A stretch of DNA of 64,000 nucleotides, taken from positions 18,357 through 82,356 of the IMG/VR virus record IMGVR_UViG_2974717242_000001. One strand, given 5' to 3'. Of the stretch, positions 1 through 64,000 are shown piece after piece (position 1 is the stretch's first letter; every line of letters begins with the position of its first letter). Origin of the DNA: Bongovirus reindeer (Duplodnaviria; Heunggongvirae; Uroviricota; Caudoviricetes; Vilmaviridae). The translations under genes and the position numbers were made by a program. Under the pieces are notes generated by a model. It ran no database searches. It saw only the letters and a program-made list of their open reading frames with translations, and was not told the DNA's origin.

Positions 1-4
1 TGAT

Positions 5-2923
5 TTGGCCGAGATTTGGAACTCGGTTCAGAACAAGGATCCGCTGCTCGCCGGTTTCGCGATCCAGACGGGCGCTCAGGCTTCGCGTCAGGGCGCTGCG
101 GCGATTGCTGAGCGTGCGAAGGCTGCGCGTGGCTCGTTCCAGCTGAACCCTGCTAACCCTGGGCCGTTCGCGGCGTACGCGCCGGATGGCCAGATTGTGG
201 CTAGCCAGACTGGCCAGGGTGTTCTGACGCTGAACCGGATTCCGGATCAGGCGACGCTGGATTCGTGGATGGAGCAGGGCCTGATTGATGGCCCTGGAAC
301 TATCAAGCCTGATGGTCGGTCGTATCAGCTGCAGCTGACTGCCGAGGCGACTGCTGCGCATCTGCAGAAGCTGCCTGCGTTCCGTGATGGTGGTCTGGTT
401 CGTGGTGTTGGTGGTCCTCGTAGCGACTCGAATCTGGTTCGTGTTTCAAACTTTGAGCACATCGCGAACGCGGATGCGGTGCGCTACTACGGCGTTGGGC
501 TGTTTGATGCGCTGAACCGTAAGGCTCTGCCGCGTTTCGCTGGCGGTGGTTGGCCGGGATTCATTCCGCAGCAGCCGTTTACGCCTGCGATTCCTGCGCC
601 CGCTCCCGCGCCGCAGCCTGGCGTTGTCGGTGGCATCCCTGCGCCTTCGTCGGTCGCTGCCGCTGTGCCGCCTCCTCCGGCTCCGATGGCCCCTCCGGCT
701 GTCACTACCCCGGTGGAGACGTTTACTCCGCCTACGACGTTTACAGCGGGCACTACGGGCACTCCTAGCGTGACGCCTACTCCTGCGGTGTCGAGCGTGT
801 CGAACCCTCTGACGCATGGTCTGCGTGCCGGGTTCCTGCCTGGTACCACTCCGGTGCCGACGCGTGTGCCCTACGGGCTGAAGGCTGGCACTGAGATCCC
901 CGCTGGCGGCGAGGGATTCCCAACGTGGGTGTATGCGCTGGGTGAGCGTTTCGGCGTTCAGCCTGGCACTTACGCGGGCCACCAGGAGAAGGATGGCCTG
1001 AACAAGGGCATCGACTGGACGGGCCCTGTGGCCAACATGCAGGCGTTCGCCGAGTATGTGCGGTCCATTCCTGGCCTGGAGCAGGTCATCTGGGAGAACC
1101 CAGAGACCGGTCAGCGTATCGGTGTGGATCCCGGTGATCGTGGTCCGAACCAGTCGATTGACGACTACTACGCCGATGATTGGGCGGATCACCGCAACCA
1201 TGTGCACACGCGCCAGAGCGTGTCGATTCCTCTGCCCGAGGAGCTGGGTCTGCTGGCGAATGGCGGCGACCCGTACGGGATCTCGGCGCTCATGCCTGGT
1301 GGGGCTGAGGAGAACCTGTCGCCTCTGGATGCGATTAAGCGTAAGTGGGAGAGCCTGTTTGATTTCGAGGCCCGCTACGCGAACGCGCTGGACCCTGAGA
1401 ACGTCTTCAACTTCCTGACCGGTCAGGCGAGCGCTGTTGGTAGCTCGCTGCTGGGAATCGGTACCGGTTTCCTGTCGGGCATCACGGGCATCAACTTCGG
1501 TGAGATCATCGGCCCTGGCCAGCAGATCGCCAACGAGTTCATCGGCGGTGCGCAGGATTCGAGCAGCTCGGGCGGCAACGGTGCCGATGTGGCTGGTGTG
1601 GCGCTCGACCAGTGGATGCAGGGCATCCCTGGTGTTGGGCCAGACCTGCAGGCGGCGCTGAGCGGTTTCAACCCTGCGTTGAGTGCGCCGGGGCAGAAGG
1701 GCGGCGAGGCTTACCGGCCTCTGGTGCGTCAGGTTCTGCAGCAGGTTGCCGCCAACTACGGCATCACGGATCTGAAGAAGTGGGAAGACGCCCTCGTCAA
1801 GCAGATCCAGACCGAGTCGGGTGGTGATCCGTACTCGTTCAACCCGAACGACTCGAACGGTCAGGGTGGAACGCAGACCGTCAAGGGTCTGTTGAACTTC
1901 CTGCCTTCGACGTTCAATGCGCACAACATTCTTGGCGGGTCGATTGACGATCCGGCGTCTCAGATCGCGGCGGCTATCGACTACCTGTGCACGAGCCCGA
2001 AGTATGACGGCGGTATCGCTGCGGACGGCGGGCCGGTGCAGATCGGTCGCGGTCAGGGCTTCAAGTCGGGTGGCTTCCCAGGTGGCGGTCTGGCGTGGCT
2101 GTCTCGTGGCGAGTACCGCACGGGCTCCGACGCTACTCGCTTCTACGGGCCCGCTCTGTTTGATGCGCTGAACCGTAAGGCGATTCCGCGCGAGTACTTC
2201 CGTGGCGGGTTCGCTGATGGTGGCTGGCCTTTGCTGCAGCCTCAGCCGGTGCCGGGTCAGACTCCTGGCCCGCTCCCAATGCCTGGTCCTTTGACGCCTC
2301 CTGCGGCGGCGGCACCTGGACCTTCGACCGGAGGCGCACCAGGACCGGGGGCGACTGCTCCCGCTCCCGACCCTGGTGCCCTCCCCGGTGTTGCGGATGC
2401 GGCGGCGGCGTTCGGTGTGGGTCTTCCTCAGCCGGGTGCGACTGCGCCGCAGGCTGGTGATCCGCGTTCGGTGTTGGGTGCCGCTCCGGTGTCGAATGAC
2501 CACAACAATCCTGCTTTGTCGGGCGCGATTTCGGGCGCTGCGAGCACGGTTGGCGGGTTGATCAGCTCGGCTATCGGTGCGGCTGGTGCTGCTGGCAGTG
2601 TCGCGGCTCCTGGAGCTGGCCAGGCCGCTGGTGTGGCCGGTCAGGCTGCGCAGGCGGCTGCCGCTATCGGTGGCCAGGTCATCAACGGCGCTGTGAACAT
2701 TCTGTCCTCGCTGGCGGTGGGGACGGCGACTAATGGTTCGACGGCTAGCGCTTCGGGTGTGCCGCTGCTGCCTACGCGTCAGCCTCAGCAGACGGGTGTT
2801 CCTCAGGTGGTGCAGCGGGTGGATAACCGCCAGTACCACATCACGAATCTGGATGAGTTTAAGCGTGTTCAGGCGGTGTCGGATGCTCAGGCTGCGATGC
2901 CGTACATCGGGAAGTACGAATGA
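5..2923 (+). CDS. tape measure protein (5'-truncated by window start)
   Basis: 972-aa ORF open from window start. Gly/Pro/Ala-rich low-complexity stretches, duplicated ALFDALNRKA(L/I)PR motif, SLT-like segment QTESGGDPYSFNPNDSNGQGGTQTVKGLLNFLPSTF. Sits immediately upstream of minor tail genes. Confidence 0.85.
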   Translation: MAEIWNSVQNKDPLLAGFAIQTGAQASRQGAAAIAERAKAARGSFQLNPANPGPFAAYAPDGQIVASQTGQGVLTLNRIPDQATLDSWMEQGLIDGPGTIKPDGRSYQLQLTAEATAAHLQKLPAFRDGGLVRGVGGPRSDSNLVRVSNFEHIANADAVRYYGVGLFDALNRKALPRFAGGGWPGFIPQQPFTPAIPAPAPAPQPGVVGGIPAPSSVAAAVPPPPAPMAPPAVTTPVETFTPPTTFTAGTTGTPSVTPTPAVSSVSNPLTHGLRAGFLPGTTPVPTRVPYGLKAGTEIPAGGEGFPTWVYALGERFGVQPGTYAGHQEKDGLNKGIDWTGPVANMQAFAEYVRSIPGLEQVIWENPETGQRIGVDPGDRGPNQSIDDYYADDWADHRNHVHTRQSVSIPLPEELGLLANGGDPYGISALMPGGAEENLSPLDAIKRKWESLFDFEARYANALDPENVFNFLTGQASAVGSSLLGIGTGFLSGITGINFGEIIGPGQQIANEFIGGAQDSSSSGGNGADVAGVALDQWMQGIPGVGPDLQAALSGFNPALSAPGQKGGEAYRPLVRQVLQQVAANYGITDLKKWEDALVKQIQTESGGDPYSFNPNDSNGQGGTQTVKGLLNFLPSTFNAHNILGGSIDDPASQIAAAIDYLCTSPKYDGGIAADGGPVQIGRGQGFKSGGFPGGGLAWLSRGEYRTGSDATRFYGPALFDALNRKAIPREYFRGGFADGGWPLLQPQPVPGQTPGPLPMPGPLTPPAAAAPGPSTGGAPGPGATAPAPDPGALPGVADAAAAFGVGLPQPGATAPQAGDPRSVLGAAPVSNDHNNPALSGAISGAASTVGGLISSAIGAAGAAGSVAAPGAGQAAGVAGQAAQAAAAIGGQVINGAVNILSSLAVGTATNGSTASASGVPLLPTRQPQQTGVPQVVQRVDNRQYHITNLDEFKRVQAVSDAQAAMPYIGKYE

Positions 2924-3834
2924 TGGACAATCAGGACTACACGGCCAAGATTGAGATCTTTGGCGTTCATGGTGAGTACTTCTGCATCTCGGGCCCCGGT
3001 AAGGGGGAGCAGGGCGTCGAGTTGATGCCCAAGCTCAAGGGAATGATCGACGCGCCTGTGAAGTCGCTTTGGCTTCCAGGTGCGTACGGTCAGACGTTTG
3101 TCGACTTCCGTTGGGAGCGGCGAGATGTCGTGTTCACTGTGAACATTTTCGCTGACGACGGCCACCCTGAGACGTGGCGCACTATCGATTCTCGGTGGCG
3201 GTTCGCGTTCGACTATGTGAAGGAAGCGACTATTCGCTTTACTACGTCGGATGGCTACCGGGACTTGAAGGTTCGTCTTCTGGAGGAGCCTCAGGCGTAC
3301 GACTCTGGCGAGTGGGAGGGCAAGGATCCCGCCCTGTATGCGTGCAGCACCACGGTGATGACGCTGGCGGCTGAGTTGCCGTTCTTCGTTGGGCCTTCCG
3401 ACTTCTATGAGTGGTCGGGGGAGACGATGACGGGCCGTAACTCGTTCAAGTTGAACGTTGATTGCGATGTGCCGGTGTGGCCGAAGTGGACTCTCACTGA
3501 TCAGGCTCGCTGGCGTCTGCCGGATTTCTCTTGGGGGAACCAGGAGTACGGGCGTGGCATCACTGATGCTGGCCGCACGGTGGAGCTGCCGTACCTGCCG
3601 AAGGGCGCTGGTTGTGTGGCGGATTCGGATCCGCGTGTGCAGACCCTGCTGGCAGCGAATCGCATTCACCTACAGGGACTTTGGAAGGGTAAGGATCTTC
3701 TGTACCCAATTGCGGGTGGCACCTACAGCCGTATCCCCGTCCAGGTGAAGGACGCGGCGAACGGGTTCGCGATGCGTCTGGAGGTGCCCAAGTGGTACAC
3801 CCGGCCGTGGAGTCGGCCAGTAGGAGCAATCTGA
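2920..3834 (+). CDS. minor tail protein (distal-tail-like)
   Basis: ATGA overlap with tape measure stop, 304 aa. Position directly after tape measure gene. Confidence 0.7.
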   Translation: MMDNQDYTAKIEIFGVHGEYFCISGPGKGEQGVELMPKLKGMIDAPVKSLWLPGAYGQTFVDFRWERRDVVFTVNIFADDGHPETWRTIDSRWRFAFDYVKEATIRFTTSDGYRDLKVRLLEEPQAYDSGEWEGKDPALYACSTTVMTLAAELPFFVGPSDFYEWSGETMTGRNSFKLNVDCDVPVWPKWTLTDQARWRLPDFSWGNQEYGRGITDAGRTVELPYLPKGAGCVADSDPRVQTLLAANRIHLQGLWKGKDLLYPIAGGTYSRIPVQVKDAANGFAMRLEVPKWYTRPWSRPVGAI

Positions 3835-3835
3835 C

Positions 3836-5572
3836 ATGACCGCACCTGTTTTGGACCGGCTCACCGAGCTGGACGGTATCGATAAGGCTGTCACCAGTTG
3901 GCGTGAAGAGCTGTCGTGGATGCGTGCCGCGAAGCCGATGATCACGTTCTACCGCAACCCTTCTGACGGCGTCGGGTTGGAGTATTACGGTCGGGTTGCC
4001 TACCAGGACACGATCCGTGCGTCGTTCCCGTTCAAGAAGAACGTGTCGGCGCAGGGTGTGCTGGAGCTGCGGTTTGATCACTACATCTCGGAGTGGATGC
4101 GTGCCATTCCGGATGATCCGCATGAGAAGAAGAACGTCATCATCCGTGTGGACTTCTTCGGCGGGAAGTTGCGCTGGACTGGTCTGCTGCATCACGTTGC
4201 GAAGAAGCAGCGCGACGGCATGTACTACATGGAGCTGACGTTCAACGATGATCTGCAGTTCCTGCAGTTCCTGTTGGGCCCTCCAAATCCTGCGCTACCG
4301 ATCCCGGTGTTCCAGTGGCCTCGAGTGCTGCCAATCCTGGGGCCTGCGAAGTGGGCATGCTCAATCATGGTGCTGCTCAACCTGATTCGCAAGGAGGGCA
4401 ACCTTTGGCAGCTTCCGGACGACCCCTTCGATCTTAGTCAGTGGCTCGCTCTGTCGCCAACGGAGTGGAAGAACTGGCAGGTGCACATCAAGTGCAACCC
4501 GCTGCCGCTCGATGACTCGTCGCTGTGGACGGTTCTCGGCACGCGTATGAATCCGATCGATTCGGTTCTGGCGGATGCGCTGGAGGATGCGCAGCTGACG
4601 ATCCGTTGGCGGCGCGTATTCACTGACGAGGGCGAGTCGGAGACTGGTCTGCTGTTCGTGGACACCCCGGCCAATGGTGCGCTGGTGTTCGAACTCGTTG
4701 ATGACAGTGGCTACTACAACACTCTGTTGGGTGGCACGTTCCTGGGCGGCACCATCGTGGACGGCATGGTGCGCTCGGTGGTGCAGTACATCGGCGGGTT
4801 CATTGAGGACACTGGCCAGCTCATCGTGGACGACGAGTCCTACGCGCCTGATGAATACTTCGGGCGAGGTTGGCTAGCGACACTAGCCCAAATGCCGTGG
4901 TTGGTGATCCGGGACAGCAGTTGGTCACCAATCGACACGGCAGAGATGACGTGGAGTCCCGCCACGGCAGTCAGTGTGGTTGTGGGTGGAGACAATCCGG
5001 CCGCAGATGCCATCGCCCGTCTGATCATCGAGACGACGGGCAATATCTTGGGCTACTTCCTGCTGGGTGGGTTCTCGTCGGCGGGAACGATTGCCGCTGA
5101 CGTGATCATGCCGTTCCTGCAGGGCACCATCGCGGCGTGGCTGGAGTGGAAGAATACTGCTCGTGCCCGCAACTTGGGTTGGGTTCACCTGTGGGAGCTG
5201 TACCAGCAGGGCGCTGAGAACAACAGCTGGAGCCTGTCGGCGCTGGCGGCTCTGCGTGGTGGCTTCCTGGCTTCGCGTTCGGAGACCAGCCACACTCTGT
5301 CGCTGCACGGCAACTCGTGGATCATCCCTGGGGCCCACTTCCACATTGGTTCCCGAATCGGTTCCACCTCACGCGGTTACGACAATCTGATTTTCGTTGC
5401 GCAGTGTGAGGAGATCATTCCGGCGTGGGATAACAGCAATAGTCAGCCGCTAAGTGTTCAAGTGAAAATCGGTCAGAACAAGGCGGCGATGAGCGTTGGA
5501 GAACGTTTGGCGCGCTTGACAAAGAAGGTGCGTGACATTCTGCAGAACATTGGCGTGCATCTCGTCAGCTAA
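3836..5572 (+). CDS. minor tail protein
   Basis: 578-aa ORF, 1-nt gap after previous stop. Typical large tail-tip gene position. Confidence 0.7.
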   Translation: MTAPVLDRLTELDGIDKAVTSWREELSWMRAAKPMITFYRNPSDGVGLEYYGRVAYQDTIRASFPFKKNVSAQGVLELRFDHYISEWMRAIPDDPHEKKNVIIRVDFFGGKLRWTGLLHHVAKKQRDGMYYMELTFNDDLQFLQFLLGPPNPALPIPVFQWPRVLPILGPAKWACSIMVLLNLIRKEGNLWQLPDDPFDLSQWLALSPTEWKNWQVHIKCNPLPLDDSSLWTVLGTRMNPIDSVLADALEDAQLTIRWRRVFTDEGESETGLLFVDTPANGALVFELVDDSGYYNTLLGGTFLGGTIVDGMVRSVVQYIGGFIEDTGQLIVDDESYAPDEYFGRGWLATLAQMPWLVIRDSSWSPIDTAEMTWSPATAVSVVVGGDNPAADAIARLIIETTGNILGYFLLGGFSSAGTIAADVIMPFLQGTIAAWLEWKNTARARNLGWVHLWELYQQGAENNSWSLSALAALRGGFLASRSETSHTLSLHGNSWIIPGAHFHIGSRIGSTSRGYDNLIFVAQCEEIIPAWDNSNSQPLSVQVKIGQNKAAMSVGERLARLTKKVRDILQNIGVHLVS

Positions 5573-5625
5573 TTAGCTTGCCTATGTTCCATGAGATAAT
5601 GGGATGTAGTGGTTAAGGAGCAGAT

Positions 5626-6084
5626 ATGCCGCTGAATGTTCATCCGCCTGACCCGAATCATCCGAAGGGTATGGCGTGGGTGCTCGGTGTGGGGATGGTG
5701 GATCCCCGCCCGAGTGCGCCGACCGACCGCCAGCCGATGGCGATCACGCAGTCGTGGGAACCAACCAGTGAGATCTGGTGGGCACTCGGATTGCGTTGGC
5801 ACCCAGAGCTTGCCACGAAGTGGGCTCGCGGTGGTGGCCAGTTCGAGGTCGCTGAACTTCTCGATGAGAAGCCGGAAGAAGACGAGATCACTCTGGAACA
5901 GGGCGCGGAAGAGGTTCTGGAGTTCATCGGCCAGGAGCATCCCGAGTATGCGGAGATGCTGAAGAAGATCCACAGCGCCGGTTCGGACGCGGAGCGCATC
6001 AAGCTCGTCAAGCAGTTCGACACCGAAATCAAGCGCCTGATGACGCTAATGAAGTATGTGAGCACTAAGCCAGTAGAGGAGTAG
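5626..6084 (+). CDS. hypothetical protein (tail module)
   Basis: 152-aa ORF with RBS AAGGAG upstream of ATG, acidic C-terminus. Confidence 0.6.
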   Translation: MPLNVHPPDPNHPKGMAWVLGVGMVDPRPSAPTDRQPMAITQSWEPTSEIWWALGLRWHPELATKWARGGGQFEVAELLDEKPEEDEITLEQGAEEVLEFIGQEHPEYAEMLKKIHSAGSDAERIKLVKQFDTEIKRLMTLMKYVSTKPVEE

Positions 6085-6089
6085 AACCT

Positions 6090-8330
6090 ATGGGAGGAAT
6101 CCCAACCGGGTCGGATCCTTCTGGCTACAACATTGAGGGCTGGGACGGTCCCGTTGTTGGTGCTGGGCTTGCCAATCTGCAGGGTCGCACTGAGGATGCG
6201 ATCAAGTCGATGCTGCAGCAGCGCGTGTCGAATAACAACACGCTGAAGGAATTCTCGGACAAGGTTTTCGAGGGCCTCGAAGCCAGCCTGGGTATCGTGG
6301 TGGCCCCGATCAAGGCGTTGGTGGAGCGGATGTTTCCGTTCATCGACTTTGACGGCGTGGTCACCATGGCTGAGCTGTTGGCTTTGATTCAGCGTGTCCC
6401 TCTGCTGGGCGATTTTGTTGAGCTGATTCTCGGCGTTGAGGATGGCGACGAGAGTGACCTTGGCACTTTCTTTTTGAACCTGCGCCAGTTCTTTTCGAGC
6501 ATCGACTTCCTCGATCCTGGGTTCGATCCGCAGACCGCTGCGGCGGCGTTCGTGAAGGACGTTGTCCAGCCATTCATCATCACGATTTCGCGGATCACTG
6601 CGGCGCTGCTCGGCCCTCTGCCGATTGGCATGCTGACTGACCAGAAGGTCACTCTCTTGCTTGAGGGTGGGTTTGACGATCCGGTGACCATCGTTGAGGG
6701 GTCGGGCTATGTCCATGACGCCACCGATGGTGTCTCGACTCCTCTGGGCTGTGCTGCGGTCGAGTGTGATGGCCAGTGGCATCTGCTTGTCACCGAGCCA
6801 ATTCGGGTGGCCCCTGGCTGGGTTTTGAAGGCTGGCGCGAAGGTCAAGTACGACAACGTCGTTGCCGCTGAAGGGTCGAACGCGATCCGGATCGAGCTGG
6901 TTCCGTACAACGAGTCTGAGCCTGGCGAGCTGGTGTGGATGGCCAGCGACGAGTCGCCCAGTGGCACGGTGGACTGGGGTGACCTAAACGCGTGGGGCGA
7001 GTACACGGTTCCCGCGACCGGTGTCACCCATGTGGGCCTGCAGCTGGTGACGGCCGACGCTGCCACTGGCGGCGGGGTGAAGTGGGACGACGTTTACCTG
7101 CAGTCGACGGAGAGGATCCCGCAGAACTTCACGCAGAATCTGGTTGAGGATCTGACCACCCTGTGGAACGGTCTGGGCAGCTTGATTGATCAGCTGCTGA
7201 CCCGGCTGGGTATTGAGCCGGTTGGCGATTTGCTGGACAAGATTTTCGACCTGTCTGACGAGATCGAGTGGATTCAGCAGAAGGCGCAGGAGGGTGCCGA
7301 AGACGCGGCGCAGGCTCTTGCTGATCTTCAGGATCTGTTGCAGAAGCTGTTGACGAATCCGGCGGCAGTGCTGGGCACTATCACCCAGTCGATGGTTGAC
7401 GGTCTGCCTGGCGCGTTGTCGTCGCTGTCGGGTGGTATCACGTCGGCGATCTCTGACATTTCGCATGCCATCTTCTCGGGTTGGCGTGGGTCTTCGAGCG
7501 GCGGCGGTGGCACGGTGGCTGACATTCAGCAGACCATCGAGATCATCCAGAAGGCCGTGTACGGCGGTTACACCGTGGAGACCATTGTCAGTGATCAGAC
7601 TTGGACTCGCCCGTTTGATCCGGCTGAGTGCCTGGAGTTTTGGGCTGTCCCTGTTGGTGGCGGTGGCCGTGGAGACACGGGTGATGTGGCGCGGCTGAAC
7701 ACCGACGAGGTGCGCACTGTGCTCGGCGGGCTGGGCGGCATTGACGGCGGCTACAACGCGGTGCAGCTGGATCCCGCTTCGATTCCTGAGACTGTGGAGT
7801 GCACGATTGGGCCCGCAGCTACGACTGCGGCGACTACTGGCGGGGTTACCTCGTTCGGGTCTCTCGCGCAGTCGGTGCCGGGTATCGGCGCGATCAGCAA
7901 TGGTGTCGGCTTCATCGCTGCTTCGTCCAAGCCTGGGCGCGGTGGTGATGGTGGCAGTGCGTTCATGTCGCGGGCGAATAGCACCACCACCTCGTCCACG
8001 CCAGGTAAGGCGGGTGAGGGTTCTGCGTTGGCTGCTGGTGGAACTGCTGGGGCGGCGAACGGTGGAACTGGTGGGGCTGGAGATTCCGCCCCGATGACTG
8101 GCGAGCGCAAGGCTGGTGGCGGCGGTGGTGGCGGCGGCGGTGGCCGGTCGGCCAACCAGGCGGGCACGGTCACTGGCGGCACTGGCGGCAACGGTGGATT
8201 CCCTGGCGGCGCATCTGGTGGCGGTGGGGCTGCGGCCAACATCGGCACCGTTGGCTTCAATGTGGCTGCTGGTCAGCCTGGAACGCCAGCGAACGGCTGC
8301 CTCTTCCTGATTTACAAGCTGGAGAGCTGA
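6090..8330 (+). CDS. minor tail protein with glycine-rich (collagen-like) C-terminus
   Basis: 746 aa, RBS GAGGAG. C-terminal 150 aa are almost pure Gly with GGxGG repeats. Confidence 0.7.
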   Translation: MGGIPTGSDPSGYNIEGWDGPVVGAGLANLQGRTEDAIKSMLQQRVSNNNTLKEFSDKVFEGLEASLGIVVAPIKALVERMFPFIDFDGVVTMAELLALIQRVPLLGDFVELILGVEDGDESDLGTFFLNLRQFFSSIDFLDPGFDPQTAAAAFVKDVVQPFIITISRITAALLGPLPIGMLTDQKVTLLLEGGFDDPVTIVEGSGYVHDATDGVSTPLGCAAVECDGQWHLLVTEPIRVAPGWVLKAGAKVKYDNVVAAEGSNAIRIELVPYNESEPGELVWMASDESPSGTVDWGDLNAWGEYTVPATGVTHVGLQLVTADAATGGGVKWDDVYLQSTERIPQNFTQNLVEDLTTLWNGLGSLIDQLLTRLGIEPVGDLLDKIFDLSDEIEWIQQKAQEGAEDAAQALADLQDLLQKLLTNPAAVLGTITQSMVDGLPGALSSLSGGITSAISDISHAIFSGWRGSSSGGGGTVADIQQTIEIIQKAVYGGYTVETIVSDQTWTRPFDPAECLEFWAVPVGGGGRGDTGDVARLNTDEVRTVLGGLGGIDGGYNAVQLDPASIPETVECTIGPAATTAATTGGVTSFGSLAQSVPGIGAISNGVGFIAASSKPGRGGDGGSAFMSRANSTTTSSTPGKAGEGSALAAGGTAGAANGGTGGAGDSAPMTGERKAGGGGGGGGGGRSANQAGTVTGGTGGNGGFPGGASGGGGAAANIGTVGFNVAAGQPGTPANGCLFLIYKLES

Positions 8331-8331
8331 T

Positions 8332-8589
8332 ATGGCGTACGCAGAACTTCTCGATACGGACATGGGCACGTGGTGCCCGGTGACGAAGCATTACCGGATC
8401 ACTGACGGTTCGGGGGTTTCCTACCTCGCGGTGACTCGCGTCAGTTTCGTGACGGCATCGGGTCGGGTTGAGGCTTTCGCCTGCAGCGAGAACGGCATGG
8501 CTCTGTCGCTGTCTCCGGTGTGGACCGTTGAGGACATGACGCATGAGGATGCTTTGGCGGCCAAGGGTATTGAACTTCGCGAAGGGTAA
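8332..8589 (+). CDS. hypothetical protein
   Basis: 85-aa ORF starting 1 nt after previous stop. Confidence 0.5.
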   Translation: MAYAELLDTDMGTWCPVTKHYRITDGSGVSYLAVTRVSFVTASGRVEAFACSENGMALSLSPVWTVEDMTHEDALAAKGIELREG

Positions 8590-8595
8590 CGGCTA

Positions 8596-9645
8596 ATGCC
8601 ATGGGCACCTACGCCGACCTTCTCTCAGCGAGTGCCTCAGCCTGGGTGGTTTCCGGAGGTTCCGGCCGCAGATCCGGTTGCGCACGCCCCGGCGTGGTTC
8701 CCGTTCTGGCGACTCCTCGTCGGCGACGAGGGTGTCGGTAGCGATTCGGCAACTCTGCGGGCTGCCATCCTCGCTGCGGGCGATGGTGTCGGCACTGACG
8801 TTGCGTCGATGACTTTCCCTGGCCTTGTCGGCGTTGACCACGGTGTCGGCTCTGACCTTGCCGATCTGGGCTTGGTGGGCGTCGATCAGGGTGTCGGCGC
8901 GGATCTGGCCGGGGTGGGCCTCTACGCGGTGGATCTGGGCGCTGGATCGGATGGCGCTCTGGTCAAGCTGTTCTTCGTTGTGGGGGATCAGGCGTGTGGC
9001 GCGGACGTTGCGGCGCTTCTGATCCCGATGGGAACTCACGCCGCTCAGGGTGTCGGTTCGGACAGTGCGACAGCCGGGTTCGCTACTCATGCACCGTTGG
9101 CGGCGTCGTTCACCAACGCTGGGGCGTACACGTTCACGATCCCGGTGTGGTGCCGCTACATCGACGTGATCTTGCTGGGCGGCGGCGGTGGTGGTCGCGG
9201 CATGATCAACCTCGGCGCGTGGGGCGAGGGCGGTTGGGGTGGCAACTGGGCCATCTACACGCTGGAGCGCGGGGTGCATATTCCTTGGACGGCTCGCACG
9301 ATCACTGGTGTAGTTGGCGCGGGTGGCGCTGGTAGTGCCTCTGGGTTTGCCCCGGCTCGTGGAAAGACTGGTGAGTCGACAACCGCAGCGACGGACGGAT
9401 GGTCGGGTGTGGCGACTGGCGGGGTCGGTGGGCAGAACGCTGTCGAACCTAACGGCCGCGCGGTGAGCCCGCTTACGCAGACGGTTACGGGGCAGACGTA
9501 CACGGGTGGCGGCGTGGTCGTGCCTAGCACGACGGGCCCCGCTGCTGGTGCGGTGCCCGGTGGTGGCGGGTCGGCGGCGATCACAACATTCCAGTCGGGC
9601 GCTACTGGGGGCCGTGGTCGGGCGTGGTTCTACTGCTACCAGTGA
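8596..9645 (+). CDS. minor tail protein with internal G(V/A)GxD tandem repeats and Gly-rich domain
   Basis: 349 aa. About 54-bp periodic repeat GGTGTCGGCNCNGAC over 8722-9070. GGGGGGRG and WGEGGWGG motifs. Confidence 0.65.
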   Translation: MPWAPTPTFSQRVPQPGWFPEVPAADPVAHAPAWFPFWRLLVGDEGVGSDSATLRAAILAAGDGVGTDVASMTFPGLVGVDHGVGSDLADLGLVGVDQGVGADLAGVGLYAVDLGAGSDGALVKLFFVVGDQACGADVAALLIPMGTHAAQGVGSDSATAGFATHAPLAASFTNAGAYTFTIPVWCRYIDVILLGGGGGGRGMINLGAWGEGGWGGNWAIYTLERGVHIPWTARTITGVVGAGGAGSASGFAPARGKTGESTTAATDGWSGVATGGVGGQNAVEPNGRAVSPLTQTVTGQTYTGGGVVVPSTTGPAAGAVPGGGGSAAITTFQSGATGGRGRAWFYCYQ

Positions 9646-9674
9646 CCGACTTCCATTGCGGAGCTGCAACAATC

Positions 9675-10193
9675 ATGAAGGGCATCGAATTGAGCAACCC
9701 CGTCAACGCTGAGGACTACGAGTTCGCCTTCTACTTCAGCGTCAAGGGTATGAAGGTGTCGGGCCCTGGCGATCCGGACACGTGGTACCCGAATATCCAG
9801 TACGGGCTGCGTGGGGTTGGCGACCAGCCGCCGCCACTGATCCTGCAGGCATATCTGATGAATGTCGGGTTGGGCTCCGATCCAGAGAGTGTGCGTTTCG
9901 CGATCCTCTACACGGAGCCGGTGACCTGGACTGAGGTGACGCCGGAAGATGCTGCGGCGCTGCCAGGTTCGGTTGAGAATTATTCGTTCGCGATCATGGG
10001 CGATTCCATGGACGAGAACGGGGAACCGTTCCGTCTCGGCCTGGTCGGCGATGGCGCATACGGGCTTGAGTCGTCGCTGATCACCCTCCCGATCTACCTG
10101 GACATGCAGGACGAAGAAGGTTCGCAGTGGAACAATATCTCGTTCTGCTATGCGCCCCGAATTGATTGGGCGGTTTGGGAGATCGGCACGTAA
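9675..10193 (+). CDS. hypothetical protein (tail module)
   Basis: ATG at 9675 after GGAG. Track ORF 9624 extends upstream with an alternative start. Confidence 0.55.
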   Translation: MKGIELSNPVNAEDYEFAFYFSVKGMKVSGPGDPDTWYPNIQYGLRGVGDQPPPLILQAYLMNVGLGSDPESVRFAILYTEPVTWTEVTPEDAAALPGSVENYSFAIMGDSMDENGEPFRLGLVGDGAYGLESSLITLPIYLDMQDEEGSQWNNISFCYAPRIDWAVWEIGT

Positions 10194-10232
10194 TCGACCG
10201 TGCTGCAACGGTAATCAACTACAGGAGACTTG

Positions 10233-10595
10233 ATGTCTGAATATCAGGCGGCGCATCGACGGGCGTGCGCGTCGGCTATCACCGCACTCGGCAATCGTAT
10301 TGCACTCTACTCGGGTAGTACTCGCGTGGGCACTGTGTATGCGGACACGACGTGGGGTGAGGCGGCTGACATCAATGAGGGCGGTGTCGACAAGGCGCAG
10401 GTGACTGGTTCGCAGGTCACTATCACAATCCCGGCTGGCACGGTGTCGAACGGCACCACGATTGACCGCTACGGGATCCTCAACGGCTCAACGCTTTTGC
10501 GTACTGAGATTCTGCCGGTGTCGCTGGTGGTGAATGACGGCGGCCAGGAGGCGCAGGTTCAGGTGACGCCTCGCTTCAAGTACCGGGGCGAGTGA
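10233..10595 (+). CDS. hypothetical protein
   Basis: RBS AGGAGA 4 nt before ATG 10233, 120 aa. Confidence 0.55.
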   Translation: MSEYQAAHRRACASAITALGNRIALYSGSTRVGTVYADTTWGEAADINEGGVDKAQVTGSQVTITIPAGTVSNGTTIDRYGILNGSTLLRTEILPVSLVVNDGGQEAQVQVTPRFKYRGE

Positions 10596-10604
10596 GGTCG
10601 CGTT

Positions 10605-10925
10605 GTGGTTGATGTAGCGATGGTGGCCACCGTGGTCGGCGCTTTGGCGACTGGCGGTGTGCTCACTGCGGTGTGGAATTCGGTGTTCCCTCCGCGTCGT
10701 GACCGGACTTCTGAGGCTGAGGCGATCCAGCAGTTGGGTGCTGATATTCGCCGGGAGATCCGTGAGGAGAACGAGGCGTTGCGCCTGCGCATGGATGTGG
10801 TCGTGAACGCGGTGATCAGCCTGACCGATCTGCTGGACGACTTGTTCCCGAAGATCACTGGACTGTCCGAGGAAGAGCGAATTGCTCTGCGGCACAAGAT
10901 TAATCTCGCCAAGCGGGCGACGTGA
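10605..10925 (+). CDS. membrane protein (N-terminal TM helix)
   Basis: GTG start. Hydrophobic N-terminus VAMVATVVGALATGGVLTAVW followed by a charged coiled segment. Confidence 0.5.
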   Translation: MVDVAMVATVVGALATGGVLTAVWNSVFPPRRDRTSEAEAIQQLGADIRREIREENEALRLRMDVVVNAVISLTDLLDDLFPKITGLSEEERIALRHKINLAKRAT

Positions 10926-10947
10926 CGTACAATTGAGAGAGGACTAG

Positions 10948-11946
10948 ATGGCTAGTTTTACGCCTATCGTCCCCGTTCGTAGCAACCGGCCTCTTGAGCT
11001 GCAGCGCGGCAACCCACTGCGCTATCGCTACACCCTCCCTGGCAACAAGACGTTCCCTGTGGGCACGTCGGCTGTTCTGACGGTGTCGAACACCTATGGG
11101 CAGGTTGTGGGCGGCTTCATTGGGACTGTCGCGGGCAAGACGATTGAGTTCGTTGAGGGCACCGACATTTCCGACATGTTGGCCCGCACGGACACGTGGA
11201 CTTTGTCTGTGACGTATCCCGGCGAGACGATGCCGACGATGCTGGAGCAGGGCCAGATCATCCGCATTGAGGCTCCGTTCCCCGATGCTCCTGCGCAGTC
11301 TCCGGAGTTCGAGGGTGTGGCGTACGAGTACCACTTCGGCACTCCTGGCTTCGTGAAGGATCCGGCGTGGCGGATCATGAATGGTCATCCGCGCGTGTAC
11401 GACAACTCGTTCCGGAATCTGCCGAACGCGGTGTCGAGTGGTTCGCTGTTTGGTGGTGACCTGACTGCGTTCGATGACGTGTGCATGGTGTGGTTCGCGC
11501 CGCTGCGGACTGACATTGTTCGGTTGACGTACAACACGATTCGTCCGATTGACAATTCGAACGGCGAAGTGTGGGCGATGATCTGCTCGAACTACGACGC
11601 CACGAACTGGGCTGGCTTCCACCACAAGCAGGTGTTCGGTGTGGGCTCGTGGGACGCCGACCAGATCTCTGTCGTGACCGGCTCGGGCCCAACCACTTTC
11701 GTGACTCGCGCCACGCAGTCGTATGACACTGTGAACAACCAGGCGTACACCGCCGAGTACAACCCCATCAGCAACACCTATTCGCTGTACGTGGGTACTT
11801 CCCACGATCCGTTGATCTCGTGGACGGACGAGACGAACGTGGTGAACCACGGCGAGGGTGAGCGCTATGTCGGCTTCGGCTTCAAGTCGGCCCTTCTGTA
11901 TGCGGGTGTGCAGGTTTCGGACTGGTACATCGCCAATACCCCGTAA
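10948..11946 (+). CDS. minor tail protein
   Basis: 332 aa, RBS GAGAGAGGA, last gene before lysis cassette. Confidence 0.6.
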   Translation: MASFTPIVPVRSNRPLELQRGNPLRYRYTLPGNKTFPVGTSAVLTVSNTYGQVVGGFIGTVAGKTIEFVEGTDISDMLARTDTWTLSVTYPGETMPTMLEQGQIIRIEAPFPDAPAQSPEFEGVAYEYHFGTPGFVKDPAWRIMNGHPRVYDNSFRNLPNAVSSGSLFGGDLTAFDDVCMVWFAPLRTDIVRLTYNTIRPIDNSNGEVWAMICSNYDATNWAGFHHKQVFGVGSWDADQISVVTGSGPTTFVTRATQSYDTVNNQAYTAEYNPISNTYSLYVGTSHDPLISWTDETNVVNHGEGERYVGFGFKSALLYAGVQVSDWYIANTP

Positions 11947-11954
11947 GGATTCCC

Positions 11955-13322
11955 ATGCCTCTAATGACCCCTGAGCAGATCGCCGCCACCATCATCAAGG
12001 TTGGCAACGACATGGGTGTCTCGCCGAAGGGCCAGAAGATGGCCATCGCGTGCGTCAAGGTCGAGTCTGGTTTTCTGATGTGGGCGAACGCGAAGAGCGC
12101 TCTGTCGCTTCAGTTTCCGCATGACAAGGTTGGTAATGACGGCTATTCGGAGGGCTACTACCAGCAGCAGCCCCCTTGGTGGGGTGGGTCTGACTATGAG
12201 GGCACTCGCAAGCGTATGGACTTGGTGGAGTCGACCCGCATGTTCTTCGACTCGCTGGTGAAGCAGCGGATCGGGAATCAGGACTACAACACTGACGCGA
12301 CCACTCCCGGTTTGTGGGTGTACATGGTGCAGCAGTGTGACCCGAAGTACAAGGGCCGCTACGACGAGGCGTATCCGGAAGCTGTTGCCCTGCATGCGAA
12401 GGTGTCGTCGGGTGGAACTGTTTCTGCCCCGTCTGCGCCGTACCCTGAGCACAACATCATCGACGGTGAGAACGCTTCGAATCGTCGCGGCCACCGGCCA
12501 CGCTTGATTGTCCTCCACACAGAGGAGGGCAACATGCTGGGGCAGGCGCTCGATGACTGGATGGACAACAACGAGGTGTCCTACCACTACGCCGTCGACC
12601 CTGACGGCACTGGCTGGGATTTGGTGGACACGGATCTGTCGAGTTGGTCTGTGCTGGATGCGAACCCTGACTGCATCAACCTGGTGTTCGCTGGTTCGTT
12701 TGCGTCGCAGTCTCGTGACGTGTGGCTGACGAAGTTTGGCCCCGCCATCAAGATGGCGGCGTTCCTCGTCGCCCAGGACTGCCACAAGTACGGCATCCCA
12801 CCTGTTGTGCGCGTGGGCAATGCGGCTTCCGGCTATCCGAGCTTGAAGACCGAGGACGGCGTCACCGACCACTACGGCATCACTAAGGGGTTGGGTATCG
12901 GCACCCACACGGATGTGGGGCCGAACTTCCCGTGGGACGTATTCAACACCTACCTGCAGAAGTTTTATGCGGGTGCTACCGAAGAGGACGACATGTTCAC
13001 TGATTCTGACCGTGCGCTGCTGCAGCGTGTTCATTTCGAGCTGACGAACCGTTGGGAGTCGCGCTCCATTTACCGGGAGCCTAGTGAGGGCCCTGTCGAC
13101 ACTCTGGTGGGCATGCTGCTCAATGACGACGGCATGGAGCATGCGGAGCTGGTGGAGCGTCTGGCTGTGCTGGGTGATGCGGATTCGATTCGCCGTGTTC
13201 GCCGGACGGCTGCCGGTAAGGGCGCGGTGACCGACGAGGCGACCATTGAACGTGCCGGGAAGGTGATGGCACAGATCCCAGAGGACGTACTCAAGGAGTA
13301 CATGGAGGAGGTCGGAGAATGA
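11955..13322 (+). CDS. lysA: lysin A (endolysin, amidase_2/PGRP domain)
   Basis: 455 aa. Central motif HYAVDPDGTGWDLVDTDLSSWSVLDANPDCINLVFAG typical of N-acetylmuramoyl-L-alanine amidase. Position upstream of lysin B. Confidence 0.8.
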   Translation: MPLMTPEQIAATIIKVGNDMGVSPKGQKMAIACVKVESGFLMWANAKSALSLQFPHDKVGNDGYSEGYYQQQPPWWGGSDYEGTRKRMDLVESTRMFFDSLVKQRIGNQDYNTDATTPGLWVYMVQQCDPKYKGRYDEAYPEAVALHAKVSSGGTVSAPSAPYPEHNIIDGENASNRRGHRPRLIVLHTEEGNMLGQALDDWMDNNEVSYHYAVDPDGTGWDLVDTDLSSWSVLDANPDCINLVFAGSFASQSRDVWLTKFGPAIKMAAFLVAQDCHKYGIPPVVRVGNAASGYPSLKTEDGVTDHYGITKGLGIGTHTDVGPNFPWDVFNTYLQKFYAGATEEDDMFTDSDRALLQRVHFELTNRWESRSIYREPSEGPVDTLVGMLLNDDGMEHAELVERLAVLGDADSIRRVRRTAAGKGAVTDEATIERAGKVMAQIPEDVLKEYMEEVGE

Positions 13323-13510
13323 GCAAGCTTGTGGATTTGATTGTGGCGGCGCTGTTTCCACTGCTGTGGAAGGAGCTGGAGCCGCTGGTTCGGGATGTGC
13401 TGTCCCAGAAGTTGGACGCGTTGATCCCTGACCAGATCGACAAGCAGCTGCCGAAGTTGATTGAGGAGACGCTGAAGAGCGGCTTCAACCTACTGGGGTT
13501 GCTGAAGTGA
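13319..13510 (+). CDS. small lysis-cassette protein
   Basis: ATGA overlap with lysA stop, 63 aa, one hydrophobic segment. Confidence 0.45.
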   Translation: MSKLVDLIVAALFPLLWKELEPLVRDVLSQKLDALIPDQIDKQLPKLIEETLKSGFNLLGLLK

Positions 13511-13833
13511 AGGTAGCTGAGGTCAAGAAGGCCATCACCGCTGGGGCTACTGCTCTGGCGGGTATGGAGGGCCTGGCTGCGATGTTGGAGGGTGCGTCGT
13601 CGCATCCGTGGGTTCATGCTGCAGCTGTTGGGTTTTCGCTCGTTGTGAGTGGCGCTACGTGGCTGCTGCGGAACAAGGCGACGGTGGATCAGGTGCTCGA
13701 CGCGTTCGAGTCGGATCCGGAGGTCGCGCAGGCTGTGATCGAGCGGGCGACTGATGACCCGTACGCGGCCGAGAAGGCAGTTGAGAAGCATCCGACGCTG
13801 GCGGAGGTTTTGATCGCCAGCTACAAGGACTGA
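13507..13833 (+). CDS. holin-like membrane protein
   Basis: GTGA overlap, 108 aa, hydrophobic helices (AAAVGFSLVVSGATWLL). Located between lysin A and lysin B. Confidence 0.5.
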   Translation: MKVAEVKKAITAGATALAGMEGLAAMLEGASSHPWVHAAAVGFSLVVSGATWLLRNKATVDQVLDAFESDPEVAQAVIERATDDPYAAEKAVEKHPTLAEVLIASYKD

Positions 13834-13904
13834 CAACTACGAATTAGGAACGGGCTCGCCCACTTTCGGGCGGGTCCGTTTCTTCTGCCTTGAGGAGGCA
13901 ATGG

Positions 13905-14876
13905 ATGTGGATTGGTTGGCAGGAGGGCATGTCCGGCCTGCCTGTGTTGGCGGCGAAGGGTGAGCTGCGGGCGAAGTTCTCCTATGGCAAGGGCTTGGAT
14001 CTGACCGAGGAGTTCGGGCCTGATCTGACCGAGGCGTTGAAGACGTTCCAGCGCAACAAGGGTGGCCTGCGCACGGACGGTGTGTTGGATTACGCGACCC
14101 AGAAGGCGTTGGGCGTTCTGGAGGCGTTGAAGCCGTGGGTGTTCACGGTGGCCGGTACGGGCGCTGGCTGGGATGCGGGTTATCCGGCTGATGTTGCCCG
14201 CCAGGTGTTGGATCTGTACCGCTGGCAGGGTGTGAGCTATCCGGCGCAGGCGTTCCCGATGGGCAGGTCTGTCGATGCGGGTGTTGCTGAGTTGCAGAGG
14301 CTTCTGCGTGAGCGGCTTGACCGTTATCCGGCCGCGCGGTTTGTGCTGATCGGCTATTCGCAGGGCGCGATTGTGACCTCGATGGTGTGGGAGAAGTTCA
14401 TCAAGGGTTCCGACCTTGAGGGACGCATTATCGGTTCGATCACGTTCGGCAACCCGTGCCGCGAACTTAATGTGGCGAATGGCAATGTGGCAGAGGGTGT
14501 TTCGGTGCCTGAGGGTCGCGGCATTTCCGACTTCCGTCTGCGTTCAACGCCTTCGTGGTGGTATGATTTTGCACACGGGGCTAACTCCCGGTTCGGCCGT
14601 GACATCTACACGGACACACCAGATGATGACACTGGCGAGATGATGACCGCCATTTATCGTCTGGTTCAAGATCTGAAGAACATCTTTGTCGGCACCGATT
14701 CGCTCGTTGAGCAGGTGGGGGAGATGTTCCGGCGTCCTATCCCTGAGGTGGGCGCAGCGATGTGGGCGATTTTCCTGGGTGGGCAGTTTGTTGCTACTCG
14801 CCCGTATCCGACTATGCCGCACATCACTTATGACATCAATCCAGCTGTGGCGATCCTGCGTCGGATCGCTGCGTGA
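13905..14876 (+). CDS. lysB: lysin B (mycolylarabinogalactan esterase, cutinase-like)
   Basis: GAGGAGG RBS 6 nt before ATG 13905. PG-binding-like N-terminus and GYSQGA serine esterase motif. Confidence 0.8.
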   Translation: MWIGWQEGMSGLPVLAAKGELRAKFSYGKGLDLTEEFGPDLTEALKTFQRNKGGLRTDGVLDYATQKALGVLEALKPWVFTVAGTGAGWDAGYPADVARQVLDLYRWQGVSYPAQAFPMGRSVDAGVAELQRLLRERLDRYPAARFVLIGYSQGAIVTSMVWEKFIKGSDLEGRIIGSITFGNPCRELNVANGNVAEGVSVPEGRGISDFRLRSTPSWWYDFAHGANSRFGRDIYTDTPDDDTGEMMTAIYRLVQDLKNIFVGTDSLVEQVGEMFRRPIPEVGAAMWAIFLGGQFVATRPYPTMPHITYDINPAVAILRRIAA

Positions 14877-15151
14877 GTGAACGGAGCGTTTTGAACATCA
14901 CCGTCTATACAACCGGGCCCGCTTGCCACAAGTGCAATCTGACGAAGCGGGCCTTGGATAAGGCTGGGGTGGCGTACACGGAGGTTCGTCTCGACCAGGA
15001 TCCGGAGCAGGCTGATCTGCTTCGCGCTCAGGGGTATGGGATGGCTCCTGTGGTGAGTGTGCAGCATGACGATGGGGCGCGTGAGAAGTGGGGCGACTTC
15101 CGCATCGACTATCTCAATGCTCTCACTAAGCGGTACGCTACTGCCGCCTGA
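14873..15151 (+). CDS. nrdH: NrdH-like glutaredoxin
   Basis: GTG start overlapping lysB stop, 92 aa. CHKC redox motif near N-terminus (VYTTGPACHKC). Confidence 0.7.
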   Translation: MSERSVLNITVYTTGPACHKCNLTKRALDKAGVAYTEVRLDQDPEQADLLRAQGYGMAPVVSVQHDDGAREKWGDFRIDYLNALTKRYATAA

Positions 15152-15164
15152 TTGCCCTCAGGAA

Positions 15165-15206
15165 CGACGAAACCCCCACACCCGTATGGATGTGGGGGTT
15201 TCGTCG
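15165..15206. terminator. bidirectional intrinsic terminator
   Basis: Perfect 16-bp inverted repeat CGACGAAACCCCCACA / TGTGGGGGTTTCGTCG with 10-nt loop between convergent blocks. Confidence 0.65.
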
Positions 15207-15362
15207 CTTCAGGGGCTCTGATGGCCCGTCTCGTGGGTGTTGATGATCGCGTCGATGGCCCCGATGCGTTCCGACTCTGCGGCGTGTACACGGGCGAACT
15301 CGGGGTTACTGCTCTCACATTCGAGCAGTGTGTTGAACACGTCGTTCATGGCCATCTTCTCG

Positions 15363-15716
15363 TCAGAACGGTGCTTGGCTGGGCATGTGCAGCAGCACCA
15401 AGTCGCTATTCCGATGCCGCTGCTTAACGTCGCGCAGCGTCTTGTGCACGCTGCCCGAGAAGTCCTCGTAGATCGTCGCCCAGCAAGGGCCATCGAATCC
15501 CGGCGAACCTGGGTAGCGGTCGCTATTCTGGATCGAATCCAGCTTGTAGACGATGAACGGATATACGCCATCCGACCGGAAAACCGTACCGACCGGGTAC
15601 TCCTCATCGGCCGCGTCACGAGCCTTGATCTCCGCCTTGATCTGGTCGACGGCAGCGGTGGCGGCGTCGAGGCGCTGCTCAGCCAGTTCCAGTTCCTGCT
15701 CCAGTGTTTGGGCCAT
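15363..15716 (-). CDS. hypothetical protein
   Basis: 117 aa, RBS GAAGGGA, coiled-coil N-terminus. Last gene of leftward block before terminator. Confidence 0.6.
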   Translation of the reverse strand: MAQTLEQELELAEQRLDAATAAVDQIKAEIKARDAADEEYPVGTVFRSDGVYPFIVYKLDSIQNSDRYPGSPGFDGPCWATIYEDFSGSVHKTLRDVKQRHRNSDLVLLHMPSQAPF

Positions 15717-15728
15717 GTGGTTTCCCTT

Positions 15729-16073
15729 CTAGTCGCGTAGAAAAATCTCAGCGAAGTTCGATGACTTCGGGTGAATGGAGATCGCTGCGCCTCCCTGGAT
15801 TTGGAGGACACCCTGGCGGAACGCCACCCCGATCTCGTCGAAGGTGTGCTTCGACGGCTCACCGGTGGTGGAGAAGTACACCGTCTGGTAGCCGAGGTCG
15901 GCCGGGATGTAGATCCTGTTGTCCCAGTCGCCGTACCAGATCGGGCTCGGCTCAACGGTTTGAAGATGCTCAGCGAGCCTGTCTTCGGCGCGGTCGGCGC
16001 GGCGACGCTCCTCGGCCAGAAGCTGCTGGGCCCATTTCGGCAGGTTTCCCTCGCGGGGATCTTTTCGGCTCAT
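15729..16073 (-). CDS. hypothetical protein
   Basis: Start at MSRKD with RBS GGGAGGA. Track ORF extends to 16091 with an alternative start. Confidence 0.6.
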   Translation of the reverse strand: MSRKDPREGNLPKWAQQLLAEERRRADRAEDRLAEHLQTVEPSPIWYGDWDNRIYIPADLGYQTVYFSTTGEPSKHTFDEIGVAFRQGVLQIQGGAAISIHPKSSNFAEIFLRD

Positions 16074-16219
16074 AGCGTTTCGTCCTCCCAAAACTCGCGA
16101 AGCAAGGCCTCAGCATGGGCCCGCCCCGCTGCACTCCAAGCGATGTAGGTGATGCCGGTGACCTCATCGATGTACCGCACGGTGTACCGGCCGCGCACCC
16201 ACCCTTCGTAGAAGGTCAC
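16070..16219 (-). CDS. small hypothetical protein (49 aa, below track length cutoff)
   Basis: GTGA overlap with upstream gene stop and ATGA overlap with downstream gene start. Translation VTFYEGWVRGRYTVRYIDEVTGITYIAWSAAGRAHAEALLREFWEDETL. Confidence 0.4.
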   Translation of the reverse strand: MTFYEGWVRGRYTVRYIDEVTGITYIAWSAAGRAHAEALLREFWEDETL

Positions 16220-16863
16220 AGCGCTGCTTCCAGGTCGCGCAGCAGATTGATCCGCGCCACCAGCTCGTCGGCGGTGAACTCGCGGTACAGGCCGTCCAGT
16301 GACGGCGGCTCGTCATCTTTCGTGAACGTGTACGTCGGCTCACTGAGCGGCACCACATCCTCATGCTGGGCGAGAACGATGCAGGTTTCGCGCGCACCGA
16401 CCGAGATGGTGTGCAGCTCTTCTGCGTCCATCCAGTACGTCGCCCCCGGCCATGCCAGCGTCTCCGTGCGGTGCTGCACCAGCAACGTTGAATCGCCGAC
16501 AGGCTGGAAGCCACGGCCACCGTTGAGTGGCGTTCTCCACTCAAAGATGTTGTACCAGTCGGCATTGCCCACCCCGAGATCTCCGAACCTATTGGGGTCG
16601 GCGTAGCGGTACCACTTGTTGCTGATGACGCCCGACATCAGCTGCGTCTCGAAGTTGTAGCGGTGATCGTGAGGGTTGATCACCTCACCGAGACGCTGCG
16701 ACTCCATGCCATCGGCGAAGAAGTACGCCTTCAGTGTCAGCTCGTCACTGCGATGCAGACACACATAGTCCAGGCCCTTGGCGTGGAAGTCCTTGAACGA
16801 GTGGGGAAGCAGGGCATCGATGTCCAGCTTGTCCCACTGCACATCGGCGAGCAGGCTGGTCAT
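16216..16863 (-). CDS. hypothetical protein
   Basis: 215 aa, ATGA overlap with upstream lipoprotein gene. Confidence 0.65.
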   Translation of the reverse strand: MTSLLADVQWDKLDIDALLPHSFKDFHAKGLDYVCLHRSDELTLKAYFFADGMESQRLGEVINPHDHRYNFETQLMSGVISNKWYRYADPNRFGDLGVGNADWYNIFEWRTPLNGGRGFQPVGDSTLLVQHRTETLAWPGATYWMDAEELHTISVGARETCIVLAQHEDVVPLSEPTYTFTKDDEPPSLDGLYREFTADELVARINLLRDLEAAL

Positions 16864-17078
16864 CCGAGCGGCACCCCAAATCCGACACCGCCTGTCGCCG
16901 GGTTCAGGTAGAGACCGCCACCCATGTCGATCCCGAGGCCGGGGCCCTTTGGTCCGAGGACCACACCCACCCCGCCTGGGGGTGGCGGCGTGTACGTGGG
17001 GTCAGACTCGACTGGGTCGCACGCCGTGAGCACCACAACGCCCAGCAGAGCTACACCAGCAGCAAGCAACTTGGTCAT
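16860..17078 (-). CDS. putative secreted lipoprotein
   Basis: Signal peptide MTKLLAAGVALLGVVVLTAC with lipobox LTAC, Gly/Pro-rich mature part, 72 aa. Confidence 0.6.
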   Translation of the reverse strand: MTKLLAAGVALLGVVVLTACDPVESDPTYTPPPPGGVGVVLGPKGPGLGIDMGGGLYLNPATGGVGFGVPLG

Positions 17079-17389
17079 TCAGGAACCTTCGTCAGTCGAA
17101 TGTAGCTCTTGATGGTGTTGAACCGGCCGAGGCAGAGGGCACAGCCGATCCCGCCCGTTTCATTCACCTTGGACAGCCAGACGGCGTAGAGCTTCAGCGC
17201 ATTCTCCCAGTGGTTCTTGCACAGCCACCCCTGCACGCAGGTGTGGAACTCCTGGTAGCCCGCGATTGGGCCGCCGCAAGGCATGTCTTCCTTGCGATGA
17301 CTGCAGCAGTCCAGTTCATCGAACGCACCGTTGATCATCGACTCGATGTCCGAGTCGACCTCCACGTCATTCAGCGTTGCCGTCGCCAT
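17075..17389 (-). CDS. cysteine-rich hypothetical protein
   Basis: 104 aa with 9 Cys (DCCSH, CGG, CVQGWLC, CALC). RBS AAGGAAG. Confidence 0.6.
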   Translation of the reverse strand: MATATLNDVEVDSDIESMINGAFDELDCCSHRKEDMPCGGPIAGYQEFHTCVQGWLCKNHWENALKLYAVWLSKVNETGGIGCALCLGRFNTIKSYIRLTKVPE

Positions 17390-17663
17390 CGTCTTCCTTA
17401 CCCGCGTAGTGATGCTGGAACGACTCGTCGGACATCACGAACCAGCCGTCAACCGGATCGTCAACGATCCAGTCGCCCTCCTGGGCCCGAAGGACGGTCG
17501 TGGAACCTGGCCGCGAGATCTTGATGTACTGAAACTTGCGAGTCCCGTTGGAGTACACCGCGTGCGCAAACGGAACAGCGTCCGCCACCCGCTTGAAGGG
17601 GCGGGCCACCTGAATGGCCCGCACCTCCGTGGGGTTGTGAATGAACTTGGCGAGGCTGCTCAC
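17367..17663 (-). CDS. hypothetical protein
   Basis: GTG start forming GTGA overlap with upstream stop. Track lists longer version to 17708. Confidence 0.5.
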   Translation of the reverse strand: MSSLAKFIHNPTEVRAIQVARPFKRVADAVPFAHAVYSNGTRKFQYIKISRPGSTTVLRAQEGDWIVDDPVDGWFVMSDESFQHHYAGKEDDGDGNAE

Positions 17664-17986
17664 AGCTCGCGGTATTGCGCCCGGTAGACATCGGCGGGCA
17701 TCGACCACGACTCATCCAGGTCGGGGTCGAGAACCACGTAGTCGCCGGGGCGCAGAATGTGGGTGTCCCGGCCAGGCTCATCGACGGCCATGTACGCCAG
17801 CGAGCCATCCTCGTTGAACTTCGCAACGACGTTCATCGGGACGCCGCGTCGCTCAGCCTCCTGGGCGACGATGTAGGAGACGCCCGCGAAGTTGCGGCCG
17901 GTCACCTTAACACCCAGCGAGTACTTCAGGTCGTAGGGCTGCACCCGTTTGATTCCAGTGCCCTTGATCGCGTTGTTGGTGCTCAT
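17660..17986 (-). CDS. hypothetical protein
   Basis: 108 aa, ATGA overlap with upstream gene. Confidence 0.6.
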   Translation of the reverse strand: MSTNNAIKGTGIKRVQPYDLKYSLGVKVTGRNFAGVSYIVAQEAERRGVPMNVVAKFNEDGSLAYMAVDEPGRDTHILRPGDYVVLDPDLDESWSMPADVYRAQYREL

Positions 17987-18780
17987 AGCATTCCCTTCGT
18001 TTTCCAGTGGTTGTAGTGCATGCCGATCAGCCAGTTGTCCAGCTGCTCGTAGTCGGGATGATCAGGGAGGCAGGAGGCCTCCATCGACTTGCGCAACAAG
18101 TCGGTGCGCCACTCGAGGACGCTGAGCGCCTCCTGCAGGTTGTACTGGCCGTCACGAACCGCCAGTAGGTAGTCGCGGTGATAGTCGAGCATCGGAAGGT
18201 GAATTTCACCCTCCGTCATGAGCTGCTCGCCCTGAATGGCCAGCCGCGTCGCGTGGTACATCATCTTCGTGTCGTAGCCGCACTTCTCCACCAGCTCGGG
18301 ACGGTTCGTGTGCTTGCGGCCACGAAGCCCCTGCGCCCGCTCACGCTGAGCGACAAGGTATCCAATGAACCGGCCCCCGGCCTGCTTCGACAGGAACAAG
18401 TCACGATTGCCGACCAGCTCGGCACCCGAGTCGTTCATGAAGTAGATGTGATGCCGAGGGGCGAACAGCGGTATCAGCACAGTCGGATTGCCTTGCGCGG
18501 CAAGGCGGGCCCACTTCTGCAGGCTGTAGATCACCTGATCAGTGTCGCCGGGGCCCGACCGCACACCCTCAGGGATGCGGGTGCCATCAGCATGCCAACG
18601 GTCCTGATACTGCTCGAACTGCCTGGTGCCGATCACGCACTCCGGAGGGGCGATGCACATGCCCATCTCGTCGTTGTCGTCGGCACCCACAGTCACGCCA
18701 TGCAGACGAGAACCGACCTCAGTCTTGTAGATCAGGTTCTCCTGGGCGATCTTCCGATGCCAGGGGCTGTTGTGGCTCAC
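17983..18780 (-). CDS. Pol-beta superfamily nucleotidyltransferase
   Basis: GS-x9-DDND motif (TEVGSRLHGVTVGADDNDEMG) near N-terminus, 265 aa. Strong RBS AAGGAG before GTG start. Confidence 0.55.
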   Translation of the reverse strand: MSHNSPWHRKIAQENLIYKTEVGSRLHGVTVGADDNDEMGMCIAPPECVIGTRQFEQYQDRWHADGTRIPEGVRSGPGDTDQVIYSLQKWARLAAQGNPTVLIPLFAPRHHIYFMNDSGAELVGNRDLFLSKQAGGRFIGYLVAQRERAQGLRGRKHTNRPELVEKCGYDTKMMYHATRLAIQGEQLMTEGEIHLPMLDYHRDYLLAVRDGQYNLQEALSVLEWRTDLLRKSMEASCLPDHPDYEQLDNWLIGMHYNHWKTKGML

Positions 18781-18858
18781 GGTGCTCCTTGAATGCCGCC
18801 GCCATCGCCACAGAGACGATGAGAAGCGTTATTGTGAGGACGACGAATACTGCTTCGG

Positions 18859-19026
18859 TCACTTCAGTGCCGCGTAGAGAGTTGCGTACACCTGTGCCGC
18901 AAGAACATTCGCGGTCACGCGGGCAATGGCACTCTCGTTGCCGCCCGACTTCGCGAGCTTCTTCTCAGCCTCCTCCAGGAGGAGGAGACTCTTCTCGAGA
19001 AGCTCTTCGGGCTCTGGGGCGGTCAT
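18859..19026 (-). CDS. small hypothetical protein
   Basis: 55 aa from ATG forming ATGA overlap with upstream stop. Track ORF is longer with an upstream alternative start. Confidence 0.45.
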   Translation of the reverse strand: MTAPEPEELLEKSLLLLEEAEKKLAKSGGNESAIARVTANVLAAQVYATLYAALK

Positions 19027-19538
19027 GCGAACTCCGGACTCGGGATGGCGGTGTAGGGGCCGTAGTTGGTGAGCAGGCCTTCGTGGTCGCCGACCAACTC
19101 GAAGTTCGAGGAGCCGATGTGGGTGGTCACCCACCATTGACCGCCATCGAACTTGTAGACATCGCCCTCACGGTCGACCCAGTAGAGGTCGGAGCAGTCG
19201 TCGGTCAGCTTGTCCACCTGATACGGGGAGTCGGCGGCGGCGAGTTCCTCGGCTTCCTCCAGGGAATCCTGGAGATCGTCCCAGTTCTTGGCCTTCTCGA
19301 CCAGACTGGTGAGCACCTGGACCCACTTGGCGGCGTTCTGCCGGTCGATAGCTTCCGCTTCCTCAGCCGTGGTGTACTCATCAACCTCGGTGGGCTGGAA
19401 GGTGGCGAACAGGTTCACGTCCGGCAAGGAGACGTGGATGCAGTAGGGCTTGTCATCTTCTGCGAACGCGCGATACACGCTGACGACGGTGTCGCCGTCG
19501 ATCACGCCTTCGAAGCGTTCCTTGAGGTCCGTGCTCAT
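19023..19538 (-). CDS. hypothetical protein (first gene of leftward block)
   Basis: Start taken at MSTDLKERF. Track ORF extends to 19616 with a TTG start. Confidence 0.5.
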   Translation of the reverse strand: MSTDLKERFEGVIDGDTVVSVYRAFAEDDKPYCIHVSLPDVNLFATFQPTEVDEYTTAEEAEAIDRQNAAKWVQVLTSLVEKAKNWDDLQDSLEEAEELAAADSPYQVDKLTDDCSDLYWVDREGDVYKFDGGQWWVTTHIGSSNFELVGDHEGLLTNYGPYTAIPSPEFA

Positions 19539-19621
19539 GGAAATGAGCTTCGCATCCGCGTGGAAGTGATTACAGGAGAATGTTTTCCGCGATCCAGTAA
19601 CTGTAGTTGGTACCAAATACG

Positions 19622-19636
19622 TTAGGTAGTACCTAA
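19622..19636. promoter_or_regulatory. 15-bp palindrome TTAGGTAGTACCTAA (operator-like) at divergent promoter region
   Basis: Perfect 7-bp half sites. Adjacent second palindrome TTGGTACCAA at 19607-19616. Confidence 0.3.
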
Positions 19637-20103
19637 TTTCAGAATGGGTATCTCTTTAGAGAAGGAAGTATCTAATAAAATCCCACCACGTCCCCCGGCT
19701 GGGGGACGCTGCTCACGTACCGTAGGGGGTAGTCGCAACACATCCGTGTTGCTCCGGTCGCGCTCACTGCGTTCGCACTGTCCTTTTATGACCTTAGCGG
19801 GGCTCTGACCTGCGATTACAGGAAGCCGCGCACGCGACCTGCGGTTTTGCACGACTCGGCAAGCTGCAACCAGGAAAACTCTCAGAAAATTCTCAGAATC
19901 AAGCTGGGAGTTTGTGGGATTACAGGGAGCCGCTACACTAGACTCTGCGTGGGCTCGCGAGAGGTTGGTATTCCCTTCCCCCTCAGCGAGCGCGGCACCG
20001 AAGCTCACGACTGGCCAGGTGCCCCTCCCCTGGGGGTCGTGTCCCAGGGGAGCCCAAGTCGATCTCCTGTAATCACCCTGAGCCCATTGCCACACTATGT
20101 GGC

Positions 20104-20454
20104 GTGAAAAACGACTTCGGCCAGGACATCACCATCGGGTCCATCGTGGGCCTCGGAATCCGCTCCGGAGACGGCAGCGAGCAGCGCGTCGGCATCGTGC
20201 TGGAACTCTTCCAAGCCGACACGTGGCACGGCAAGCCTGAGTGGAAAGCCAAGTGCGCCTGGTGGATCCCACGCGGAAAGTACGACCGCGCCACCATGTC
20301 CTATGTCGGCAAGGTCATGATCTCCAACCAGAAGTTCCGATTCTTCCTCCTCGATGAGGCCAGCCTCGACCCCAACATCCTCCAACAGCTGGACGACGCC
20401 TACACCAAGTACATGCTCGACACGAAGCAGGCCAGTGAGTTCATCCCCAGCTGA
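20104..20454 (+). CDS. hypothetical protein (first rightward early gene)
   Basis: 116 aa, GTG start with no clear RBS (possibly leaderless). Three stoperator-like sites lie within 300 bp upstream. Confidence 0.5.
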   Translation: MKNDFGQDITIGSIVGLGIRSGDGSEQRVGIVLELFQADTWHGKPEWKAKCAWWIPRGKYDRATMSYVGKVMISNQKFRFFLLDEASLDPNILQQLDDAYTKYMLDTKQASEFIPS

Positions 20455-20476
20455 AGTACTCACAGACCGCAACCGA

Positions 20477-20698
20477 ATGCTGGAGTTGCTGTGGGAGATG
20501 GACAACGAGCTGAGAAGCTGGCATGCCAGTGGCACGTGGAAAAGTGGGCAAACCGGCGACCAACTCGCTGCCATCTACAAAAAGATGGACCAACGCCACA
20601 TACTTGCACAGGAGTTGCGGGAGATTGGGTGTGCCCCATGGGATTTCCATCCCCGCCGCGATAACAGCTGGCTAGTCGGCCCCAGAAGTAGGGCCTGA
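20477..20698 (+). CDS. hypothetical protein
   Basis: 73 aa from internal ATG of track ORF 20354-20698. The upstream part overlaps the previous gene. Confidence 0.4.
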   Translation: MLELLWEMDNELRSWHASGTWKSGQTGDQLAAIYKKMDQRHILAQELREIGCAPWDFHPRRDNSWLVGPRSRA

Positions 20699-20714
20699 CC
20701 AGCGATTACAGAAC

Positions 20715-20734
20715 CGTTGTACCTTGGTACAACG
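20715..20734. promoter_or_regulatory. 20-bp perfect palindrome CGTTGTACC-TT-GGTACAACG abutting start codon
   Basis: 9-bp inverted repeat immediately 5' of ATG 20735 and 3' of a stoperator-like site. Confidence 0.4.
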
Positions 20735-21061
20735 ATGGGTACAAACAAGCTGAAGCGTTTCGCGCGCAAGCACAACGCGGTCCTCACCGACGATCCGGAC
20801 GGACTGCTCTCAGCCCTGCAGATCACCAAACGCCTTGTCACCGAGGCGAACAAGGACGGCGCACCACTCTCCGTGGCATCTGCCCTTGATCAGGCGCTCA
20901 TCATGGCAGCGCCCAAGGATACCGTCCGGACCTGGTGGTCTGCCCTCCGCGTCATCATCCGCCACAACGAGCCGGGGAAGTCGAACCTGGCCGTACTCGC
21001 GGACGCAATTTCCGACCAGGGCAAGGTCAATGCCCGCATCAAGAAAAGGATTGCCGCATGA
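20735..21061 (+). CDS. hypothetical protein
   Basis: 108 aa, basic N-terminus KLKRFARKHN. Confidence 0.5.
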   Translation: MGTNKLKRFARKHNAVLTDDPDGLLSALQITKRLVTEANKDGAPLSVASALDQALIMAAPKDTVRTWWSALRVIIRHNEPGKSNLAVLADAISDQGKVNARIKKRIAA

Positions 21062-21231
21062 CCGGAGTCACCACACTACTCGTCATCCTGTTCTTCATCC
21101 TGAAGCTCGTCGGCGTCAACCCCATCGATGACTGGTCCTGGTGGATGGTGTTCTCGCCGTGGCTCGTTGAGCTGGGCATCGCCGTCGTCGCTGGCGTCAT
21201 CCTCGGCATCGTCCGCATCTTCTCGGACTGA
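21058..21231 (+). CDS. small membrane protein (2 TM)
   Basis: ATGA overlap. 57 aa: MTGVTTLLVILFFILKLVGV...IAVVAGVILGIVRIF. Confidence 0.5.
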   Translation: MTGVTTLLVILFFILKLVGVNPIDDWSWWMVFSPWLVELGIAVVAGVILGIVRIFSD

Positions 21232-21313
21232 GCATCCCCACCTACCCGATTTCTCCAGCCTGGGCGGCAGTCATCGCCGTCTGCGCCTACCTCTACATGC
21301 GATTGGTTGACTG

Positions 21314-22054
21314 ATGAGCACTGACACGAATGTCCTCTTCGCTTCCGCTGAGACTCCGTACGTCTCACGGATCCCCAATGGGATTGGGCCCGAACTGGCT
21401 GCCGCTCTCGTCGCCGCCCAGGCCGAGTTCGGGGCCGTCGCAAAGGGCACCGCAAACCCTTTTTTCAAGAGCAAGTACGCCGACCTCCCGGCCGTCAAGG
21501 CTGAAGCACAGCCGGTCCTGGCCAAGCACGGCCTGGCCGTCACCCAGCACCCCGGCTACACGGTGATCGACGGCAAGATCCACGACACCCTCACCACGAA
21601 GGTCGTGCACACCAGTGGGCAGGCCGACGAGTCGACCATGATCCTGCGCCCCGTCAAGTCCGACCCGCAGGCCCAGGGATCCGCCATCACCTACGCCAAG
21701 CGGTACGCGTTCATGGCTGTGCTGGGCCTGGTGGCCGACGAAGACGACGACGGCAACGCAGCATCCGGCCGCAGCAAGGCACCGGCGCGCAACAAGCCTG
21801 CCGCCAAGGGCAACCCGAACGGCGAAGGCCTCGGCAACCCTGAGGTGGCGAAGGTCATCAACCGCGTGAAGGCGGCGATCAAGTCAGCGGGCAAGGCCCC
21901 GAAGGATGCACAGAACTTCTTCGCCGAGCAGTACCCGAACGGCGGGTCGCTGATCGCGTCGACTGATGTGGCGGCGCTGACGGCGGTCGCTGAGCACTTC
22001 GAGGCCCTCGCCAATGCTGCAGGTGCCCTCGGCGGCACCGAGGTCAGCGAGTGA
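21314..22054 (+). CDS. single-strand annealing protein (ERF-like recombinase)
   Basis: 246 aa. ITYAKRYAF motif, acidic and Gly-rich C-terminal tail. Followed by a PD-(D/E)XK exonuclease gene. Confidence 0.55.
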   Translation: MSTDTNVLFASAETPYVSRIPNGIGPELAAALVAAQAEFGAVAKGTANPFFKSKYADLPAVKAEAQPVLAKHGLAVTQHPGYTVIDGKIHDTLTTKVVHTSGQADESTMILRPVKSDPQAQGSAITYAKRYAFMAVLGLVADEDDDGNAASGRSKAPARNKPAAKGNPNGEGLGNPEVAKVINRVKAAIKSAGKAPKDAQNFFAEQYPNGGSLIASTDVAALTAVAEHFEALANAAGALGGTEVSE

Positions 22055-22209
22055 GGTTCCTCGCGGGCCTGTTGTTCATCATCGCTGGCGGGCTGTCAGT
22101 GATGGCGGTGCGCACCATCAGCACGGACGACCCACCTCCCGAGGTGGTTCCGTACATCATCGGTGGCCTGCTGGCCGGTGCAGGGTTCGTCTTGGCGTTG
22201 GCCGACTGA
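22051..22209 (+). CDS. small membrane protein (52 aa, below track cutoff)
   Basis: GTGA overlap with SSAP stop. VRFLAGLLFIIAGGLSV...IIGGLLAGAGFVLALAD. Confidence 0.4.
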   Translation: MRFLAGLLFIIAGGLSVMAVRTISTDDPPPEVVPYIIGGLLAGAGFVLALAD

Positions 22210-22329
22210 TGTCCGTGGATCTCGCAGGCCTCATCGTCTGCCTCATCTTCCTCATTCTGATGTTCTACTGACCTTAGAAGGTGTCCCATTACCGACTGGA
22301 GCATTCCGCGCGACAAGTATGGACGGCCC

Positions 22330-23190
22330 ATGCTGTTCCCCCCAGAGGGTGGGAATCGGGTCGCCTACTCGCGGTGCTCCACGCTGGCCAAGGACATCGA
22401 CAAGGCCAGTGATGGGCTGTTCGCTTATTACCAAGCGAACGCAATGCTCGGTCTCGCGGCAAACCCATCGCTCATGTCCCGCGTCAAGGCGATCCTCGCC
22501 AAGGGCGGCAACTGGGATCGCAATAAGGGTGAGCTGAAAGAGATCGCGAAGAACGCCGAAATCATCGGAGGGTCGCAGAACAAGGCTGACCGTGGAACGA
22601 GCATTCATGACTTCGCCGAGGCGGTGGAGCTGGACACCCTCGATTGGAGCCTGGTCCCTGAGGACCTAAAGGGTGCAGTGGATGGATACCACAAGTATGT
22701 GGCATCGAGTCCTCATATCAAGTTCGTTGGCCGGGAGCTGTTTCTTGCTGTCAACGTCCCCATGAAGACGCCTACCGGCAACGCCTTCGTTCTCCGCGCT
22801 GCCGGTTCCGCAGATCGGATTGTCGAGATCGACGGCAAGCGGTACATGGCCGACATCAAGACCGGCCGTGACGATCAGTACCGGATGGGCGTGTCTGGCC
22901 AGCTAGCTCTCTACACCGAGGGGCAGCTGTACCAGGATTCGGTGGTTCGCCAGAACATCGACTGGGCTGAGTGGTATCCGAACGCTGACGGCAAGGCCGA
23001 ATTCGCCTCGCACGAATGCGATTATGAGGAGGCCGTCATGCTGCATTGCCCTCAGCAGCCCGATGACTGGGGGAGGTGGCAGTGGAAGGTTCTGCTGGTT
23101 CCGCTGGAGCGTGGTCGCCAGATCATCCGGTGTGGCCAGTGGGCCCGCAAGCTGCGTTACGTTCCCGCGTTCCGGGAGGTGCGACTGTGA
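22330..23190 (+). CDS. PD-(D/E)XK exonuclease (RecB/Cas4-like)
   Basis: 286 aa. GTSIHDFAE ... IVEIDGKRYMADIKTGR matches D-x(n)-E/D-x-K nuclease core. Partner of upstream SSAP. Confidence 0.65.
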   Translation: MLFPPEGGNRVAYSRCSTLAKDIDKASDGLFAYYQANAMLGLAANPSLMSRVKAILAKGGNWDRNKGELKEIAKNAEIIGGSQNKADRGTSIHDFAEAVELDTLDWSLVPEDLKGAVDGYHKYVASSPHIKFVGRELFLAVNVPMKTPTGNAFVLRAAGSADRIVEIDGKRYMADIKTGRDDQYRMGVSGQLALYTEGQLYQDSVVRQNIDWAEWYPNADGKAEFASHECDYEEAVMLHCPQQPDDWGRWQWKVLLVPLERGRQIIRCGQWARKLRYVPAFREVRL

Positions 23191-23501
23191 CAGCGATTGA
23201 GCAGCAGCTGACAGCCATCCTGGTGGCCGACGAAGGCGACGCCGTCTACTGCCTGCGGACGGAGCCCGATGTGGAGATCGGCGGCTTCAAGCATGTCGAT
23301 GTCGAAGAGGGCGAGGACCGGCGCTGGGTGCGTGGCGACATGGTCATCGTGCAGCACGTCGAGTCGGGTCGGTACTTCGCGTTCGACTACGACCACGGCC
23401 TGACTGAGTATCAGGATGACGAGGTGTTCCCCGATTCGGTGCGGGAGGTCGAGAAGACCACCAAGACGGTCGAGGTGACGATCTGGAAGCGGGTTAAGTG
23501 A
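23187..23501 (+). CDS. hypothetical protein
   Basis: GTGA overlap start. Track ORF starts further upstream at 23076. Confidence 0.5.
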   Translation: MTAIEQQLTAILVADEGDAVYCLRTEPDVEIGGFKHVDVEEGEDRRWVRGDMVIVQHVESGRYFAFDYDHGLTEYQDDEVFPDSVREVEKTTKTVEVTIWKRVK

Positions 23502-24091
23502 GCGGTGAGCACACCGGGTGCACCGATTCGGACGACACCACCTATGTGGTGTGTGAGGACGAGGACGGCACCGATGTCATCCGGTATTTCTTCCGTGGCT
23601 ACATTGATGACTCGACGGTTTCCCCACTGATCGAGACGTTCTACTACTGGGATGGGCATTACCCCGGTTCCCGGTGGGAGATCGACATCAATTCACCTGG
23701 TGGGGAGATCTTCCCGTCTATCGCGGTGTTCGGCGCTCTGCGTAGGTACAGCCAGCGAATGGGTGGGGCCCACCACATCACCACCCGCGCGTCTGGCTTG
23801 GCCGCTTCTGGTGGCGAGTTGATGCTGCAGGCTGGCGATCATCGTGTCGCTGGCCTGATGGACGCGATCATGATCCATGAACCGTTGTGCTCGTACGAGG
23901 ATCGCGCGGTCACGCAGATTCGTGACGATCTGGCTCGTGCTGAAGAGTGGACTCGCCGACTAGCGAAGGTTCACGCGGAACGGTCCAGCATCGATGAGGA
24001 AACGTTCCTCGCGAAGCTCAGGCTGGGGGACTGGTGGATGTATGCGGATGAGGCGCTGGAGCTGGGCTTCATTGATGAGGTGCTGCCGTGA
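23498..24091 (+). CDS. ClpP-like serine peptidase (S14 family)
   Basis: GTGA overlap. INSPGGEI and GLAASGGELM motifs correspond to ClpP SPGG and catalytic Ser region. 197 aa. Confidence 0.65.
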   Translation: MSGEHTGCTDSDDTTYVVCEDEDGTDVIRYFFRGYIDDSTVSPLIETFYYWDGHYPGSRWEIDINSPGGEIFPSIAVFGALRRYSQRMGGAHHITTRASGLAASGGELMLQAGDHRVAGLMDAIMIHEPLCSYEDRAVTQIRDDLARAEEWTRRLAKVHAERSSIDEETFLAKLRLGDWWMYADEALELGFIDEVLP

Positions 24092-24303
24092 GCTGCCGCT
24101 GCATCAATCGCACACCGCCGACGCAGACTCAGTATGGCGTCAAGCTCATCGAGTCGGGCCGGATTGAATGGCCGTACAACGGCGAGCTGGGCACCAAGGA
24201 GTGGGCGTTTGAACTTGCGACCCGCTACAACTATGTCCACAACAAGCGCGTTGCGGTACCTGTGGAACGCGAGGTTGGGGTCATTATTCAGGAGTCTTGG
24301 TGA
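24088..24303 (+). CDS. hypothetical protein
   Basis: GTGA overlap, 71 aa. Confidence 0.5.
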   Translation: MSCRCINRTPPTQTQYGVKLIESGRIEWPYNGELGTKEWAFELATRYNYVHNKRVAVPVEREVGVIIQESW

Positions 24304-24689
24304 GCGGCTGGGATGACGACCAGGATTGGGTGCCAACAGATCTCACGCCGATGGCGTTGGATCGCCTGCTGGACCGCAATTCCTATCTGATGGACAAGTG
24401 GGACCGCATGATGTCCTGGCATATGGCCCAGCGGAAGTGGCGGCACGACGAGTTCGTCAAAGCTGAAGCGAAGGCCGTCATGAAGTACGCGGGACCGGCC
24501 ACGAAGGCGAAGTTCGCTGCGGCCGAGGATCCCGATGTGATCATGGCGCGGACCCACCTGTCAATCGCTGAGGCGCAGCTCGGGATTTGTGAGCGGCGGT
24601 TGCACGCGTTGGAGCGTGAAGCATTCAACTTGGGGATGCGAAACAAGGTGCTGGACAAGGTGTTCAACAACGGAGGCGGGAGCTACTAG
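24300..24689 (+). CDS. hypothetical protein
   Basis: GTGA overlap (GTG at 24300), 129 aa, coiled-coil C-terminus. Confidence 0.5.
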   Translation: MSGWDDDQDWVPTDLTPMALDRLLDRNSYLMDKWDRMMSWHMAQRKWRHDEFVKAEAKAVMKYAGPATKAKFAAAEDPDVIMARTHLSIAEAQLGICERRLHALEREAFNLGMRNKVLDKVFNNGGGSY

Positions 24690-25030
24690 TGGACGAAGAT
24701 AAGCTTGTGAACGAGATCGGCCTCAAGTATCCGCTGCCGTTCATCCTCGCGGAGCAGCCCCGCATGATGCTGAACTTCTTGGCCCAGCACAGCAACATTC
24801 CTGACGCGTATCGGGACATGATCGCGGCGTGGCTGCTGGAGTACAACGTCGCGCTGACCCAATTCATGCTGGAGCACTACGGCGAGGAGGGCGCGGAGGA
24901 GGCCAACCTGTACGCCGTCGCGATGGCCGCTGTGTTCCTGGATGCTGTGGCTGCCGAGCGTAAGGCTGCGGACCAGGCGATGTTCGACGGTCTTGAGCGG
25001 GATGTCTTCGGCGATGGCGTACCCGAGTAG
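24689..25030 (+). CDS. hypothetical protein
   Basis: GTG start overlapping TAG stop by 1 nt, 113 aa. Confidence 0.5.
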   Translation: MDEDKLVNEIGLKYPLPFILAEQPRMMLNFLAQHSNIPDAYRDMIAAWLLEYNVALTQFMLEHYGEEGAEEANLYAVAMAAVFLDAVAAERKAADQAMFDGLERDVFGDGVPE

Positions 25031-25349
25031 TTCGCCGTCGATCCCCGCGCAGATCGGGGAGTTGGTGTACGCGGCCCTGGGCTACACCCTGAACCACATC
25101 GACATGCATGGCTCGATGCCGATGGATATGCGGCGGAACATGCGGAAGGTGTTGCAGGCCTATGACCGTGACCGTACTGCGGCGTTGAATCGTCGCGGTG
25201 TGCCGACCGTGGTGGTGCAGAAGTACAAGGCGGCGGCGTCGGAGAAGTTGGCCGAGTGGCTGGATAAGCAGTCCGATCAGGTCGAGGTCGATGAGTCTGA
25301 TTTTGAGCAGTGGGCGAAGGAGCTGACCAGTGGCGACAGCGATTCTTAA
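25014..25349 (+). CDS. hypothetical protein
   Basis: 111 aa from ATG 25014. Track ORF starts earlier at 24942. Confidence 0.4.
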   Translation: MAYPSSSPSIPAQIGELVYAALGYTLNHIDMHGSMPMDMRRNMRKVLQAYDRDRTAALNRRGVPTVVVQKYKAAASEKLAEWLDKQSDQVEVDESDFEQWAKELTSGDSDS

Positions 25350-25803
25350 AATCCGTGGGCCCTACGGGCCGGATGGCACGCAGGGCGAAGATGGCGTCGA
25401 GCGGTACAACGACGAAGTCGCCACCCCGTACGGACTGCTGGGGGATCTTCGGGTTCATGACGAGGACGGCAAGCGGTACATCACGAAGGCCGACGATGTC
25501 GTTCTGATCCGGCGCGGCTTCCCTGACGAGTGGACACCGGGTTCGCTGCAGGGCGCGGCAATGTCGACCAACGTGTTGGGTTTCACCATGTTCCGGCTGG
25601 AGGTCGAGAACGGGTTCGTCACCTACCACGTGCTGGACGATGACCTCCGATGGGAGGACGACTTCGACGGTGTCGAAAGTTCGCTGGCGAACTACCAGCT
25701 GGGGATCCGCGCCGAGCACCAGTGGACCCCGGTGTTCGACCCTCCCGGAAAGTACAAGCATGAGGTCATCACCCGTGACTTGAAGTTGGTGGATCCCAAG
25801 TGA
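25330..25803 (+). CDS. hypothetical protein
   Basis: GTG start, 157 aa. Confidence 0.5.
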   Translation: MATAILKIRGPYGPDGTQGEDGVERYNDEVATPYGLLGDLRVHDEDGKRYITKADDVVLIRRGFPDEWTPGSLQGAAMSTNVLGFTMFRLEVENGFVTYHVLDDDLRWEDDFDGVESSLANYQLGIRAEHQWTPVFDPPGKYKHEVITRDLKLVDPK

Positions 25804-26021
25804 TCATCTACGTCGCGCATGCGAAGAGCGACTCGGGTGACGACTACTACTTCGTGGGCAAGTCTGAGGCCGAGGTCAACACGCAGATCCTGGATGTGGC
25901 CCGCTTGGGGTGGGGCGACGACCATCCGGATTTCGCGCCGGATCCGGACTACGGCATTCACACGTACGACGACTGGCTGATGGACGCCTTCCAGGTCCAC
26001 ATGGAGAAGTTCGAGCTGTGA
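25800..26021 (+). CDS. hypothetical protein
   Basis: GTGA overlap, 73 aa, acidic. Confidence 0.5.
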   Translation: MIIYVAHAKSDSGDDYYFVGKSEAEVNTQILDVARLGWGDDHPDFAPDPDYGIHTYDDWLMDAFQVHMEKFEL

Positions 26022-26230
26022 CACTGAAGTGGTTGCAGCCGTGGATGTATCGCGGTAAGCATCGCGGGAAGTTCCCGTACCACTGCCCCGATGAGGTGTG
26101 TATCCGGATCAAGTTCTGGCTCCACGGTTCGCATGTGGCGATGGGGCGCGGGGTGAGTCATCGGCCCGCCAGCCGTCGCAGCTTCGAGCCGCTCGATCCG
26201 GACGCACCGTACTGCCTTTACCGTGAATGA
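26018..26230 (+). CDS. hypothetical protein
   Basis: GTGA overlap start inside track ORF 25910-26230, 70 aa. Confidence 0.4.
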   Translation: MTLKWLQPWMYRGKHRGKFPYHCPDEVCIRIKFWLHGSHVAMGRGVSHRPASRRSFEPLDPDAPYCLYRE

Positions 26231-26633
26231 AAAACGCTGCAGGGCAATTGTTCTCGAACGATGCGGAGGGTTGTGTGAGAGGTGTGGACGCGGTGGACCC
26301 GTCACCATGCACCACCGGAAGAAACGAGGACAAGGTGGGCCCTGGGAACCCTGGAACATCGTCGCGCTGTGCGGACATGGAACAACTGGCTGCCATGGCT
26401 GGGTGGAAGCTAACCCCCTGGCAGCTCACGCTACTGGCTGGCATGTTCGACCGTGGGAAGACCCACGTGACATCCGCCCCGTCCCAATATGGGAGACGGG
26501 GCTTCGAGGCGGATCTGGTGATCCTGGACGAGGCTCTGACCAGCAAGAACGCTTCCTGTATTCACCCTCCGAGGCGTCTTATTCTGAGTACGTCGAAGTG
26601 AGCGATCACTGGTTTGACATTGACCCCGAATGA
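26223..26633 (+). CDS. HNH endonuclease
   Basis: CERCG ... MHHRKKRGQGGPWEPWNIVALCGHGTTGCHGW is a Cys-His HNH box. 136 aa. Confidence 0.6.
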   Translation: MNEKRCRAIVLERCGGLCERCGRGGPVTMHHRKKRGQGGPWEPWNIVALCGHGTTGCHGWVEANPLAAHATGWHVRPWEDPRDIRPVPIWETGLRGGSGDPGRGSDQQERFLYSPSEASYSEYVEVSDHWFDIDPE

Positions 26634-26643
26634 AACGAGAGAC

Positions 26644-27090
26644 ATGGCCCTGACACTTCCCGTCGTCACCATCGAAGGCACTCTGACGGCCGACCCGACC
26701 CTGAACTTCACGCAGGGCGGCACTGCGGTGTCGAACATCAGCATCGCGTGCAACACGCGCCGGAAGAACCCGCAGACCGACCAGTGGGAGGACGGCGACA
26801 CCACGTATGTGCGTGGAACCATCTGGAAGCAGCTGGCGGAGAACGTCGCCGAGTCGCTGCAGAAGGGTGACCGTGTCATCGCGCATGGCGCTCTGAAGCA
26901 GAAGGACTACGAGAAGGACGGCGTGAAGCGCACCTCCTACGAGCTGGACATCGAGGGCATCGGCCCGTCGCTTCGGTTCGCGACCGCGTCGGTGTCCAAG
27001 AACTCGGGTGGCGGTGGGGGATCCCGCCAACAGCAGCCCGCGAGTGATCCTTGGGGCGGCGGTTCTGAGGACTGGGGCGGCGGCTTCTGA
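26644..27090 (+). CDS. ssb: single-stranded DNA-binding protein
   Basis: OB-fold-like N-terminus, Gly-rich linker and acidic/aromatic tip SEDWGGGF. Placed directly before the replication genes. Confidence 0.65.
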   Translation: MALTLPVVTIEGTLTADPTLNFTQGGTAVSNISIACNTRRKNPQTDQWEDGDTTYVRGTIWKQLAENVAESLQKGDRVIAHGALKQKDYEKDGVKRTSYELDIEGIGPSLRFATASVSKNSGGGGGSRQQQPASDPWGGGSEDWGGGF

Positions 27091-27170
27091 TCTGACCGGT
27101 GTGAAGGGCCGGTGCCACTTTATGTTTGGCACCGGCCCTTCGTGTCTCACGATCACGACGAGGAGGAGCC

Positions 27171-27728
27171 TTGGCACGACCAACCCCTGCGCAGTTGCGC
27201 AAGAAACACCAGTCCACGTTCGAGCAGTTCTGGTCTGCATACCCGCGCCACACGCACATCAACGAAGCCCAGAAGGTGTGGGCCGAACTGATGGAAGACG
27301 GCTACGACCCGAACCAGATCATCGGCGCGGCAAGGCGTTACTCAGCCAATGTGGCCGGTACTGACATGAAGTATGTGCCAGGGCCCCACAATTGGCTGAG
27401 GGCAGGCCAGTACGACGACGCCGACCTCTTCCAGGATGAGCGTCAGGCGCAGATCTCGTGGCTCAAGCAGATGTGGAAGACCGCCAACGTCAAGGCCGTC
27501 GAGGACCGCTTCCATGTCACGATGCCGAAACAGTACCCGCCCGATGACATCACCGAGCCTGACGCGGTCGCGTTCTGGTACCGCACACAGGCTCAGGCCT
27601 GGATCTTTGAGATGTACAAGGAGAAGTACGAGAAGTGCCAGACGGCAACCAGCCAGCCTACGACGAGCGAGCCGAGCAGAGCGTTCTCGGCGCAATCCTC
27701 CACAACCCAGATGTCTTTGGAGATCTGA
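27171..27728 (+). CDS. hypothetical protein (possible replication initiation / helicase-loader)
   Basis: TTG start after RBS GAGGAGGA. Precedes dnaB and overlaps it by about 94 nt. Function unassigned. Confidence 0.4.
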   Translation: MARPTPAQLRKKHQSTFEQFWSAYPRHTHINEAQKVWAELMEDGYDPNQIIGAARRYSANVAGTDMKYVPGPHNWLRAGQYDDADLFQDERQAQISWLKQMWKTANVKAVEDRFHVTMPKQYPPDDITEPDAVAFWYRTQAQAWIFEMYKEKYEKCQTATSQPTTSEPSRAFSAQSSTTQMSLEI

Positions 27729-28921
27729 AGAAGCTTAAGGCTGAGCACTTCTTCCTTCCGGCCCATGAGGTCATTTTCGCGACGTTGAGCCAAATGTACG
27801 CGGATTCCCAGAAGATCGACTCGATCACGGTTTTCGCGAAGCTATCGGAGAACCAGGATCTGCGTCGGGTCGGCGGGGCCCCGTATTTGGCTGATCTGTT
27901 GCAGGCGTTCAAGTCTGCGCAGAACGTCGCTGCGTACGCCGACATTGTCATCGACAAGTGGCGGATCCGGCAGATCAACTCGTTGGGGCAGCGGTTCCAG
28001 TCAATCGCCACCAGCACCAACGAGGTTGATGCGGCTCTTGATGCTGCCCGACGCTTCCTCGATGAGGTGGACGAGCAGCAAGACCTGGATGCCATCAATT
28101 TCCGTGACCTGTACCAGGTGTGGACTGAGGCGCAGGAGGATGACCGTCCAGCCATTGAGACCCCGTTTGTGGGCCTGAATGACCGTCTGGCGGGCGGATT
28201 TCACCGCCAGCGCCTCTATGTCATCGGTGCCCGTCCCGGCTGCGGTAAGACGATCCTGGGGGCCCAATGCGCCCTCTACGCGGCGCAGCTGCACCACCGG
28301 GCGCTGATCTTCTCCCTGGAGTTGTCCAAGGAGGATCTGATGGGTCGGATCCTGGCGTGTGGTGCCCGCGCGAACTATGGGGAGATCACCGCCAAGCGGA
28401 TGTCGGCTGAGACGTTGGCGAAGGTGAGCCGGTGGGCGAGCGCCGCAGCGAATCTGACCCTTGAGGTGGATGACCGTCCGGATCACACCATCGAGTCGAT
28501 TGCGCAGGCGTGCCGGATCAAGAAGCAGCGCGAGGGCTTGGATTTCGTGTTCATCGACTATCTGCAGTTGGTGGAGCAGTCGAAGGGCCAGAACCGTGTT
28601 GAGGCGGTCGATCATATGGCGTCTCGTGCCCGCCAGATCGCCCGAAAGTTGGACTGTGTGGTGGTCGTGGCCGCGCAGCTTAACCGCAAGATCGAGGACA
28701 ACGGTGGCAAGCCGCGCCTGCCCACCAAGTCTGATTTCCGTGAGTCCGGCGGCATCGAGCAGACCGCTGATGCCGCGCTCGTCCTCTCGCGACCAGTGGA
28801 TGAGAACGGTGAGGAGGCCGACAAGATGCCCATGATGAACTTGACACTTGTCAAAAATAGGACCGGCGTCGAGGGCACGATGCAGTTGAGGGAGCGCTTC
28901 GATATGGCGTGCTTCCAGTGA
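27635..28921 (+). CDS. dnaB: DnaB-like replicative helicase
   Basis: N-terminal AEQSVLGAIL, Walker A GARPGCGKT, and FIDYLQL and AAQLNR motifs typical of DnaB family. 428 aa. Confidence 0.8.
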   Translation: MPDGNQPAYDERAEQSVLGAILHNPDVFGDLKKLKAEHFFLPAHEVIFATLSQMYADSQKIDSITVFAKLSENQDLRRVGGAPYLADLLQAFKSAQNVAAYADIVIDKWRIRQINSLGQRFQSIATSTNEVDAALDAARRFLDEVDEQQDLDAINFRDLYQVWTEAQEDDRPAIETPFVGLNDRLAGGFHRQRLYVIGARPGCGKTILGAQCALYAAQLHHRALIFSLELSKEDLMGRILACGARANYGEITAKRMSAETLAKVSRWASAAANLTLEVDDRPDHTIESIAQACRIKKQREGLDFVFIDYLQLVEQSKGQNRVEAVDHMASRARQIARKLDCVVVVAAQLNRKIEDNGGKPRLPTKSDFRESGGIEQTADAALVLSRPVDENGEEADKMPMMNLTLVKNRTGVEGTMQLRERFDMACFQ

Positions 28922-29262
28922 GCAAGCTGTGGCACCGGAAGGACGAGTGGACCGACCACGCCCCGTGCGCGGGGAACATCGACTTCATCATCAGCCCCGA
29001 GAAGTTGGGGCCCGAGCGCACAGAGAACGTGAAGGCCACCTGTGCAGGTTGCCCAGTGCGTCCTGAGTGCATTGAGATGAACACGAAGCCGGTTGCCGAC
29101 TTTTGGCGGAAGGCGCTGCGGCCGTCGAACGGCATCTGGGTCGCCGGGGAGTGGCTCCCTGAGCGGCAGAAGGTGTCGAAGGAGGTCTTGGAGGAGAAGC
29201 GTGAGCAGCTACTCGCCCGTCTCCCCGAGGAGCGCCGGAACAGGCCTGATCACATGCTATGA
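28918..29262 (+). CDS. WhiB-like transcription regulator
   Basis: GTGA overlap. Four Cys spaced as in Wbl proteins (C-x25-CAGC-x5-C), 114 aa. Confidence 0.55.
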   Translation: MSKLWHRKDEWTDHAPCAGNIDFIISPEKLGPERTENVKATCAGCPVRPECIEMNTKPVADFWRKALRPSNGIWVAGEWLPERQKVSKEVLEEKREQLLARLPEERRNRPDHML

Positions 29263-29446
29263 GTGACACACCTCTCCCAAAGTTGGGAATCGCGCCAGTT
29301 TTGTGGTAAGGGCGTTCTGTTTGCCATTTTCGGAAGTCGACGTGTCAGTGCTTTCCGTTAAAGTCTTGCTCGGTTGGCGACGGCCTGTCGTACCCAGTGT
29401 GAACGCCGTGTAAACCGTCTCCCTGAGGGGAGCTGACCTATGGAAG

Positions 29447-29875
29447 TTGCTAGAAGTGGGCCGTAGCCGTAAGTCTGCAAAGGCGGCAGGTGCATCGTTT
29501 GAGCGCCTGATCGCGGACGGACTCCGAGAAGCACTGGGCGACAACAATATTCAGCGCGCACCACGCTGGGGAAGTGTCGACAAGGGTGACATCGTGAACG
29601 TCCGCATCGACGGCCACGATCTAGTTATACAGACTAAGGACGTTGCTCGTCTCGACCTTCCAAAGGGCGTGGGAGACGCTAAGCTACAAGCCGTGAATGC
29701 AGGGGCTCTCGCGGGCCTGTTCATTCACAAACGCAAAGGGACCACCGACCCAATGAAGCAATGGGTTAGCTGTACTGTTGCGGAGCTAGTTGCACTGATC
29801 ACCAAGGTTCCGGTACACGCCGGGGCTGTGGAAGGGAATGAAGGGAGGGCGGATGACCGCCACTCTGGAGAATGA
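29447..29875 (+). CDS. Holliday junction resolvase, archaeal Hjc-type PD-(D/E)XK
   Basis: N-terminus KSAKAAGASFERLIADGL ... RAPRWGSVDKGDIVNV parallels Hjc KGSAVERxxV ... RAPASG ... D. RBS GGGGAG. Confidence 0.5.
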   Translation: MLEVGRSRKSAKAAGASFERLIADGLREALGDNNIQRAPRWGSVDKGDIVNVRIDGHDLVIQTKDVARLDLPKGVGDAKLQAVNAGALAGLFIHKRKGTTDPMKQWVSCTVAELVALITKVPVHAGAVEGNEGRADDRHSGE

Positions 29876-30479
29876 CACCGACTTCGACTGGCGCACCCGT
29901 TCGGTGTGCTTGACCGAGGACTTCGACATGACGTTCGTGGACGTTGATGACCTGATCGACCAGGGCGTCGAACGCGAAGACGCCATCGACATCATCAAGC
30001 AGCACGAGGTTGCCGCGAAGTCTGTCTGCGAGCGCTGCCCGGTCGTCAAGCAGTGCCTGAGCCAGGCCATGGAAGATGACGAGCAGTTCGGCGTGTGGGG
30101 CGGCAAGAACCCGGCCGAACGCCACCAGGAGCGTCACATCTGGCTGCAGATCCGTGGAATCCCCTCCCTGCCCACCGACTTGGGGCTGGTGACCGATCCG
30201 GATGCGCTCAGCTCGAACGCCGCCGCGAACGCCAAGCTGACCCGGCGCAACGAGCGGGCCCGCATCGCACGCGACCTTCTGCTGCTGCAGCCAGCGGACT
30301 GGACCAACACCACCCGGTCCAACGGCACCCACACCCGTGAGCAGTACCTCACGGTGATGGACATGATCCTGGCGAATCCGTCGCAGCCAGCGGAGGTCAT
30401 CGCCAACCGGATCGGCCGTCGCGGCGAGTACATCAACTCGATGCTCCGTGAGGTCTGCAAGGCGTTCGAAATCAACTAG
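29853..30479 (+). CDS. WhiB-family protein with C-terminal extension
   Basis: Strong RBS GAAGGGAGGG. Cys pattern C-x31-CERCPVVKQC plus hallmark GVWGG turn. 208 aa. Confidence 0.65.
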   Translation: MTATLENDTDFDWRTRSVCLTEDFDMTFVDVDDLIDQGVEREDAIDIIKQHEVAAKSVCERCPVVKQCLSQAMEDDEQFGVWGGKNPAERHQERHIWLQIRGIPSLPTDLGLVTDPDALSSNAAANAKLTRRNERARIARDLLLLQPADWTNTTRSNGTHTREQYLTVMDMILANPSQPAEVIANRIGRRGEYINSMLREVCKAFEIN

Positions 30480-30491
30480 TCCGACCGCCTG

Positions 30492-30537
30492 GGGCGGGAA
30501 GTGGGTCTTCGGATCCGCTTCCCGCCCTTCGTGTTTC
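30492..30537 (+). terminator. intrinsic terminator
   Basis: 10-bp perfect stem GGGCGGGAAG / CTTCCCGCCC followed by a T-rich tract. Confidence 0.5.
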
Positions 30538-30565
30538 AACGCCAACGATGTGTGTCTGTTTGTGT

Positions 30566-30574
30566 TGATACAAT
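30566..30574 (+). promoter_or_regulatory. candidate extended -10 promoter TGATACAAT
   Basis: TGnTACAAT match between terminator and next gene block. A stoperator-like site lies 125 bp downstream. Confidence 0.3.
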
Positions 30575-30739
30575 GAGGGTGCCACGAGTTGAGCCTCGCT
30601 CCTCTGGTACCCCCGTGGATGATTTCTGTGACGCCGTCCGACGCGCCTGCCCACGGGGGTTCTGCTTTTTCTGAGCCTGTCTGACCTGGGAAAAGCTTCC
30701 TGTAATCACCCTTTTTCGCGCCGTACCGTAATAGGCGAT

Positions 30740-30988
30740 ATGAGCGAACAATGTTGGGGTGGCACTCTTTCGACGGATGGCCATGTCCAGGTTCTCCAGC
30801 AGGAACTGGCCCAGGTCCGCTACGAGCGTGATCTGGTGGCACGTCAGCTTGGGGCCGTTCAGCGCCTGATCAACCGCTGGATGCAGGACGCTGGGCCAGG
30901 CACGCGCATGGAGCAAGTCTATGGGCCCCAGACGATTTCGGTGGCGTTCATGCATCGGGCGATCAACGAGGTTATCGCTGATGCGTGA
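30740..30988 (+). CDS. hypothetical protein
   Basis: 82 aa. Confidence 0.5.
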   Translation: MSEQCWGGTLSTDGHVQVLQQELAQVRYERDLVARQLGAVQRLINRWMQDAGPGTRMEQVYGPQTISVAFMHRAINEVIADA

Positions 30989-31451
30989 ACCTGATGTCGC
31001 TCTGTACACGGACGATGGCCGGGTCTACCTCAATCGCTGGCATGTCATCCCGCGCAACAGGCTCTTCAACATCTACCTGCACCAGTTTCTGGCCAGCGAT
31101 GACGACCGGGCCCTGCACGATCACCCGTGGTGGTTCGCGAGCTTGATCCTCAAGGGCGGCTACTGGGAGCACTTCGATGGCCACTTGCGGTGGCGTCGAC
31201 CGGGGTCGTTCGCGATCCGCAAGCCCAAGACTGGGCACCGCGTCGAACTGGGTACCGAACTGGCCCACATCGAGACGATCTTCGACTCCCGCACTCTGAA
31301 GCCGGTGCGGCGGAGGTACAAGACCGTTGAAAAGCCCGCTTGGACACTGATTTTCACCGGCCCCCGATTCCGCTCGTGGGGGTTCCATTGCCCACAAGGC
31401 TGGGTTCACTGGAAACGGTTCACAGCACGCAACGGATGTGGAGAACGATGA
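30981..31451 (+). CDS. hypothetical protein
   Basis: ATG 30981 overlapping previous stop. Track ORF starts at 30921. Confidence 0.5.
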   Translation: MREPDVALYTDDGRVYLNRWHVIPRNRLFNIYLHQFLASDDDRALHDHPWWFASLILKGGYWEHFDGHLRWRRPGSFAIRKPKTGHRVELGTELAHIETIFDSRTLKPVRRRYKTVEKPAWTLIFTGPRFRSWGFHCPQGWVHWKRFTARNGCGER

Positions 31452-31711
31452 GCGACCTGATCAACGCCGTAGACGCGGACGACGCCAGCTTCCCAGTGGG
31501 CACCGTTCTGGTGGAGAAGCACCATTCCTTGCCCGCCACGATGCTGCGAACTCATGTGTCGCGCACCGCCGATGGTCGGATTGAGCCCGACCGGGGGAAC
31601 GTATGGATGGCGATCCATAGCGACGCCTCCTTCCTGTTTTACAGCTCCCTCGAAGAATTCGTCCAGGTCCAGGGTGGGCCTGGATTGTTCCAGGAGGTTT
31701 TCCGCCCGTGA
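31448..31711 (+). CDS. hypothetical protein
   Basis: ATGA overlap, 87 aa. Confidence 0.5.
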   Translation: MSDLINAVDADDASFPVGTVLVEKHHSLPATMLRTHVSRTADGRIEPDRGNVWMAIHSDASFLFYSSLEEFVQVQGGPGLFQEVFRP

Positions 31712-31992
31712 CCGAAGACCACGAGATCCACATCCACGCCAGCGTTGGCAATGAGGTCAAGGACCGGCTGAACCGAAACCTCAAGGCCCACACAGGGGAA
31801 GACCTTGGGAACGCCCCTGAGGTCACCGTGGAGACCGCCGAAGAGGCTGCCCGCAAGGACAAGTTCCGTCGGGTCCCGAACCGCCAGATGCGCCGCGACA
31901 TGATGCGCCTGGTCGGCGAAGTGAAGTCGTCCCGTTCCCGCATCCGCCGCCGCGTCTACCGCGTCCGCAAGTACTACGAGGGGAAGTCGTGA
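31708..31992 (+). CDS. hypothetical basic protein
   Basis: GTGA overlap, 94 aa, Arg-rich C-terminus. Confidence 0.5.
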   Translation: MTEDHEIHIHASVGNEVKDRLNRNLKAHTGEDLGNAPEVTVETAEEAARKDKFRRVPNRQMRRDMMRLVGEVKSSRSRIRRRVYRVRKYYEGKS

Positions 31993-32567
31993 GCGCCAAC
32001 GAGGTCATGACCGTCAGCTCCACGGGAGCCCAGAAGGCCGAGAACGACGAGCGTTACGACCTGATCGCCGCAGAACCACTCCGCAAGCTGGCCAAGCATT
32101 TTGGTGTCGGCGCGAAGAAGTACGCGGACAGGAACTGGGAGGCCGGTTACGAGTGGCACAAGTCGTTTGCCGCCCTCAACCGTCACCTGTGGCAGTTCTG
32201 GAACGGTGAGGACATCGACCCTGAGACGGGCTCCCCGCACATCGTGGCGGTCATGTGGCACGCGATGGTGCTGACCGAGTTCATGGAAACTCACCCCGAG
32301 TTTGATGACCGGCCGAACACCGTTCGGGCCCAGCAGGTGTCGGATGAGGATGCCGACGATCCCATGGAGACCGATTCTCTGGAGCCGTCGTGGACTCGTA
32401 AGTACACGTGGGACCACGACGGTCTCACCTACGAATGGGGGACGTTTGACGGTCAGACGGGATGGTTCTTCCAGCAGCCGCCGGGCTACACGTGGCTCTG
32501 GTCTGGAGTGAACTCGCACCCGACCACAATCAAGGGGACGTACAGGCGAGTGGGAGCTTCCGTGTGA
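31989..32567 (+). CDS. hypothetical protein
   Basis: GTGA overlap, 192 aa. Conserved-looking KYADRNWEAGYEWHKSFAALNRHLWQFW segment. Confidence 0.5.
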   Translation: MSANEVMTVSSTGAQKAENDERYDLIAAEPLRKLAKHFGVGAKKYADRNWEAGYEWHKSFAALNRHLWQFWNGEDIDPETGSPHIVAVMWHAMVLTEFMETHPEFDDRPNTVRAQQVSDEDADDPMETDSLEPSWTRKYTWDHDGLTYEWGTFDGQTGWFFQQPPGYTWLWSGVNSHPTTIKGTYRRVGASV

Positions 32568-32675
32568 CCGAGTACTACGTGCGCACAGAAGGCCGAGTCG
32601 CCGTCCCCGGCCTGGAAACCTAGCTTCCTGTAATCACTCACAGGGGCCACATACGTTGAGAGACATGGAGAAACG

Positions 32676-33476
32676 ATGAGCGCCAAGATTCTGGTACTCG
32701 ACATCGAGCGACAGAGTGCGCTTGTCGACGGCGTGTGGGAAGGCAAGCAGAAAAGCACCTGGGTCGACCCGTCGCGGATCATCGAACCTGCCCGCACCAT
32801 CTGCTTCGCCTACCGATGGCTGCACGAAGACAAGACCAAGTTCGTCGCCGAATGGGACGGCGGGCTCCAGCAGGACAACCACGCCCACACCCCAGGTGGC
32901 GGGCACCAGCTGATGATCCAGAAGGCCCGCGACCTGTTCGATGAGGCCGACTACATCGTCGGGTTCAACTCGAAGAACTTCGACGTGAAGTACCTGCAGG
33001 CCGACATGTGGCTGTACAACCTGCTGCAGCCATCACCGCACGTCGACATCGACCTGATGCAGCAGGCCAGCAGGAACTTCAAGCTCTACGCCAAGTCGAT
33101 GAAGTACCTCGCCAAGGTGAAGGCGATGGAAGGCAAGGAGCAGACCGAACTGGGGCTGTGGCGCAAGCTGCGGTTCGCCGACGGTGATGTTCTGCGTCGG
33201 GCCCAGCGGTCGATGAAGAAGTACAACATCCGCGATGTGGACCAGACGCTGGAGTTGTTCCACGACATGCGGGGCTGGCTGTCGGGCATGAACTTGGCCC
33301 TCTACGAGGACGACATCGGCCCGTTCTGCCCGAACTGTGCAAGCACCAACCTGCAGTACCGGGGTTGGGCTGGCAACCGGACCTACAAGTACCGCCGCTT
33401 CCAGTGCACCGACTGCGGCAAGTGGGGCCGGGACGCCAAGTCGTTCGAATCTGTCCAATCACTCGGTATCGCTTAG
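32676..33476 (+). CDS. DnaQ-like 3'-5' exonuclease (DEDD family) with C-terminal zinc ribbon
   Basis: Exo I VLDIE, Exo II GFNSKNFDVKYL, Exo III HDMRGW. CPNC ... CTDC Zn-ribbon at C-terminus. Confidence 0.6.
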   Translation: MSAKILVLDIERQSALVDGVWEGKQKSTWVDPSRIIEPARTICFAYRWLHEDKTKFVAEWDGGLQQDNHAHTPGGGHQLMIQKARDLFDEADYIVGFNSKNFDVKYLQADMWLYNLLQPSPHVDIDLMQQASRNFKLYAKSMKYLAKVKAMEGKEQTELGLWRKLRFADGDVLRRAQRSMKKYNIRDVDQTLELFHDMRGWLSGMNLALYEDDIGPFCPNCASTNLQYRGWAGNRTYKYRRFQCTDCGKWGRDAKSFESVQSLGIA

Positions 33477-33484
33477 GAGAAGCC

Positions 33485-33748
33485 ATGGCCACCATCAATA
33501 GCGCCGCCTTCGACAACGTCGGCATCACCATCGCCGAGAACGATGTTCCCGGCACCCTGGACTGGACGTTCCACGAGGTTCCCGCCCACCTGAACCGCGA
33601 GTTCTTCGACTTCATAGCCAGCGACGACGGACACCAGCTCCTCACCAACGCCGCCGCCGCGTACCTGTTCACCCAGGGCAGGATCACCGAGGCCCAGGCC
33701 CGCGAGATCATCCAGTCCGTGCCGCCGCGCGAGGTCCAGGTTCGGTGA
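33485..33748 (+). CDS. hypothetical protein
   Basis: RBS AGGAGAAG before ATG 33485. Track ORF extends upstream to 33365. Confidence 0.5.
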   Translation: MATINSAAFDNVGITIAENDVPGTLDWTFHEVPAHLNREFFDFIASDDGHQLLTNAAAAYLFTQGRITEAQAREIIQSVPPREVQVR

Positions 33749-33960
33749 GCCTCCGCGTCGAGGACATCCCGCTGATCAAGCAGCTCGAGGATGTGCTGGT
33801 GGCCGAACTGGACCGCCAGCACCTCGACGGCGAGTTCGAGCCGGATTCCACAGGGGCGCAGTACTTCGACGCTGTCGACGGTGAGATCACCGGCAAGCCC
33901 GACTGGTTCAAGGCCGTCAAGGCTGTCGTTGAGGCGCTGTGGGAGGAAGAGGGCCGGTGA
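33745..33960 (+). CDS. hypothetical acidic protein
   Basis: GTGA overlap, 71 aa. Confidence 0.5.
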   Translation: MSLRVEDIPLIKQLEDVLVAELDRQHLDGEFEPDSTGAQYFDAVDGEITGKPDWFKAVKAVVEALWEEEGR

Positions 33961-34034
33961 TCGTCGCCGCCATCGCCGCCACCGTCGTCCTCATCGCGTT
34001 CTTCATCATCGCAATCATCATTCAGGAGTTGTAG
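33957..34034 (+). CDS. tiny membrane peptide (25 aa)
   Basis: GTGA overlap. VIVAAIAATVVLIAFFIIAIIIQEL. Below track cutoff. Confidence 0.3.
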   Translation: MIVAAIAATVVLIAFFIIAIIIQEL

Positions 34035-34573
34035 TGAGCACCCACTGGAAGCCAGTCCGCAACACCGAGGGGTTATACCTGGCCAGCGACGACGGCCAGA
34101 TCCTCCGCAAGGAGTACCTCCTTGAGAAGGTACAGAGCAACGGTCGCCTGTACCGGCGTGTCATACCTGAGCAGATCGTCAAGCCGTACGTCACCCACCG
34201 GGCCCCGTCCAATAATCAGCATCCCGTGATTCGGGTCCGCAGAAGCATCAAGGACCGCAACGGATCTGAGAGGCGAGTGGCTGCCATGGTTGCCGCCGCA
34301 CACCTGGGCCTCCCGTACGATCCCGACGACATTGCCGACCGCAACCAGTGGCGGCTGGCGTTCCGCGACGGCGACCCGTTGAACGTTCACGTCGACAACC
34401 TCGAATGGGTGTCCAATCAGGGCGTCAACACCATGGCAACGCACGACGACTACTACCGCAACCTGCAGGCGTTCCGGGCGTTGGCCGAAACCGAAACCGC
34501 CGAGTCCTTCCTGGCCCGCTACTACTCGCCAGACGAAATCGACTGGTCCACAGCAGAGAGGATCGCCGCGTGA
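34034..34573 (+). CDS. HNH endonuclease
   Basis: GTG overlapping TAG stop. HPVIRVRR ... AAAHLG ... DGDPLNVHVDNLEWVSN is an HNH_3-type core. Confidence 0.5.
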   Translation: MSTHWKPVRNTEGLYLASDDGQILRKEYLLEKVQSNGRLYRRVIPEQIVKPYVTHRAPSNNQHPVIRVRRSIKDRNGSERRVAAMVAAAHLGLPYDPDDIADRNQWRLAFRDGDPLNVHVDNLEWVSNQGVNTMATHDDYYRNLQAFRALAETETAESFLARYYSPDEIDWSTAERIAA

Positions 34574-35079
34574 CCAACCTTGGTGTTGATCCCACCGCGT
34601 TCGAAATCGCCACCGACCCACTGCGTTTCCGTTTCCACGGCTGGACCGCCCACGGCAACATCGAGTTCGACGTGCCGTTCATCTCCGAGGTCGCCGACAA
34701 CCTGTGGCAGGGCGGCTGCGAAAGCAGCCTGGTGCTGCCCACGTTCATCAAGCATGTGGTGTCGCTGTACCCGTGGGAGAAGTACATCGTTGAGCACGAG
34801 CTGCTCTCCGAGAAGTCGATCAAGATGTACGACTCGGTCAACCAGAGCGTTCACCAGGTGGACGAGATCGCCGAGTGGGTCAACGAGTGCCGGAAGACGG
34901 GCCCCGTCCTGGTGCACTGCCAGGCCGGGTTGAACCGTTCGGCACTGATCGCAGCTCGGGCCATCTGGAAGTCGGACGACTTCCTCACTGGCCGGGAGAT
35001 CATCGACCACCTGCGTTCCACCCGCTCTGAGGCGGTGCTGTGCAACCCGGCGTTCGAGGCTGAGGTGCTGTCCTGGTGA
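34570..35079 (+). CDS. dual-specificity protein phosphatase
   Basis: GTGA overlap. Active-site signature VHCQAGLNRS (CX5R). Confidence 0.65.
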   Translation: MTNLGVDPTAFEIATDPLRFRFHGWTAHGNIEFDVPFISEVADNLWQGGCESSLVLPTFIKHVVSLYPWEKYIVEHELLSEKSIKMYDSVNQSVHQVDEIAEWVNECRKTGPVLVHCQAGLNRSALIAARAIWKSDDFLTGREIIDHLRSTRSEAVLCNPAFEAEVLSW

Positions 35080-35312
35080 GCGATGTTGATGTGATGGCTG
35101 CGATCATCGAGCAACACGCGAGGGCCCAGGATTCGGTTGCCCCCAGAATCTTCTACCGGGTCACTGCAGCGAGCGCCCACAAGGCCGCAGAAGCCCTCCT
35201 GGCTGCCGGATTCCGCATGGAGGCAGGAACGGTCGACCGAGAGCAGAACGAGCGTCTGAAGGCCGTTGAGAGCCGCCTGGACCGTATCGAGGGGTACATG
35301 GTGATCCGATGA
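35076..35312 (+). CDS. hypothetical protein
   Basis: GTGA overlap, 78 aa. Confidence 0.5.
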   Translation: MSDVDVMAAIIEQHARAQDSVAPRIFYRVTAASAHKAAEALLAAGFRMEAGTVDREQNERLKAVESRLDRIEGYMVIR

Positions 35313-35554
35313 GCCTCATCATGCCGATCATGATCAACAACACCACCATCGGCGCGTTGACCATCAGCCGCACCGAGAAGCTCCGCAACAACAAGAAGAA
35401 CGACGTTCACCACTACGAGTGGGAACTGTACATGAAGGGCGGCGAAACCCTTCGCGGTACGCGGGAGTCGGAAAGCTACGCGGGCACCGTGGAGCACGCG
35501 TACTCCGATGGTGCTGTGCAGCTGCTCAAGAAGGTGCTGGAGCAGATCCCGTGA
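35309..35554 (+). CDS. hypothetical protein
   Basis: ATGA overlap, 81 aa. Confidence 0.5.
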   Translation: MSLIMPIMINNTTIGALTISRTEKLRNNKKNDVHHYEWELYMKGGETLRGTRESESYAGTVEHAYSDGAVQLLKKVLEQIP

Positions 35555-35895
35555 GCGTGTCCAGGCAGATGACAGCCTCTGTCGAGGCCGCCCGATTCCG
35601 CGATACGTGGCGACAACTCGCCCGCGAGCGCGAAACTAGAGCCAGATTGCCATCTACTTGGCATGCCGAGTTCGCGGTCATGTTGAAAGCTGGCATGAGC
35701 ACAGATCAGTTGATTAGGCTTGCAGCGCTGTCCATGCAGAAGCCTGATATTGATAACCGCTGGGCGTACTTCCGTGGCATAGTACGGAAGGTAAACCCCC
35801 ATGCGGTACCCCGTAAAAGGCGGCGTAATCGTAAGTGGGGTAACCGTGTTCGTACTGTCTCGGGCGGTTTGCCTGGCCTGGGTAAGCGACGTTGA
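35551..35895 (+). CDS. hypothetical basic protein
   Basis: GTGA overlap start within track ORF 35419-35895, 114 aa. Confidence 0.45.
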   Translation: MSVSRQMTASVEAARFRDTWRQLARERETRARLPSTWHAEFAVMLKAGMSTDQLIRLAALSMQKPDIDNRWAYFRGIVRKVNPHAVPRKRRRNRKWGNRVRTVSGGLPGLGKRR

Positions 35896-36050
35896 GAAGG
35901 TCATGGCCCAAATCCCGTGACCGACATCCAGATCCGCTACGAGATCCCCGACGACGCCCCCGACTGGGTGTTCGAATGCATCGCCGATGGCGACTGGAAC
36001 GGCATCCTCGAATACACGGACGGGCGTCGCCCGACCAACATCGAGGTGAT

Positions 36051-36212
36051 ATGACCCAGCCGTCGACACAGGCGCAGCGTGACGCCTACCTCGCCGGAAT
36101 ATGCAAGTGGTGCATGGAGAAACGGCACCGCGCAGGCAGTCCCGAATGTGATGACTGCTGGAAGTTGAGAGGAACCGGCGCGACAATGAGCCCCGCACGA
36201 GAGGTGTTCTGA
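36051..36212 (+). CDS. small Cys-rich protein (zinc-ribbon-like)
   Basis: ATG 36051 in ATGA overlap with a 45-aa upstream ORF (35917-36054). CKWC ... CDDC. Confidence 0.35.
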   Translation: MTQPSTQAQRDAYLAGICKWCMEKRHRAGSPECDDCWKLRGTGATMSPAREVF

Positions 36213-36415
36213 TGGCCACCAAGAAGCAGCGAGCACGGCAGAAGTACCGCGACCGCTACGGCCGCGACCCGCAGAGCGATGCCCAGCTGACCACGTTCAT
36301 GGCGACGCTGCCGACATCGGCCTACATCGGCTGTTCGGACTTCAGCAGCTACAGCGACAGCAGCAGCTTCGACTCGGGCAGCTCCTTCAGCGACGGCGGA
36401 AGCTGCAGTTTTTGA
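36212..36415 (+). CDS. hypothetical Ser-rich protein
   Basis: TGATG overlap, 67 aa. Confidence 0.45.
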   Translation: MATKKQRARQKYRDRYGRDPQSDAQLTTFMATLPTSAYIGCSDFSSYSDSSSFDSGSSFSDGGSCSF

Positions 36416-36816
36416 GCCGCATCCTCCTGATGAACGACGACGACCGCCAGGTGCCTCACACGGCATGCTGGTGGCGTCTTCGTTTGTACCGCAACGCAGA
36501 CGGCTTCTACTACACGCAGCAGCTGCACGTGGGCGAGGACTGGACGCCCGACTCGCACATCCCATGGTCCGGCCACATCGACTACTACGACGGCCGCAAC
36601 GACTGGACATGGCCGTACAAGGCCCACATCTACGTGGACGAGCAGATTCCGGAAATCGGACGTGGCAGAACGGTTATCCCCAACCGGAAGTACTTCCTCG
36701 ACATCCTCGATGTCGTACCGCCCCATCTGCCATCATCGTACGATCCTCGCCAGCAGTGGTTCCGCCTGACTCGGTCGAGCACCTACAACCCGCGCGGTGA
36801 GTTTTACGTGGGATAA
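36412..36816 (+). CDS. hypothetical protein
   Basis: TTGA overlap start, 134 aa. Alternative ATG at 36430. Confidence 0.45.
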   Translation: MSRILLMNDDDRQVPHTACWWRLRLYRNADGFYYTQQLHVGEDWTPDSHIPWSGHIDYYDGRNDWTWPYKAHIYVDEQIPEIGRGRTVIPNRKYFLDILDVVPPHLPSSYDPRQQWFRLTRSSTYNPRGEFYVG

Positions 36817-36834
36817 TAGGTTGAGGAAACCAAT

Positions 36835-37161
36835 TTGCCCACGAACAGTAAGAACGGCCCACGCTCTCGCGGACGAACGGGCGGCAAGTTTGAACGAGCG
36901 AAGTGGCGCGTACTGAACGCGAACCAGATCTGCGCCCATCCAGACTGTCGAAAATTCATAGATCTAAATCTCCGTTGGCCAGATCCAATGAGCCCCACCG
37001 TGAACCACATCATCCCCGTCAAAGACTTGGCCTGGGATGACCCTCTGACGTACTCGGTGGAAAACCTGGAGCCCATGCACCTGGTGTGCAATCAGCGTCT
37101 TGGCGCGGGACCCCGCAAGGAAAAGCCCAAGCATCCCCAGTCACGGAACTGGCGCGAATAA
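36835..37161 (+). CDS. HNH endonuclease
   Basis: CAHPDC ... NHIIP ... HLVCN Cys/His pattern, 108 aa. Confidence 0.55.
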   Translation: MPTNSKNGPRSRGRTGGKFERAKWRVLNANQICAHPDCRKFIDLNLRWPDPMSPTVNHIIPVKDLAWDDPLTYSVENLEPMHLVCNQRLGAGPRKEKPKHPQSRNWRE

Positions 37162-37171
37162 AGGAGCAGCA

Positions 37172-37417
37172 ATGGAGCCGTCTGTCGGCCGCATCGTTCA
37201 CTATCACTCGTATGGCACACCGGGAGGCGAGTATCTACCGGAGCCCCGCGCCGCGATCATCACGGCAGTCTACGAGGATGAACCCGAACTGTACGACCCG
37301 TCGAAAGTCTATGTGGGGCTGGCGGTTCTGAATCCGACCGGCATCTTCTTCAACCAGTTGGTCCCATTCTCGGAAGAGCCGAAGCCCGGTCACTGGAACT
37401 GGCCACCGCGCCTCTGA
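37172..37417 (+). CDS. hypothetical protein
   Basis: RBS AAGGAG before ATG 37172. Track ORF begins at 37100. Confidence 0.5.
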   Translation: MEPSVGRIVHYHSYGTPGGEYLPEPRAAIITAVYEDEPELYDPSKVYVGLAVLNPTGIFFNQLVPFSEEPKPGHWNWPPRL

Positions 37418-37499
37418 GCAAACCCATGCTACACTGTAGGTAGGCGTTAGCGCACACGAATGGTGTTGCGCAGCAAACATCATTCAGTTAGGACTTCAC

Positions 37500-37709
37500 A
37501 TGGCTTCTCCCCAGAACCCGTTCGTGCCACTCGACCCATCGGACTACAACCTGTCCGGTTCGCAGGCAGCTGAGGACGCGCTCGCCGCGATCATGAAGCC
37601 GCTCGTCGGCGCAGGACCGCATGACGACCTGACGGTGGAAGAGCTGAACCAGCGATTCGACGGCACCGGCTCGCCACGTCCGCACACGTTCCCCACTCCG
37701 CAGAACTGA
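37500..37709 (+). CDS. hypothetical protein
   Basis: 69 aa. Confidence 0.45.
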   Translation: MASPQNPFVPLDPSDYNLSGSQAAEDALAAIMKPLVGAGPHDDLTVEELNQRFDGTGSPRPHTFPTPQN

Positions 37710-37733
37710 TGTTCTGAGGTGTAGGCCCCAGGG

Positions 37734-37776
37734 AAGGCCCTCGGTCAGCGTGTGTGCTGGTCGGGGGCCTTTTTTG
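37734..37776 (+). terminator. intrinsic terminator
   Basis: Stem AAGGCCCTCG / CGGGGGCCTT followed by TTTTT. Immediately followed by a stoperator-like site. Confidence 0.55.
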
Positions 37777-37929
37777 ATTCTCCTGTAATCACTCTCGATG
37801 AAGCTTTAATCTATTTCATGTCCGGTTCAAGAAGGACCGGATGCGGTACACCGGAGGGGCTGGTTCCCAAATTCCAAGCCCGGTTCCTCCACTGGGACTC
37901 GACAGAGTTGAGGCTGAAGAGTCCCACGT

Positions 37930-38004
37930 ATGGGCGTAGCTGACAGGAAAGCAGCGGTCTCCAAAGCCGTGATGATGCAGGTTCGAATCCTGCCGCCCGT
38001 GCCA
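37930..38004 (+). tRNA. tRNA-Trp(CCA)
   Basis: Acceptor ATGGGCG/CGCCCGT, T-arm GCAGGTTCGAATCCTGC, anticodon loop CTCCAAA, encoded CCA end. D-stem weak. Confidence 0.55.
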
Positions 38005-38081
38005 CGTTCGATGTTCGGTGGTGACCGAACGCCGAACATGTTGGTTGAGAATTAAATAGTGGTAGTACAAGTAAGTTTCGA

Positions 38082-38451
38082 GGGGCTGTACTGGTTTTCG
38101 ATTACGAACCGAGTCCATGGAAGCGTGCCGGGAAGATACGCCCGTAACAGTTCAACCTTAATAAGCGCCGCATTTGTTGACGCTGATTACGCCGTAGCTG
38201 CGTGATCCGGTGGGGTAGAACGGTTTACCCGTTCCGTCTACCAATCCACCGTCGTCAATACGGGGACCGCAGGTACACCCAAGCATCTGCCAAACTGCTA
38301 GGGCCGTCCGGTCACGAGGACGTTAATCCCGTGTTCTTGCCCGTGGCAGATTGTGTCGCTATGCGAGGGGTGAAAATACAGAGGCACTACGCACGTAGAA
38401 GAATGAGTACAGAGAACGTAAGACGCGGGTTCGATTCCCGCCAGCTCCACC
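38082..38451 (+). ncRNA. ssrA: tmRNA (ssrA)
   Basis: 5' GGGGCTGTACTGGTTTTCGATTAC matches the tmRNA 5' consensus GGGGCUGAUUCUGGAUUCGAC. 3' end GACGCGGGTTCGATTCCCGCCAGCTCCACC is near-identical to the E. coli ssrA 3' end. G3-U70 in acceptor. Internal tag frame 38167-38205 encodes AAFVDADYAVAA-stop. Confidence 0.8.
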
Positions 38452-38692
38452 TGGGCCTGGGTTCTGGGTTCGAATCCCAGTGTGATTGAAGTGGATTCGC
38501 GGTCTGCAGCCGCGACTACGCTCCGGTGGGTAGCTCCCAGCCGCGTTCGCATGGTGTAATTGGCAAGCGCAGGGCCTGTTAAACCGGTTTCCCATCTCCG
38601 ACCAAAGGATGGGTGGTGGAAGACGAACTGGGTCTTAGGCAACCCCGTTCAGTCCTCGGCGTCCCAGCCCGCCGTCACCCGACTGGGCTAAG

Positions 38693-38767
38693 TGGGGTAT
38701 AGCCACAATGGCAGTGGCACTGGCCTGTTAAGCCGGATGAGTGTTGGTTCGAGTCCAGCTACCCTAG
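38693..38767 (+). tRNA. tRNA-Asn(GTT)
   Basis: Acceptor TGGGGTA/TACCCTA, D-stem GCCA/TGGC, anticodon stem CTGGC/GCCGG with loop CTGTTAA, T-arm GTTGGTTCGAGTCCAGC. No encoded CCA. Confidence 0.5.
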
Positions 38768-39678
38768 CGAGTGGAAGGTCGTCGGTTCGATTCCGACAGC
38801 GGAACAAACGGGCCGCTTAGCTCAGTGGCAGAGCATCCACGTTAACAACATTTGGGGCATGGCCCATAAGCTGAGGTGACTCAGTGAAAGGTGATGGTGA
38901 CATCTCGCCGCCCGCAAGGGTTCCCCATGCAATCCAAACCTTAAGCAGTTCCCGTTGGGGGCTGCCAGGTTGCGAGTTCATCGTGTGACCAACGCCAAGT
39001 GGTGAGGTCGGGTTCGGTACGTGCCGAAGGGCCAGCGAGTAACGGATGAGCAGCCTGTGGAATGGAAGGAACTTAAGTCAGAGCCTTGGCGGGTGACGGC
39101 GGGTTCCATGACCGATCTCGCGTGGACGACGGTTCACAATGCGGTTGAGGGAGAGAGTGAGTAGCCCGCCAGGCCAAAGCTCGAGAGGCGTGAAGCATTC
39201 TGTGCCCCAAAAGGGTTCGGAACTTCATGGGGAAGCACGTCTCTAGTCACAACTACCATGCTATTGGTTAGCAAACTGTCATTGAACACAGTTGTAGAGG
39301 TTCGACTCCTCGCAAAGCAAAAGCCTTTCCCTGCCGATGAGCAAAAGCGCCTTAATCCCCGACTGGGAGCAGAATCGGGGCAGGACGAGCCCGCAAGGCG
39401 GATCCTGTTTGTAGACAAGTAGTGCAGCCATGGGACGGCCATCCTAACGGCGAATCAAAAGTCGCAGAGTAGCTGTCGGTATGACGAGTGGTTCACGTTA
39501 CGGACCAGGCGTTGCACGTACACAGGGGACTGTGTGGACAAGTCGGGAATCCATAATCCGACGAAAGCGTGTGGTCGAGCGGTTTAGTCTCTAGCCCGCT
39601 CAACAATCGGAATGTGCGTCTAATGGCAAGGCGTGGGGGCACCCAGATGCAGGTTCGAATCCTGACTTTCCGGCATTT

Positions 39679-39755
39679 CCCGTGGCGAATTGGCGATCAC
39701 CGGTGACTGTAAATCACCCGCTTCGGCTGTGTAGGTTCGACTCCTGCCTGCGGGA
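39679..39755 (+). tRNA. tRNA-Tyr(GTA)-like
   Basis: Acceptor CCCGTGG/CTGCGGG (C1 start), perfect anticodon stem GGTGA/TCACC with loop CTGTAAA, 12-nt variable arm, T-arm GTAGGTTCGACTCCTGC. D-arm irregular. Confidence 0.4.
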
Positions 39756-39901
39756 CGACGAGACTGACGGGGCACAGTAGGTTCCAGGCTTGCGGCTGAA
39801 TCGAACACCCCCGCCCGCAAGGCCAGTCTCAATGACAACGCCTCGAAAACGTTGTCATCCGCTAGTGGAGAGGTGAGCGGACTGAATTGCCTTTCCAGCA
39901 T

Positions 39902-39973
39902 TGCCTGCTGGTGTAAATGACAGCACACGAAGCTCTGACCTTCGTAGTTCAGGTTTGAATCCTGGGCGGGCAT
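39902..39973 (+). tRNA. tRNA-Gln(CTG)
   Basis: Acceptor TGCCTGC/GCGGGCA (U1-A72 as in bacterial tRNA-Gln), D-stem GTGT/GCAC, anticodon stem CGAAG/CTTCG with loop CTCTGAC, T-arm TCAGGTTTGAATCCTGG. Confidence 0.55.
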
Positions 39974-40016
39974 CGAGATGGGTTGTCGGTATACCTCCAT
40001 GAAGGGAACCGTCACT

Positions 40017-40090
40017 CAGTCTGAGGTGTAAGTGGTTTGCATGGCCGGTTTGGATCCGGGCGGTTCGAGGTTCGAGTCCTCGCAGACTGA
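40017..40090 (+). tRNA. tRNA-Pro(TGG)
   Basis: Perfect acceptor CAGTCTG/CAGACTG (C1 start), anticodon loop TTTGGAT, perfect T-arm CGAGGTTCGAGTCCTCG. Confidence 0.5.
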
Positions 40091-40244
40091 CGTACCCGTT
40101 GGTGGATCGGATAACCACCCGACCTGATCTCAGGTTCCGTTAAGCAAATGAGATCGTGCCCCGTCGCCGTGGGATATGTCAGAAAAATCACGGGATCCCA
40201 TTGACCCGAGGGATTACGGCCTGATCAGCCGATAGGGTCAACCT

Positions 40245-40327
40245 GGAGGGATCCGCTGAATGGTCGGCAACCGGCGTCGAATACCGGGGCTGGGTGAAAC
40301 CAGGGGGTTCGATTCCTCATCCCTCCG
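40245..40327 (+). tRNA. tRNA-Ser(CGA), type II
   Basis: Acceptor GGAGGGA/TCCCTCC, anticodon loop GTCGAAT, long variable arm hairpin CTGG-GTGAAA-CCAG, T-loop TTCGATT. 83 nt. Confidence 0.55.
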
Positions 40328-40525
40328 CTCTGGAGAGTGGAACCATCTAGGTGGATGGCCGCGATTGCTAATCGCGGGGCAGCGTAACGCTGTGTGGATC
40401 GTGCCCACTCCTCTCCGCAATGAGAATCTAGCTGGCCAGCCATCAGGGTGTCGGTTCAACTCCGACAGGGAAAACCTGTGATTCTCAGGGGGTGCGGTTG
40501 GAGTCATGACCGTCGCATCCCATAT

Positions 40526-40598
40526 CGGGTTGTAGCTCAATTGGAAGAGCGCTGGCTTGAAACCCCAGAGGCTTCTGGTTCGAATCCAGGCATCCCGG
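40526..40598 (+). tRNA. tRNA-Phe(GAA)
   Basis: Canonical D-arm TAGCTCAATTGGAAGAGC, anticodon loop TTGAAAC, T-arm TCTGGTTCGAATCCAGG, acceptor CGGGTTG/CATCCCG. Confidence 0.6.
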
Positions 40599-40612
40599 CG
40601 CTAGGAGGCACT

Positions 40613-40804
40613 ATGTCGAACATGATGCGGATGCTCCGCAGGCCCCAGTGTAATCGGGGGTGTTGCGGTGGCGAACGTGAGCGTGAGGCCCAGCGGCCAG
40701 CCGAGAGGCGGCGAGTGCAGGCCGAGATCGACATGGAGACCTACGACATGACGCCAGACGCGGAATACGCGTGGCTGGAGTACATGTCAGGCATTGCGCG
40801 GTAG
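40613..40804 (+). CDS. small Cys/Arg-rich protein
   Basis: RBS CTAGGAGGC before ATG 40613. 63 aa, MSNMMRMLRRPQCNRGCCGG. Embedded between tRNAs. Track ORF 40448-40804 over-extends it. Confidence 0.5.
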   Translation: MSNMMRMLRRPQCNRGCCGGEREREAQRPAERRRVQAEIDMETYDMTPDAEYAWLEYMSGIAR

Positions 40805-40866
40805 TGAAATCGGGATCACACTGGTCTCATAAGCCAGCATTACGAGTTCGAGTCTCGTCTGCGCAA
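40795..40866 (+). tRNA. tRNA-Met(CAT)
   Basis: Acceptor TGCGCGG/CTGCGCA, D-arm TAGTGAAATCGGGATCAC, anticodon stem CTGGT/GCCAG with loop CTCATAA, T-arm ACGAGTTCGAGTCTCGT. Overlaps last codons of preceding CDS. Confidence 0.6.
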
Positions 40867-40947
40867 CGACGTATCAGGTTCTGCAAGGGGTAGGTAAAAA
40901 GGGTCCACGCCCCAGTGGCCCAAACCTGGTGCATTGAAAGGAAATAC

Positions 40948-41106
40948 ATGGCTGAGAAGCTGAAGTCCGGTGTTGCCGCCGCTCCGATTGTGAAGGCGGT
41001 CAATGATCTGATCGACGCGAGCGATGTCGATGTCGCCGCCCTGGCTGCGACTGTCGCGGATCTGGAGACGCGTGTGGAGGCGCTGGAGGCGGCTGCGGAG
41101 GCGTGA
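40948..41106 (+). CDS. small coiled-coil protein
   Basis: RBS GAAAGGAAA before ATG 40948, 52 aa, Ala-rich. Confidence 0.45.
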   Translation: MAEKLKSGVAAAPIVKAVNDLIDASDVDVAALAATVADLETRVEALEAAAEA

Positions 41107-41141
41107 TCGCCCGTCCTGGCCATGACGCGAAACTGGCCGAT

Positions 41142-41213
41142 CCCGCCGCAGCACGACGGACGTGCATCTCGCTACGAACGAGGGGGCTGCTGGTTCGAAT
41201 CCAGTCGGTGGGT
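41142..41213 (+). tRNA. tRNA-Arg(ACG)
   Basis: Acceptor CCCGCCG/CGGTGGG (C1 start), D-stem GCAC/GTGC, anticodon stem TCTCG/CGAGG with loop CTACGAA, T-arm GCTGGTTCGAATCCAGT. Confidence 0.55.
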
Positions 41214-41218
41214 CTATA

Positions 41219-41290
41219 CCCCTTGTGGCGTAATGGTTAGCGCAGCGGTCTGTGAAGCCGTCCATCACGGTTCGACTCCGTGCAGGGGGA
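41219..41290 (+). tRNA. tRNA-His(GTG)
   Basis: Acceptor CCCCTTG/CAGGGGG, D-arm GCGTAATGGTTAGCGC, anticodon stem GCGGT/GCCGT with loop CTGTGAA, perfect T-arm CACGGTTCGACTCCGTG. Confidence 0.55.
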
Positions 41291-41294
41291 CTTT

Positions 41295-41366
41295 GGCGAG
41301 GTGGCCGAGTTAGTTAGGCAGCAGGCTGCAACCCTGTTCACGCCGGGGCAGATCCGGCTCTCGTCT
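41295..41366 (+). tRNA. tRNA-Cys(GCA)-like
   Basis: Acceptor GGCGAGG/TCTCGTC, anticodon stem GCAGG/CCTGT with loop CTGCAAC. Atypical T-loop GGCAGAT in stem GCCGG/CCGGC. Confidence 0.4.
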
Positions 41367-41380
41367 CGAAGGGGTCACCC

Positions 41381-41638
41381 ATGGGTGTGTTGCTCTCCAG
41401 GGCCGAGCTGGAGCGCCTCAAGGAGGCTGCGGCATGGTTGGATCAGCAGCCGGAAGTTAAGGCGCGAGAGAGGCAGCTAGCGGCCATTCTGGAGCACGAG
41501 ATGCGCCTGGCCGGATGGGATGGTACTGGGGATCTTCGGCCGTGGTTCACGCGGTGCATGGAGATCAACCTCGCTTTGGATCAGACGCAGGGTCGACCGC
41601 CGTCGATTCAGAACTGGCCAGGCTATGAGGCTCGCTAG
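41381..41638 (+). CDS. hypothetical protein
   Basis: RBS GAAGGGG before ATG, 85 aa. 3' end overlaps the following tRNA. Confidence 0.5.
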   Translation: MGVLLSRAELERLKEAAAWLDQQPEVKARERQLAAILEHEMRLAGWDGTGDLRPWFTRCMEINLALDQTQGRPPSIQNWPGYEAR

Positions 41639-41702
41639 GCAAACTGGCAAAGCCGCCTGATTCAGAATCAGGTGCTTCCGAGTTCGACTCTCGGGCGAGC
41701 TA
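41629..41702 (+). tRNA. tRNA with CAG anticodon (Leu by anticodon) but short variable loop
   Basis: Acceptor GGCTCGC/GCGAGCT, anticodon stem CCTGA/TCAGG with loop TTCAGAA, perfect T-arm CCGAGTTCGACTCTCGG, variable loop only 4 nt. Confidence 0.45.
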
Positions 41703-41763
41703 CGTTTCACGCGGAGGTCTACGGGCTGATGCGGTTATTACTGGTCTGACGACCTGGAGATGA

Positions 41764-42726
<963 letters not shown>

Positions 42727-42733
42727 TCCCATC

Positions 42734-42806
42734 GGGACGTTGGTGAAACGGCTATCACCGCACGCTCTTAACGTGCCAGTTCTGGGTTCGAATCCCAGGC
42801 GTCCCA
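42734..42806 (+). tRNA. tRNA-Lys(CTT)
   Basis: Acceptor GGGACGT/GCGTCCC, anticodon stem GCACG/CGTGC with loop CTCTTAA, perfect T-arm CTGGGTTCGAATCCCAG. Confidence 0.55.
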
Positions 42807-42811
42807 CTTAA

Positions 42812-42885
42812 GCCTGTTTAGCTCAGTTGGTAAGAGCGCCTGCCTGATACGCAGGAGGTCGGTGGTTCAATCCCATCAACAGGTA
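42812..42885 (+). tRNA. tRNA-Ile(GAT)
   Basis: Canonical: acceptor GCCTGTT/AACAGGT, D-arm TAGCTCAGTTGGTAAGAGC, anticodon stem CCTGC/GCAGG with loop CTGATAC, T-arm GGTGGTTCAATCCCATC. Confidence 0.7.
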
Positions 42886-42897
42886 CGCAGTAACTCT

Positions 42898-42972
42898 GGG
42901 GTATTCATCTAGTCTGGCTTAGGATGCGACGCTTCCAACGTCGTCACGAGGGTTCGAATCCTTCATACCTCA
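42898..42972 (+). tRNA. tRNA-Gly(TCC)
   Basis: Acceptor GGGGTAT/ATACCTC, D-stem CATC/GATG, perfect anticodon stem CGACG/CGTCG with loop CTTCCAA, T-arm GAGGGTTCGAATCCTTC. Confidence 0.6.
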
Positions 42973-42978
42973 CTTTGC

Positions 42979-43049
42979 GCCGCTTTCGTCCAATGGTAGG
43001 GCACCTGGCTTACATCCAGATGACGGGAGTTCGATTCTCTCAAGCGGTA
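42979..43049 (+). tRNA. tRNA-Val(TAC)
   Basis: Acceptor GCCGCTT/AAGCGGT, D-loop AATGGTA, anticodon loop CTTACAT, T-arm GGGAGTTCGATTCTCTC. Confidence 0.5.
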
Positions 43050-43109
43050 CGTGGCCTGACGAGGCACCGGGGACTGGGTACCCGGCTTAGCGGCGAACAC
43101 CCACCCAAT

Positions 43110-43184
43110 GCCGATATAGCTCAATGGCTAGAGCCCTGCCTTAGTAACGCAGTGATCTCAGTTCGATTCTGAGTTTCGGCTCCA
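43110..43184 (+). tRNA. tRNA with encoded CCA, anticodon loop TTAGTAA (AGT, Thr?) isotype uncertain
   Basis: Canonical D-arm TAGCTCAATGGCTAGAGC, perfect T-arm CTCAGTTCGATTCTGAG, 3' TCCA. Anticodon stem has one C-C mismatch so the loop register is ambiguous. Confidence 0.5.
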
Positions 43185-43228
43185 CGGGCCACTTGCACGA
43201 GCACCCGTCCAAAACGCTTATGCACCAT

Positions 43229-43302
43229 GGGGGCGCATGTTCCAAGGTGGCGACCGACCCTTGCAAGGTTGGTGTGGTCGCGTTCGATTCGCACCGTCTC
43301 CA
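43229..43302 (+). tRNA. tRNA-Ala(TGC)-like with degenerate T-stem
   Basis: Acceptor GGGGGCG/CGTCTCC including G3-U70 Ala identity pair, anticodon stem CGACC/GGTTG with loop CTTGCAA. T-loop TTCGATT but only 3-bp T-stem, poor D-stem. Confidence 0.4.
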
Positions 43303-43356
43303 CGCTCAGTATGCAGATCGTAGGCCAATGGGCTATGAAATGCTTACTCGCACAAT

Positions 43357-43429
43357 CCCGATGTCATCTAGTGGCCTAGGATGCCGCCCTGTCGAGGCGG
43401 TCACGCGAGTTCAAATCTCGTCGTCGGGA
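43357..43429 (+). tRNA. tRNA-Asp(GTC)
   Basis: Acceptor CCCGATG/CGTCGGG (C1 start), D-stem CATC/GATG, perfect anticodon stem CCGCC/GGCGG with loop CTGTCGA, T-arm GCGAGTTCAAATCTCGT. Confidence 0.55.
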
Positions 43430-43479
43430 CTACGACCTTAGTGCAGCTTGGAGGTCTTTAAATATGAGGCTGCACGCCT

Positions 43480-43550
43480 GGTTCTATGGTGTAGTGGCAG
43501 CACGCGACCCTCTCAAGGTCTAGGCGGGAGTTCAATTCTCCCTAGAACTA
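43480..43550 (+). tRNA. tRNA-Glu(CTC)
   Basis: Acceptor GGTTCTA/TAGAACT, D-arm GTGTAGTGGCAGCAC, anticodon loop CTCTCAA, perfect T-arm GGGAGTTCAATTCTCCC. Confidence 0.55.
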
Positions 43551-43554
43551 CATT

Positions 43555-43590
43555 GACCCCCAATCACTTCGGTGGTTGGGGGTCTTTTTT
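43555..43590 (+). terminator. intrinsic terminator closing the tRNA array
   Basis: Stem GACCCCCAA / TTGGGGGTC followed by TTTTTT. Stoperator-like site immediately downstream. Confidence 0.7.
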
Positions 43591-43712
43591 ATGCCCTGAC
43601 CTGCGAATACAGGACGGGCACATACTTCTTGCCGTGAGTCCGATTGTGTTCCTCATCATCGTCGCGTTGGTGGGGCTCTCGCTCGCAATTCTTTGTCACT
43701 AGAAGGGATTTC

Positions 43713-44930
43713 ATGGCACCCACTACGCTAGCTCCGAAGGTGGTCAGCTTCGCCTCGGAGATCGATCAGGCGACGATTGACCAGGCGATGCAGATCGCTG
43801 AGATGCCGTTCATTCACCCACATTTGGCGTTGATGCCGGATGCTCATTCGGGCAAGGGTTCTGCGGTGGGGACTGTCATTCCCACGGTGGGTGCGGTGAT
43901 TCCGGCCGCTGTGGGTGTGGACATCGGCTGCGGCATGATCGCGGTGAGGACGCGGTTCACTCTCTCGGATCTGCAGATCAAGCATCATGTCAACCTGCTC
44001 GCCGAGATTCCGCTGGCGTCGCTGCGCCGCCAGATCGAGGAAGCGATCCCGCTGTCACCGGGCAACTACAACTCGACGTTGTCGAAGTTCGCGTTTACCC
44101 GCAAGAAGCATGAGGAGCTGATCCAGCTTCAGCAGGAGCTGGATGTCGACCTGTCCCACAGTCCGAAGTGGATGGAGCAGCTGGGTTCCCTCGGCGGCGG
44201 CAACCACTTCATCGAGCTGTGCCTGGACGAGGACGACACGGTGTGGCTGTTCCTGCATTCGGGTTCGCGGGGTGTGGGCAACAAGATCGCCCAGGTCCAC
44301 ATTAAGGCGGCGCAGGCATTCTGTGATCTCTACGGTGAGAAGCTGCCGAACCGCGACCTGGCGTACCTGGTGGAGAACACGTACGAGTTCGACCGGTATA
44401 TCAGGGAGCTGGAGTGGGCCCAGCGGTTCGCCTACCTGAACCGTGCGGAGATGATGGACCGCTTCGTCCACGTGTTCGCGTGGTGGCTGGGCGTGGAGGC
44501 TCAGCGTGTCGAGGTGGAGCGCATCAACTGCCACCACAACTACACGGTGCCGACCGTGAATGATGGCGAGCGGGTGTGGTTGACCCGCAAGGGTGCCATC
44601 GATGCGTCGGAGGGCAAGCTGGGGGTGATTCCCGGCTCGATGGGCACCAGGTCGTATGTGGTGCGGGGGAAGGGCTGCAGCGCTGGTTTGCTCTCTGCCC
44701 CTCATGGGGCGGGTCGCCGGTACTCCCGCACGAAGGCCAAGGAACTGTTCACCAAGGATGACTTGGCTGAGCAGATGCAGGGCATCGAGTGGCGCGAGGA
44801 CATCGCCGACAAGCTGGTCGATGAGATTCCGTCCTCGTACAAAGACATCGACCAGGTGATGGCTGATGCGGAGCCGTTGGTTGAGGTGGTGACCACCTTG
44901 CGCCAAGTCCTGAACGTCAAGGGTACGTAG
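43713..44930 (+). CDS. rtcB: RtcB-family RNA ligase
   Basis: RBS GAAGGGA before ATG 43713. ALMPDAHSGKGS, GGGNHFIEL, HSGSRGVG and SAPHGAGR are hallmark RtcB motifs. 405 aa. Confidence 0.8.
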   Translation: MAPTTLAPKVVSFASEIDQATIDQAMQIAEMPFIHPHLALMPDAHSGKGSAVGTVIPTVGAVIPAAVGVDIGCGMIAVRTRFTLSDLQIKHHVNLLAEIPLASLRRQIEEAIPLSPGNYNSTLSKFAFTRKKHEELIQLQQELDVDLSHSPKWMEQLGSLGGGNHFIELCLDEDDTVWLFLHSGSRGVGNKIAQVHIKAAQAFCDLYGEKLPNRDLAYLVENTYEFDRYIRELEWAQRFAYLNRAEMMDRFVHVFAWWLGVEAQRVEVERINCHHNYTVPTVNDGERVWLTRKGAIDASEGKLGVIPGSMGTRSYVVRGKGCSAGLLSAPHGAGRRYSRTKAKELFTKDDLAEQMQGIEWREDIADKLVDEIPSSYKDIDQVMADAEPLVEVVTTLRQVLNVKGT

Positions 44931-44958
44931 CCATTCCAACGACGAGAGGTAGTCGAGC

Positions 44959-45294
44959 ATGACCGTTCTGGCGGAAACACCGATCATCCACGTTCCGACT
45001 GATGTGACACACATGTCGGGACTCGACATCGTCACGCACATTCAGTGCGGCGATGAGTCGACGTGGGAGGAGGAGCTGCACTACGTGTGGGTGACCGACC
45101 GGCCACACACACTCAGCCTGATGGATCGCATCATCGCGGACGGGGAGATCAAGGAGCCGATCTGGATTGATCGGAACTATCCGGACGCGGTACGGGAGAC
45201 CGGCAAGGAGTGGCGTGTGTACAACGGCCACCACCGCACAGCCATCGGGCTGGCACTTCAGATCCCGGTACCTGTTCACTTCTCGCGTTACTGA
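44959..45294 (+). CDS. ParB-like nuclease domain protein
   Basis: RVYNGHHRTAIGLA resembles ParB/sulfiredoxin-fold GHHR motif. 111 aa. Confidence 0.45.
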   Translation: MTVLAETPIIHVPTDVTHMSGLDIVTHIQCGDESTWEEELHYVWVTDRPHTLSLMDRIIADGEIKEPIWIDRNYPDAVRETGKEWRVYNGHHRTAIGLALQIPVPVHFSRY

Positions 45295-45332
45295 ACTTTC
45301 GATTCAACCATCACAACTAAAAGGAGTTGCCT

Positions 45333-46232
45333 ATGAGCTGGCAAATGTGGGCTTTCATTGTCCTGTGGATCATCGGTGTCCTGGTCATGGCGGGCGGGTT
45401 TTTGGCGTCGCGTGCCGTCAAGGACGAAGACGAGAAGACTAGCTGCAAGTTGGTCGGCGGTTTCGGCGCGCTGATCATCGCTCTCGGGGCGATCATTCTG
45501 GCGACCGGCTGCTTCACCATCGTCGGTACGCGACAGATCGGCATCGAGACGGCGTTCAACCGGCCGACCGGTAAGACGTTCGAGAACGGCCTGAACTTCA
45601 AGGCCCCGTGGGCGAGTGTGGTTGAGATGGATGGCGCGATCCAGATCAACAAGTACGAGGGCGACAACGCTGTCCGCGTGCGTTTGGGGAACAACTCGAC
45701 TGCCGGTGCTGACACGTCGATTCGGTGGCGTATCAAGCAGGACGCGGCCGACGAGCTGTTCGTTGACTACAAGACGTTCGACAACGTGCGGGTCAACTTG
45801 ATCGAGCGCAATCTGCAGGTCGCGGAGAACGAGGTGTTCCAGTCGTTCGACCCGCTGGACGCGGAGTGGGCCGAGGGTGTGCCGCTGCAGCAGTTCGCTG
45901 ACAAGGCGGCGGCGAAGCTGAAGGATCTGGTCGGCAAGCAGGTGGAGATCATCGACGTGTCGGTGTCACGCTTGGATTACGACGAGCAGACCGAGGGCAA
46001 GATCAACCAGTTGAACGCGGAGCGGGCCAACACCGCTGTGGCGAAGCAGGCGCAGGCCACGGCCATCGCGCAGGCTGAGGCGAACCGTCAGCTGGCGTCG
46101 TCGGTGTCGAACGATCCGAATGTCATCGTCGCGAACTGCATCTCGAAGGCGTTGGACAAGGGTGTGTCTCCGTTCGGTTGTTGGCCGAATGGCGGCGAGA
46201 TGTTGCTGACCGTCCCGGCACCTGTCAAGTAG
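45333..46232 (+). CDS. SPFH/band-7 domain membrane protein
   Basis: RBS AAAGGAG before ATG 45333. Two N-terminal TM helices then prohibitin-like domain and Ala/Gln-rich coiled coil. Confidence 0.55.
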   Translation: MSWQMWAFIVLWIIGVLVMAGGFLASRAVKDEDEKTSCKLVGGFGALIIALGAIILATGCFTIVGTRQIGIETAFNRPTGKTFENGLNFKAPWASVVEMDGAIQINKYEGDNAVRVRLGNNSTAGADTSIRWRIKQDAADELFVDYKTFDNVRVNLIERNLQVAENEVFQSFDPLDAEWAEGVPLQQFADKAAAKLKDLVGKQVEIIDVSVSRLDYDEQTEGKINQLNAERANTAVAKQAQATAIAQAEANRQLASSVSNDPNVIVANCISKALDKGVSPFGCWPNGGEMLLTVPAPVK

Positions 46233-46302
46233 CACTACGGTTTGCGCCGGTCCCTCGGATCTGTTGGGGGACCGGCGCTGTCATTCGAAAGGGTTATCGC
46301 TG

Positions 46303-46446
46303 ATGATCCTCAAGGTCAAGGTGTTGGGCTTCGAGGTGCTGACGGTCGAGCTGGAGTCGGACGAGGGCCCTGGTGTGCAGCTCACTGCTGTCGATAAGGG
46401 TGTGAAGGGTATGTCGCACTGGTGGTTTCGGAGGATGAATAGGTGA
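46303..46446 (+). CDS. small hypothetical protein
   Basis: RBS GAAAGGG before ATG 46303, 47 aa. Track ORF starts at 46264. Confidence 0.4.
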   Translation: MILKVKVLGFEVLTVELESDEGPGVQLTAVDKGVKGMSHWWFRRMNR

Positions 46447-46847
46447 CCGTGACGAACTGTGTTGAGCCAGAGTCGAAGCCGCGTCGGCTGACGATCATGG
46501 GTGATCGTATGGCGGGTAAGACTCATCACTTGTTGGACATTGCGGTGGATAACGCCGAGCGGGGCAAGCTCGTATTGTTCGACTGCTCAACAGTTCCGTT
46601 GATGGCGTACACGTATGACCGCTGCGTCCGCGAGCACGCCAGGTTCGGCTGGCCCGACAGCAGGGCGATCAAGTGTCTCGACGGTGCACGGGAGATCCTG
46701 TTCGAGTCGGGCGGCAAGATCATCTTCAACGCCGGTACGGCCTATGTGCGCCGCTATTCGGGCCCTGTGGATGTCCACCTGATCGATGACACCGATGTGG
46801 ATGCCCGCGCCGACACAGAGCTGGTCATCAGGTCGGTTCTGCGGTGA
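46443..46847 (+). CDS. P-loop NTPase-like hypothetical protein
   Basis: GTGA overlap. Walker A-like GDRMAGKT. 134 aa. Confidence 0.45.
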   Translation: MTVTNCVEPESKPRRLTIMGDRMAGKTHHLLDIAVDNAERGKLVLFDCSTVPLMAYTYDRCVREHARFGWPDSRAIKCLDGAREILFESGGKIIFNAGTAYVRRYSGPVDVHLIDDTDVDARADTELVIRSVLR

Positions 46848-46990
46848 CGTGTTGGTGTCGGGCATGTCGCCCTGATGTGTGGTGGATGGTCGTCTGTCGC
46901 CGGTGTGGTTCGAAGAACTGCCCAGCTGCAGGCGACCATCGCCTTTCATGCCGTCTACCTGCGATTACAGAACGATGGGAGGCTTCCGCC

Positions 46991-47701
46991 ATGAGCTACT
47001 ACTGGTTCAACAGCAACCCCGTGGAACTGGGGCCATGCGTCGACTTGACCACTGATCAGCGCAAGTTGATTGAGGCGACTCCGAACTTGCGTCGGGCTTC
47101 GTTGAACAATGCGGTGCTGTTTGGTGGGCCGCTGCTGCGGATCCTGTTGGCTCACGCTCCGCTGACCGGCAAGCACAGGCATGTGTTCGTGGACACGAAG
47201 GTGTCGATGTTGATGCCTGGCTGGTGGCCTGCGATCCCTGGTTGGCATACCGATGGTGTTCCGCGCCAGATCAGGGTTCCCGAGGGCTCCGACATGGCTC
47301 CTTACAGCCCGACGGGTAACGGTCAGCCGTCACTGCGGAAGCAGGCCGACATGCACCTTGGGGGTTACCGGCCGATCTATCACACGATCCATGTCGGCAA
47401 CGACTGCCCCACCGAGTTCATTGATGGCCAGCTGCGGATGCCCATCGATCACGATGAGGATGATCAGATGTACGCGGAGATGACCCGCAAGATCAACGAG
47501 TGCTCGACGCTGCGGAAGCTGAAGGCCGTTGAGGGCCAGTGGATGACGTGGGACTGGTTCAATATTCACCAGGCGACGCAGGCCACTGAGCGGGGTTGGC
47601 GGCTGTTGATTCGTGTGACCGAGTCGGATGTGCCGCCCGCGAGTTCGAATTTCATTCGGGTGCAGAACCAGGTGTACACACCGCAGGAGTTCGGTTGGTG
47701 A
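46991..47701 (+). CDS. hypothetical protein (possible Fe/2OG-oxygenase-like, HxD...H)
   Basis: RBS GGGAGG before ATG 46991. WHTDG ... IYHTIH. Stoperator-like site 20 bp upstream. Confidence 0.45.
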   Translation: MSYYWFNSNPVELGPCVDLTTDQRKLIEATPNLRRASLNNAVLFGGPLLRILLAHAPLTGKHRHVFVDTKVSMLMPGWWPAIPGWHTDGVPRQIRVPEGSDMAPYSPTGNGQPSLRKQADMHLGGYRPIYHTIHVGNDCPTEFIDGQLRMPIDHDEDDQMYAEMTRKINECSTLRKLKAVEGQWMTWDWFNIHQATQATERGWRLLIRVTESDVPPASSNFIRVQNQVYTPQEFGW

Positions 47702-47809
47702 CGTTGCGCGACAGGATCGATCAGGAGTGCGGGCTGGGTGGGCTCGTGATCGATGAGAGTGATCTGTATGGCCGTCACAGCATGCGGGTGGCCACCGAGG
47801 AGTTGAACC

Positions 47810-48331
47810 GTGCCGAAGACGATTGAATCCCGCCTTATTGAACGTTCACTGCGTGACCCCGAGTCTGGATGCCTTAGGTGGCAGGGGCAGCGCAATCGCA
47901 AGGGATACGGCCATATCTCCATTGACGGGAGGAGGGTCGGTGTTCACCGGGTCGCATATATGACGTGGGTGGGTCCGATCCCGGACGGGTACGAGATTGA
48001 CCACGTTTTCGCGCGGGGGTGCGTGCACCGAGACTGCATTGAGCCGACCCATCTCGAAGCCGTGACCCGCCAGGAGAACATGGCACGCATTCCCGCCGAT
48101 CACCGCGCCGAGTCCAAGATTACGCACTGCCCCAGCGGGCATCTCTATGACGAGGAAAACATCAGGTGGACAACCCGAAACGGCTATCAAACGCGTGACT
48201 GCCGAACATGCTGGCGTCAGAGGATCAACAGCGAGAAGCTCTGCGGCTGCGGGGCTAGCTACCGAGTGAAGAACGGAACGCGACATCGAGCGACGGTGGC
48301 GCACAAGGCATGGGAGCGGACGTCCAAATGA
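47810..48331 (+). CDS. HNH endonuclease
   Basis: GVHRVAYMTW ... IDHVFARGCVHRDCIEPTHLEAVTRQENM HNH core. 173 aa. Confidence 0.6.
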   Translation: MPKTIESRLIERSLRDPESGCLRWQGQRNRKGYGHISIDGRRVGVHRVAYMTWVGPIPDGYEIDHVFARGCVHRDCIEPTHLEAVTRQENMARIPADHRAESKITHCPSGHLYDEENIRWTTRNGYQTRDCRTCWRQRINSEKLCGCGASYRVKNGTRHRATVAHKAWERTSK

Positions 48332-48684
48332 CCAGGGAAGCCCAACCGATGACCGCACGCGACAAGGTGGCCGAAGCGATCAGCCGACAGGCCGAATGGG
48401 AGGCCGTCAGCATCCCTTATCCGAAGATCGAACGGTTGGCCGACGCCGCTATCGGCGCGCACATGGAGGCACTCTCCGAGACGGGCCACGTTGTGGTGAA
48501 ACTGCCCGAGCCGACAGCGCAATGGGCTGGAGGACCAGAATGGCGCTACGGCGACTCTGTTGTGTGGACCGCACCCGGTGGGAATGTCATGGTGCAGAAC
48601 GTCGAGCCCGGTGACCTCCACCCCGAGCAGGCTCGCATGCTCGGGGCCTGGCTCCTCGCCGCTGCCGCGAAGGCGGAATCATGA
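48328..48684 (+). CDS. hypothetical protein
   Basis: ATGA overlap start inside track ORF 48310-48684. Confidence 0.45.
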   Translation: MTREAQPMTARDKVAEAISRQAEWEAVSIPYPKIERLADAAIGAHMEALSETGHVVVKLPEPTAQWAGGPEWRYGDSVVWTAPGGNVMVQNVEPGDLHPEQARMLGAWLLAAAAKAES

Positions 48685-48842
48685 GACTGACAGAGAAGCT
48701 GTCCGAGGAGGCGCAAGCCATAAGCCGACGAGCCGACACTGCGGCCAACGGCGTAACGCGGGAGATCCTGTACGCCGAATGGAGTGGTCTACAGCGCGCA
48801 ATCTTCCTGCTGAAGCACTACACGTGGGAGCCGGAATCGTGA
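48681..48842 (+). CDS. small hypothetical protein (53 aa)
   Basis: ATGA overlap. MRLTEKLSEEAQAISRRADTAANGVTREILYAEWSGLQRAIFLLKHYTWEPES. Below track cutoff. Confidence 0.4.
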   Translation: MRLTEKLSEEAQAISRRADTAANGVTREILYAEWSGLQRAIFLLKHYTWEPES

Positions 48843-49273
48843 GTATTAACAATCGACGTGCACGCTGCGCTGTCAGGGTGGCCAGCTGGATCCTCCGAAC
48901 CTTTGCCCCCGATTACTCGCGGGTGCTGAACAACATGTGGCAGCCGCGAGATGGAGCGCGCCCTCCGGGAGGTCGAGGAATCATGAGCGCAGAAGCCATC
49001 GTTCCCTGCTTCACATGCGGGACGACCCTGAAAAACGTATCCGAAGAGCTGGATAACCAGCCGTACGAGGGGACCGAGTTCATCACGTGCGGTCATTACG
49101 GTTCAACGTTCTGGGACAGCTTCGACGGAGAAGAACTGGTCATCAACATCTGTGACGATTGCCTACGCCGCAACACTGAACGCATAGCGATCAGGAAGTC
49201 CAGCGAAAGCCCTGGCGAGGCTCTCCAGTGGAATATCGCGATGAGACCCTATAGGGAAGGCGGGGAGTCTTGA
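48839..49273 (+). CDS. zinc-ribbon protein
   Basis: GTGA overlap start. Alternative ATG 48983 with GGAGG RBS. CFTCG ... CGHYG ... CDDC. Confidence 0.45.
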   Translation: MSINNRRARCAVRVASWILRTFAPDYSRVLNNMWQPRDGARPPGGRGIMSAEAIVPCFTCGTTLKNVSEELDNQPYEGTEFITCGHYGSTFWDSFDGEELVINICDDCLRRNTERIAIRKSSESPGEALQWNIAMRPYREGGES

Positions 49274-49767
49274 CCCGACGAGTTCTGATCACCGGCAGCC
49301 GTGATTGGGCTGACCGTCAAGCGGTGTGGATGGCGCTGAATCACGAGTTGGGGCACGAGGATGCACGCCAAGGGGGCCTCCTGGTGATCCACGGCGATTG
49401 CCCCACTGGTGCCGACCGGTTCGCTCACGAGTGGTACCTGATGCAGGGTTCGAAGTGGGTGCAGGAGAAGGCGATGCCTGCTGACTGGGGGCGGGATTGC
49501 ACCAGCCAGTGTCATCATCGGCCACGTTTCAAGAACGGCAAGCGGTATTGCCCAGTCGCTGGGCACTTGCGGAATCAGGCGATGGTCGACTTCGGCGCTG
49601 ACGTGTGTTTGGCGTTCCCGCTGGAGGATTCGCGTGGCACGCACGATTGCATGCGTCGCGCGGAGAAGGCTGGCATCACGGTCCACAATCTTGGTTGGGG
49701 CGGGGAGCGTTGCCTGCCGAACCTGGGCTATCACTCGACACCACACAGGGGGTGCCCTCTCAGATGA
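49270..49767 (+). CDS. SLOG-family (DUF2493/YspA-like) protein
   Basis: N-terminal ITGSRDW motif typical of DUF2493. 165 aa. Confidence 0.5.
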   Translation: MTRRVLITGSRDWADRQAVWMALNHELGHEDARQGGLLVIHGDCPTGADRFAHEWYLMQGSKWVQEKAMPADWGRDCTSQCHHRPRFKNGKRYCPVAGHLRNQAMVDFGADVCLAFPLEDSRGTHDCMRRAEKAGITVHNLGWGGERCLPNLGYHSTPHRGCPLR

Positions 49768-50423
49768 GCAACGTATTCTTCACATCCGATCTGCATATCG
49801 GACACAAGAGGGTCATCGCTTCCCGCCTCAGGTTGGACGGCAAGCCCGCGTTTCCGGACCTTGACAACCTGCCAGAGTGGTTCGGGGAGTATGAGATTGA
49901 GTCCGCGCACAGGATCCTCGCCGACAGGTGGGACACCACGGTCGGTAAAGATGATGTGGTGTGGGTGTTGGGTGACATCTCATCTGGCACGAAGTCGGGG
50001 CAGGAGGCGGCGCTGGAGTGGCTGTCGCGGCGTCCTGGCCGGAAGCGCCTCATCAAGGGCAACCATGACGGAGTGCACCCGATGTACCGGGATAAAGCCA
50101 AGTGGGCCAAGGCGTATGGCGAGGTGTTCGAGGACATGGACATCGCTGCCCGTATCCGTGTCGCGTTGAGCGGTGGCGGGCATGTGGATGCCGTGTTGTC
50201 GCATTTCCCGTACACAGGTGACCACACGGGTATTGATCGCCACACGCAGTGGCGGCTGCCGAATAACGGCACGATCCTGCTGCACGGGCACACGCACAGT
50301 TCTCGTAGGTTGTCGAGTTCTGGTGGGGCCCTGCAGGTTCACGTGGGTGTGGACGCGTGGAACGGCTACCCGGTGTCGATGGATGAGGTCCGTTCGTATG
50401 TCGAAATTTGGGAGGAAACATGA
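49764..50423 (+). CDS. metallophosphoesterase (calcineurin-like)
   Basis: ATGA overlap. DLHIGH, GDISSG, GNHD, GHTH phosphoesterase motifs. Confidence 0.7.
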   Translation: MSNVFFTSDLHIGHKRVIASRLRLDGKPAFPDLDNLPEWFGEYEIESAHRILADRWDTTVGKDDVVWVLGDISSGTKSGQEAALEWLSRRPGRKRLIKGNHDGVHPMYRDKAKWAKAYGEVFEDMDIAARIRVALSGGGHVDAVLSHFPYTGDHTGIDRHTQWRLPNNGTILLHGHTHSSRRLSSSGGALQVHVGVDAWNGYPVSMDEVRSYVEIWEET

Positions 50424-50653
50424 CCGAGTTCTTCACTGTCATTGCCATGGTGGATGGGTGGCCCACATCGGACACTGACGTGTCTACGAACTCTCACCGG
50501 AGTGTTCGGTCATACAAGTCGGAGAAGATCGCTCAGCGGGCCATTCAGACGGCAGCACAGGATCCTCGTGTGACGTATCGGATCTTGCACACGGTGGTGG
50601 ATCCGGACATGACTGCCACATCGCGGTTCACTGACTTTGTGTGGTGCGTGTGA
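50420..50653 (+). CDS. hypothetical protein
   Basis: ATGA overlap, 77 aa. Confidence 0.5.
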   Translation: MTEFFTVIAMVDGWPTSDTDVSTNSHRSVRSYKSEKIAQRAIQTAAQDPRVTYRILHTVVDPDMTATSRFTDFVWCV

Positions 50654-50782
50654 GTCGCCGCGAGTTGGCGTTCTCGGTCACGCTGGATGACTGCCGGGTT
50701 GATACGTTCCGCGCTGTCGAGCGTGACATGTGGCCAGTGAATCTCAAGACCGAGGTTCGAGAGAATGGAAAGTGGGTAGTAG

Positions 50783-51328
50783 ATGGCGGTCACTGAAGCT
50801 CCGTTCGACCAGAACGGCAACATGATCTCGTACCCCGGTGAGATCACCGGCTGGGAGTGGTATCTCGATGATGAGGGCAACCAGCGGTACCGCGCCATCC
50901 GCGCCGAGATGACCCCAATGGAGCCGTTTTACGGTGAGATGCGTGTCGTTGGCATCGAGACCGGCCGCAGCGCGAAGCGTCTCGTCCTGGAGGACATCAA
51001 CACCGGCAAGACGTACCCGTTGTTTGTCGCGGACATCGTGAAGCTGCTGCAGGACGCTGGCACCGTGCTCACGGGGACATGGGGTGCGTCTAAGCGTGGC
51101 CAGAACTACGGCATCAAGCGAGTGGCTCCAGGGCCAGCGCAAGAGCGGCTCGAACAGATGAGGCCACTGCTGGGCAAGCAGGTGAAGGTCACCCTGGACA
51201 ACGAGGATCCGAAGGCCATCGCCACCGGCAAGCTGCTGAGCTTCAGTGACTGTGGTGATGTCGTGGTCGAGGACGATATGGGGTTCGTGCATTACTGCTG
51301 GCCGAACCTGAAGACGGAGGAGATCTGA
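50783..51328 (+). CDS. hypothetical protein
   Basis: 181 aa. A 48-aa GTGA-coupled ORF (50650-50796) may precede it. Confidence 0.55.
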   Translation: MAVTEAPFDQNGNMISYPGEITGWEWYLDDEGNQRYRAIRAEMTPMEPFYGEMRVVGIETGRSAKRLVLEDINTGKTYPLFVADIVKLLQDAGTVLTGTWGASKRGQNYGIKRVAPGPAQERLEQMRPLLGKQVKVTLDNEDPKAIATGKLLSFSDCGDVVVEDDMGFVHYCWPNLKTEEI

Positions 51329-51531
51329 TGAGCCTCGGTCTGACAGAAGGAGAGTGGGCTGCCATCCGGCGCGAAGCCGCTGACAGCCCACCCTTGACCG
51401 AAGCTCAGGTCAACCGGATCTCAATTATCGCTGGGATTATGCCAGTGGATGTCGATGTTGTGGCCCAGCGGCAACTTGGAAGCGGCACGACCAGTGACGC
51501 CGACGTGCCGTACCACAATCTTGTCGCATAG
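51328..51531 (+). CDS. hypothetical protein (convergent with integrase)
   Basis: ATGA overlap, 67 aa. 3' end overlaps integrase 3' end on the opposite strand. Confidence 0.45.
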   Translation: MSLGLTEGEWAAIRREAADSPPLTEAQVNRISIIAGIMPVDVDVVAQRQLGSGTTSDADVPYHNLVA

Positions 51532-52890
51532 CTGCTGGATGATGGCCCGCTTGCGGTCCAGCGGCAGCTCCACCCAGACAGCCTCGATGTTGTCGTGACT
51601 CAGCAGCCCGTCGTACACCCGTGACTTGGTGAGGCGGGCTAGCTGCGTTTCGATCTGCTCAAGCTTGGTGTCGACCTTGTTGGTGGCTTCCTTCACCTGC
51701 GCCGGGGTGAGGGTGCCATCAGCGAGGGCGTCGGTGAAGGAAAGCTTGCGCATCCGCAGCGTCTCAGCCTCAGCGTGGAGCGCTTTGGCTTTTTCCGCGT
51801 CAGCCTGGGTGCCGACCACCCACTTCCGCTCTTCAAGCTTGGCGACAACCATGGCCTCGACATACTTGTCGACCTTGTGACGCATCCGTGTGACGCCATG
51901 GTGGCAGACGCCGAAGTTCCTGCACCGGTAAACCCGCCCGCCTGTGGCGTTGCTGCTGGCAGCCATCTTGAAGCCACAGTTACCGCAGCGCGCAATGCCT
52001 GAGAGCAGCGTTACGCGCACCCGTGGGCCGGTCGGGCCCTTGTTTTTGCGGTCAAGGATCGCTGAGACCGCTTCCCACGTCTCAACGTCCACGATGGGTT
52101 CCCAGTCACCTTTGCCGATGATCTCGCCCCTGAAGCTGTACAGGCCAGCGTATCGGGGGCTTCTGAGGATCTTGGCTACAGCGGTGTCGATGAAGACGTT
52201 TCCTCGCGGTGTCTTGAGCCCTAGCTCGTTCCACTTCTTCGCGATTGAGTACACCGTGCCACCGGCGAGGATGTCGTCGTAGGCTTCGCGGATCGCGGCG
52301 GCTTCTTCCGGCACGACGTGACGCTTCTTGGCCTGCTTGTCGTAGGTGTAGCCGAACGCGGGTGCGCCCAATGGTCGCCCGCTGGTGGCGATCTGTTCGT
52401 ATGCGCGCATCTGTCTGGCTGTCCTGACTTCACCTTCGTTCTCGGCAACTGCTGCCAAGATTTTAGCTGTCATGCGTCCCGCGTCGGTGGTGAGATCGAT
52501 CAGACCTGTTTGGCAGGTCTCGATGGGGATGCGTTTGCCGTTGCGGTTCACCCCCTCAATGAGGTCGATGAGGGGCAGAAGGTCGCGCATTTTGCGGTAC
52601 AGCCGGTCTGAGCGCCACGTGATGATGGCGTCGAGCAGGCCTTCGCGGATGTCGGCGCACATCTCTTCGTACGATTCGCGGCGCACGTTTTCCTTGACAG
52701 CACTGCGGTCGTTGTCGATGTAGAGGACTGGTTCCCAGCCGAGGCGTTCGCACAGGGCGACGCAGTCCTCTCGTTGCCGCTCGATGCCCAGCTCCTTGTC
52801 GGTGGACATGCGGAGGTAGATGGCAGCTCTCAGCCGGGGCGGTGCTTCGTGCCTTGGCGGACTTTCGAGGGTTGCTGTCATGGGTGTCAT
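51421..52890 (-). CDS. int: large serine recombinase (integrase)
   Basis: N-terminal resolvase domain AAIYLRMSTDKE with catalytic Ser, ~490 aa with recombinase and Cys-rich zinc domains. Start chosen at MTPMTATLES with AAGGAG RBS. Confidence 0.85.
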   Translation of the reverse strand: MTPMTATLESPPRHEAPPRLRAAIYLRMSTDKELGIERQREDCVALCERLGWEPVLYIDNDRSAVKENVRRESYEEMCADIREGLLDAIITWRSDRLYRKMRDLLPLIDLIEGVNRNGKRIPIETCQTGLIDLTTDAGRMTAKILAAVAENEGEVRTARQMRAYEQIATSGRPLGAPAFGYTYDKQAKKRHVVPEEAAAIREAYDDILAGGTVYSIAKKWNELGLKTPRGNVFIDTAVAKILRSPRYAGLYSFRGEIIGKGDWEPIVDVETWEAVSAILDRKNKGPTGPRVRVTLLSGIARCGNCGFKMAASSNATGGRVYRCRNFGVCHHGVTRMRHKVDKYVEAMVVAKLEERKWVVGTQADAEKAKALHAEAETLRMRKLSFTDALADGTLTPAQVKEATNKVDTKLEQIETQLARLTKSRVYDGLLSHDNIEAVWVELPLDRKRAIIQQLCDKIVVRHVGVTGRAASKLPLGHNIDIHWHNPSDN

Positions 52891-52961
52891 TCTACGATAT
52901 AACTCCTTGTGATTAAAGGGCACTCAAACTAGTTAGTTAGAAAAACTATGTATCTGGATAT
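52891..52961. other. AT-rich region immediately 5' of integrase: candidate attP
   Basis: Local GC far below the genome average. Canonical position of attP for serine integrases. Core not determinable from sequence alone. Confidence 0.35.
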
Positions 52962-53015
52962 AAAAAAGGGGAGGCCGGATGCAGCCCCTCGTCTGCACCC
53001 GGCCTCCCTCTTCTT
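52962..53015. terminator. bidirectional intrinsic terminator
   Basis: A6 - GGGGAGGCCGG / CCGGCCTCCC - T-rich. 10-bp GC stem. Confidence 0.65.
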
Positions 53016-53265
53016 AGCCCCCGAGGACGACTACACGCCGAGCATCGGACAGGTGGAAGCCACCGCACCGACACTCGTACACGCCCTGCGGGGTGCGGTT
53101 CTTCTTGGCTCGCTTGTTCTTGGCGAGGATGTCCATCGAGACGCGGTGTGCCTCGGCGGCTGTGGCGAATCTGGTCTTCCAGGGGTTGGGGCAGGTGGGC
53201 CTGTGGACCTGGTAGACGTGGGCGGGCATGGTGACGCGTGGGGCTTTCAGCAGCGCGAGTGCCAT
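53014..53265 (-). CDS. hypothetical protein (Cys-containing)
   Basis: 83 aa, TGATG coupling to upstream gene. Confidence 0.5.
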   Translation of the reverse strand: MALALLKAPRVTMPAHVYQVHRPTCPNPWKTRFATAAEAHRVSMDILAKNKRAKKNRTPQGVYECRCGGFHLSDARRVVVLGG

Positions 53266-53465
53266 CAGTGACCGCCTACCGTCTTGAGGTGGCCACCGAT
53301 GGCGATGATCAGATCTAGCTGCTGATCTGGGGTGAGGGCCACGCCGTCGCGGTCGGCCGGGTTCGCACCCTCAGGCGCGATCTCAATGACGACATCACGA
53401 CCTGCGGAGATGAGGTTGAGCCGGTCCCCGTACACGTCTACGCAGGTGTACAGGTCTCCGCTCAT
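53265..53465 (-). CDS. hypothetical protein
   Basis: 66 aa, ATGA overlap. Confidence 0.5.
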   Translation of the reverse strand: MSGDLYTCVDVYGDRLNLISAGRDVVIEIAPEGANPADRDGVALTPDQQLDLIIAIGGHLKTVGGH

Positions 53466-53986
53466 GCAGCCACCTCACCCTTGAGGGCCTTCACCTGCGC
53501 CTTGGGCTTTGCTGGTGCCCGCTTGCGTGCGGGGCGCACAGCTGCCGCAGCTTCCCTTCGTGCCCGCTTGCCGATGGTCAGAGCGAGCAGCGCGATGGTG
53601 GAGAACGCCACGGACAGGTCCACGACGAGTGGCCACAGCCAGGCCACCCACACGCTCATGCCGCCTTGCTGCACTGCCAGCTCGAACAGTGACACGAAGG
53701 ACAGCACCAGGGCCACGACCGCGATTGCTGCGGTGAGGCCGAGGGCCACCCTGAAGAACATGCCGTCGATTTGGGTGCGGACCATGAGACTGAGCCCGTG
53801 TGTGGCGAGAGCCAGTACGACGGGCGGCACGAGGGCCATGCATGCCGCCACCCACGCGTTGTTGTTGTGGCTGTTGAACAGTGCGTGGGCGACGTTGCCG
53901 ACGATAGAGACGACGCTGGATCCGATGAGCCAGCGCCAGTAGAACGTGACTGCTTCTTTCTTGTACGCCGCGAGTGTGGTGGACAA
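53462..53986 (-). CDS. integral membrane protein (4-5 TM)
   Basis: 174 aa, multiple hydrophobic helices, basic C-terminal tail. TTG start after GAAGGGAA. Confidence 0.55.
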   Translation of the reverse strand: MSTTLAAYKKEAVTFYWRWLIGSSVVSIVGNVAHALFNSHNNNAWVAACMALVPPVVLALATHGLSLMVRTQIDGMFFRVALGLTAAIAVVALVLSFVSLFELAVQQGGMSVWVAWLWPLVVDLSVAFSTIALLALTIGKRARREAAAAVRPARKRAPAKPKAQVKALKGEVAA

Positions 53987-54012
53987 TGTGTGTTATTCCC
54001 TTCTGTCGTGTT

Positions 54013-54243
54013 TTAGATGGTCAGGTACTGCGTGATGTGGGGGACGCGCTCAATGGCTGCTGTCGCAGCCATGTAGTTGCCCTCGGCGCACTTCTTGGCC
54101 GCCGTGCGGATGAGCGACACAGCCATCTCGAGTTTGTGGATGTGGTCGATGGCCTCGATGTGCGACGAAACCAACTCTCGCTCAACAACAGTCAGCAGCG
54201 GAGCGTTGTCCTGAATGGTGAGCAGTTCCCGCTTGGTGATCAC
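54013..54243 (-). CDS. hypothetical protein
   Basis: GTG start after AAGAAGGGAA, 76 aa. Confidence 0.5.
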   Translation of the reverse strand: MITKRELLTIQDNAPLLTVVERELVSSHIEAIDHIHKLEMAVSLIRTAAKKCAEGNYMAATAAIERVPHITQYLTI

Positions 54244-54347
54244 AGATTGGTTCCCTTCTTGACCGGACGGAATGCCTCGTAACCGATGTAGGCGAGGTAG
54301 ATGCCCCAGATGGCCAGCGCTAGGAACTGGCCGAGTGTGAGCTGCAT
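54240..54347 (-). CDS. tiny membrane peptide (35 aa)
   Basis: RBS GAGAAGGGAAAAC-ATG. MQLTLGQFLALAIWGIYLAYIGYEAFRPVKKGTNL. GTGA overlap with downstream gene. Confidence 0.4.
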   Translation of the reverse strand: MQLTLGQFLALAIWGIYLAYIGYEAFRPVKKGTNL

Positions 54348-54430
54348 GTTTTCCCTTCTCGTGAATTTGCCGTGAATGTAGGCCTGTCCTGTATTTGCAG
54401 GTCAGCCCATGTTTTGGCCCAGAAAGCCAG

Positions 54431-54460
54431 AAGGCCCCCCGACATGAGCCGGGGGGCCTT
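54431..54460. terminator. intrinsic terminator hairpin
   Basis: AAGGCCCCCCG-acatgag-CGGGGGGCCTT. Perfect 11-bp stem. Confidence 0.6.
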
Positions 54461-54475
54461 CCTACCTACTGGGAA

Positions 54476-55000
54476 CTAGGTGGGGTTCTTCAGGTAATCG
54501 ATCCATTTGATGCAGCTGCGGCGCACCTTCTGCCGCATCTGCTCGGGGGTGCGCTTCAAGCAGTGACTACACATGCGGTAACCGCGTCCCTGTACCTCGC
54601 CGACAGTGAGCGCCGAGAGGTGAACGAGCGGCCGCACTGGTGTGCGCAGCGTGATGGTTCGGCAGAACGCCGTGGTGTGCACAGCGCCCGAGGGGACGCG
54701 GACGTACAGGTTGAACTCGCCGCCGCGCAGCCAGGCCCGTTCAGCATTGCTGAGCATGTCGGCTAGGCGTTGCCCTCGGGGCCTCATCGCGTCGGCACGC
54801 TCACGTTGCCCACGCTGCAGGTAGTTGGTGTACTGTTTGCGGAAATCGCGGATCTCATCGAAAAGCGCAATTAACTCCGATGCTACTTCTATCAACTCCT
54901 CTTCGCTCATGGTGTGTCGGACTTGTGCATGTGGCAACCACCCTCCCTTTTTGGCCGTTGCTAGCTTGAACCTGGGGGGTGATTTTACTTGTGCCGTCAT
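54476..55000 (-). CDS. hypothetical protein in isolated transcription unit
   Basis: 174 aa. RBS GAAGGGAA at start, terminator hairpins on both sides (54431-54460 and 55073-55106), stoperator-like site 54387-54405 just downstream. C-terminal CSHC. Confidence 0.55.
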   Translation of the reverse strand: MTAQVKSPPRFKLATAKKGGWLPHAQVRHTMSEEELIEVASELIALFDEIRDFRKQYTNYLQRGQRERADAMRPRGQRLADMLSNAERAWLRGGEFNLYVRVPSGAVHTTAFCRTITLRTPVRPLVHLSALTVGEVQGRGYRMCSHCLKRTPEQMRQKVRRSCIKWIDYLKNPT

Positions 55001-55072
55001 GATTCCCTTCGAGCCTTCCAGCAGGTCCGTGACTCCTGCCTAGACCGTTGTACGTTGCTAAACACAGCAGAA

Positions 55073-55106
55073 GGGCACCGGATCGGGCTGACCCGGTGCC
55101 CTTCCT
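55073..55106. terminator. intrinsic terminator hairpin
   Basis: AAGGGCACCGG ... CCGGTGCCCTT. Confidence 0.5.
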
Positions 55107-55112
55107 CCCTAT

Positions 55113-55361
55113 TCAGTGCACGTCGACCTGTTGATCGTGGTAGCCCATGCGGTGCAATAGTTCATCGACACTGCCCTGTAGGTTGCTGCGGGCGAATGTG
55201 GCGAAGTCGGCTCGGGCTTCGCTGGCGTTGTCAAGCCCGAAGTCAATGGCCCACGCAGCAAGGTCCATCCCCGTGATGGTGACGGTGAATGTGAGCTGGT
55301 CGTCATCGTTCACGTGGCAGACGTGTTCCTGCCCGCAGTGTGGGCATGTGGTCTTGGCCAT
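55113..55361 (-). CDS. small Cys/His-rich protein
   Basis: RBS GGAGGG. MAKTTCPHCGQEHVCH, 82 aa. Confidence 0.5.
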   Translation of the reverse strand: MAKTTCPHCGQEHVCHVNDDDQLTFTVTITGMDLAAWAIDFGLDNASEARADFATFARSNLQGSVDELLHRMGYHDQQVDVH

Positions 55362-55364
55362 GTG

Positions 55365-55598
55365 TCAGACCCTCCCGGCTCGCATGCTGCTGGCGACGAT
55401 GTCGAGCACGTCGTCCCGGCTGAGCCCCAGGTCGGCATTGAGCTGGTCAACCGTCTCCTCCGCCTCACCCAGGGTGCGGTGCAGGCCGAACACGGGGGTC
55501 CAGCCAGCCTCGTCCTCGACCACCTTGGCGATCTCGTACCCCTGCTGGGCTCGGTTGAAGTACGACTCGTTCGCGTAGTAGCACGTCCTCTTGTCCAT
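55365..55598 (-). CDS. hypothetical protein
   Basis: RBS GAGAAGGGGAAACC-ATG. Track ORF extended to 55643. Confidence 0.5.
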   Translation of the reverse strand: MDKRTCYYANESYFNRAQQGYEIAKVVEDEAGWTPVFGLHRTLGEAEETVDQLNADLGLSRDDVLDIVASSMRAGRV

Positions 55599-55676
55599 GG
55601 TTTCCCCTTCTCTTGTGTAGCTCTGAATTGAGCAGGGGCGCAACGGATCCAGTGACCCGTTGAACCCCCTCCCGAT

Positions 55677-55859
55677 TCAGCGAATTCTACTCACACATTC
55701 CGGTGGGTAGCCCATGCGCTTGAACTCCGCTTGCGCGGCCTCGAGGACGACGGTTTTGATGTCGTCCCGCGCCGACCGTGGACCTGCCAGGTTGTAGCTG
55801 TCCGCGTACTCCCACAGGTCGAGGTCGACGGCCAGGTTGACCACTACCCGGCCATGCAT
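55677..55859 (-). CDS. hypothetical protein
   Basis: 60 aa from ATG 55859. Confidence 0.4.
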   Translation of the reverse strand: MHGRVVVNLAVDLDLWEYADSYNLAGPRSARDDIKTVVLEAAQAEFKRMGYPPECVSRIR

Positions 55860-55864
55860 AGGCC

Positions 55865-56140
55865 TCACCGGCCCCGCTGAATGAGGATGGTGCCCGACTT
55901 CAGCCCGTCGACCAGCTCGGCCACCTTGAACCAGTGCTCAAAGGTGGCTGAGACGCGCACCCACTTGTCGCGGAAGTCGCCCGTGCCCCAGTGGGCGAAC
56001 CCTGGGCCCTGGCCCTCCGTGAAGGTGCGCAGCACACCGACGAACTCGGAGCCACCGCGTTCAATGTGGATGAGGTAACCCTTCTCGACGGCGTCCATCA
56101 GTTCACCCATGACCTTCACGTCTGCGAGCGTTGTGTCCAT
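55865..56140 (-). CDS. hypothetical protein
   Basis: RBS GAGAAGGGAATAGAGAT-ATG. Track ORF extended to 56212. Confidence 0.5.
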   Translation of the reverse strand: MDTTLADVKVMGELMDAVEKGYLIHIERGGSEFVGVLRTFTEGQGPGFAHWGTGDFRDKWVRVSATFEHWFKVAELVDGLKSGTILIQRGR

Positions 56141-56237
56141 ATCTCTATTCCCTTCTCGTGTGTTTGCAGCTGAATACAGCAGGGGCGCAGCAGATCTCGC
56201 GACCTGCTGCACCCCCTCCCCATTCAGTTGTCAGTGC

Positions 56238-56520
56238 TCACGCGCGTCCACGCGCATCCTCCTCGGCCTCATCAGCGGCCCGACCACTCGCGTAGTACGC
56301 CATCCAGTCGGTCAGGTCACGCACAAGATCCGGCACCTTCTGGGCGAGAATCTCGATGGGCTCGCCAACGTTCTGGGGCCTCCCGCGCTCGATGATTCGG
56401 CCATTGTCAGCCACACGCTCAACGGTGAGCGTGCGCTGAATGATCAGCCGGTCGAGTCGACCCCCGACCGTCCTCCTCTGGTTCCACGTTGTATGCGGTG
56501 ATCTTCCGGTCGAACGCCAT
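56238..56520 (-). pseudogene. frameshifted small gene (G5 homopolymer)
   Basis: ATG 56520 with canonical leader RBS. Frame stops after 33 aa. The +1 frame is open for 62 further protein-like aa. Removing one G from run 56461-56465 restores a 95-aa ORF. Confidence 0.4.
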
Positions 56521-56610
56521 GTTCTTCATTCCCTTCTGTCGTGTTGTGGTGCTGAGTACACCAAAGGGGGCACCGACCAATGCCGATGTCCCCGAGTTGC
56601 GCTCAGAACC

Positions 56611-56679
56611 CTAGAACTGTTTGAACAGCAGGATGATGGTCGCCAGCACTACAGCCAGTGACCAGTAAGCAGCCGTCAT
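56611..56679 (-). CDS. tiny hydrophobic peptide (22 aa)
   Basis: RBS GAAGGAGGG, ATGA overlap with upstream gene stop. MTAAYWSLAVVLATIILLFKQF. Confidence 0.3.
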   Translation of the reverse strand: MTAAYWSLAVVLATIILLFKQF

Positions 56680-57029
56680 ACAGCCCTCCTTCGTTCCCAG
56701 CCGCGCCGCGCCCACTGCGTTTGAGACCACTTGTTGCGCATGATGGTCTCGGCCATGCGTTGCAGCTGGCTCGGGTTCGCGTAGTACTCCTGAGAGTTCA
56801 ACGCGTCAGCGAGACCCGCGTGATAGCCACGGTTGTGGTCCACCACGTCGAACCCCATGCCGTCAGCCGTGAATGGGATGCCCTCCCAGTCCGGTGGCCA
56901 CATGATGACCGTCTCCCAGTAGTCGAACGACCCACCGAGGTACGCGGTGGACACTTGGACCACGCCGACCCCGTCAATGACGAAGCCTTGCATGACTTGA
57001 CGGTTCGGCCGAAACATGGTGTCACTCAT
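56676..57029 (-). CDS. hypothetical protein
   Basis: Start at MSDTMF with leader RBS. Track ORF extended to 57137. Confidence 0.5.
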   Translation of the reverse strand: MSDTMFRPNRQVMQGFVIDGVGVVQVSTAYLGGSFDYWETVIMWPPDWEGIPFTADGMGFDVVDHNRGYHAGLADALNSQEYYANPSQLQRMAETIMRNKWSQTQWARRGWERRRAV

Positions 57030-57126
57030 CAGTTTCTCTTCCCTTCTCGTGTTGGTGTCCGTCTGGCCACCAAGGAAAGGCACCACAGGTTGCCCTGTGA
57101 TGCCCTCCCCAAGCTGCCAGCCAGCT

Positions 57127-58200
57127 TTATGCCGCAACCAGCTGCGGCATGTCGAGCACCTCGCTCAGGGCCCGCAGCGTGGCCCCGTCGCTCGCCGCGA
57201 TGTCGTTGCGGATGGCACGGTCGTAGACACGTTCCAGCCGCGACGTTCCGCGCACCGAGCGTCCGTGATGCTCGTAGGTGTTGACCGCCTGCACGACACC
57301 GAAAGCGGTGCCCGCGAACGGTGCCGACATGGGATCCACCGTGTAATAGTGGTCGAGCGCCTCACGGCGATTCTCGGCCTTGGTGATCTTGGCCTTGCTG
57401 CTGTCGGCGGGTGCGGGCGGCTCGATGATGTCGAGCACCTTCAGCCACTGCTTGCGGCTCACCTCGATCTGTGCCAGCTCGCGGGTGAAGTCCTGCATCT
57501 CGTGCGCGGACTTGTCCAGGATCGACAGTGCCTCACGGACACCTGCCACCACCTGGGCCCCCATGCTGTTGACGGTGTGCTTGACCTTGTACTGACGGCC
57601 TGCCGCCTTGGCGTCACGCCGGATGACCTGAAACATGTTGTCGCAGATCAACATCCGATTGAACGCCGAATACGTCGTCGAGATCGAGCCGTCGAGCGAC
57701 GTTTGGGCGAGCAGGAACGGCCAAAACTTGAGGCCGGTCTTCTCGTCGTGCATGGTCTCGTCAAGACCGATCTCGACTGCCGCCTGTGCGCCGTTCTTCA
57801 GCGTCAGTGCGGACAGGATCGAAAGCCGGTCCTGCAGAATGTTGCTCACGTTCCGGATGAGCCACTCCTTGTAGTCGTGGATCCGGTAGGACTTCGTGTG
57901 CCGCCCCAACTCCGTGTAGTCATCGGAGCGCACAATTCCCTGTGCGCCCTCGGTGATGACCACACGGGCCGGTCGCCCATCGGGCAGGACAATCACACCC
58001 GGCTCGCCGAGCTGGTCGACGCCGACCGGGACGAAATTGCCCGTGGGCACACTGATGGCCTCCCAGTTGAACAGGCGGCGCTCCACCTCAGCGACAGGGA
58101 TGGGGCCCTCGTAGGTCGGCAGGGTGCCGTCCGTCTGGCCGATCCACCGGTCGCGCTTGGCGGTGTTGCCGATCAATGCGTGAGCGATCTTGGTTCCCAT
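57127..58200 (-). CDS. hypothetical protein (357 aa, largest gene of leftward block)
   Basis: Leader RBS CACGAAGAAGGGAAGAGAACTA-ATG. No recognisable catalytic motif. Confidence 0.6.
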   Translation of the reverse strand: MGTKIAHALIGNTAKRDRWIGQTDGTLPTYEGPIPVAEVERRLFNWEAISVPTGNFVPVGVDQLGEPGVIVLPDGRPARVVITEGAQGIVRSDDYTELGRHTKSYRIHDYKEWLIRNVSNILQDRLSILSALTLKNGAQAAVEIGLDETMHDEKTGLKFWPFLLAQTSLDGSISTTYSAFNRMLICDNMFQVIRRDAKAAGRQYKVKHTVNSMGAQVVAGVREALSILDKSAHEMQDFTRELAQIEVSRKQWLKVLDIIEPPAPADSSKAKITKAENRREALDHYYTVDPMSAPFAGTAFGVVQAVNTYEHHGRSVRGTSRLERVYDRAIRNDIAASDGATLRALSEVLDMPQLVAA

Positions 58201-58316
58201 TAGTTCTCTTCCCTTCTTCGTGTGTTACCCGTTTGTGTAACGGGCATCTGTACCGTCTGAGTACAGCAGAGCGCACAGGGTGATTACAGGGAACCAACCT
58301 GTGCGCTCCTCCCTAC

Positions 58317-58724
58317 TCAGATGTAGGCCTTACCATCCGGCGCGAGATCCACCAGGGCAGCGGTGTGCACAGGTGCACCCGTGTAGCCCAGCGTGAAAGT
58401 CCCTGCCTGATAAGGGTTATAGCGGGCTTGAGTGCCAGGCAGTACGTGAGTGATGCGCGGGTCATTGATGTCGACCAGCGTGCCCACCACACCCGCGTGC
58501 ACACTCTTGCGCCGCGTGCGGATCACCTTTTGGCGACCACCCTCGCGGACCACGAACTTGGCGTCAATGATCACTGCGCCTGTGGCGTGAGCAACCACCT
58601 TGCCTTTGTTTTCACCGTCCCGTGCCACGATGGACCACTGGTCACGGTGCAGGTTGCGGTATGCGAATACCGTTTGCCCGAACTCGATGCCCCGGCCCTG
58701 GTACGGCTCAATGGTGTAAGACAT
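58317..58724 (-). CDS. hypothetical protein
   Basis: Leader GGAGAAGGGAAAACATC-ATG, 135 aa. Confidence 0.55.
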   Translation of the reverse strand: MSYTIEPYQGRGIEFGQTVFAYRNLHRDQWSIVARDGENKGKVVAHATGAVIIDAKFVVREGGRQKVIRTRRKSVHAGVVGTLVDINDPRITHVLPGTQARYNPYQAGTFTLGYTGAPVHTAALVDLAPDGKAYI

Positions 58725-58822
58725 GATGTTTTCCCTTCTCCGTGTGTTGGTGCTGAGAACACCAGCAGGACAACAGGTCTGGCGAACTGTTGCCCTGAGT
58801 CGCTCTCAGTACGTGTGAACTG

Positions 58823-58950
58823 TCAGAGTTCACCGCCCTTGCGCAGCTTCTGACGGATGGCGCGGCGGTCGGCTCGCTTGAGCTTCTTGCGGTCACCCAA
58901 GCGACGCTCGCCGTGGACCCCGAGCATGCGGCCATGGTTGGAAACGTACA
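58823..58950 (-). CDS. small basic protein (42 aa)
   Basis: Leader AGAGAAGGGATTACAGAT-ATG. MYVSNHGRMLGVHGERRLGDRKKLKRADRRAIRQKLRKGGEL. Below track cutoff. Confidence 0.4.
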
Positions 58951-59045
58951 TATCTGTAATCCCTTCTCTGTGTGTGTATTTCACTGTCTACAGACAGCAG
59001 AGAGCCCACCGACCGTGTGGCCGATGGGCTCTCCTCCGTGTGTAG

Positions 59046-59291
59046 CTAGCTGAGCTTGAAGCTGAGCGTTTGAATCCGCGTGTAACCGCCACGCGACTGC
59101 ATGCGCGGTATCACAACGGTGTTCTCTGTGTACGTGGATTTGGAGTAGTCGCGGTATGTCAGCTCGACCTCGCGACCGGCTATCTGGCAGTCCTGTACCT
59201 CGACCACGCGGCCGTTGTGCACGATCCAGTCGCCTAATCCCAGATCAGACACGGGTGATTCAACCCAGTTGACAATCTTGATCTCAGCCAT
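59046..59291 (-). CDS. hypothetical protein
   Basis: Leader CAGAGAAGGGATAGAACC-ATG, 81 aa. Confidence 0.55.
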   Translation of the reverse strand: MAEIKIVNWVESPVSDLGLGDWIVHNGRVVEVQDCQIAGREVELTYRDYSKSTYTENTVVIPRMQSRGGYTRIQTLSFKLS

Positions 59292-59311
59292 GGTTCTATC
59301 CCTTCTCTGAG

Positions 59312-59464
59312 TCAGCGGAGCTGGCTGATTGCTGCCTTGACATCGCCCAAATCCCAGGCGATTTGTTCATACAGCGGCGTGCCGTCAGTTGCCCTGGCGA
59401 GCTGCCGCTCAAGGTCACTCTCCCACTGGTACAGCTCGCCCAGTGTCATTCCATCGACATGCAT
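59312..59464 (-). CDS. hypothetical protein
   Basis: Leader CACGGAGAAGGGAACAGAGCC-ATG. Track ORF extended to 59512. Confidence 0.45.
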   Translation of the reverse strand: MHVDGMTLGELYQWESDLERQLARATDGTPLYEQIAWDLGDVKAAISQLR

Positions 59465-59540
59465 GGCTCTGTTCCCTTCTCCGTGTGTTGGTCTGAGTTG
59501 ACCAGCGCACACACTGTCACCAGTGTGTGCCCCTACCGAC

Positions 59541-59762
59541 TCAGATCTGAGAAACGATCCTGTAGGTCACTTTCACATGACCATGTGCCATCGTGGCTGT
59601 GAACTCGCGGTCAGATTCGTGCCATTCCACGCGCCATCCACCGTCCGTGTACATCCGGGCAATCCGTGCCAAATTGCGTAGCGCGGCTGAAAGAGTCGAG
59701 ACCCACGGGCCCACCTCGTTACGGTCGGGCGTAGGGCCTTCTCTATCAATCCGGTATGCCAT
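59541..59762 (-). CDS. hypothetical protein
   Basis: Leader CACGGAGAAGGGATAGAGAA-ATG. Track ORF extended to 59840. Confidence 0.5.
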   Translation of the reverse strand: MAYRIDREGPTPDRNEVGPWVSTLSAALRNLARIARMYTDGGWRVEWHESDREFTATMAHGHVKVTYRIVSQI

Positions 59763-59845
59763 TTCTCTATCCCTTCTCCGTGTGTGTTTGCTGCCTAAGC
59801 AGACAAGCGGCAGCACTAGATGCCTAGTGCTGCCTCCCAATCGGC

Positions 59846-60568
59846 TTAGACGACCGCCAAGGGCAAGAAATTCTTGGCCCCAACGCCGTGTACCTCAATC
59901 GAGATCGATGCCTTGCGGCCATTGCCATTGCCGCCGCACTGCATGCACGTGATGCACTGCACCGTGTTGTTTTTGCCCGCCGTGGCAGGGCACTGCACCA
60001 AACCCTTGGGTTTGGGTGCACCCTGCGGACGGACAACAAACCCGCGCCATCCCGCGCGGCGCGCCGCCCGGTAATCCTCGAGCGTGTCGCACGATGCCAT
60101 GCAGAACTCTGCAAGACCCGTGTCGCAAGCACGCCATTGGTGCGTGTAGCCAAGGACACCGTCGGCGATGCTGGCAATGGTTGCCCAGATGTGCGTAGGC
60201 ACCGCTCCAGGGTCGCCGTAGGCACCAAACCGCACCTTGCGACCAATGAACGCGTCAGCGTCGAACGGACGGACATTGCCACGCTTGAATGCGCCCCACA
60301 CCGCATTGGGTGTACGCATGTTGACGTAGCAAGACCGCTTGCGACCATTCGCACGGTCGCCTCGATGAACGCAACCACCGCACACGGCAGCATCGCTACC
60401 GTCCGCAATGGCATCGCTCGGCTTGACATCCGCACGAAGGATCCACGTTTGCACCACGTCGCCGGTCTTGACGTTTGCGGACTTGAATGAAGCCAGCACC
60501 ACAATCGGAGTGACCCCATCGAGAGCCGATACGCCCTGCCAGACAACCATGGTCTGATCTTTCGACAT
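59846..60568 (-). CDS. hypothetical Cys-rich protein (240 aa)
   Basis: Leader CACGGAGAAGGGAAAAGGGAAC-ATG. Multiple CxxC motifs (CGGC, CPATAGKNNTVQCITCMQCGG). Confidence 0.55.
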   Translation of the reverse strand: MSKDQTMVVWQGVSALDGVTPIVVLASFKSANVKTGDVVQTWILRADVKPSDAIADGSDAAVCGGCVHRGDRANGRKRSCYVNMRTPNAVWGAFKRGNVRPFDADAFIGRKVRFGAYGDPGAVPTHIWATIASIADGVLGYTHQWRACDTGLAEFCMASCDTLEDYRAARRAGWRGFVVRPQGAPKPKGLVQCPATAGKNNTVQCITCMQCGGNGNGRKASISIEVHGVGAKNFLPLAVV

Positions 60569-60660
60569 GTTCCCTTTTCCCTTCTCCGTGTGTGTGCCGC
60601 CTGAGAGCAGCAGAAAGCACACCTACCGAGCGGTAGATGTGCTTTCCTCCGTGCTCAGGA

Positions 60661-60885
60661 CTAGGCGCTTGCCAACATGGCGCGTTCTTTCACCTTGCCC
60701 ACCCAACCCGCGTGGCCGATAGCAGCCAGCGTGGGGGAGCTGTAGTGCTCCCATTGTGTTTCTTGACCAGGCCAAAACACGCAAGTCTCGTAGTAGCCAA
60801 ACTGCGCGATATGGACGGTAGAAACATGCACGCGGACACCATTAACTTTGATTTTGTCGCTGGCGACCACCTTGGGGTTACGCAT
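60661..60885 (-). CDS. hypothetical protein
   Basis: Leader CACGGAGAAGGGAAAACATC-ATG. Track ORF extended to 60936. Confidence 0.5.
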   Translation of the reverse strand: MRNPKVVASDKIKVNGVRVHVSTVHIAQFGYYETCVFWPGQETQWEHYSSPTLAAIGHAGWVGKVKERAMLASA

Positions 60886-60964
60886 GATGTTTTCCCTTCT
60901 CCGTGTGTTGTGGTCTGAGTTGACCAGCGCATGCACTGAAAACTCAGCGCATGCCCCTACCTAC

Positions 60965-61246
60965 TCAGCCCATTGCCGCAAGTTCCGCTAGTGACCCTGT
61001 GTCTCGCACCGCAATTCGCTTGCCGGTCTCGAGAAGGATGTTTCCGCAATCCTCAGCGCACGCGTAGCCAGCATTTTCGGCTTCTCGTGTCTGAAGAACC
61101 CAAATGTCCAGATGTGGCAAACGTTCTTTGATAGCGCCAGCTTTCGCCATCGCGCTATGCCAATCGGTTGCCAAGTCCTGGGCACGCTTGAAGTGATTAG
61201 CGCGCCGATTGCGGTAGGCAATCGTCCAATAGGTTGCGTCTCTCAT
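60965..61246 (-). CDS. hypothetical protein
   Basis: Leader CACGGAGAAGGGAACCACC-ATG, 93 aa. Confidence 0.55.
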   Translation of the reverse strand: MRDATYWTIAYRNRRANHFKRAQDLATDWHSAMAKAGAIKERLPHLDIWVLQTREAENAGYACAEDCGNILLETGKRIAVRDTGSLAELAAMG

Positions 61247-61340
61247 GGTGGTTCCCTTCTCCGTGTGTACCGCTGCTAGATACAGCAGAGACTACTTAGC
61301 TCTGCTATATAACCGGCAGAGTAAGTAATCTCCTCCCCAT

Positions 61341-61598
61341 CTAGTCGCCGTTAATGCGCTTGTCCCAGATATTGAATGACTCCATTGCCGCCCGACGTGC
61401 CTCAGATTCTGCGACTTCGGGCCGGTCGCGGAAGTACTTGCGACCATCTGTCATGAGTGCTGGGCCAGCGTCGCCGATCATGTAGACAGCCCACCGATAC
61501 GTATCCGCGTGGACGCCGTGACCTTGCGTGCTGTAGGGCAGGACTGTTGCGTAAACGTTGCCGTTGCGCAGGATCTCGCCCTCTACTGCATTCGTCAT
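61341..61598 (-). CDS. hypothetical protein
   Basis: Leader CACGGAGAAGGGATAGAACC-ATG. Track ORF extended to 61667. Confidence 0.5.
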   Translation of the reverse strand: MTNAVEGEILRNGNVYATVLPYSTQGHGVHADTYRWAVYMIGDAGPALMTDGRKYFRDRPEVAESEARRAAMESFNIWDKRINGD

Positions 61599-61677
61599 GG
61601 TTCTATCCCTTCTCCGTGTGTGGTCTGAATTGACCAGGGCATGCACTGACCATTTGCCAGCGCACACCCCTACCTAT

Positions 61678-61905
61678 TCAGTCCTGCGCATAGACCCGGT
61701 AAAGCGTTCGGATCTCGCCATCCTTGATTGACGCTGTGAGCACATAGCCGGTGATCTCGGTAGACCATCCGCCTGCCTCGTAGGTATCGGCTATCAGCCG
61801 CAGCTGACGCATTGCGCCATGCTCGGAGAGATTCCGGTAGACCGTTCTGCCGTCAATCGCAAACTCGCTACCGTCCTGCTTATGGTGCGTGATCTCAAAT
61901 AGCAT
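61678..61905 (-). CDS. hypothetical protein
   Basis: Leader CACGGAGAAGGGAACACGC-ATG, 75 aa. Confidence 0.55.
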   Translation of the reverse strand: MLFEITHHKQDGSEFAIDGRTVYRNLSEHGAMRQLRLIADTYEAGGWSTEITGYVLTASIKDGEIRTLYRVYAQD

Positions 61906-61990
61906 GCGTGTTCCCTTCTCCGTGTGTGTGTCCTGCTAGGCAGCAGGTAGCCACACATAGACCTCGAGGCCTATGTGTGACTGTCCGTGC

Positions 61991-62212
61991 CTAGTCGACT
62001 GTCTCCAGAACGTCGGCAGTGCCAATCTCAATCGAGCCGCACGCCGCGCAACCCCAGTAGCCGCCGAGATCGACCGTGCCAGCGCTTGCCAGCAATCCAG
62101 CCGACTCGACAAACGCCGAGATACACGCCAGCTCAGATTCATCATCAAAAGCCGAGTAGTCGGCGTTGACGATGGCCGTTGCACACGTGTGGCAGACGTT
62201 GAAAACCTTCAT
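61991..62212 (-). CDS. small Cys-rich protein (first gene of leftward operon)
   Basis: RBS GAAGGGAAG. CHTC ... CAAC pairs. 73 aa. Confidence 0.5.
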   Translation of the reverse strand: MKVFNVCHTCATAIVNADYSAFDDESELACISAFVESAGLLASAGTVDLGGYWGCAACGSIEIGTADVLETVD

Positions 62213-62292
62213 TGATTCTTCCCTTCAGTGCAGGTGGGACCATGCGCCCTCACTCTTCAGACGACCGGTACCAGACCGGTCGCCAGAAGAAT

Positions 62293-62334
62293 GGCCTGAA
62301 GCGACGTTAATCGAGATTAATTCCGCTTCAGGCC
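62293..62334. other. strong hairpin upstream of leftward operon
   Basis: 11-bp perfect stem GGCCTGAAGCG / CGCTTCAGGCC enclosing palindromic loop TTAATCGAGATTAA. Confidence 0.4.
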
Positions 62335-62996
62335 ACCCAAATCACACTTGGAAGATTCAGGAGAAGAAGAGAGTGAACCTCAGTACGCAATGTCTCACCC
62401 GACTCACTCACGCCGTACGAGGTACGTGAGGCTAGCGGCGCATTGCCCTATGCCATGCCTTGGTATTCCGAGAACACTGCAGCCGCCTGCCGCCGTGCCT
62501 CGATACTCCTCCGGTCCTGCTGTATCACGCGACTCGCATTGTCCGCGCGAGTGACCAGGTTCCGATCCAAGGAGGTTCATCAACACTATGGAGTTCTCAA
62601 GCAACGTTTAAGGACACGCCGCAACCGACGTCCGTCCCGCACGCCCGTAGGCCATGCGATTAGCGGGTACTACTCCTTTCTGAAGGCAGTGTTGTAGAAG
62701 GCGCTCCGCCCCTCCCTCGCGGGCTGGGCAGTGCGTCGAACAAGGAGAACATTACGTTTGAACGGCCAGCAACGCAATAGGGGAAGTTAGTTTCCGGACA
62801 CCCAAACTGGGGTCTAAACGTGCCATGAGCTGCGGAAACTCGTCCAAAAAAAAACTTGAAATTGGGCCGGGTCCAGGCTGATTTCCGCTATCCAGCAAAC
62901 ATACCTCTGACCTGCGGTTTTAGGTAAAAGCCCAGGTCAAAGGACATACATAGGTTATCTATATTGGACAAGTGTCCAGCTAACGCCAAAACATGG

Positions 62997-63089
62997 TTTG
63001 ACCTGCAGAAAACTTTTTTCAGCAACATAGTTAACTATGTGGGACACAAGCCCGAAATGGCCCCAAAACTCACCCCGTTTGACCTGCAG
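62997..63089 (+). repeat. direct repeats TTTGACCTGCAG (two copies) plus related CTGACCTGCGG at 62907
   Basis: Identical 12-mers at 62997-63008 and 63078-63089. Share the TGACCTGC half of the genome-wide stoperator-like motif. Confidence 0.5.
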
Positions 63090-63734
63090 ATATGCCACAT
63101 AAGGCCTGGTAGAGAGTTTGACAGGACAAACCCCAGAAATCGGCCGAAAGTTAGCTAGCAAACCTCGAAAATCGACATATTCACGAATCGAGATGTATGC
63201 ATAAGCCCAGGTAAACGCAGAATCGAGGGTCGAAACACGGAGTACAGCTGCCCCGAGAGCGTCGAAAATCGGCCCGTTTTCGAGGGGTCTGTAAACCTCG
63301 TTTGTGCTGGTAGGAGGCCATAGCAAACAGAGGGTTTCGAGGCATGCCGTAGGCCTCGAGTAGGTGACTTAGGTTAGGCAACCCTCAGTAGAGGGACTGT
63401 CTACCAGGACAACGTCACGTGTATGTGGGCCGATTCAACGAGAGCGCCCATTGCTGCCCTCTAGCGTCCACGCAGACGGACGAACTAGGTAAGTCCGGAT
63501 AGAACGCTTGGGTGAGGCCATCCCGATCGCTCACAGCGGCTCTCAGGCCTCGATAGGGAACGGGGCCCGGGTAAATACACCATTCCCTCCCCTCCTGTCA
63601 ACCACTACGTGACAAGCGCTGCATCACAGCACGTGAGGGTTGACAGCAAGCACCAGCATGTGGTACACGCGAGACCAGGTAGCAAACCATAGTTAGCACA
63701 CCTAACCCTGACTCCAGTCAGTACAGCTACCAGG

Positions 63735-63860
63735 AACACACACACCAAACACCAAGCACACACCACATATGCAGGAACACACCCATGTGACCAGCACCAA
63801 CACACCACACACTCCACACCACACCAACCCACACCAACACCAGCAACCACCAAACCGGAG
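63735..63860. repeat. CA/ACC-rich low-complexity microsatellite-like tract
   Basis: About 125 bp composed almost only of C and A (CACACACC, CCAACAC, ACCACAC units) in a 64% GC genome. Confidence 0.6.
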
Positions 63861-64000
63861 TTAGCTACAGCAAACCCGCAAACCAGCTAAAACATGCTCT
63901 GACCAGCGGAAACGTCGAGGCCGGCAAGTGAAATAGCTAACTCCCGAGGATAGCCTGGGGGACACCCCCTGAGCCGGGGACGGCCGGACACCTCGTGCAA

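What the first reader, a model, noticed from the sequence alone, without database searches (positions are those of the whole stretch)
37930..43590. 5.7-kb tRNA array with at least 20 tRNAs, many non-canonical
Manual folding identifies tRNAs for Trp, Asn, Tyr, Gln, Pro, Ser, Phe, Met, Arg, His, Cys, Leu(CAG), Lys, Ile, Gly, Val, Ala, Asp, Glu and one tRNA with an AGT anticodon. Unusual features recur. Several genes start with C1 or U1 (Arg, His, Asp, Pro, Tyr; Gln and Met with U1-A72). Most lack an encoded CCA. Several have only one nucleotide between acceptor and D stem. The CAG-anticodon tRNA has a 4-nt variable loop instead of the type II Leu arm. One tRNA has A34. The Ala tRNA keeps G3-U70 but has a 3-bp T stem. 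Small protein genes (40613-40804, 40948-41106, 41381-41638) are interleaved and overlap tRNA ends.
Basis: seen in the sequence. Interest (0 to 1): 0.65.

Follow-up and report, generated by a model that had tools for sequence, protein, structure and literature searches.

The report
Known mycobacteriophage tRNA, tmRNA, GOLLD island

Summary
A relaxed run adds a 21st, tRNA-Ser(CGA) at 40245-40328.

The window is 100% identical to Mycobacterium phage Reindeer (NC_053516, cluster M1). The same array is annotated in Bongo and PegLeg and was described by Pope et al. 2014, so the finding is already known.

The CAG tRNA is a short-arm (type I) Leu tRNA. Its relatives in M2 phages carry TAG and CAA, which are also Leu anticodons. 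The AGT tRNA is Thr with A34 and is conserved in all six phages compared.

Late structural genes are tuned to the set: ACT 33% against 6-11% elsewhere, CGT 42% against 13-19%, AAA 1%, CAA 2%, ATA and TTA 0.

Possibly new details:
- a covariation-supported 334-nt domain 5' of the GOLLD match, which makes the annotated CDS gp95 doubtful;
- a circularly permuted tRNA-like module (38771-38840);
- an anticodon-less tRNA-like element (39608-39673).

Interest in the finding as given is low to moderate.

The parts
37930..38004 (+). tRNA-Trp(CCA), A1-U72, encoded CCA
   Evidence: ARAGORN; Rfam 52.5 bits
38082..38452 (+). tmRNA; G3.U70 acceptor; tag AAFVDADYAVAA*; not annotated in NC_053516
   Evidence: Rfam RF00023 95.8 bits (gathering score 47). 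Tag read. Orthologues score 93-101 bits in five related phages and are annotated in Bongo, PegLeg and Aziz.
38693..38768 (+). tRNA-Asn(GTT), U1-A72
38771..38840 (+). circularly permuted tRNA-like module: T arm, loop-capped acceptor stem and D arm, enclosed by an anticodon-stem-like helix (YrlA-type architecture)
   Evidence: Rfam YrlA 31.9 bits, below the gathering score of 69. In alignment A4, 8 of 21 pairs have compensatory double changes and 97.6% of cells are paired; slid controls give 30-49%.
38849..39182 (+). structured RNA domain directly 5' of the GOLLD match; proposed divergent 5' domain of GOLLD; contains the annotated CDS gp95 (39021-39164)
   Evidence: Colinear block conserved in cluster M phages and M. 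abscessus prophages. RNAalifold gives 62 pairs, 25 of them compensatory. 94.2% of cells are paired against 83.0% in shuffles (0/500); slid controls give 31-43%. The gp95 frame is broken outside M1 phages.
39183..39597 (+). GOLLD RNA, conserved 3' domain (full-length match to the Rfam model); the linker carries a T-arm remnant
   Evidence: RF02032 206.1 bits (gathering score 150), E 9e-57, model positions 1-416 of 416. Scores are 182-216 bits in ten related phages and prophages.
39608..39673 (+). tRNA-like element with a truncated anticodon arm (no 7-nt loop), directly 3' of GOLLD
   Evidence: Rfam tRNA 24.4 bits, below the gathering score; fold. The orthologous slot carries anticodons ACG, CGC or TCG in other phages.
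39679..39756 (+). tRNA-Tyr(GTA), C1-G72, 11-nt variable region, weak D arm
   Evidence: ARAGORN; Rfam only 22.2 bits; compensatory acceptor and anticodon-stem changes across phages
39902..39974 (+). tRNA-Gln(CTG), U1-A72; G19->A together with C56->U
   Evidence: ARAGORN; orthologue comparison; not detected by Rfam in Reindeer
40017..40091 (+). tRNA-Pro(TGG), C1-G72, A73
   Evidence: Rfam tRNA-Sec model 29.8 bits. ARAGORN -ps90 calls it. Compensatory acceptor changes in A2. About 84% identical copies in more than 100 cluster C phages, some annotated tRNA-Ser.
40335..40416 (+). tRNA-Ser(GCT), class II, 4-bp T stem, T loop ATCGTGC
   Evidence: ARAGORN; no Rfam hit; nearly identical in Bongo and PegLeg, not found in M2 phages
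40526..40599 (+). tRNA-Phe(GAA), C1-G72; not annotated in the record, where CDS gp101 is laid over it
40613..40804 (+). orphan ORF (63 aa) whose TAG stop is U8-A9-G10 of tRNA-Met
   Evidence: no relative in 50,697 phage records; no Pfam hit
40795..40867 (+). tRNA-Met(CAT), U1-A72, elongator-like anticodon stem
40948..41106 (+). small conserved protein gp103 (start as in Bongo and the M2 phages)
   Evidence: alignment A7
41142..41214 (+). tRNA-Arg(ACG), A34, C1-G72
   Evidence: Rfam 42 bits
41219..41291 (+). tRNA-His(GTG), C1-G72, A73, A at -1 (no encoded G-1)
41295..41367 (+). tRNA-Cys(GCA), U73, T loop GGCAGAT
41381..41638 (+). conserved small protein gp107; its stop codon is U8-A9-G10 of tRNA-Leu
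   Evidence: 43-49% amino-acid identity between M1 and M2 phages, alignment A6
41629..41703 (+). tRNA-Leu(CAG), type I (4-nt variable loop), 3-bp D stem with 11-nt D loop, A73; not annotated in the record
   Evidence: ARAGORN; Rfam 55 bits. M2 relatives carry TAG and CAA with the same short form.
41773..42726 (+). ribonucleotide reductase beta subunit gene inside the array
   Evidence: record annotation; ORF
42734..42807 (+). tRNA-Lys(CTT)
42812..42886 (+). tRNA-Ile(GAT)
   Evidence: 70 bits
42898..42973 (+). tRNA-Gly(TCC)
42979..43050 (+). tRNA-Val(TAC)
43110..43184 (+). tRNA-Thr(AGT), A34, encoded CCA
   Evidence: 55.5 bits. A34 is conserved in six phages with compensatory stem changes. ACT is enriched in late genes.
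43229..43303 (+). tRNA-Ala(TGC), G3.U70, interrupted T stem
   Evidence: ARAGORN; no Rfam hit; the M2 version has a regular T stem
43357..43430 (+). tRNA-Asp(GTC), C1-G72
43480..43551 (+). tRNA-Glu(CTC)
43555..43594 (+). intrinsic terminator (13-bp stem, 8 GC pairs, TTCG loop, T6) closing the array
43713..44930 (+). RtcB RNA ligase
   Evidence: Pfam PF01139 363.8 bits; record gp117
17983..18780 (-). RlaP-family nucleotidyltransferase (record: 'tRNA nucleotidyltransferase', gp49)
   Evidence: Pfam PF10127 99 bits; record annotation; enzyme activity described in PMC12776372
36835..37161 (+). HNH endonuclease upstream of the array
   Evidence: Pfam PF01844 25.1 bits; record gp90

Best explanation
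This is the translation island of the temperate cluster M1 mycobacteriophage Reindeer. It appears to be one rightward transcription unit (about 37930-43594) closed by a strong terminator.

The unit encodes 21 tRNAs covering all 20 amino acids, a tmRNA and a roughly 750-nt GOLLD RNA flanked by tRNA-like elements. An RNR-beta gene and a few small genes are interleaved. An RtcB RNA ligase gene follows, and an RlaP RNA-repair nucleotidyltransferase is encoded elsewhere in the genome.

The primary transcript is presumably cut by host RNase P and 3'-end enzymes. The tRNAs then receive CCA, are charged by host synthetases and feed the ribosomes that translate the phage's late structural genes. The codon choice of those genes is tuned to this tRNA set.

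The tmRNA rescues stalled ribosomes, and RtcB with RlaP repairs cut tRNAs. Together they keep translation running late in infection, when host tRNAs are inadequate or are being destroyed by host tRNA-targeting toxins.

Shown here: the genes, their conservation and covariation, and the codon match. Inferred: co-transcription, processing, charging, the anti-depletion purpose, and any role of GOLLD, whose function is unknown.
For: Identity: the region is 100% identical to NC_053516, Mycobacterium phage Reindeer. The gene order Trp-tmRNA-Asn-GOLLD-...-Glu-RtcB is the same in Bongo, PegLeg, Aziz, Estes and MrMagoo.

Genes: ARAGORN finds 20 tRNAs, exactly one per amino acid, plus Ser(CGA). Rfam gives tmRNA 95.8 bits and GOLLD 206 bits. 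Pfam gives RtcB 363.8 bits and RlaP 99 bits.

Function of the tRNAs: orthologues show many compensatory changes in acceptor and anticodon stems between M1 and M2 phages, while anticodons and 1-72 pairs are kept. The Leu slot varies only among Leu anticodons (CAG, TAG, CAA).

Codon match, 28 late structural genes against the other genes:
- ACT 33% against 6-11%; CGT 42% against 13-19%; TCG 52% against 24-35%.
- AAA 1% against 8-19%; CAA 2% against 11-26%; GAA 13% against 22-35%.
- ATA 0, TTA 0, AGA 2 codons.
- ACA is only 4% of Thr codons. This is the pattern reported for the unmodified-A34 tRNA-Thr(AGU) of Mycoplasma capricolum (PMC3711424).
- In the Pro, Ala and Val boxes, which are served by U34 tRNAs, NNT codons rise and NNC codons fall.

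Single unit: every gene is on the + strand, and the only strong + strand terminator sits 4 nt after the last tRNA.

Processing: U at -1 in 14 of 21 tRNAs. C74 is encoded in 20 of 21, but CCA in only 2.

Literature: M2 phages carry 21 tRNAs and a tmRNA (PMC7953290). tRNA arrays with a tmRNA and a ~430-nt structured RNA occur in cluster M phages (PMC5966550). Phage tRNAs have been proposed to escape mycobacterial anticodon nucleases (PMC10264068). A type I tRNA-Leu is leucylated in the actinobacterium S. coelicolor (PMC6614811). From my memory of the abstract of Pope et al. 2014 (J Virol 88:2461; not readable here), the same late-gene tRNA hypothesis, the tmRNA and RtcB were described there.
Against: No expression, processing or aminoacylation data were available here.

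Five of the 21 tRNAs fail the general Rfam tRNA model: Tyr, Gln, Ser(GCT), Ser(CGA) and Ala. Several have defects that could make them inactive, such as the Ala T stem, the Ser(GCT) and Cys T loops, and tRNA-His without G-1.

The set is not self-sufficient under strict wobble rules. Only 68% of late-gene codons are readable. GGC and GGT make up 80% of Gly codons although only tRNA-Gly(UCC) is encoded, and 40% of Leu codons are not CTG.

No sigma-70-like promoter was found on the + strand. Host tRNAs could not be compared because the host genome was not fetched.
Confidence: 0.85

Rival explanations
1. Only the roughly 16 canonical tRNAs work. The oddest species (Ala with a broken T stem, Ser(GCT), Tyr, perhaps His and Cys, and the 39608-39673 element) are decaying pseudogenes, or serve only as RNase P / RNase Z processing handles in the transcript.
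For: These species fail or barely reach the Rfam tRNA model. The element at 39608-39673 has lost its anticodon loop. Bongo and PegLeg lack tRNA-Ala at this position, and M2 phages lack Ser(GCT). Gene content varies between close relatives, with HNH endonucleases inserted among the tRNAs.
Against: Tyr shows compensatory changes in the acceptor and anticodon stems across phages. Gln shows a compensatory change of the tertiary 19-56 pair. Ser(CGA) is conserved from cluster M to cluster C phages and reads the commonest late Ser codon, TCG at 52%. tRNA-Cys keeps the U73 identity base.
Confidence: 0.3
2. The array only corrects a codon-usage mismatch between phage and host, or widens host range. It has no link to host tRNA destruction, and tmRNA, RtcB and RlaP are unrelated passengers.
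For: The late-gene codon bias follows the phage tRNA set, which is all that this model needs. Codon and host-range explanations are the classical ones cited in PMC5966550.
Against: A full set of 20 isotypes, including those for codons that are common in a GC-rich host (CTG, AAG, GAG, CAG, GAC), is more than bias correction needs. Co-location with a tmRNA and RtcB, plus an RlaP repair enzyme, is conserved across M1, M2 and the M. abscessus prophages.
Confidence: 0.25
3. Some non-canonical tRNAs are charged with a different amino acid from the one their anticodon implies. For example, the type I CAG tRNA may not be charged with leucine, or the G-1-less GTG tRNA may not be charged with histidine. 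The phage would then recode its late proteins.
For: tRNA-Leu lacks the class II arm. tRNA-His lacks G-1 and C73, and several discriminator bases differ from E. coli identity rules. E. coli LeuRS does not charge the S. coelicolor type I tRNA-Leu (PMC6614811).
Against: The Leu slot changes only among Leu anticodons (CAG, TAG, CAA) and keeps A73 and a Leu-type D arm. Cys keeps U73, Ala keeps G3.U70, Ser(CGA) keeps G73, and Pro keeps C1-G72 with A73. CTG is the main Leu codon in conserved structural proteins, at 58%. An actinobacterial LeuRS charges a type I tRNA-Leu (PMC6614811).
Confidence: 0.03
4. The tRNAs exist mainly as partners or cargo of the GOLLD RNA cage, or as recombination and HNH-homing targets. 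Decoding is secondary.
For: GOLLD is always embedded among tRNAs and often carries a tRNA in its linker: Estes, Rey and the M. abscessus prophages. Kretsch et al. 2025 speculate that the cage may enclose tRNAs (PMC12286853). HNH genes interrupt the arrays.
Against: The late-gene codon tuning to the anticodon set is hard to explain without decoding. Most tRNAs lie kilobases away from GOLLD.
Confidence: 0.08

Closest known systems
[quoted passage not shown] 2014, J Virol 88:2461); the 'G1' tRNA array group of Morgado & Vicente 2018 (PMC5966550)
   Same: Same phage family; the window is Reindeer, genus Bongovirus. The gene order, the odd species (Leu-CAG type I, Thr-AGT), the tmRNA, RtcB and HNH genes are all shared.
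   Different: Reindeer has exactly one tRNA per amino acid plus a second Ser. It has a tRNA-Ala that Bongo and PegLeg lack. It carries the permuted tRNA-like module otherwise seen in M2 phages, and it has lost the anticodon loop of the tRNA after GOLLD. Its GenBank record omits the tmRNA, GOLLD, tRNA-Phe, tRNA-Leu and Ser(CGA).
GOLLD RNA (Rfam RF02032; Weinberg et al. 2009; 14-mer nanocage of env-38, Kretsch et al. 2025, PMC12286853; Mycobacterium tRNA arrays, Morgado et al. 2020)
   Same: Full-length match to the Rfam model at 206 bits. It is phage-encoded, sits among tRNAs, and has a variable linker holding a tRNA or a tRNA remnant.
   Different: The Rfam model covers only the 3' domain. Here the 334 nt upstream form a separate, covariation-supported domain. 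It is shorter than the 420-nt 5' domain of env-38, and homology to that domain could not be tested. Papers on mycobacteria that I could read give the RNA as about 430 nt or as more than 400 nt.
Cluster C (Bxz1-like) mycobacteriophage tRNA clusters with tmRNA
   Same: Large tRNA sets plus a tmRNA in phages of the same host. They share the Ser(CGA) gene at about 84% identity.
   Different: Different phage type (large myoviruses) with about 33 tRNAs, and they encode Ro60 with a true YrlA (PMC4201824). No Ro60 gene is annotated in Reindeer.
YrlA, the bacterial Y RNA with a tRNA-like domain (Rfam RF02553; Chen et al. 2014, PMC4201824)
   Same: The same permuted layout: T arm, capped acceptor-like stem and D arm, enclosed by a stem in place of the anticodon arm.
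   Different: Scores are 31.9 and 43.6 bits against a gathering score of 69. Only the tRNA-like core (model positions 23-85) matches; the Ro60-binding helix does not. No Ro60 gene lies nearby.
Type I tRNA-Leu(CAA) of Streptomyces coelicolor (PMC6614811) and tRNA-Thr(AGU) of Mycoplasma capricolum (cited in PMC3711424)
   Same: One is a short-variable-loop tRNA-Leu charged by an actinobacterial LeuRS. The other is an A34 tRNA-Thr that reads ACN codons, with ACA read worst.
   Different: The Reindeer genes are phage-encoded. Charging by M. smegmatis LeuRS and the modification state of A34 are unknown.
Phage T4 tRNA cluster with Pnkp/Rnl1 repair against the PrrC anticodon nuclease
   Same: A phage that carries its own tRNAs together with tRNA-repair enzymes (established knowledge).
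   Different: T4 has 8 tRNAs and a different ligase chemistry. Here the enzymes are RtcB and RlaP, with a full isotype set. No cognate host nuclease has been identified.

Membership tests
Cluster M mycobacteriophage tRNA array | Sequence belongs to a cluster M phage genome | tested here: met
   100% identity over 5901 nt to NC_053516 (Reindeer, Bongovirus); 88-90% to other M1 phages and 82-84% to M2 phages
Cluster M mycobacteriophage tRNA array | About 5-kb block of 21-24 tRNAs with a tmRNA, followed by RtcB, in conserved order | tested here: met
Cluster M mycobacteriophage tRNA array | Late genes avoid codons for which no phage tRNA exists | tested here: met
   ATA 0, TTA 0, AGA 2, AAA 5 and CAA 9 codons out of 9407 late-gene codons
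tRNA (RF00005) | Score at or above the gathering score of 29 bits | tested here: inconclusive
   16 of 21 pass. Tyr scores 22.2 bits. Gln, Ser(GCT) and Ala give no hit. Ser(CGA) is seen only by the tRNA-Sec model, at 29.8 bits against a gathering score of 47.
tRNA (RF00005) | Cloverleaf kept by compensatory changes in relatives | tested here: met
   Orthologue table and alignment A2 for Ser(CGA). Not informative for Ser(GCT), which is nearly identical in the only relatives that have it.
tRNA (RF00005) | Maturation and aminoacylation | not testable with these tools
   Needs tRNA-seq or acid-gel northern blots
tmRNA (RF00023) | Score at or above the gathering score; tRNA-like domain with G3.U70; tag reading frame starting at an Ala codon and ending in a stop | tested here: met
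   95.8 bits against 47. The 5' end is GGGGCTG and the 3' end is CAGCTCCACC. The tag is AAFVDADYAVAA*. ARAGORN does not call it in Reindeer but does in Aziz.
GOLLD RNA (RF02032) | Score at or above the gathering score of 150 bits over the whole model | tested here: met
   206.1 bits, model positions 1-416 of 416
GOLLD RNA (RF02032) | Phage or prophage location next to tRNA genes | tested here: met
GOLLD RNA (RF02032) | Separate, less conserved 5' domain preceding the 3' domain | tested here: inconclusive
   A structured 334-nt domain of the right position and size is supported by covariation. Homology to the 5' domains of other GOLLDs could not be tested.
GOLLD RNA (RF02032) | Homo-oligomeric nanocage | not testable with these tools
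   Needs cryo-EM or native gels
YrlA (RF02553) | Score at or above the gathering score of 69 bits | tested here: not met
   31.9 bits in Reindeer and 43.6 bits in Rey
YrlA (RF02553) | tRNA-like module | tested here: met
YrlA (RF02553) | Ro60-binding helix, and a neighbouring Ro60 (rsr) gene | tested here: not met
   The outer helix of the model is not matched. No Ro60 gene is annotated anywhere in the record; this rests on annotation only, with no domain search of all ORFs.
RtcB RNA ligase (PF01139) | Pfam score above the cut-off over the full profile | tested here: met
   363.8 bits against 27, profile positions 1-426 of 426
RlaP nucleotidyltransferase (PF10127) | Pfam score above the cut-off | tested here: met
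   99 bits against 23, profile positions 17-248 of 249
Type I tRNA-Leu | Leu anticodon with a short variable loop; charged by LeuRS | tested here: inconclusive
   The 4-nt variable loop and the Leu-only anticodon variation are shown. Charging is not testable here.

The most novel reading that the evidence does not exclude
The conserved odd acceptor ends of these phage tRNAs are an adaptation. The features are C1-G72 in Tyr, Phe, Arg, His and Asp, G1.U72 in four others, tRNA-His without G-1, and C74 encoded while CCA is almost never encoded. They would let the phage set escape mycobacterial toxins that act on tRNA acceptor or 3' ends, such as the MenT nucleotidyltransferases. The phage's own RlaP nucleotidyltransferase and RtcB ligase would then finish or repair those ends. 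In parallel, the roughly 750-nt two-domain GOLLD, bracketed by a permuted tRNA-like module and an anticodon-less tRNA-like element, would be released from the same transcript by tRNA-processing enzymes.
Probability: 0.12. Interest if true: 0.65.

Novelty: already known. Interest (0 to 1): 0.3.

Why it matters
As given, the finding re-discovers a published feature. Cluster M mycobacteriophages carry a near-complete private tRNA set with a tmRNA and RtcB, thought to sustain late translation. It matters mainly as a check that reading raw sequence can recover such islands accurately.

Value added here is at the level of curation and leads:
- The RefSeq record of Reindeer lacks the tmRNA, GOLLD, tRNA-Phe, tRNA-Leu and tRNA-Ser(CGA). 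It also carries two doubtful CDSs, gp95 and the long form of gp101.
- The mycobacterial and cluster M GOLLD seems to have an unmodelled 5' domain. That bears on whether it can build a cage like env-38.
- tRNA-like elements bracket GOLLD, which suggests how its ends are made.
- The Ser(CGA) gene, missed by default tRNA finders, is present in more than 100 cluster C phages. This touches the published claim that mycobacteriophages avoid such anticodons (PMC10264068).

Tried and rejected
- **Papers not held.** Pope et al. 2014 (PMC3958112) and Morgado et al. 2020 (PMC7549688) could not be read. What they say about the odd tRNAs and the extent of GOLLD rests on my memory of the Pope abstract, on the titles and on citing papers.
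- **YrlA membership.** Rejected for 38771-38840. The scores are below the gathering score and the Ro-binding helix is absent.
- **BLAST of the permuted module.** It found only junctions of tandem tRNAs in unrelated phages. The reading 'two tRNA fragments' was rejected because the acceptor and anticodon-like strands covary with each other.
- **gp95 (39021-39164) as a protein gene.** Rejected. Its frame has stops or frameshifts in 7 of the 8 non-M1 sequences, and it lies in a covarying RNA domain.
- **ORF 40613-40804.** No relative in any phage record and no Pfam hit. It is left as an orphan.
- **ARAGORN at -ps80.** It gave about ten extra calls, some antisense and some inside the RNR gene. I treated them as noise apart from Ser(CGA), which already appears at -ps90.
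- **Sigma-70 promoter scan.** Nothing on the + strand.
- **CCCCATGCAA at 38923.** It resembles the M2 cos overhang, but Reindeer's own end differs and one match is within chance (10 of 100 shuffles). I dismissed it as the partner strand of a helix.
- **gp131 'RF-1 domain' (50 aa).** No Pfam hit.
- **Not done.** The host genome was not fetched, so phage and host tRNAs were not compared directly. tRNAscan-SE is not available here.

Full report
**1. Observation**

ARAGORN on the whole 64-kb window returns 20 tRNA genes. All are on the + strand between 37930 and 43551, and none lie elsewhere. The 'AGT' species is tRNA-Thr. The set contains exactly one tRNA for each of the 20 amino acids.

Rfam's general tRNA model passes 14 of them with default filters and 16 with lax filters on the region alone. 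Leu(CAG) scores 55.0 bits and Thr(AGT) 55.5 bits against a gathering score of 29. Tyr scores 22 bits. Gln, Ser(GCT) and Ala are not seen by Rfam.

The structural claims were checked on ARAGORN's folds:
- C1-G72 in Tyr, Pro, Phe, Arg, His and Asp.
- U1-A72 in Asn, Gln and Met.
- G1.U72 in Leu, Ile, Val and Glu.
- CCA encoded only in Trp and Thr.
- A 4-nt variable loop in Leu(CAG).
- G3.U70 and an interrupted T stem in Ala.

The claim of a single nucleotide between the acceptor and D stems was not reproduced. Two tRNAs have A34 (Arg-ACG and Thr-AGT), not one.

**2. What the window is**

The region is 100% identical to Mycobacterium phage Reindeer. This is NC_053516, 82,356 bp, genus Bongovirus, cluster M1, host M. 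smegmatis. The window is the last 64,000 nt of that genome.

The record annotates 19 different tRNAs, with Pro listed twice. It lacks tRNA-Phe, which is covered by CDS gp101, and it lacks tRNA-Leu(CAG).

The same array, in the same order, is annotated in Bongo and PegLeg, including a tmRNA, tRNA-Leu(cag) and tRNA-Thr(agt). It is also annotated in the M2 phages Aziz, Estes and MrMagoo.

Relevant literature:
- Cluster M arrays were described by Pope et al. 2014 (J Virol 88:2461). I could not read that paper. From memory of its abstract, it reports 21-24 tRNAs, a tmRNA, RtcB and the late-gene hypothesis.
- Fitzgerald et al. 2021 (PMC7953290) confirm 21 tRNAs and a tmRNA in M2 phages.
- Morgado & Vicente 2018 (PMC5966550) place cluster M arrays in their 'G1' group. 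They note a tmRNA and a ~430-nt structured RNA in the arrays.

**3.

(a) A tmRNA at 38082-38452 scores 95.8 bits in Rfam against a gathering score of 47. It has a G3.U70 acceptor stem and the tag AAFVDADYAVAA*.

(b) A GOLLD RNA at 39183-39597 scores 206 bits against 150 and matches the full length of the model. Both RNAs are present at the same positions in all five relatives compared. There GOLLD scores 182-216 bits and the tmRNA 93-101 bits.

(c) A 21st tRNA, a class II tRNA-Ser(CGA), lies at 40245-40328.
- It was flagged by the tRNA-Sec model at 29.8 bits and is called by ARAGORN at -ps90.
- It has compensatory acceptor changes in Bongo, PegLeg and Estes.
- Copies about 84% identical occur in more than 100 cluster C phages, some annotated as tRNA-Ser.

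(d) An element at 39608-39673 has tRNA acceptor, D and T arms but a truncated anticodon arm. It lies directly 3' of GOLLD. In relatives the same slot holds a tRNA-like gene with the same acceptor and T arms, but with anticodon ACG, CGC or TCG.

(e) A strong intrinsic terminator lies 4 nt after the last tRNA. It has a 13-bp stem followed by T6, at 43555-43594. RtcB follows (Pfam 363.8 bits).

Elsewhere in the genome, gp49 is annotated 'tRNA nucleotidyltransferase'. It is an RlaP-family enzyme (PF10127, 99 bits). That family adds one or two nucleotides to damaged RNA 3' ends in RNA repair (PMC12776372).

**4. Are the odd tRNAs functional?**

I compared six phages: M1 (Reindeer, Bongo, PegLeg) and M2 (Aziz, Estes, MrMagoo). 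Stems change by compensatory substitutions, for example:
- Tyr: CCCGTGG/CTGCGGG against CTCGTCG/CGGCGAG.
- Pro: CAGTCTG, CTGGGTG and CGGGATA, each with a matching 3' strand.

Anticodons and the unusual 1-72 pairs are kept throughout.

The short-arm Leu gene carries CAG in M1 phages. Its M2 counterparts carry TAG and CAA. All are 75-77 nt with A73, so the anticodon varies only within the Leu box. This argues that they are real Leu tRNAs.

A type I tRNA-Leu(CAA) exists in the actinobacterium Streptomyces coelicolor and is charged by its LeuRS. E. coli LeuRS does not charge it (PMC6614811).

A34 of tRNA-Thr is conserved in all six phages. tRNA-Thr(AGT) is rare in mycobacterial genomes (PMC9569102).

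In Reindeer's tRNA-Gln, G19 has become A and C56 has become U. This is a compensatory change of the elbow tertiary pair, and it explains why Rfam misses this tRNA.

Some identity bases fit the E. coli rules (my knowledge): U73 in Cys, G3.U70 and A73 in Ala, G73 in Ser(CGA), and C1-G72 with A73 in Pro. Others do not. The clearest case is tRNA-His with A at -1 and A73 and no G-1, conserved in all six phages. I have no explanation for it.

**5. Codon usage**

I used the record's CDS table to compare the 28 late structural genes (9407 codons) with the other genes.

| Codon | Late genes | Other genes |
|---|---|---|
| ACT (Thr) | 33% | 6-11% |
| CGT (Arg) | 42% | 13-19% |
| TCG (Ser) | 52% | 24-35% |
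| AAA (Lys) | 1% | 8-19% |
| CAA (Gln) | 2% | 11-26% |
| GAA (Glu) | 13% | 22-35% |

- ATA and TTA do not occur in the late genes, and AGA occurs twice.
- In the Pro, Ala and Val boxes, which are served by U34 tRNAs, T-ending codons rise and C-ending codons fall.
- Thr codons are ACT 33%, ACC 29%, ACG 34% and ACA 4%. This matches the decoding reported for the unmodified-A34 tRNA-Thr(AGU) of Mycoplasma capricolum, which reads all four ACN codons with ACA worst (PMC3711424).

The late genes are therefore tuned to the phage tRNA set. This reproduces the published argument, and it also supports the Ser(CGA) gene.

The set is not self-sufficient. Only 68% of late codons are readable under strict wobble rules. 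GGC and GGT (80% of Gly codons) and the non-CTG Leu codons (40%) have no dedicated phage tRNA.

**6. GOLLD has more to it than the Rfam match**

The Rfam model corresponds to the conserved 3' domain. In env-38 that domain is residues 421-833, and the 5' domain is residues 1-420 (PMC12286853).

A BLAST search with 38769-39597 shows that the block from about 38847 to 39597 is colinear in all cluster M phages. It is also colinear in three M. abscessus prophages at 70-73% identity.

I aligned the part upstream of the Rfam match (38849-39182, 334 nt) from ten phages and prophages. The domain boundary was confirmed by Rfam in each.
- RNAalifold predicts 62 pairs in 13 helices, several with GNRA loops, and a long-range helix closes the domain. 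25 pairs show changes on both sides.
- On that structure 94.2% of cells are paired, against 83.0 +/- 1.0% in shuffles (0 of 500 reach it). Controls with the 3' partner slid by 1-3 columns give 31-43% paired and 1-7 compensatory pairs.

Because the structure was predicted on the same alignment, the slid control is somewhat favourable to it. The double changes in hairpins are still plain in the raw alignment, for example CTGAG/CTCAG, CCAGG/CCTGG and CCACC/GGTGG.

The annotated CDS gp95 (39021-39164) lies inside this domain. It is open only in M1 phages. In 7 of the 8 other sequences the frame has stops or frameshifts, so it is probably not a gene.

I read this as the divergent 5' domain of a roughly 750-nt GOLLD. 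Homology to other GOLLD 5' domains could not be tested.

The GOLLD linker carries a whole tRNA in Estes (Leu-TAG), Rey (Ser) and the M. abscessus prophages (Gln-TTG). In Reindeer only a T-arm remnant is left there.

**7. A permuted tRNA-like module**

Between tRNA-Asn and GOLLD, at 38771-38840, lies an element made of a T arm, an acceptor-like stem closed by a loop, and a D arm. All three are enclosed by a stem that takes the place of the anticodon stem.

It is present in Reindeer and in the M2 phages Aziz, Estes, MrMagoo and Rey. It is absent in Bongo and PegLeg.

With only four distinct sequences, 8 of 21 pairs show compensatory double changes and 97.6% of cells pair. Slid controls give 30-49% paired and 0-1 compensatory pairs.

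Rfam's YrlA model hits it at 31.9 bits in Reindeer and 43.6 bits in Rey. Both are below the gathering score of 69, and only the tRNA-like core of the model matches. The phage record annotates no Ro60 gene. The element therefore works like the tRNA-like half of a Y RNA, but it is not a demonstrated YrlA.

**8. Small ORFs**

- gp107 (41381-41638) is conserved at 43-49% amino-acid identity between M1 and M2 phages. Its stop codon is the U8-A9-G10 triplet of tRNA-Leu.
- The ORF at 40613-40804 has no relative anywhere. Its stop is the U8-A9-G10 triplet of tRNA-Met. The record's longer gp101 (from 40448) runs across tRNA-Phe and is surely wrong.

**9. Mechanism and verdict**

The best-supported reading is the published one. 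This is a phage-borne, co-transcribed set of tRNAs used for late translation, backed by ribosome rescue (tmRNA) and RNA repair (RtcB, RlaP). Its likely role is to keep translation going when host tRNAs are inadequate or are being attacked. Mycobacteria are rich in tRNA-cleaving and tRNA-modifying toxins (PMC10264068; PMC10435456, which itself suggests phage tRNAs as MenT targets).

Shown here: the genes, their conservation and the codon match. Inferred: transcription as one unit, processing, charging and purpose. The function of GOLLD remains unknown.

The finding is real, correctly located and largely correctly read, but it is already known. The side observations are leads rather than established novelties, partly because the two key papers could not be read. 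These are the 5' domain of the mycobacterial GOLLD, the permuted tRNA-like module, the tRNA-like element after GOLLD, the overlooked Ser(CGA), and the annotation gaps in the record.

Noticed in passing
window 38082-38452: A tmRNA (Rfam 95.8 bits; tag AAFVDADYAVAA*) is not annotated in the Reindeer record and is not called by ARAGORN. M2 relatives have tags ending in ...YAVGA or ...YAVGV instead of ...AA.
   Followed up: yes
window 38849-39597: The GOLLD 3' domain (39183-39597) is preceded by a 334-nt domain supported by covariation. The annotated CDS gp95 (39021-39164) lies inside that domain and is not conserved as an ORF outside M1 phages.
   Followed up: yes
window 38771-38840: A circularly permuted tRNA-like module with YrlA-like architecture, scoring below the Rfam threshold. 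It shows compensatory changes against M2 phages and is absent from Bongo and PegLeg.
   Followed up: partly
window 39608-39673: A tRNA-like element without an anticodon loop lies directly after GOLLD. In relatives the same slot keeps the acceptor and T arms but carries anticodon ACG, CGC or TCG, with mismatches in the acceptor stem.
   Followed up: partly
window 40245-40328: tRNA-Ser(CGA) is missed by default ARAGORN. Copies about 84% identical sit in more than 100 cluster C phages, mostly unannotated. This is at odds with the published statement that mycobacteriophages avoid Ser anticodons containing GA (PMC10264068).
   Followed up: partly
window 41219-41291: tRNA-His has C1-G72, A73 and A at -1, with no encoded G-1. 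This is conserved in all six cluster M phages compared and remains unexplained.
   Followed up: partly
window 39902-39974: In tRNA-Gln, G19 has changed to A together with C56 to U. This is a compensatory change of the D-loop/T-loop tertiary pair relative to Bongo, and it explains why Rfam misses this tRNA.
   Followed up: partly
window 37930-43551 (all tRNAs): 20 of 21 tRNAs encode C74, but only 2 encode CCA. U is at position -1 in 14 of 21. A CAAT or CCAT motif often precedes position +1, most clearly in M2 phages.
   Followed up: partly
window 43555-43594: A strong intrinsic terminator (13-bp stem, then T6) lies 4 nt after tRNA-Glu. It marks the end of the array just before RtcB.
   Followed up: yes
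window 17983-18780 (- strand): gp49, annotated 'tRNA nucleotidyltransferase', is an RlaP-family RNA-repair nucleotidyltransferase (PF10127, 99 bits), not a classical CCA-adding enzyme. A ClpP-like protease gene lies at 23498-24091.
   Followed up: partly
window 40448-40804 and 40017-40091: Errors in the record: CDS gp101 runs across tRNA-Phe, tRNA-Pro is listed twice (genes 98 and 99), and tRNA-Phe and tRNA-Leu(CAG) are missing.
   Followed up: yes
window 50644-50796: gp131, annotated 'RF-1 domain peptide chain release factor' (50 aa), gives no Pfam hit at E <= 0.01.
   Followed up: partly
L005 3686-3757; L013 1084-1157; L010 1015-1088: Complete tRNA genes are embedded in the GOLLD linker: Leu-TAG in Estes, Ser in Rey and Gln-TTG in M. 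abscessus prophages. Reindeer keeps only a T-arm remnant in its linker (about 39300-39320).
   Followed up: partly
L003 7030-7066; L005 7037-7072; L006 6875-6910: An abiF RNA motif (RF03085, 38-43 bits against a gathering score of 37) lies between tRNA-Gly and tRNA-Val in M2 phages. It is absent in Reindeer, where only 5 nt separate these genes.
   Followed up: no
window 38923-38932: The invariant CCCCATGCAA in the GOLLD 5' domain resembles the M2 cos overhang ACCCCATGCAA. Reindeer's own right end is ...CCTCGTGCAA, and a single match is within chance. It is most simply the partner strand of the GGGGCATGG helix.
   Followed up: yes

Follow-up and report, generated by a model that had tools for sequence, protein, structure and literature searches.

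We identified a full-length, one-piece tmRNA (ssrA) gene of 370 nt at positions 38082-38451, on the + strand, of the window, that is, of the 64,000-nt stretch of phage DNA analysed here, and we put at roughly 85% the probability that this is a functional one-piece tmRNA gene orthologous to the tmRNAs of the cluster M phages. A first-pass annotation, made from the sequence alone, had proposed a phage-encoded tmRNA at this place; the RF00023 match, the structure and the synteny described below establish the element as a genuine and complete tmRNA gene. A 371-nt query was 100% identical to Mycobacterium phage Reindeer (NC_053516.1 / MT658803.1) at record positions 56438-56808, and this match sets the record coordinate as the window coordinate plus 18356, with the gene itself at 56438-56807. 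The Reindeer genome has 82,356 bp; the phage belongs to the genus Bongovirus, or cluster M in the terms of the literature, and its isolation host is M. smegmatis mc2 155.

The covariance model RF00023 (Rfam tmRNA), which the first-pass annotation had named as a check, matched 38082-38452 with 95.8 bits (E = 4.3e-36) over model positions 1-374 of 374, the gathering score being 47 bits; the Reindeer element thus combines an above-threshold score with coverage of the full model, as is expected of a one-piece tmRNA. The other finder named for this purpose, ARAGORN, gave a divided answer: with default settings it reported no tmRNA in either the whole window or a 1-kb sub-window, whereas with the relaxed threshold (-ps) it placed a tmRNA at exactly 38082-38451, flagged 'tmRNAp'. 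Because -ps recovers the gene, the default miss is a threshold effect. The Reindeer tag is missing from the internal tag list of ARAGORN.

The gene stands at the head of a tRNA array, and the first-pass placement inside such an array, with a large tRNA set and near an RtcB ligase, proved correct. ARAGORN predicts 20 tRNA genes in the window at 37930-43551, every one on the + strand: tRNA-Trp(cca) (37930-38004) is the upstream neighbour of the tmRNA, and 19 more, from tRNA-Asn to tRNA-Glu, lie beyond it (38693-43551, + strand; also found as Rfam tRNA matches). The RtcB RNA ligase (gp117, 43713-44930, + strand; PF01139, E = 2e-108), labelled 'tRNA splicing ligase' in the record, is located 5.3 kb downstream of the tmRNA. 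The gene order tRNA-Trp, tmRNA, tRNA-Asn at the head of the array is common to Reindeer, Bongo and Rey, so that by position (the Trp-Asn slot, the array head and RtcB downstream) the Reindeer gene belongs to the cluster M tmRNA group. Elsewhere in the genome, Reindeer encodes an RlaP-family RNA-repair nucleotidyltransferase (gp49, PF10127) and a ClpP-family protein (gp60; PF00574, E = 3e-18). The protein labelled 'RF-1 domain' in the record (gp131) and its neighbour gp132 gave no Pfam match at E <= 0.01. A scan for promoter and terminator consensus sequences near the tmRNA, by which mycobacterial promoters are poorly covered, found none.

For a comparative test of the structure, the homologous region was taken from 12 further phages and prophages, all of which (12/12) match RF00023, with 85-118 bits. 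Reindeer and 11 of these 12 relatives were aligned, and the structure tested on the 12 sequences comprised H1, H2a/c/d, PK1, H5, PK2 and the T-arm. In this alignment 92.6% of the cells are paired, whereas sliding the 3' partners by 1-3 columns lowers this to 33-47%, and 20 pairs are changed on both sides, compared with 4-8 after sliding; in 500 column shuffles, the paired fraction, the number of double changes and the covariation score never came up to those observed. Compensatory pairs, one or more in each case, were found in H2a, H2c, the two helices of PK1, H5, the two of PK2 and the T-arm, and the acceptor stem and H2d do not vary in this alignment. The comparison shows that the sequence and structure hallmarks of tmRNA are kept by selection in the Reindeer gene.

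Numbering tmRNA positions from window position 38082 as 1, the element starts with GGGGCTGTACTGGTTTTCGATTAC at 38082 and finishes with ...GACGCGGGTTCGATTCCCGCCAGCTCCACC at 38451, both ends reading as they had been given in the first-pass annotation; its 3' terminus, described there as almost identical to that of E. coli ssrA, agrees with E. coli K-12 ssrA in 28 of the last 30 nt, with both mismatches falling within the T-loop. The acceptor stem has 7 bp (positions 1-7/361-367, G1-G7 with C361-C367), its 5' strand at 38082-38088 pairing with 38442-38448, and the 3' segment (38442-38451, + strand) carries in the sequence and the alignment the strand CAGCUCC, the discriminator A368 and then C369 and C370. 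The acceptor pair proposed for alanylation is there as G3·U365, and the stem that includes it is invariant in 12/12 aligned phage tmRNAs; the G3·U pair is an identity element for AlaRS. Since the next base, 38452 (position 371), is T/U, the terminal A of CCA is unencoded and must be added post-transcriptionally. This is normal, because just 27 of 112 host ssrA genes (see below) encode the full CCA and 85 are without it. The T-arm (38425-38441, + strand; stem 344-348/356-360, loop UUCGAUU) is 100% paired with 2 compensatory pairs, so a tRNA-like domain with a 7-bp acceptor stem, G3·U, T-arm and discriminator A is in place.

The long helix H2 that in a one-piece tmRNA joins the tRNA-like domain to the ring of pseudoknots was also found, its 5' strand (38102-38128) pairing with a 3' strand at 38391-38421 (positions 310-340; both on the + strand) in the alignment of 12. 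It comprises H2a (21-25/336-340), H2c (32-37/322-329) and H2d (42-47/310-315), all 92-100% paired; 2 double-changed pairs fall in H2a and 4 in H2c, H2d is invariant, and helices 2-5 hold 7 double-changed pairs in total. Positions 306-320 (CTACGCACGTAGAAG) are unvarying across the 12 phage tmRNAs. The D-loop analogue of Reindeer has a one-base insertion, UUUU compared with UUU in sister phages.

Of the PK1-PK4 architecture that the first-pass annotation expected of a tmRNA, PK1 and PK2 are present with compensatory changes, and PK4 tentatively so. PK1 (38129-38153, + strand) lies immediately upstream of the resume codon and consists in the alignment of 12 of S1 (48-51/60-63) and S2 (54, 55, 57 and 58 with 72, 71, 70 and 69); both helices have compensatory pairs, 1 in S1 and 2 in S2 (A-U to C-G in 3 sequences), and 96-98% of their cells are paired. 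PK2 (38208-38264, + strand; alignment of 12) consists of S1 (127-142/153-170), which has several compensatory pairs, e.g., A-U in 5 sequences and U-A in 5, and of S2, in which positions 147-151 of the S1 loop pair with 179-183 (90% paired, 1 compensatory pair). The long imperfect hairpin noticed earlier after the stop codon (38207-38253) is real and corresponds to stem 1 of PK2, not to H5. For PK4, a candidate at 38339-38387 (+ strand; S1 258-261/287-290, S2 272-276/302-306) was tested on the 4 sequences that share the module, which represent two independent lineages only; it is 94.4% paired, a value that drops to 33-61% on sliding, and each helix has one compensatory pair; PK4 thus appears, tentatively, to be present.

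PK3 would be expected in a variable zone at 38269-38333 (+ strand), where single-sequence enumeration gave two candidate H-type pseudoknots (188-192/205-209 with 197-204/215-222, and 224-228/237-241 with 232-235/249-252), neither of them above shuffles. Positions ~181-250 have no match in other phage or plasmid records, and relatives of the central module were found in no plasmid and among phages just in prophiGD54-2, for the PK4 part; a scan of IMG/VR returned 5 contigs, of which 4 are already-known phages and the sole new relative has a different module type. The PK3 zone thus has no alignable relative, and PK3 is putative in Reindeer. Thermodynamic pseudoknot calls in Reindeer are no better than chance: the chain score of the H-type pseudoknot enumerator was -20.1, compared with -17.6 ± 5.6 for 100 dinucleotide shuffles (z = -0.45). 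The single-sequence MFE fold (z = -0.69) is uninformative for a pseudoknotted RNA, and two-pass MFE folding, which could expose pseudoknots, found none because nested alternatives win. In tmRNAs generally, no parts vary more, or can be dispensed with more readily, than PK2-PK4. The PK3 zone does not threaten the identification of the gene as a tmRNA.

The mRNA-like domain has an Ala resume codon, an Ala-rich tag end, a stop codon and H5. In the ARAGORN -ps prediction and the Rfam register, the tag frame (38167-38205, + strand) resumes at GCC 38167-38169, encodes the 12 codons of AAFVDADYAVAA and stops at UGA 38203-38205 (tmRNA positions 86-88 for the resume codon and 122-124 for the stop), its codons being GCC GCA TTT GTT GAC GCT GAT TAC GCC GTA GCT GCG TGA. 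The resume codon is taken as GCC 38167 because the Rfam alignment, ARAGORN and the host-like context AATAAGC|GCC agree, the upstream AATAAGC being the same as in host tmRNAs. It follows that all 12 residues are template-encoded and that the full addition would be (A)AAFVDADYAVAA. The frame and stop codon of the first-pass annotation were right, while its resume codon has to be moved one codon upstream, adding one Ala to the tag as written; a further minor correction concerns the E. coli tag, which ends NYALAA, not DYALAA. Hairpin H5 (38185-38207, + strand; 104-111/119-126, 8 bp) is 90.6% paired with 2 double-changed pairs, contains the last tag codons and has the stop codon within its 3' strand.

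The 12 codons and the stop are intact in every one (11/11) of the homologues from cluster M and M. abscessus prophages for which the tag ORF was read, and the tag ORF is the same in Reindeer, Bongo, SlimJimmy and SirSheldon. Among eight M. smegmatis cluster M phages, every tag frame has 12 codons and UGA, and of the 8 variable nucleotide columns of the tag, 5 are at codon position 3 (4 of them synonymous) and 0 at position 1; this codon-position pattern, in a small sample, is supportive of a tag that is decoded. The tag C-termini in cluster M are ...AVAA in Reindeer and the M1 phages, ...AVGA in Rey, GenevaB15 and Nanosmite, and ...AVGV in MrMagoo and Estes. The C-terminal degron residues thus differ among sister phages.

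For comparison with the hosts, a genome collection was scanned for the mycobacterial tag region, and the 120 loci found yielded 112 complete host tmRNAs from Mycobacterium, Mycolicibacterium, Rhodococcus, Nocardia and their relatives. These have lengths of 367-373 nt, share 79-99% identity with each other and carry solely ADSHQRDYALAA or ADSNQRDYALAA as tags; the M. smegmatis tmRNA has 369 nt, four pseudoknots and the tag ADSNQRDYALAA (PMC6133939). The Reindeer tmRNA shares with the Mycobacteriales ssrA the overall architecture, a similar length (370 vs 369 nt in M. smegmatis), a 12-residue tag, an identical acceptor stem, the T-loop and the AATAAGC|GCC context, and the tags have A1, D7, Y8, A9, A11 and A12 in common. 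In contrast, the Reindeer PK1 is shorter, its PK2-PK4 are unrelated in sequence, and its tag differs in the N-terminal half and has Val at position -3, where Leu is invariant in the 112 host tags.

Overall, the Reindeer tmRNA is 54-59% identical to any of the 112 host tmRNAs and is thus not a recent capture. Measured by region, as the fraction of 20 host sequences identical to Reindeer, identity is high in the acceptor and T-arm (0.91), H2d (0.95 and 0.85), the C-terminal half of the tag (0.72) and PK1 (0.69), and low in the N-terminal half of the tag (0.39) and PK2-PK4 (0.29-0.46). Identity is thus concentrated in the parts that contact host factors, and the Reindeer tmRNA may accordingly be alanylated by AlaRS, bind SmpB and tag stalled chains. 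The same figures bear on the suggestion that the element is an integration-related copy, that is, a host ssrA fragment serving as, or derived from, an attachment site. Cluster K1 phages do integrate into the M. smegmatis tmRNA gene, and ssrA 3' ends are common att sites of islands and phages; against this, the Reindeer tmRNA is part of a tRNA array, with the integrase gene some 13 kb away, and we give this origin next to no probability. As an att-site fragment the element is effectively refuted, given that the gene is complete and not a 3' fragment and that its host identity is 54-59%.

A SmpB gene is located next to the host ssrA (verified with PF01668, E = 9e-62), and we searched for a phage counterpart with a profile of 40 host SmpBs against 1227 six-frame ORFs of >= 40 aa from the reconstructed 82,356-bp genome. 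No SmpB was found in the Reindeer genome (best profile E 4.3, best tblastn E 0.76), so the Reindeer tmRNA must use host SmpB, a dependence that fits its host-like tRNA-like domain. That the phage has no SmpB and relies on that of the host would also suit an inhibitor or decoy that titrates host SmpB or blocks host trans-translation, and there is a precedent in mycobacteriophage DS6A, whose phage-borne tmRNA relative consists of the tRNA-like domain (TLD) only, has neither tag frame nor pseudoknots, and inhibits the endogenous tmRNA in E. coli. In the Reindeer gene, unlike the DS6A RNA, the mRNA-like domain is complete, PK1 is present, the resume context is like that of the host, and the tag is in frame and has its stop codon; these features, none of which a decoy would need, are conserved across the family, which makes such a role very improbable.

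An equally small chance attaches to the gene being a decaying relic, inherited from an ancestor and no longer functional. Such decay might account for the ARAGORN score below the default threshold and the 'tmRNAp' flag, for the one-base insertion (UUUU vs UUU) in the D-loop analogue and for the unencoded terminal A of CCA. However, compensatory changes maintain all helices, the tag frame is intact and identical to that of Bongo, the Rfam score is twice the cut-off and inside the 85-118 bits of ARAGORN-positive relatives, 85/112 host genes likewise do not encode CCA, and the conserved and variable regions track the functional map of tmRNA. Pseudogene and SmpB-decoy readings were both rejected in view of the compensated helices, the intact tag frame and the full mRNA-like domain.

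The Reindeer tmRNA is an orthologue of the tmRNAs in the cluster M phages Bongo, PegLeg and Rey. Annotated tmRNAs occupy the same position in Bongo (gene 92) and Rey (gene 105), and tmRNAs are also annotated in PegLeg (gp91), GenevaB15, Aziz, three M. abscessus prophages, cluster V phages and Kumao. With the M1 phages, the Reindeer gene is ~94% identical over 67% of its length. With Bongo, PegLeg and Rey it has the locus and the arrangement of RtcB and tRNA array in common, as well as the 5' third and the 3' end at about 94% identity; Bongo is of the same genus, Bongovirus, and has the identical tag AAFVDADYAVAA. The central pseudoknot domain is replaced in Reindeer: positions ~181-250 match nothing else, the PK4 module resembles those of prophiGD54-2 and cluster V and not that of Bongo, and the tmRNA has 370 nt vs 403 nt in Bongo. 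Wildcat (cluster V), Kumao and the cluster C phages (Bxz1 group) likewise carry one-piece tmRNAs (tmRNA Website), which in Wildcat and cluster C, as in Reindeer, are located in tRNA arrays. Wildcat shares the PK4 module and the 3' end with Reindeer at about 80% identity, but the tags of Wildcat (AVDTDVDFAMWEAELASDLVAA, 22 aa) and Kumao (31 aa) are much longer, global identity to these and the cluster C tmRNAs is about 56-59%, and cluster C gave no BLAST match. Phage tmRNAs are 56-80% identical to one another, compared with 79-99% for host tmRNAs across a whole bacterial order, and they differ mainly in PK2-PK4 and in the N-terminal half of their tags.

Phage tmRNAs as such are already on record. 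The phage entries of a 2014 tmRNA census were solely those of cluster C phages, Wildcat, Bacillus phage G and DS6A (PMC4131195), and Morgado and Vicente (2018) described tmRNA genes, as well as a structured RNA of ~430 nt, within the tRNA arrays of mycobacteria and mycobacteriophages, and considered rescue factors in that setting (PMC5966550). For the tRNA arrays of cluster M, later papers cite Pope et al. 2014 (J Virol 88:2461). The Reindeer tmRNA is therefore not new: it is ordinary for its phage group and the orthologue of an already described phage tmRNA.

The likely role of the Reindeer tmRNA, by analogy with established tmRNA biology, on which the whole proposed mechanism draws, is ordinary trans-translation in lytic growth, with SmpB, AlaRS and Clp proteases supplied by the host. 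The RNA would be transcribed together with the tRNA array in lytic growth and trimmed like a tRNA; a CCA-adding enzyme would complete its 3' end, and host AlaRS would load alanine via the G3·U pair. The charged tmRNA would then bind host SmpB and EF-Tu and enter ribosomes stalled on broken or stop-less mRNAs, where translation would restart at GCC (38167), append (A)AAFVDADYAVAA and end at UGA, freeing the ribosome. The tagged products would probably be passed to Clp proteases, as the ...YAVAA end resembles the host ...YALAA degron. The likely benefit would be an added capacity for ribosome rescue while RNA is damaged or degraded in the infected cell, which fits the neighbouring full tRNA set and RtcB repair ligase. 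A literature search found no expression, charging or tagging data for this or any other cluster M tmRNA. The translation rescue or takeover module suggested by the first-pass annotation is plausible. Pope et al. 2014 reportedly gave an account of the tmRNA, the RtcB ligase and the sets of tRNAs found in cluster M, and a rescue or takeover reading is said to have been proposed there already for these phages.

Proteolytic targeting by the tag is not secure, in view of the Val at -3 and of the ...VGA and ...VGV ends in the sister M2 phages. The tmRNA might be selected for ribosome release alone, with a tag that is not, or no longer, a Clp degron: the tag ends drift in cluster M (AVAA/AVGA/AVGV) while 112/112 host tags end ...YALAA, identity to the hosts is as low as 0.39 in the N-terminal half of the tag, and in most of the bacteria tested it is the release of ribosomes, not the tagging, that makes tmRNA essential. 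Nevertheless, Reindeer retains D-Y-A-x-A-A, the change from Leu to Val is conservative, the phage has a ClpP-family gene of its own (PF00574, E = 3e-18), and the synonymous third-position changes in the tag codons suggest that the tag peptide is still constrained. We consider rescue without proteolysis unlikely and favor trans-translation with tagging.

The Reindeer record has nothing annotated between tRNA-Trp (gene 93) and tRNA-Asn (gene 94), and the tmRNA is missing there because the standard finder scores the gene just below threshold. The same gap recurs in other records: 20 of the 40 matching phage records, Reindeer among them, have no feature under the match. Of 13 family members tested, default ARAGORN called 6, all of which (6/6) are annotated, and missed 7, of which 6 are unannotated; Bongo is annotated as carrying a tmRNA regardless. 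Pipelines that use ARAGORN only thus systematically miss this tmRNA lineage. In the announcement of the Estes and Aziz genomes, a tmRNA gene is given as present 'in Aziz' (PMC7953290), which implies that Estes has none. Estes nonetheless matches RF00023 with 99.3 bits.

To conclude, the present analysis adds little biology, as phage tmRNAs in the tRNA arrays of mycobacteriophages, cluster M included, had already been described. Its practical value lies in annotation: it provides an exact entry for Reindeer (tmRNA 56438-56807, tag AAFVDADYAVAA), and adding an Rfam/Infernal pass would close such annotation gaps. A broader and rather unlikely possibility is that the cluster M tmRNAs form a long-independent, fast-evolving branch whose tags are moving away from the degron of the host, ending in VAA in Reindeer and in VGA or VGV in its sisters, and may act as a phage-controlled device for ribosome release and not as a proteolysis tagger, within a counter-defence RNA-repair kit together with the complete tRNA set, RtcB, the RlaP-family nucleotidyltransferase and possibly the ClpP-like protease. 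If this were true, the RNA-repair kit would sustain translation while host nucleases cleave tRNAs and mRNAs.

The pseudoknot domain of the Reindeer tmRNA (window 38082-38451, + strand) is mosaic between window positions 38262 and 38392, that is, tmRNA positions 181-311 or columns ~260-420 in the alignment of 12 phage tmRNAs, Reindeer included. The Reindeer PK4 module shares 90% identity with the Mycobacterium abscessus prophage prophiGD54-2 and ~80% with the cluster V phage Wildcat, whereas the corresponding module in Bongo and the other M1 phages, the closest relatives of Reindeer, is unrelated. For tmRNA positions 181-250, no match was found in phage or plasmid collections. This mosaic structure suggests recombination within the Reindeer tmRNA gene.

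The C-terminus of the tag also varies among sister cluster M phages, ending in ...AVGA in Rey, GenevaB15, and Nanosmite, and in ...AVGV in MrMagoo and Estes. In contrast, the final AA is invariant in the tags of 112 host tmRNAs from Mycobacterium, Mycolicibacterium, Rhodococcus, Nocardia, and relatives. Judging from these sequences, the degron part of the tag in the GA/GV phages seems to be under a different constraint from that in the hosts.

Default ARAGORN called no tmRNA in Reindeer, Bongo, Nanosmite, MrMagoo, Estes, SlimJimmy, or SirSheldon; with Rfam, the missed tmRNAs of the latter six score 98-112 bits. The locus carries no feature at all in 20 of the 40 GenBank/RefSeq records of this tmRNA family.

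About 730 nt 3' of the tmRNA, flanked by gp95 and tRNA-Tyr, lies a full-length GOLLD RNA (window 39183-39597, + strand; Rfam RF02032, 206 bits vs a cut-off of 150), which the Reindeer record leaves unannotated. The same model detects a GOLLD RNA at the same position in 8 of 12 related loci (182-216 bits). GOLLD RNAs have previously been reported in horizontally acquired mycobacterial tRNA clusters, with a supposed phage origin (PMC6582537), and the "~430 nt structured RNA" described elsewhere (PMC5966550) is probably this RNA.

The tmRNA and tRNA-Asn are separated by a 240-nt spacer (window 38453-38692, + strand), the length of which differs widely among cluster M phages. It holds tRNA-like debris: almost directly 3' of the tmRNA end is a T-arm-like hairpin, CTGGGTTCGAATCCCAG (~38465-38481, +), and near 38570-38590 (+) a stretch, CCTGTTAAACC, resembles a tRNA-Asn anticodon arm. 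Neither ARAGORN (-ps included) nor Rfam called a tRNA in this spacer. Elsewhere in the array, ARAGORN and Rfam (58.2 bits) agree on a tRNA-Phe(gaa) (window 40526-40599, +) that is absent from the Reindeer record, where the hypothetical CDS gp101 (40448-40804) spans the same place; tRNA-Leu(cag) (41629-41703), called by ARAGORN only, likewise lacks annotation, and tRNA-Pro has two entries, as genes 98 and 99.

Other genes with a link to translation or RNA include gp49 (window 17983-18780, - strand), annotated as "tRNA nucleotidyltransferase", which matches Pfam RlaP (E = 5e-28), a Pol-beta-family NTase of an RNA-repair pathway, and gp60 (23498-24091, +), a ClpP-family protein (PF00574, E = 3e-18) distinct from the Reindeer head maturation protease. 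At E <= 0.01, no Pfam family matched either gp131, a 50-aa protein annotated as "RF-1 domain", or gp132, which overlaps it (both within 50644-51328, +).

Finally, the YrlA model (Y RNA-like) matches window 38761-38861 (+ strand) below threshold, scoring 31.9 bits vs a cut-off of 69, with E = 1e-4 for a search of 1.4 kb; the 5' start of the match falls within the 3' end of tRNA-Asn. The match could be due to chance or could represent a diverged tRNA-like Y RNA; if the latter is true, it would be of interest given the nearby gene for the RNA ligase RtcB (gp117, 43713-44930, +).
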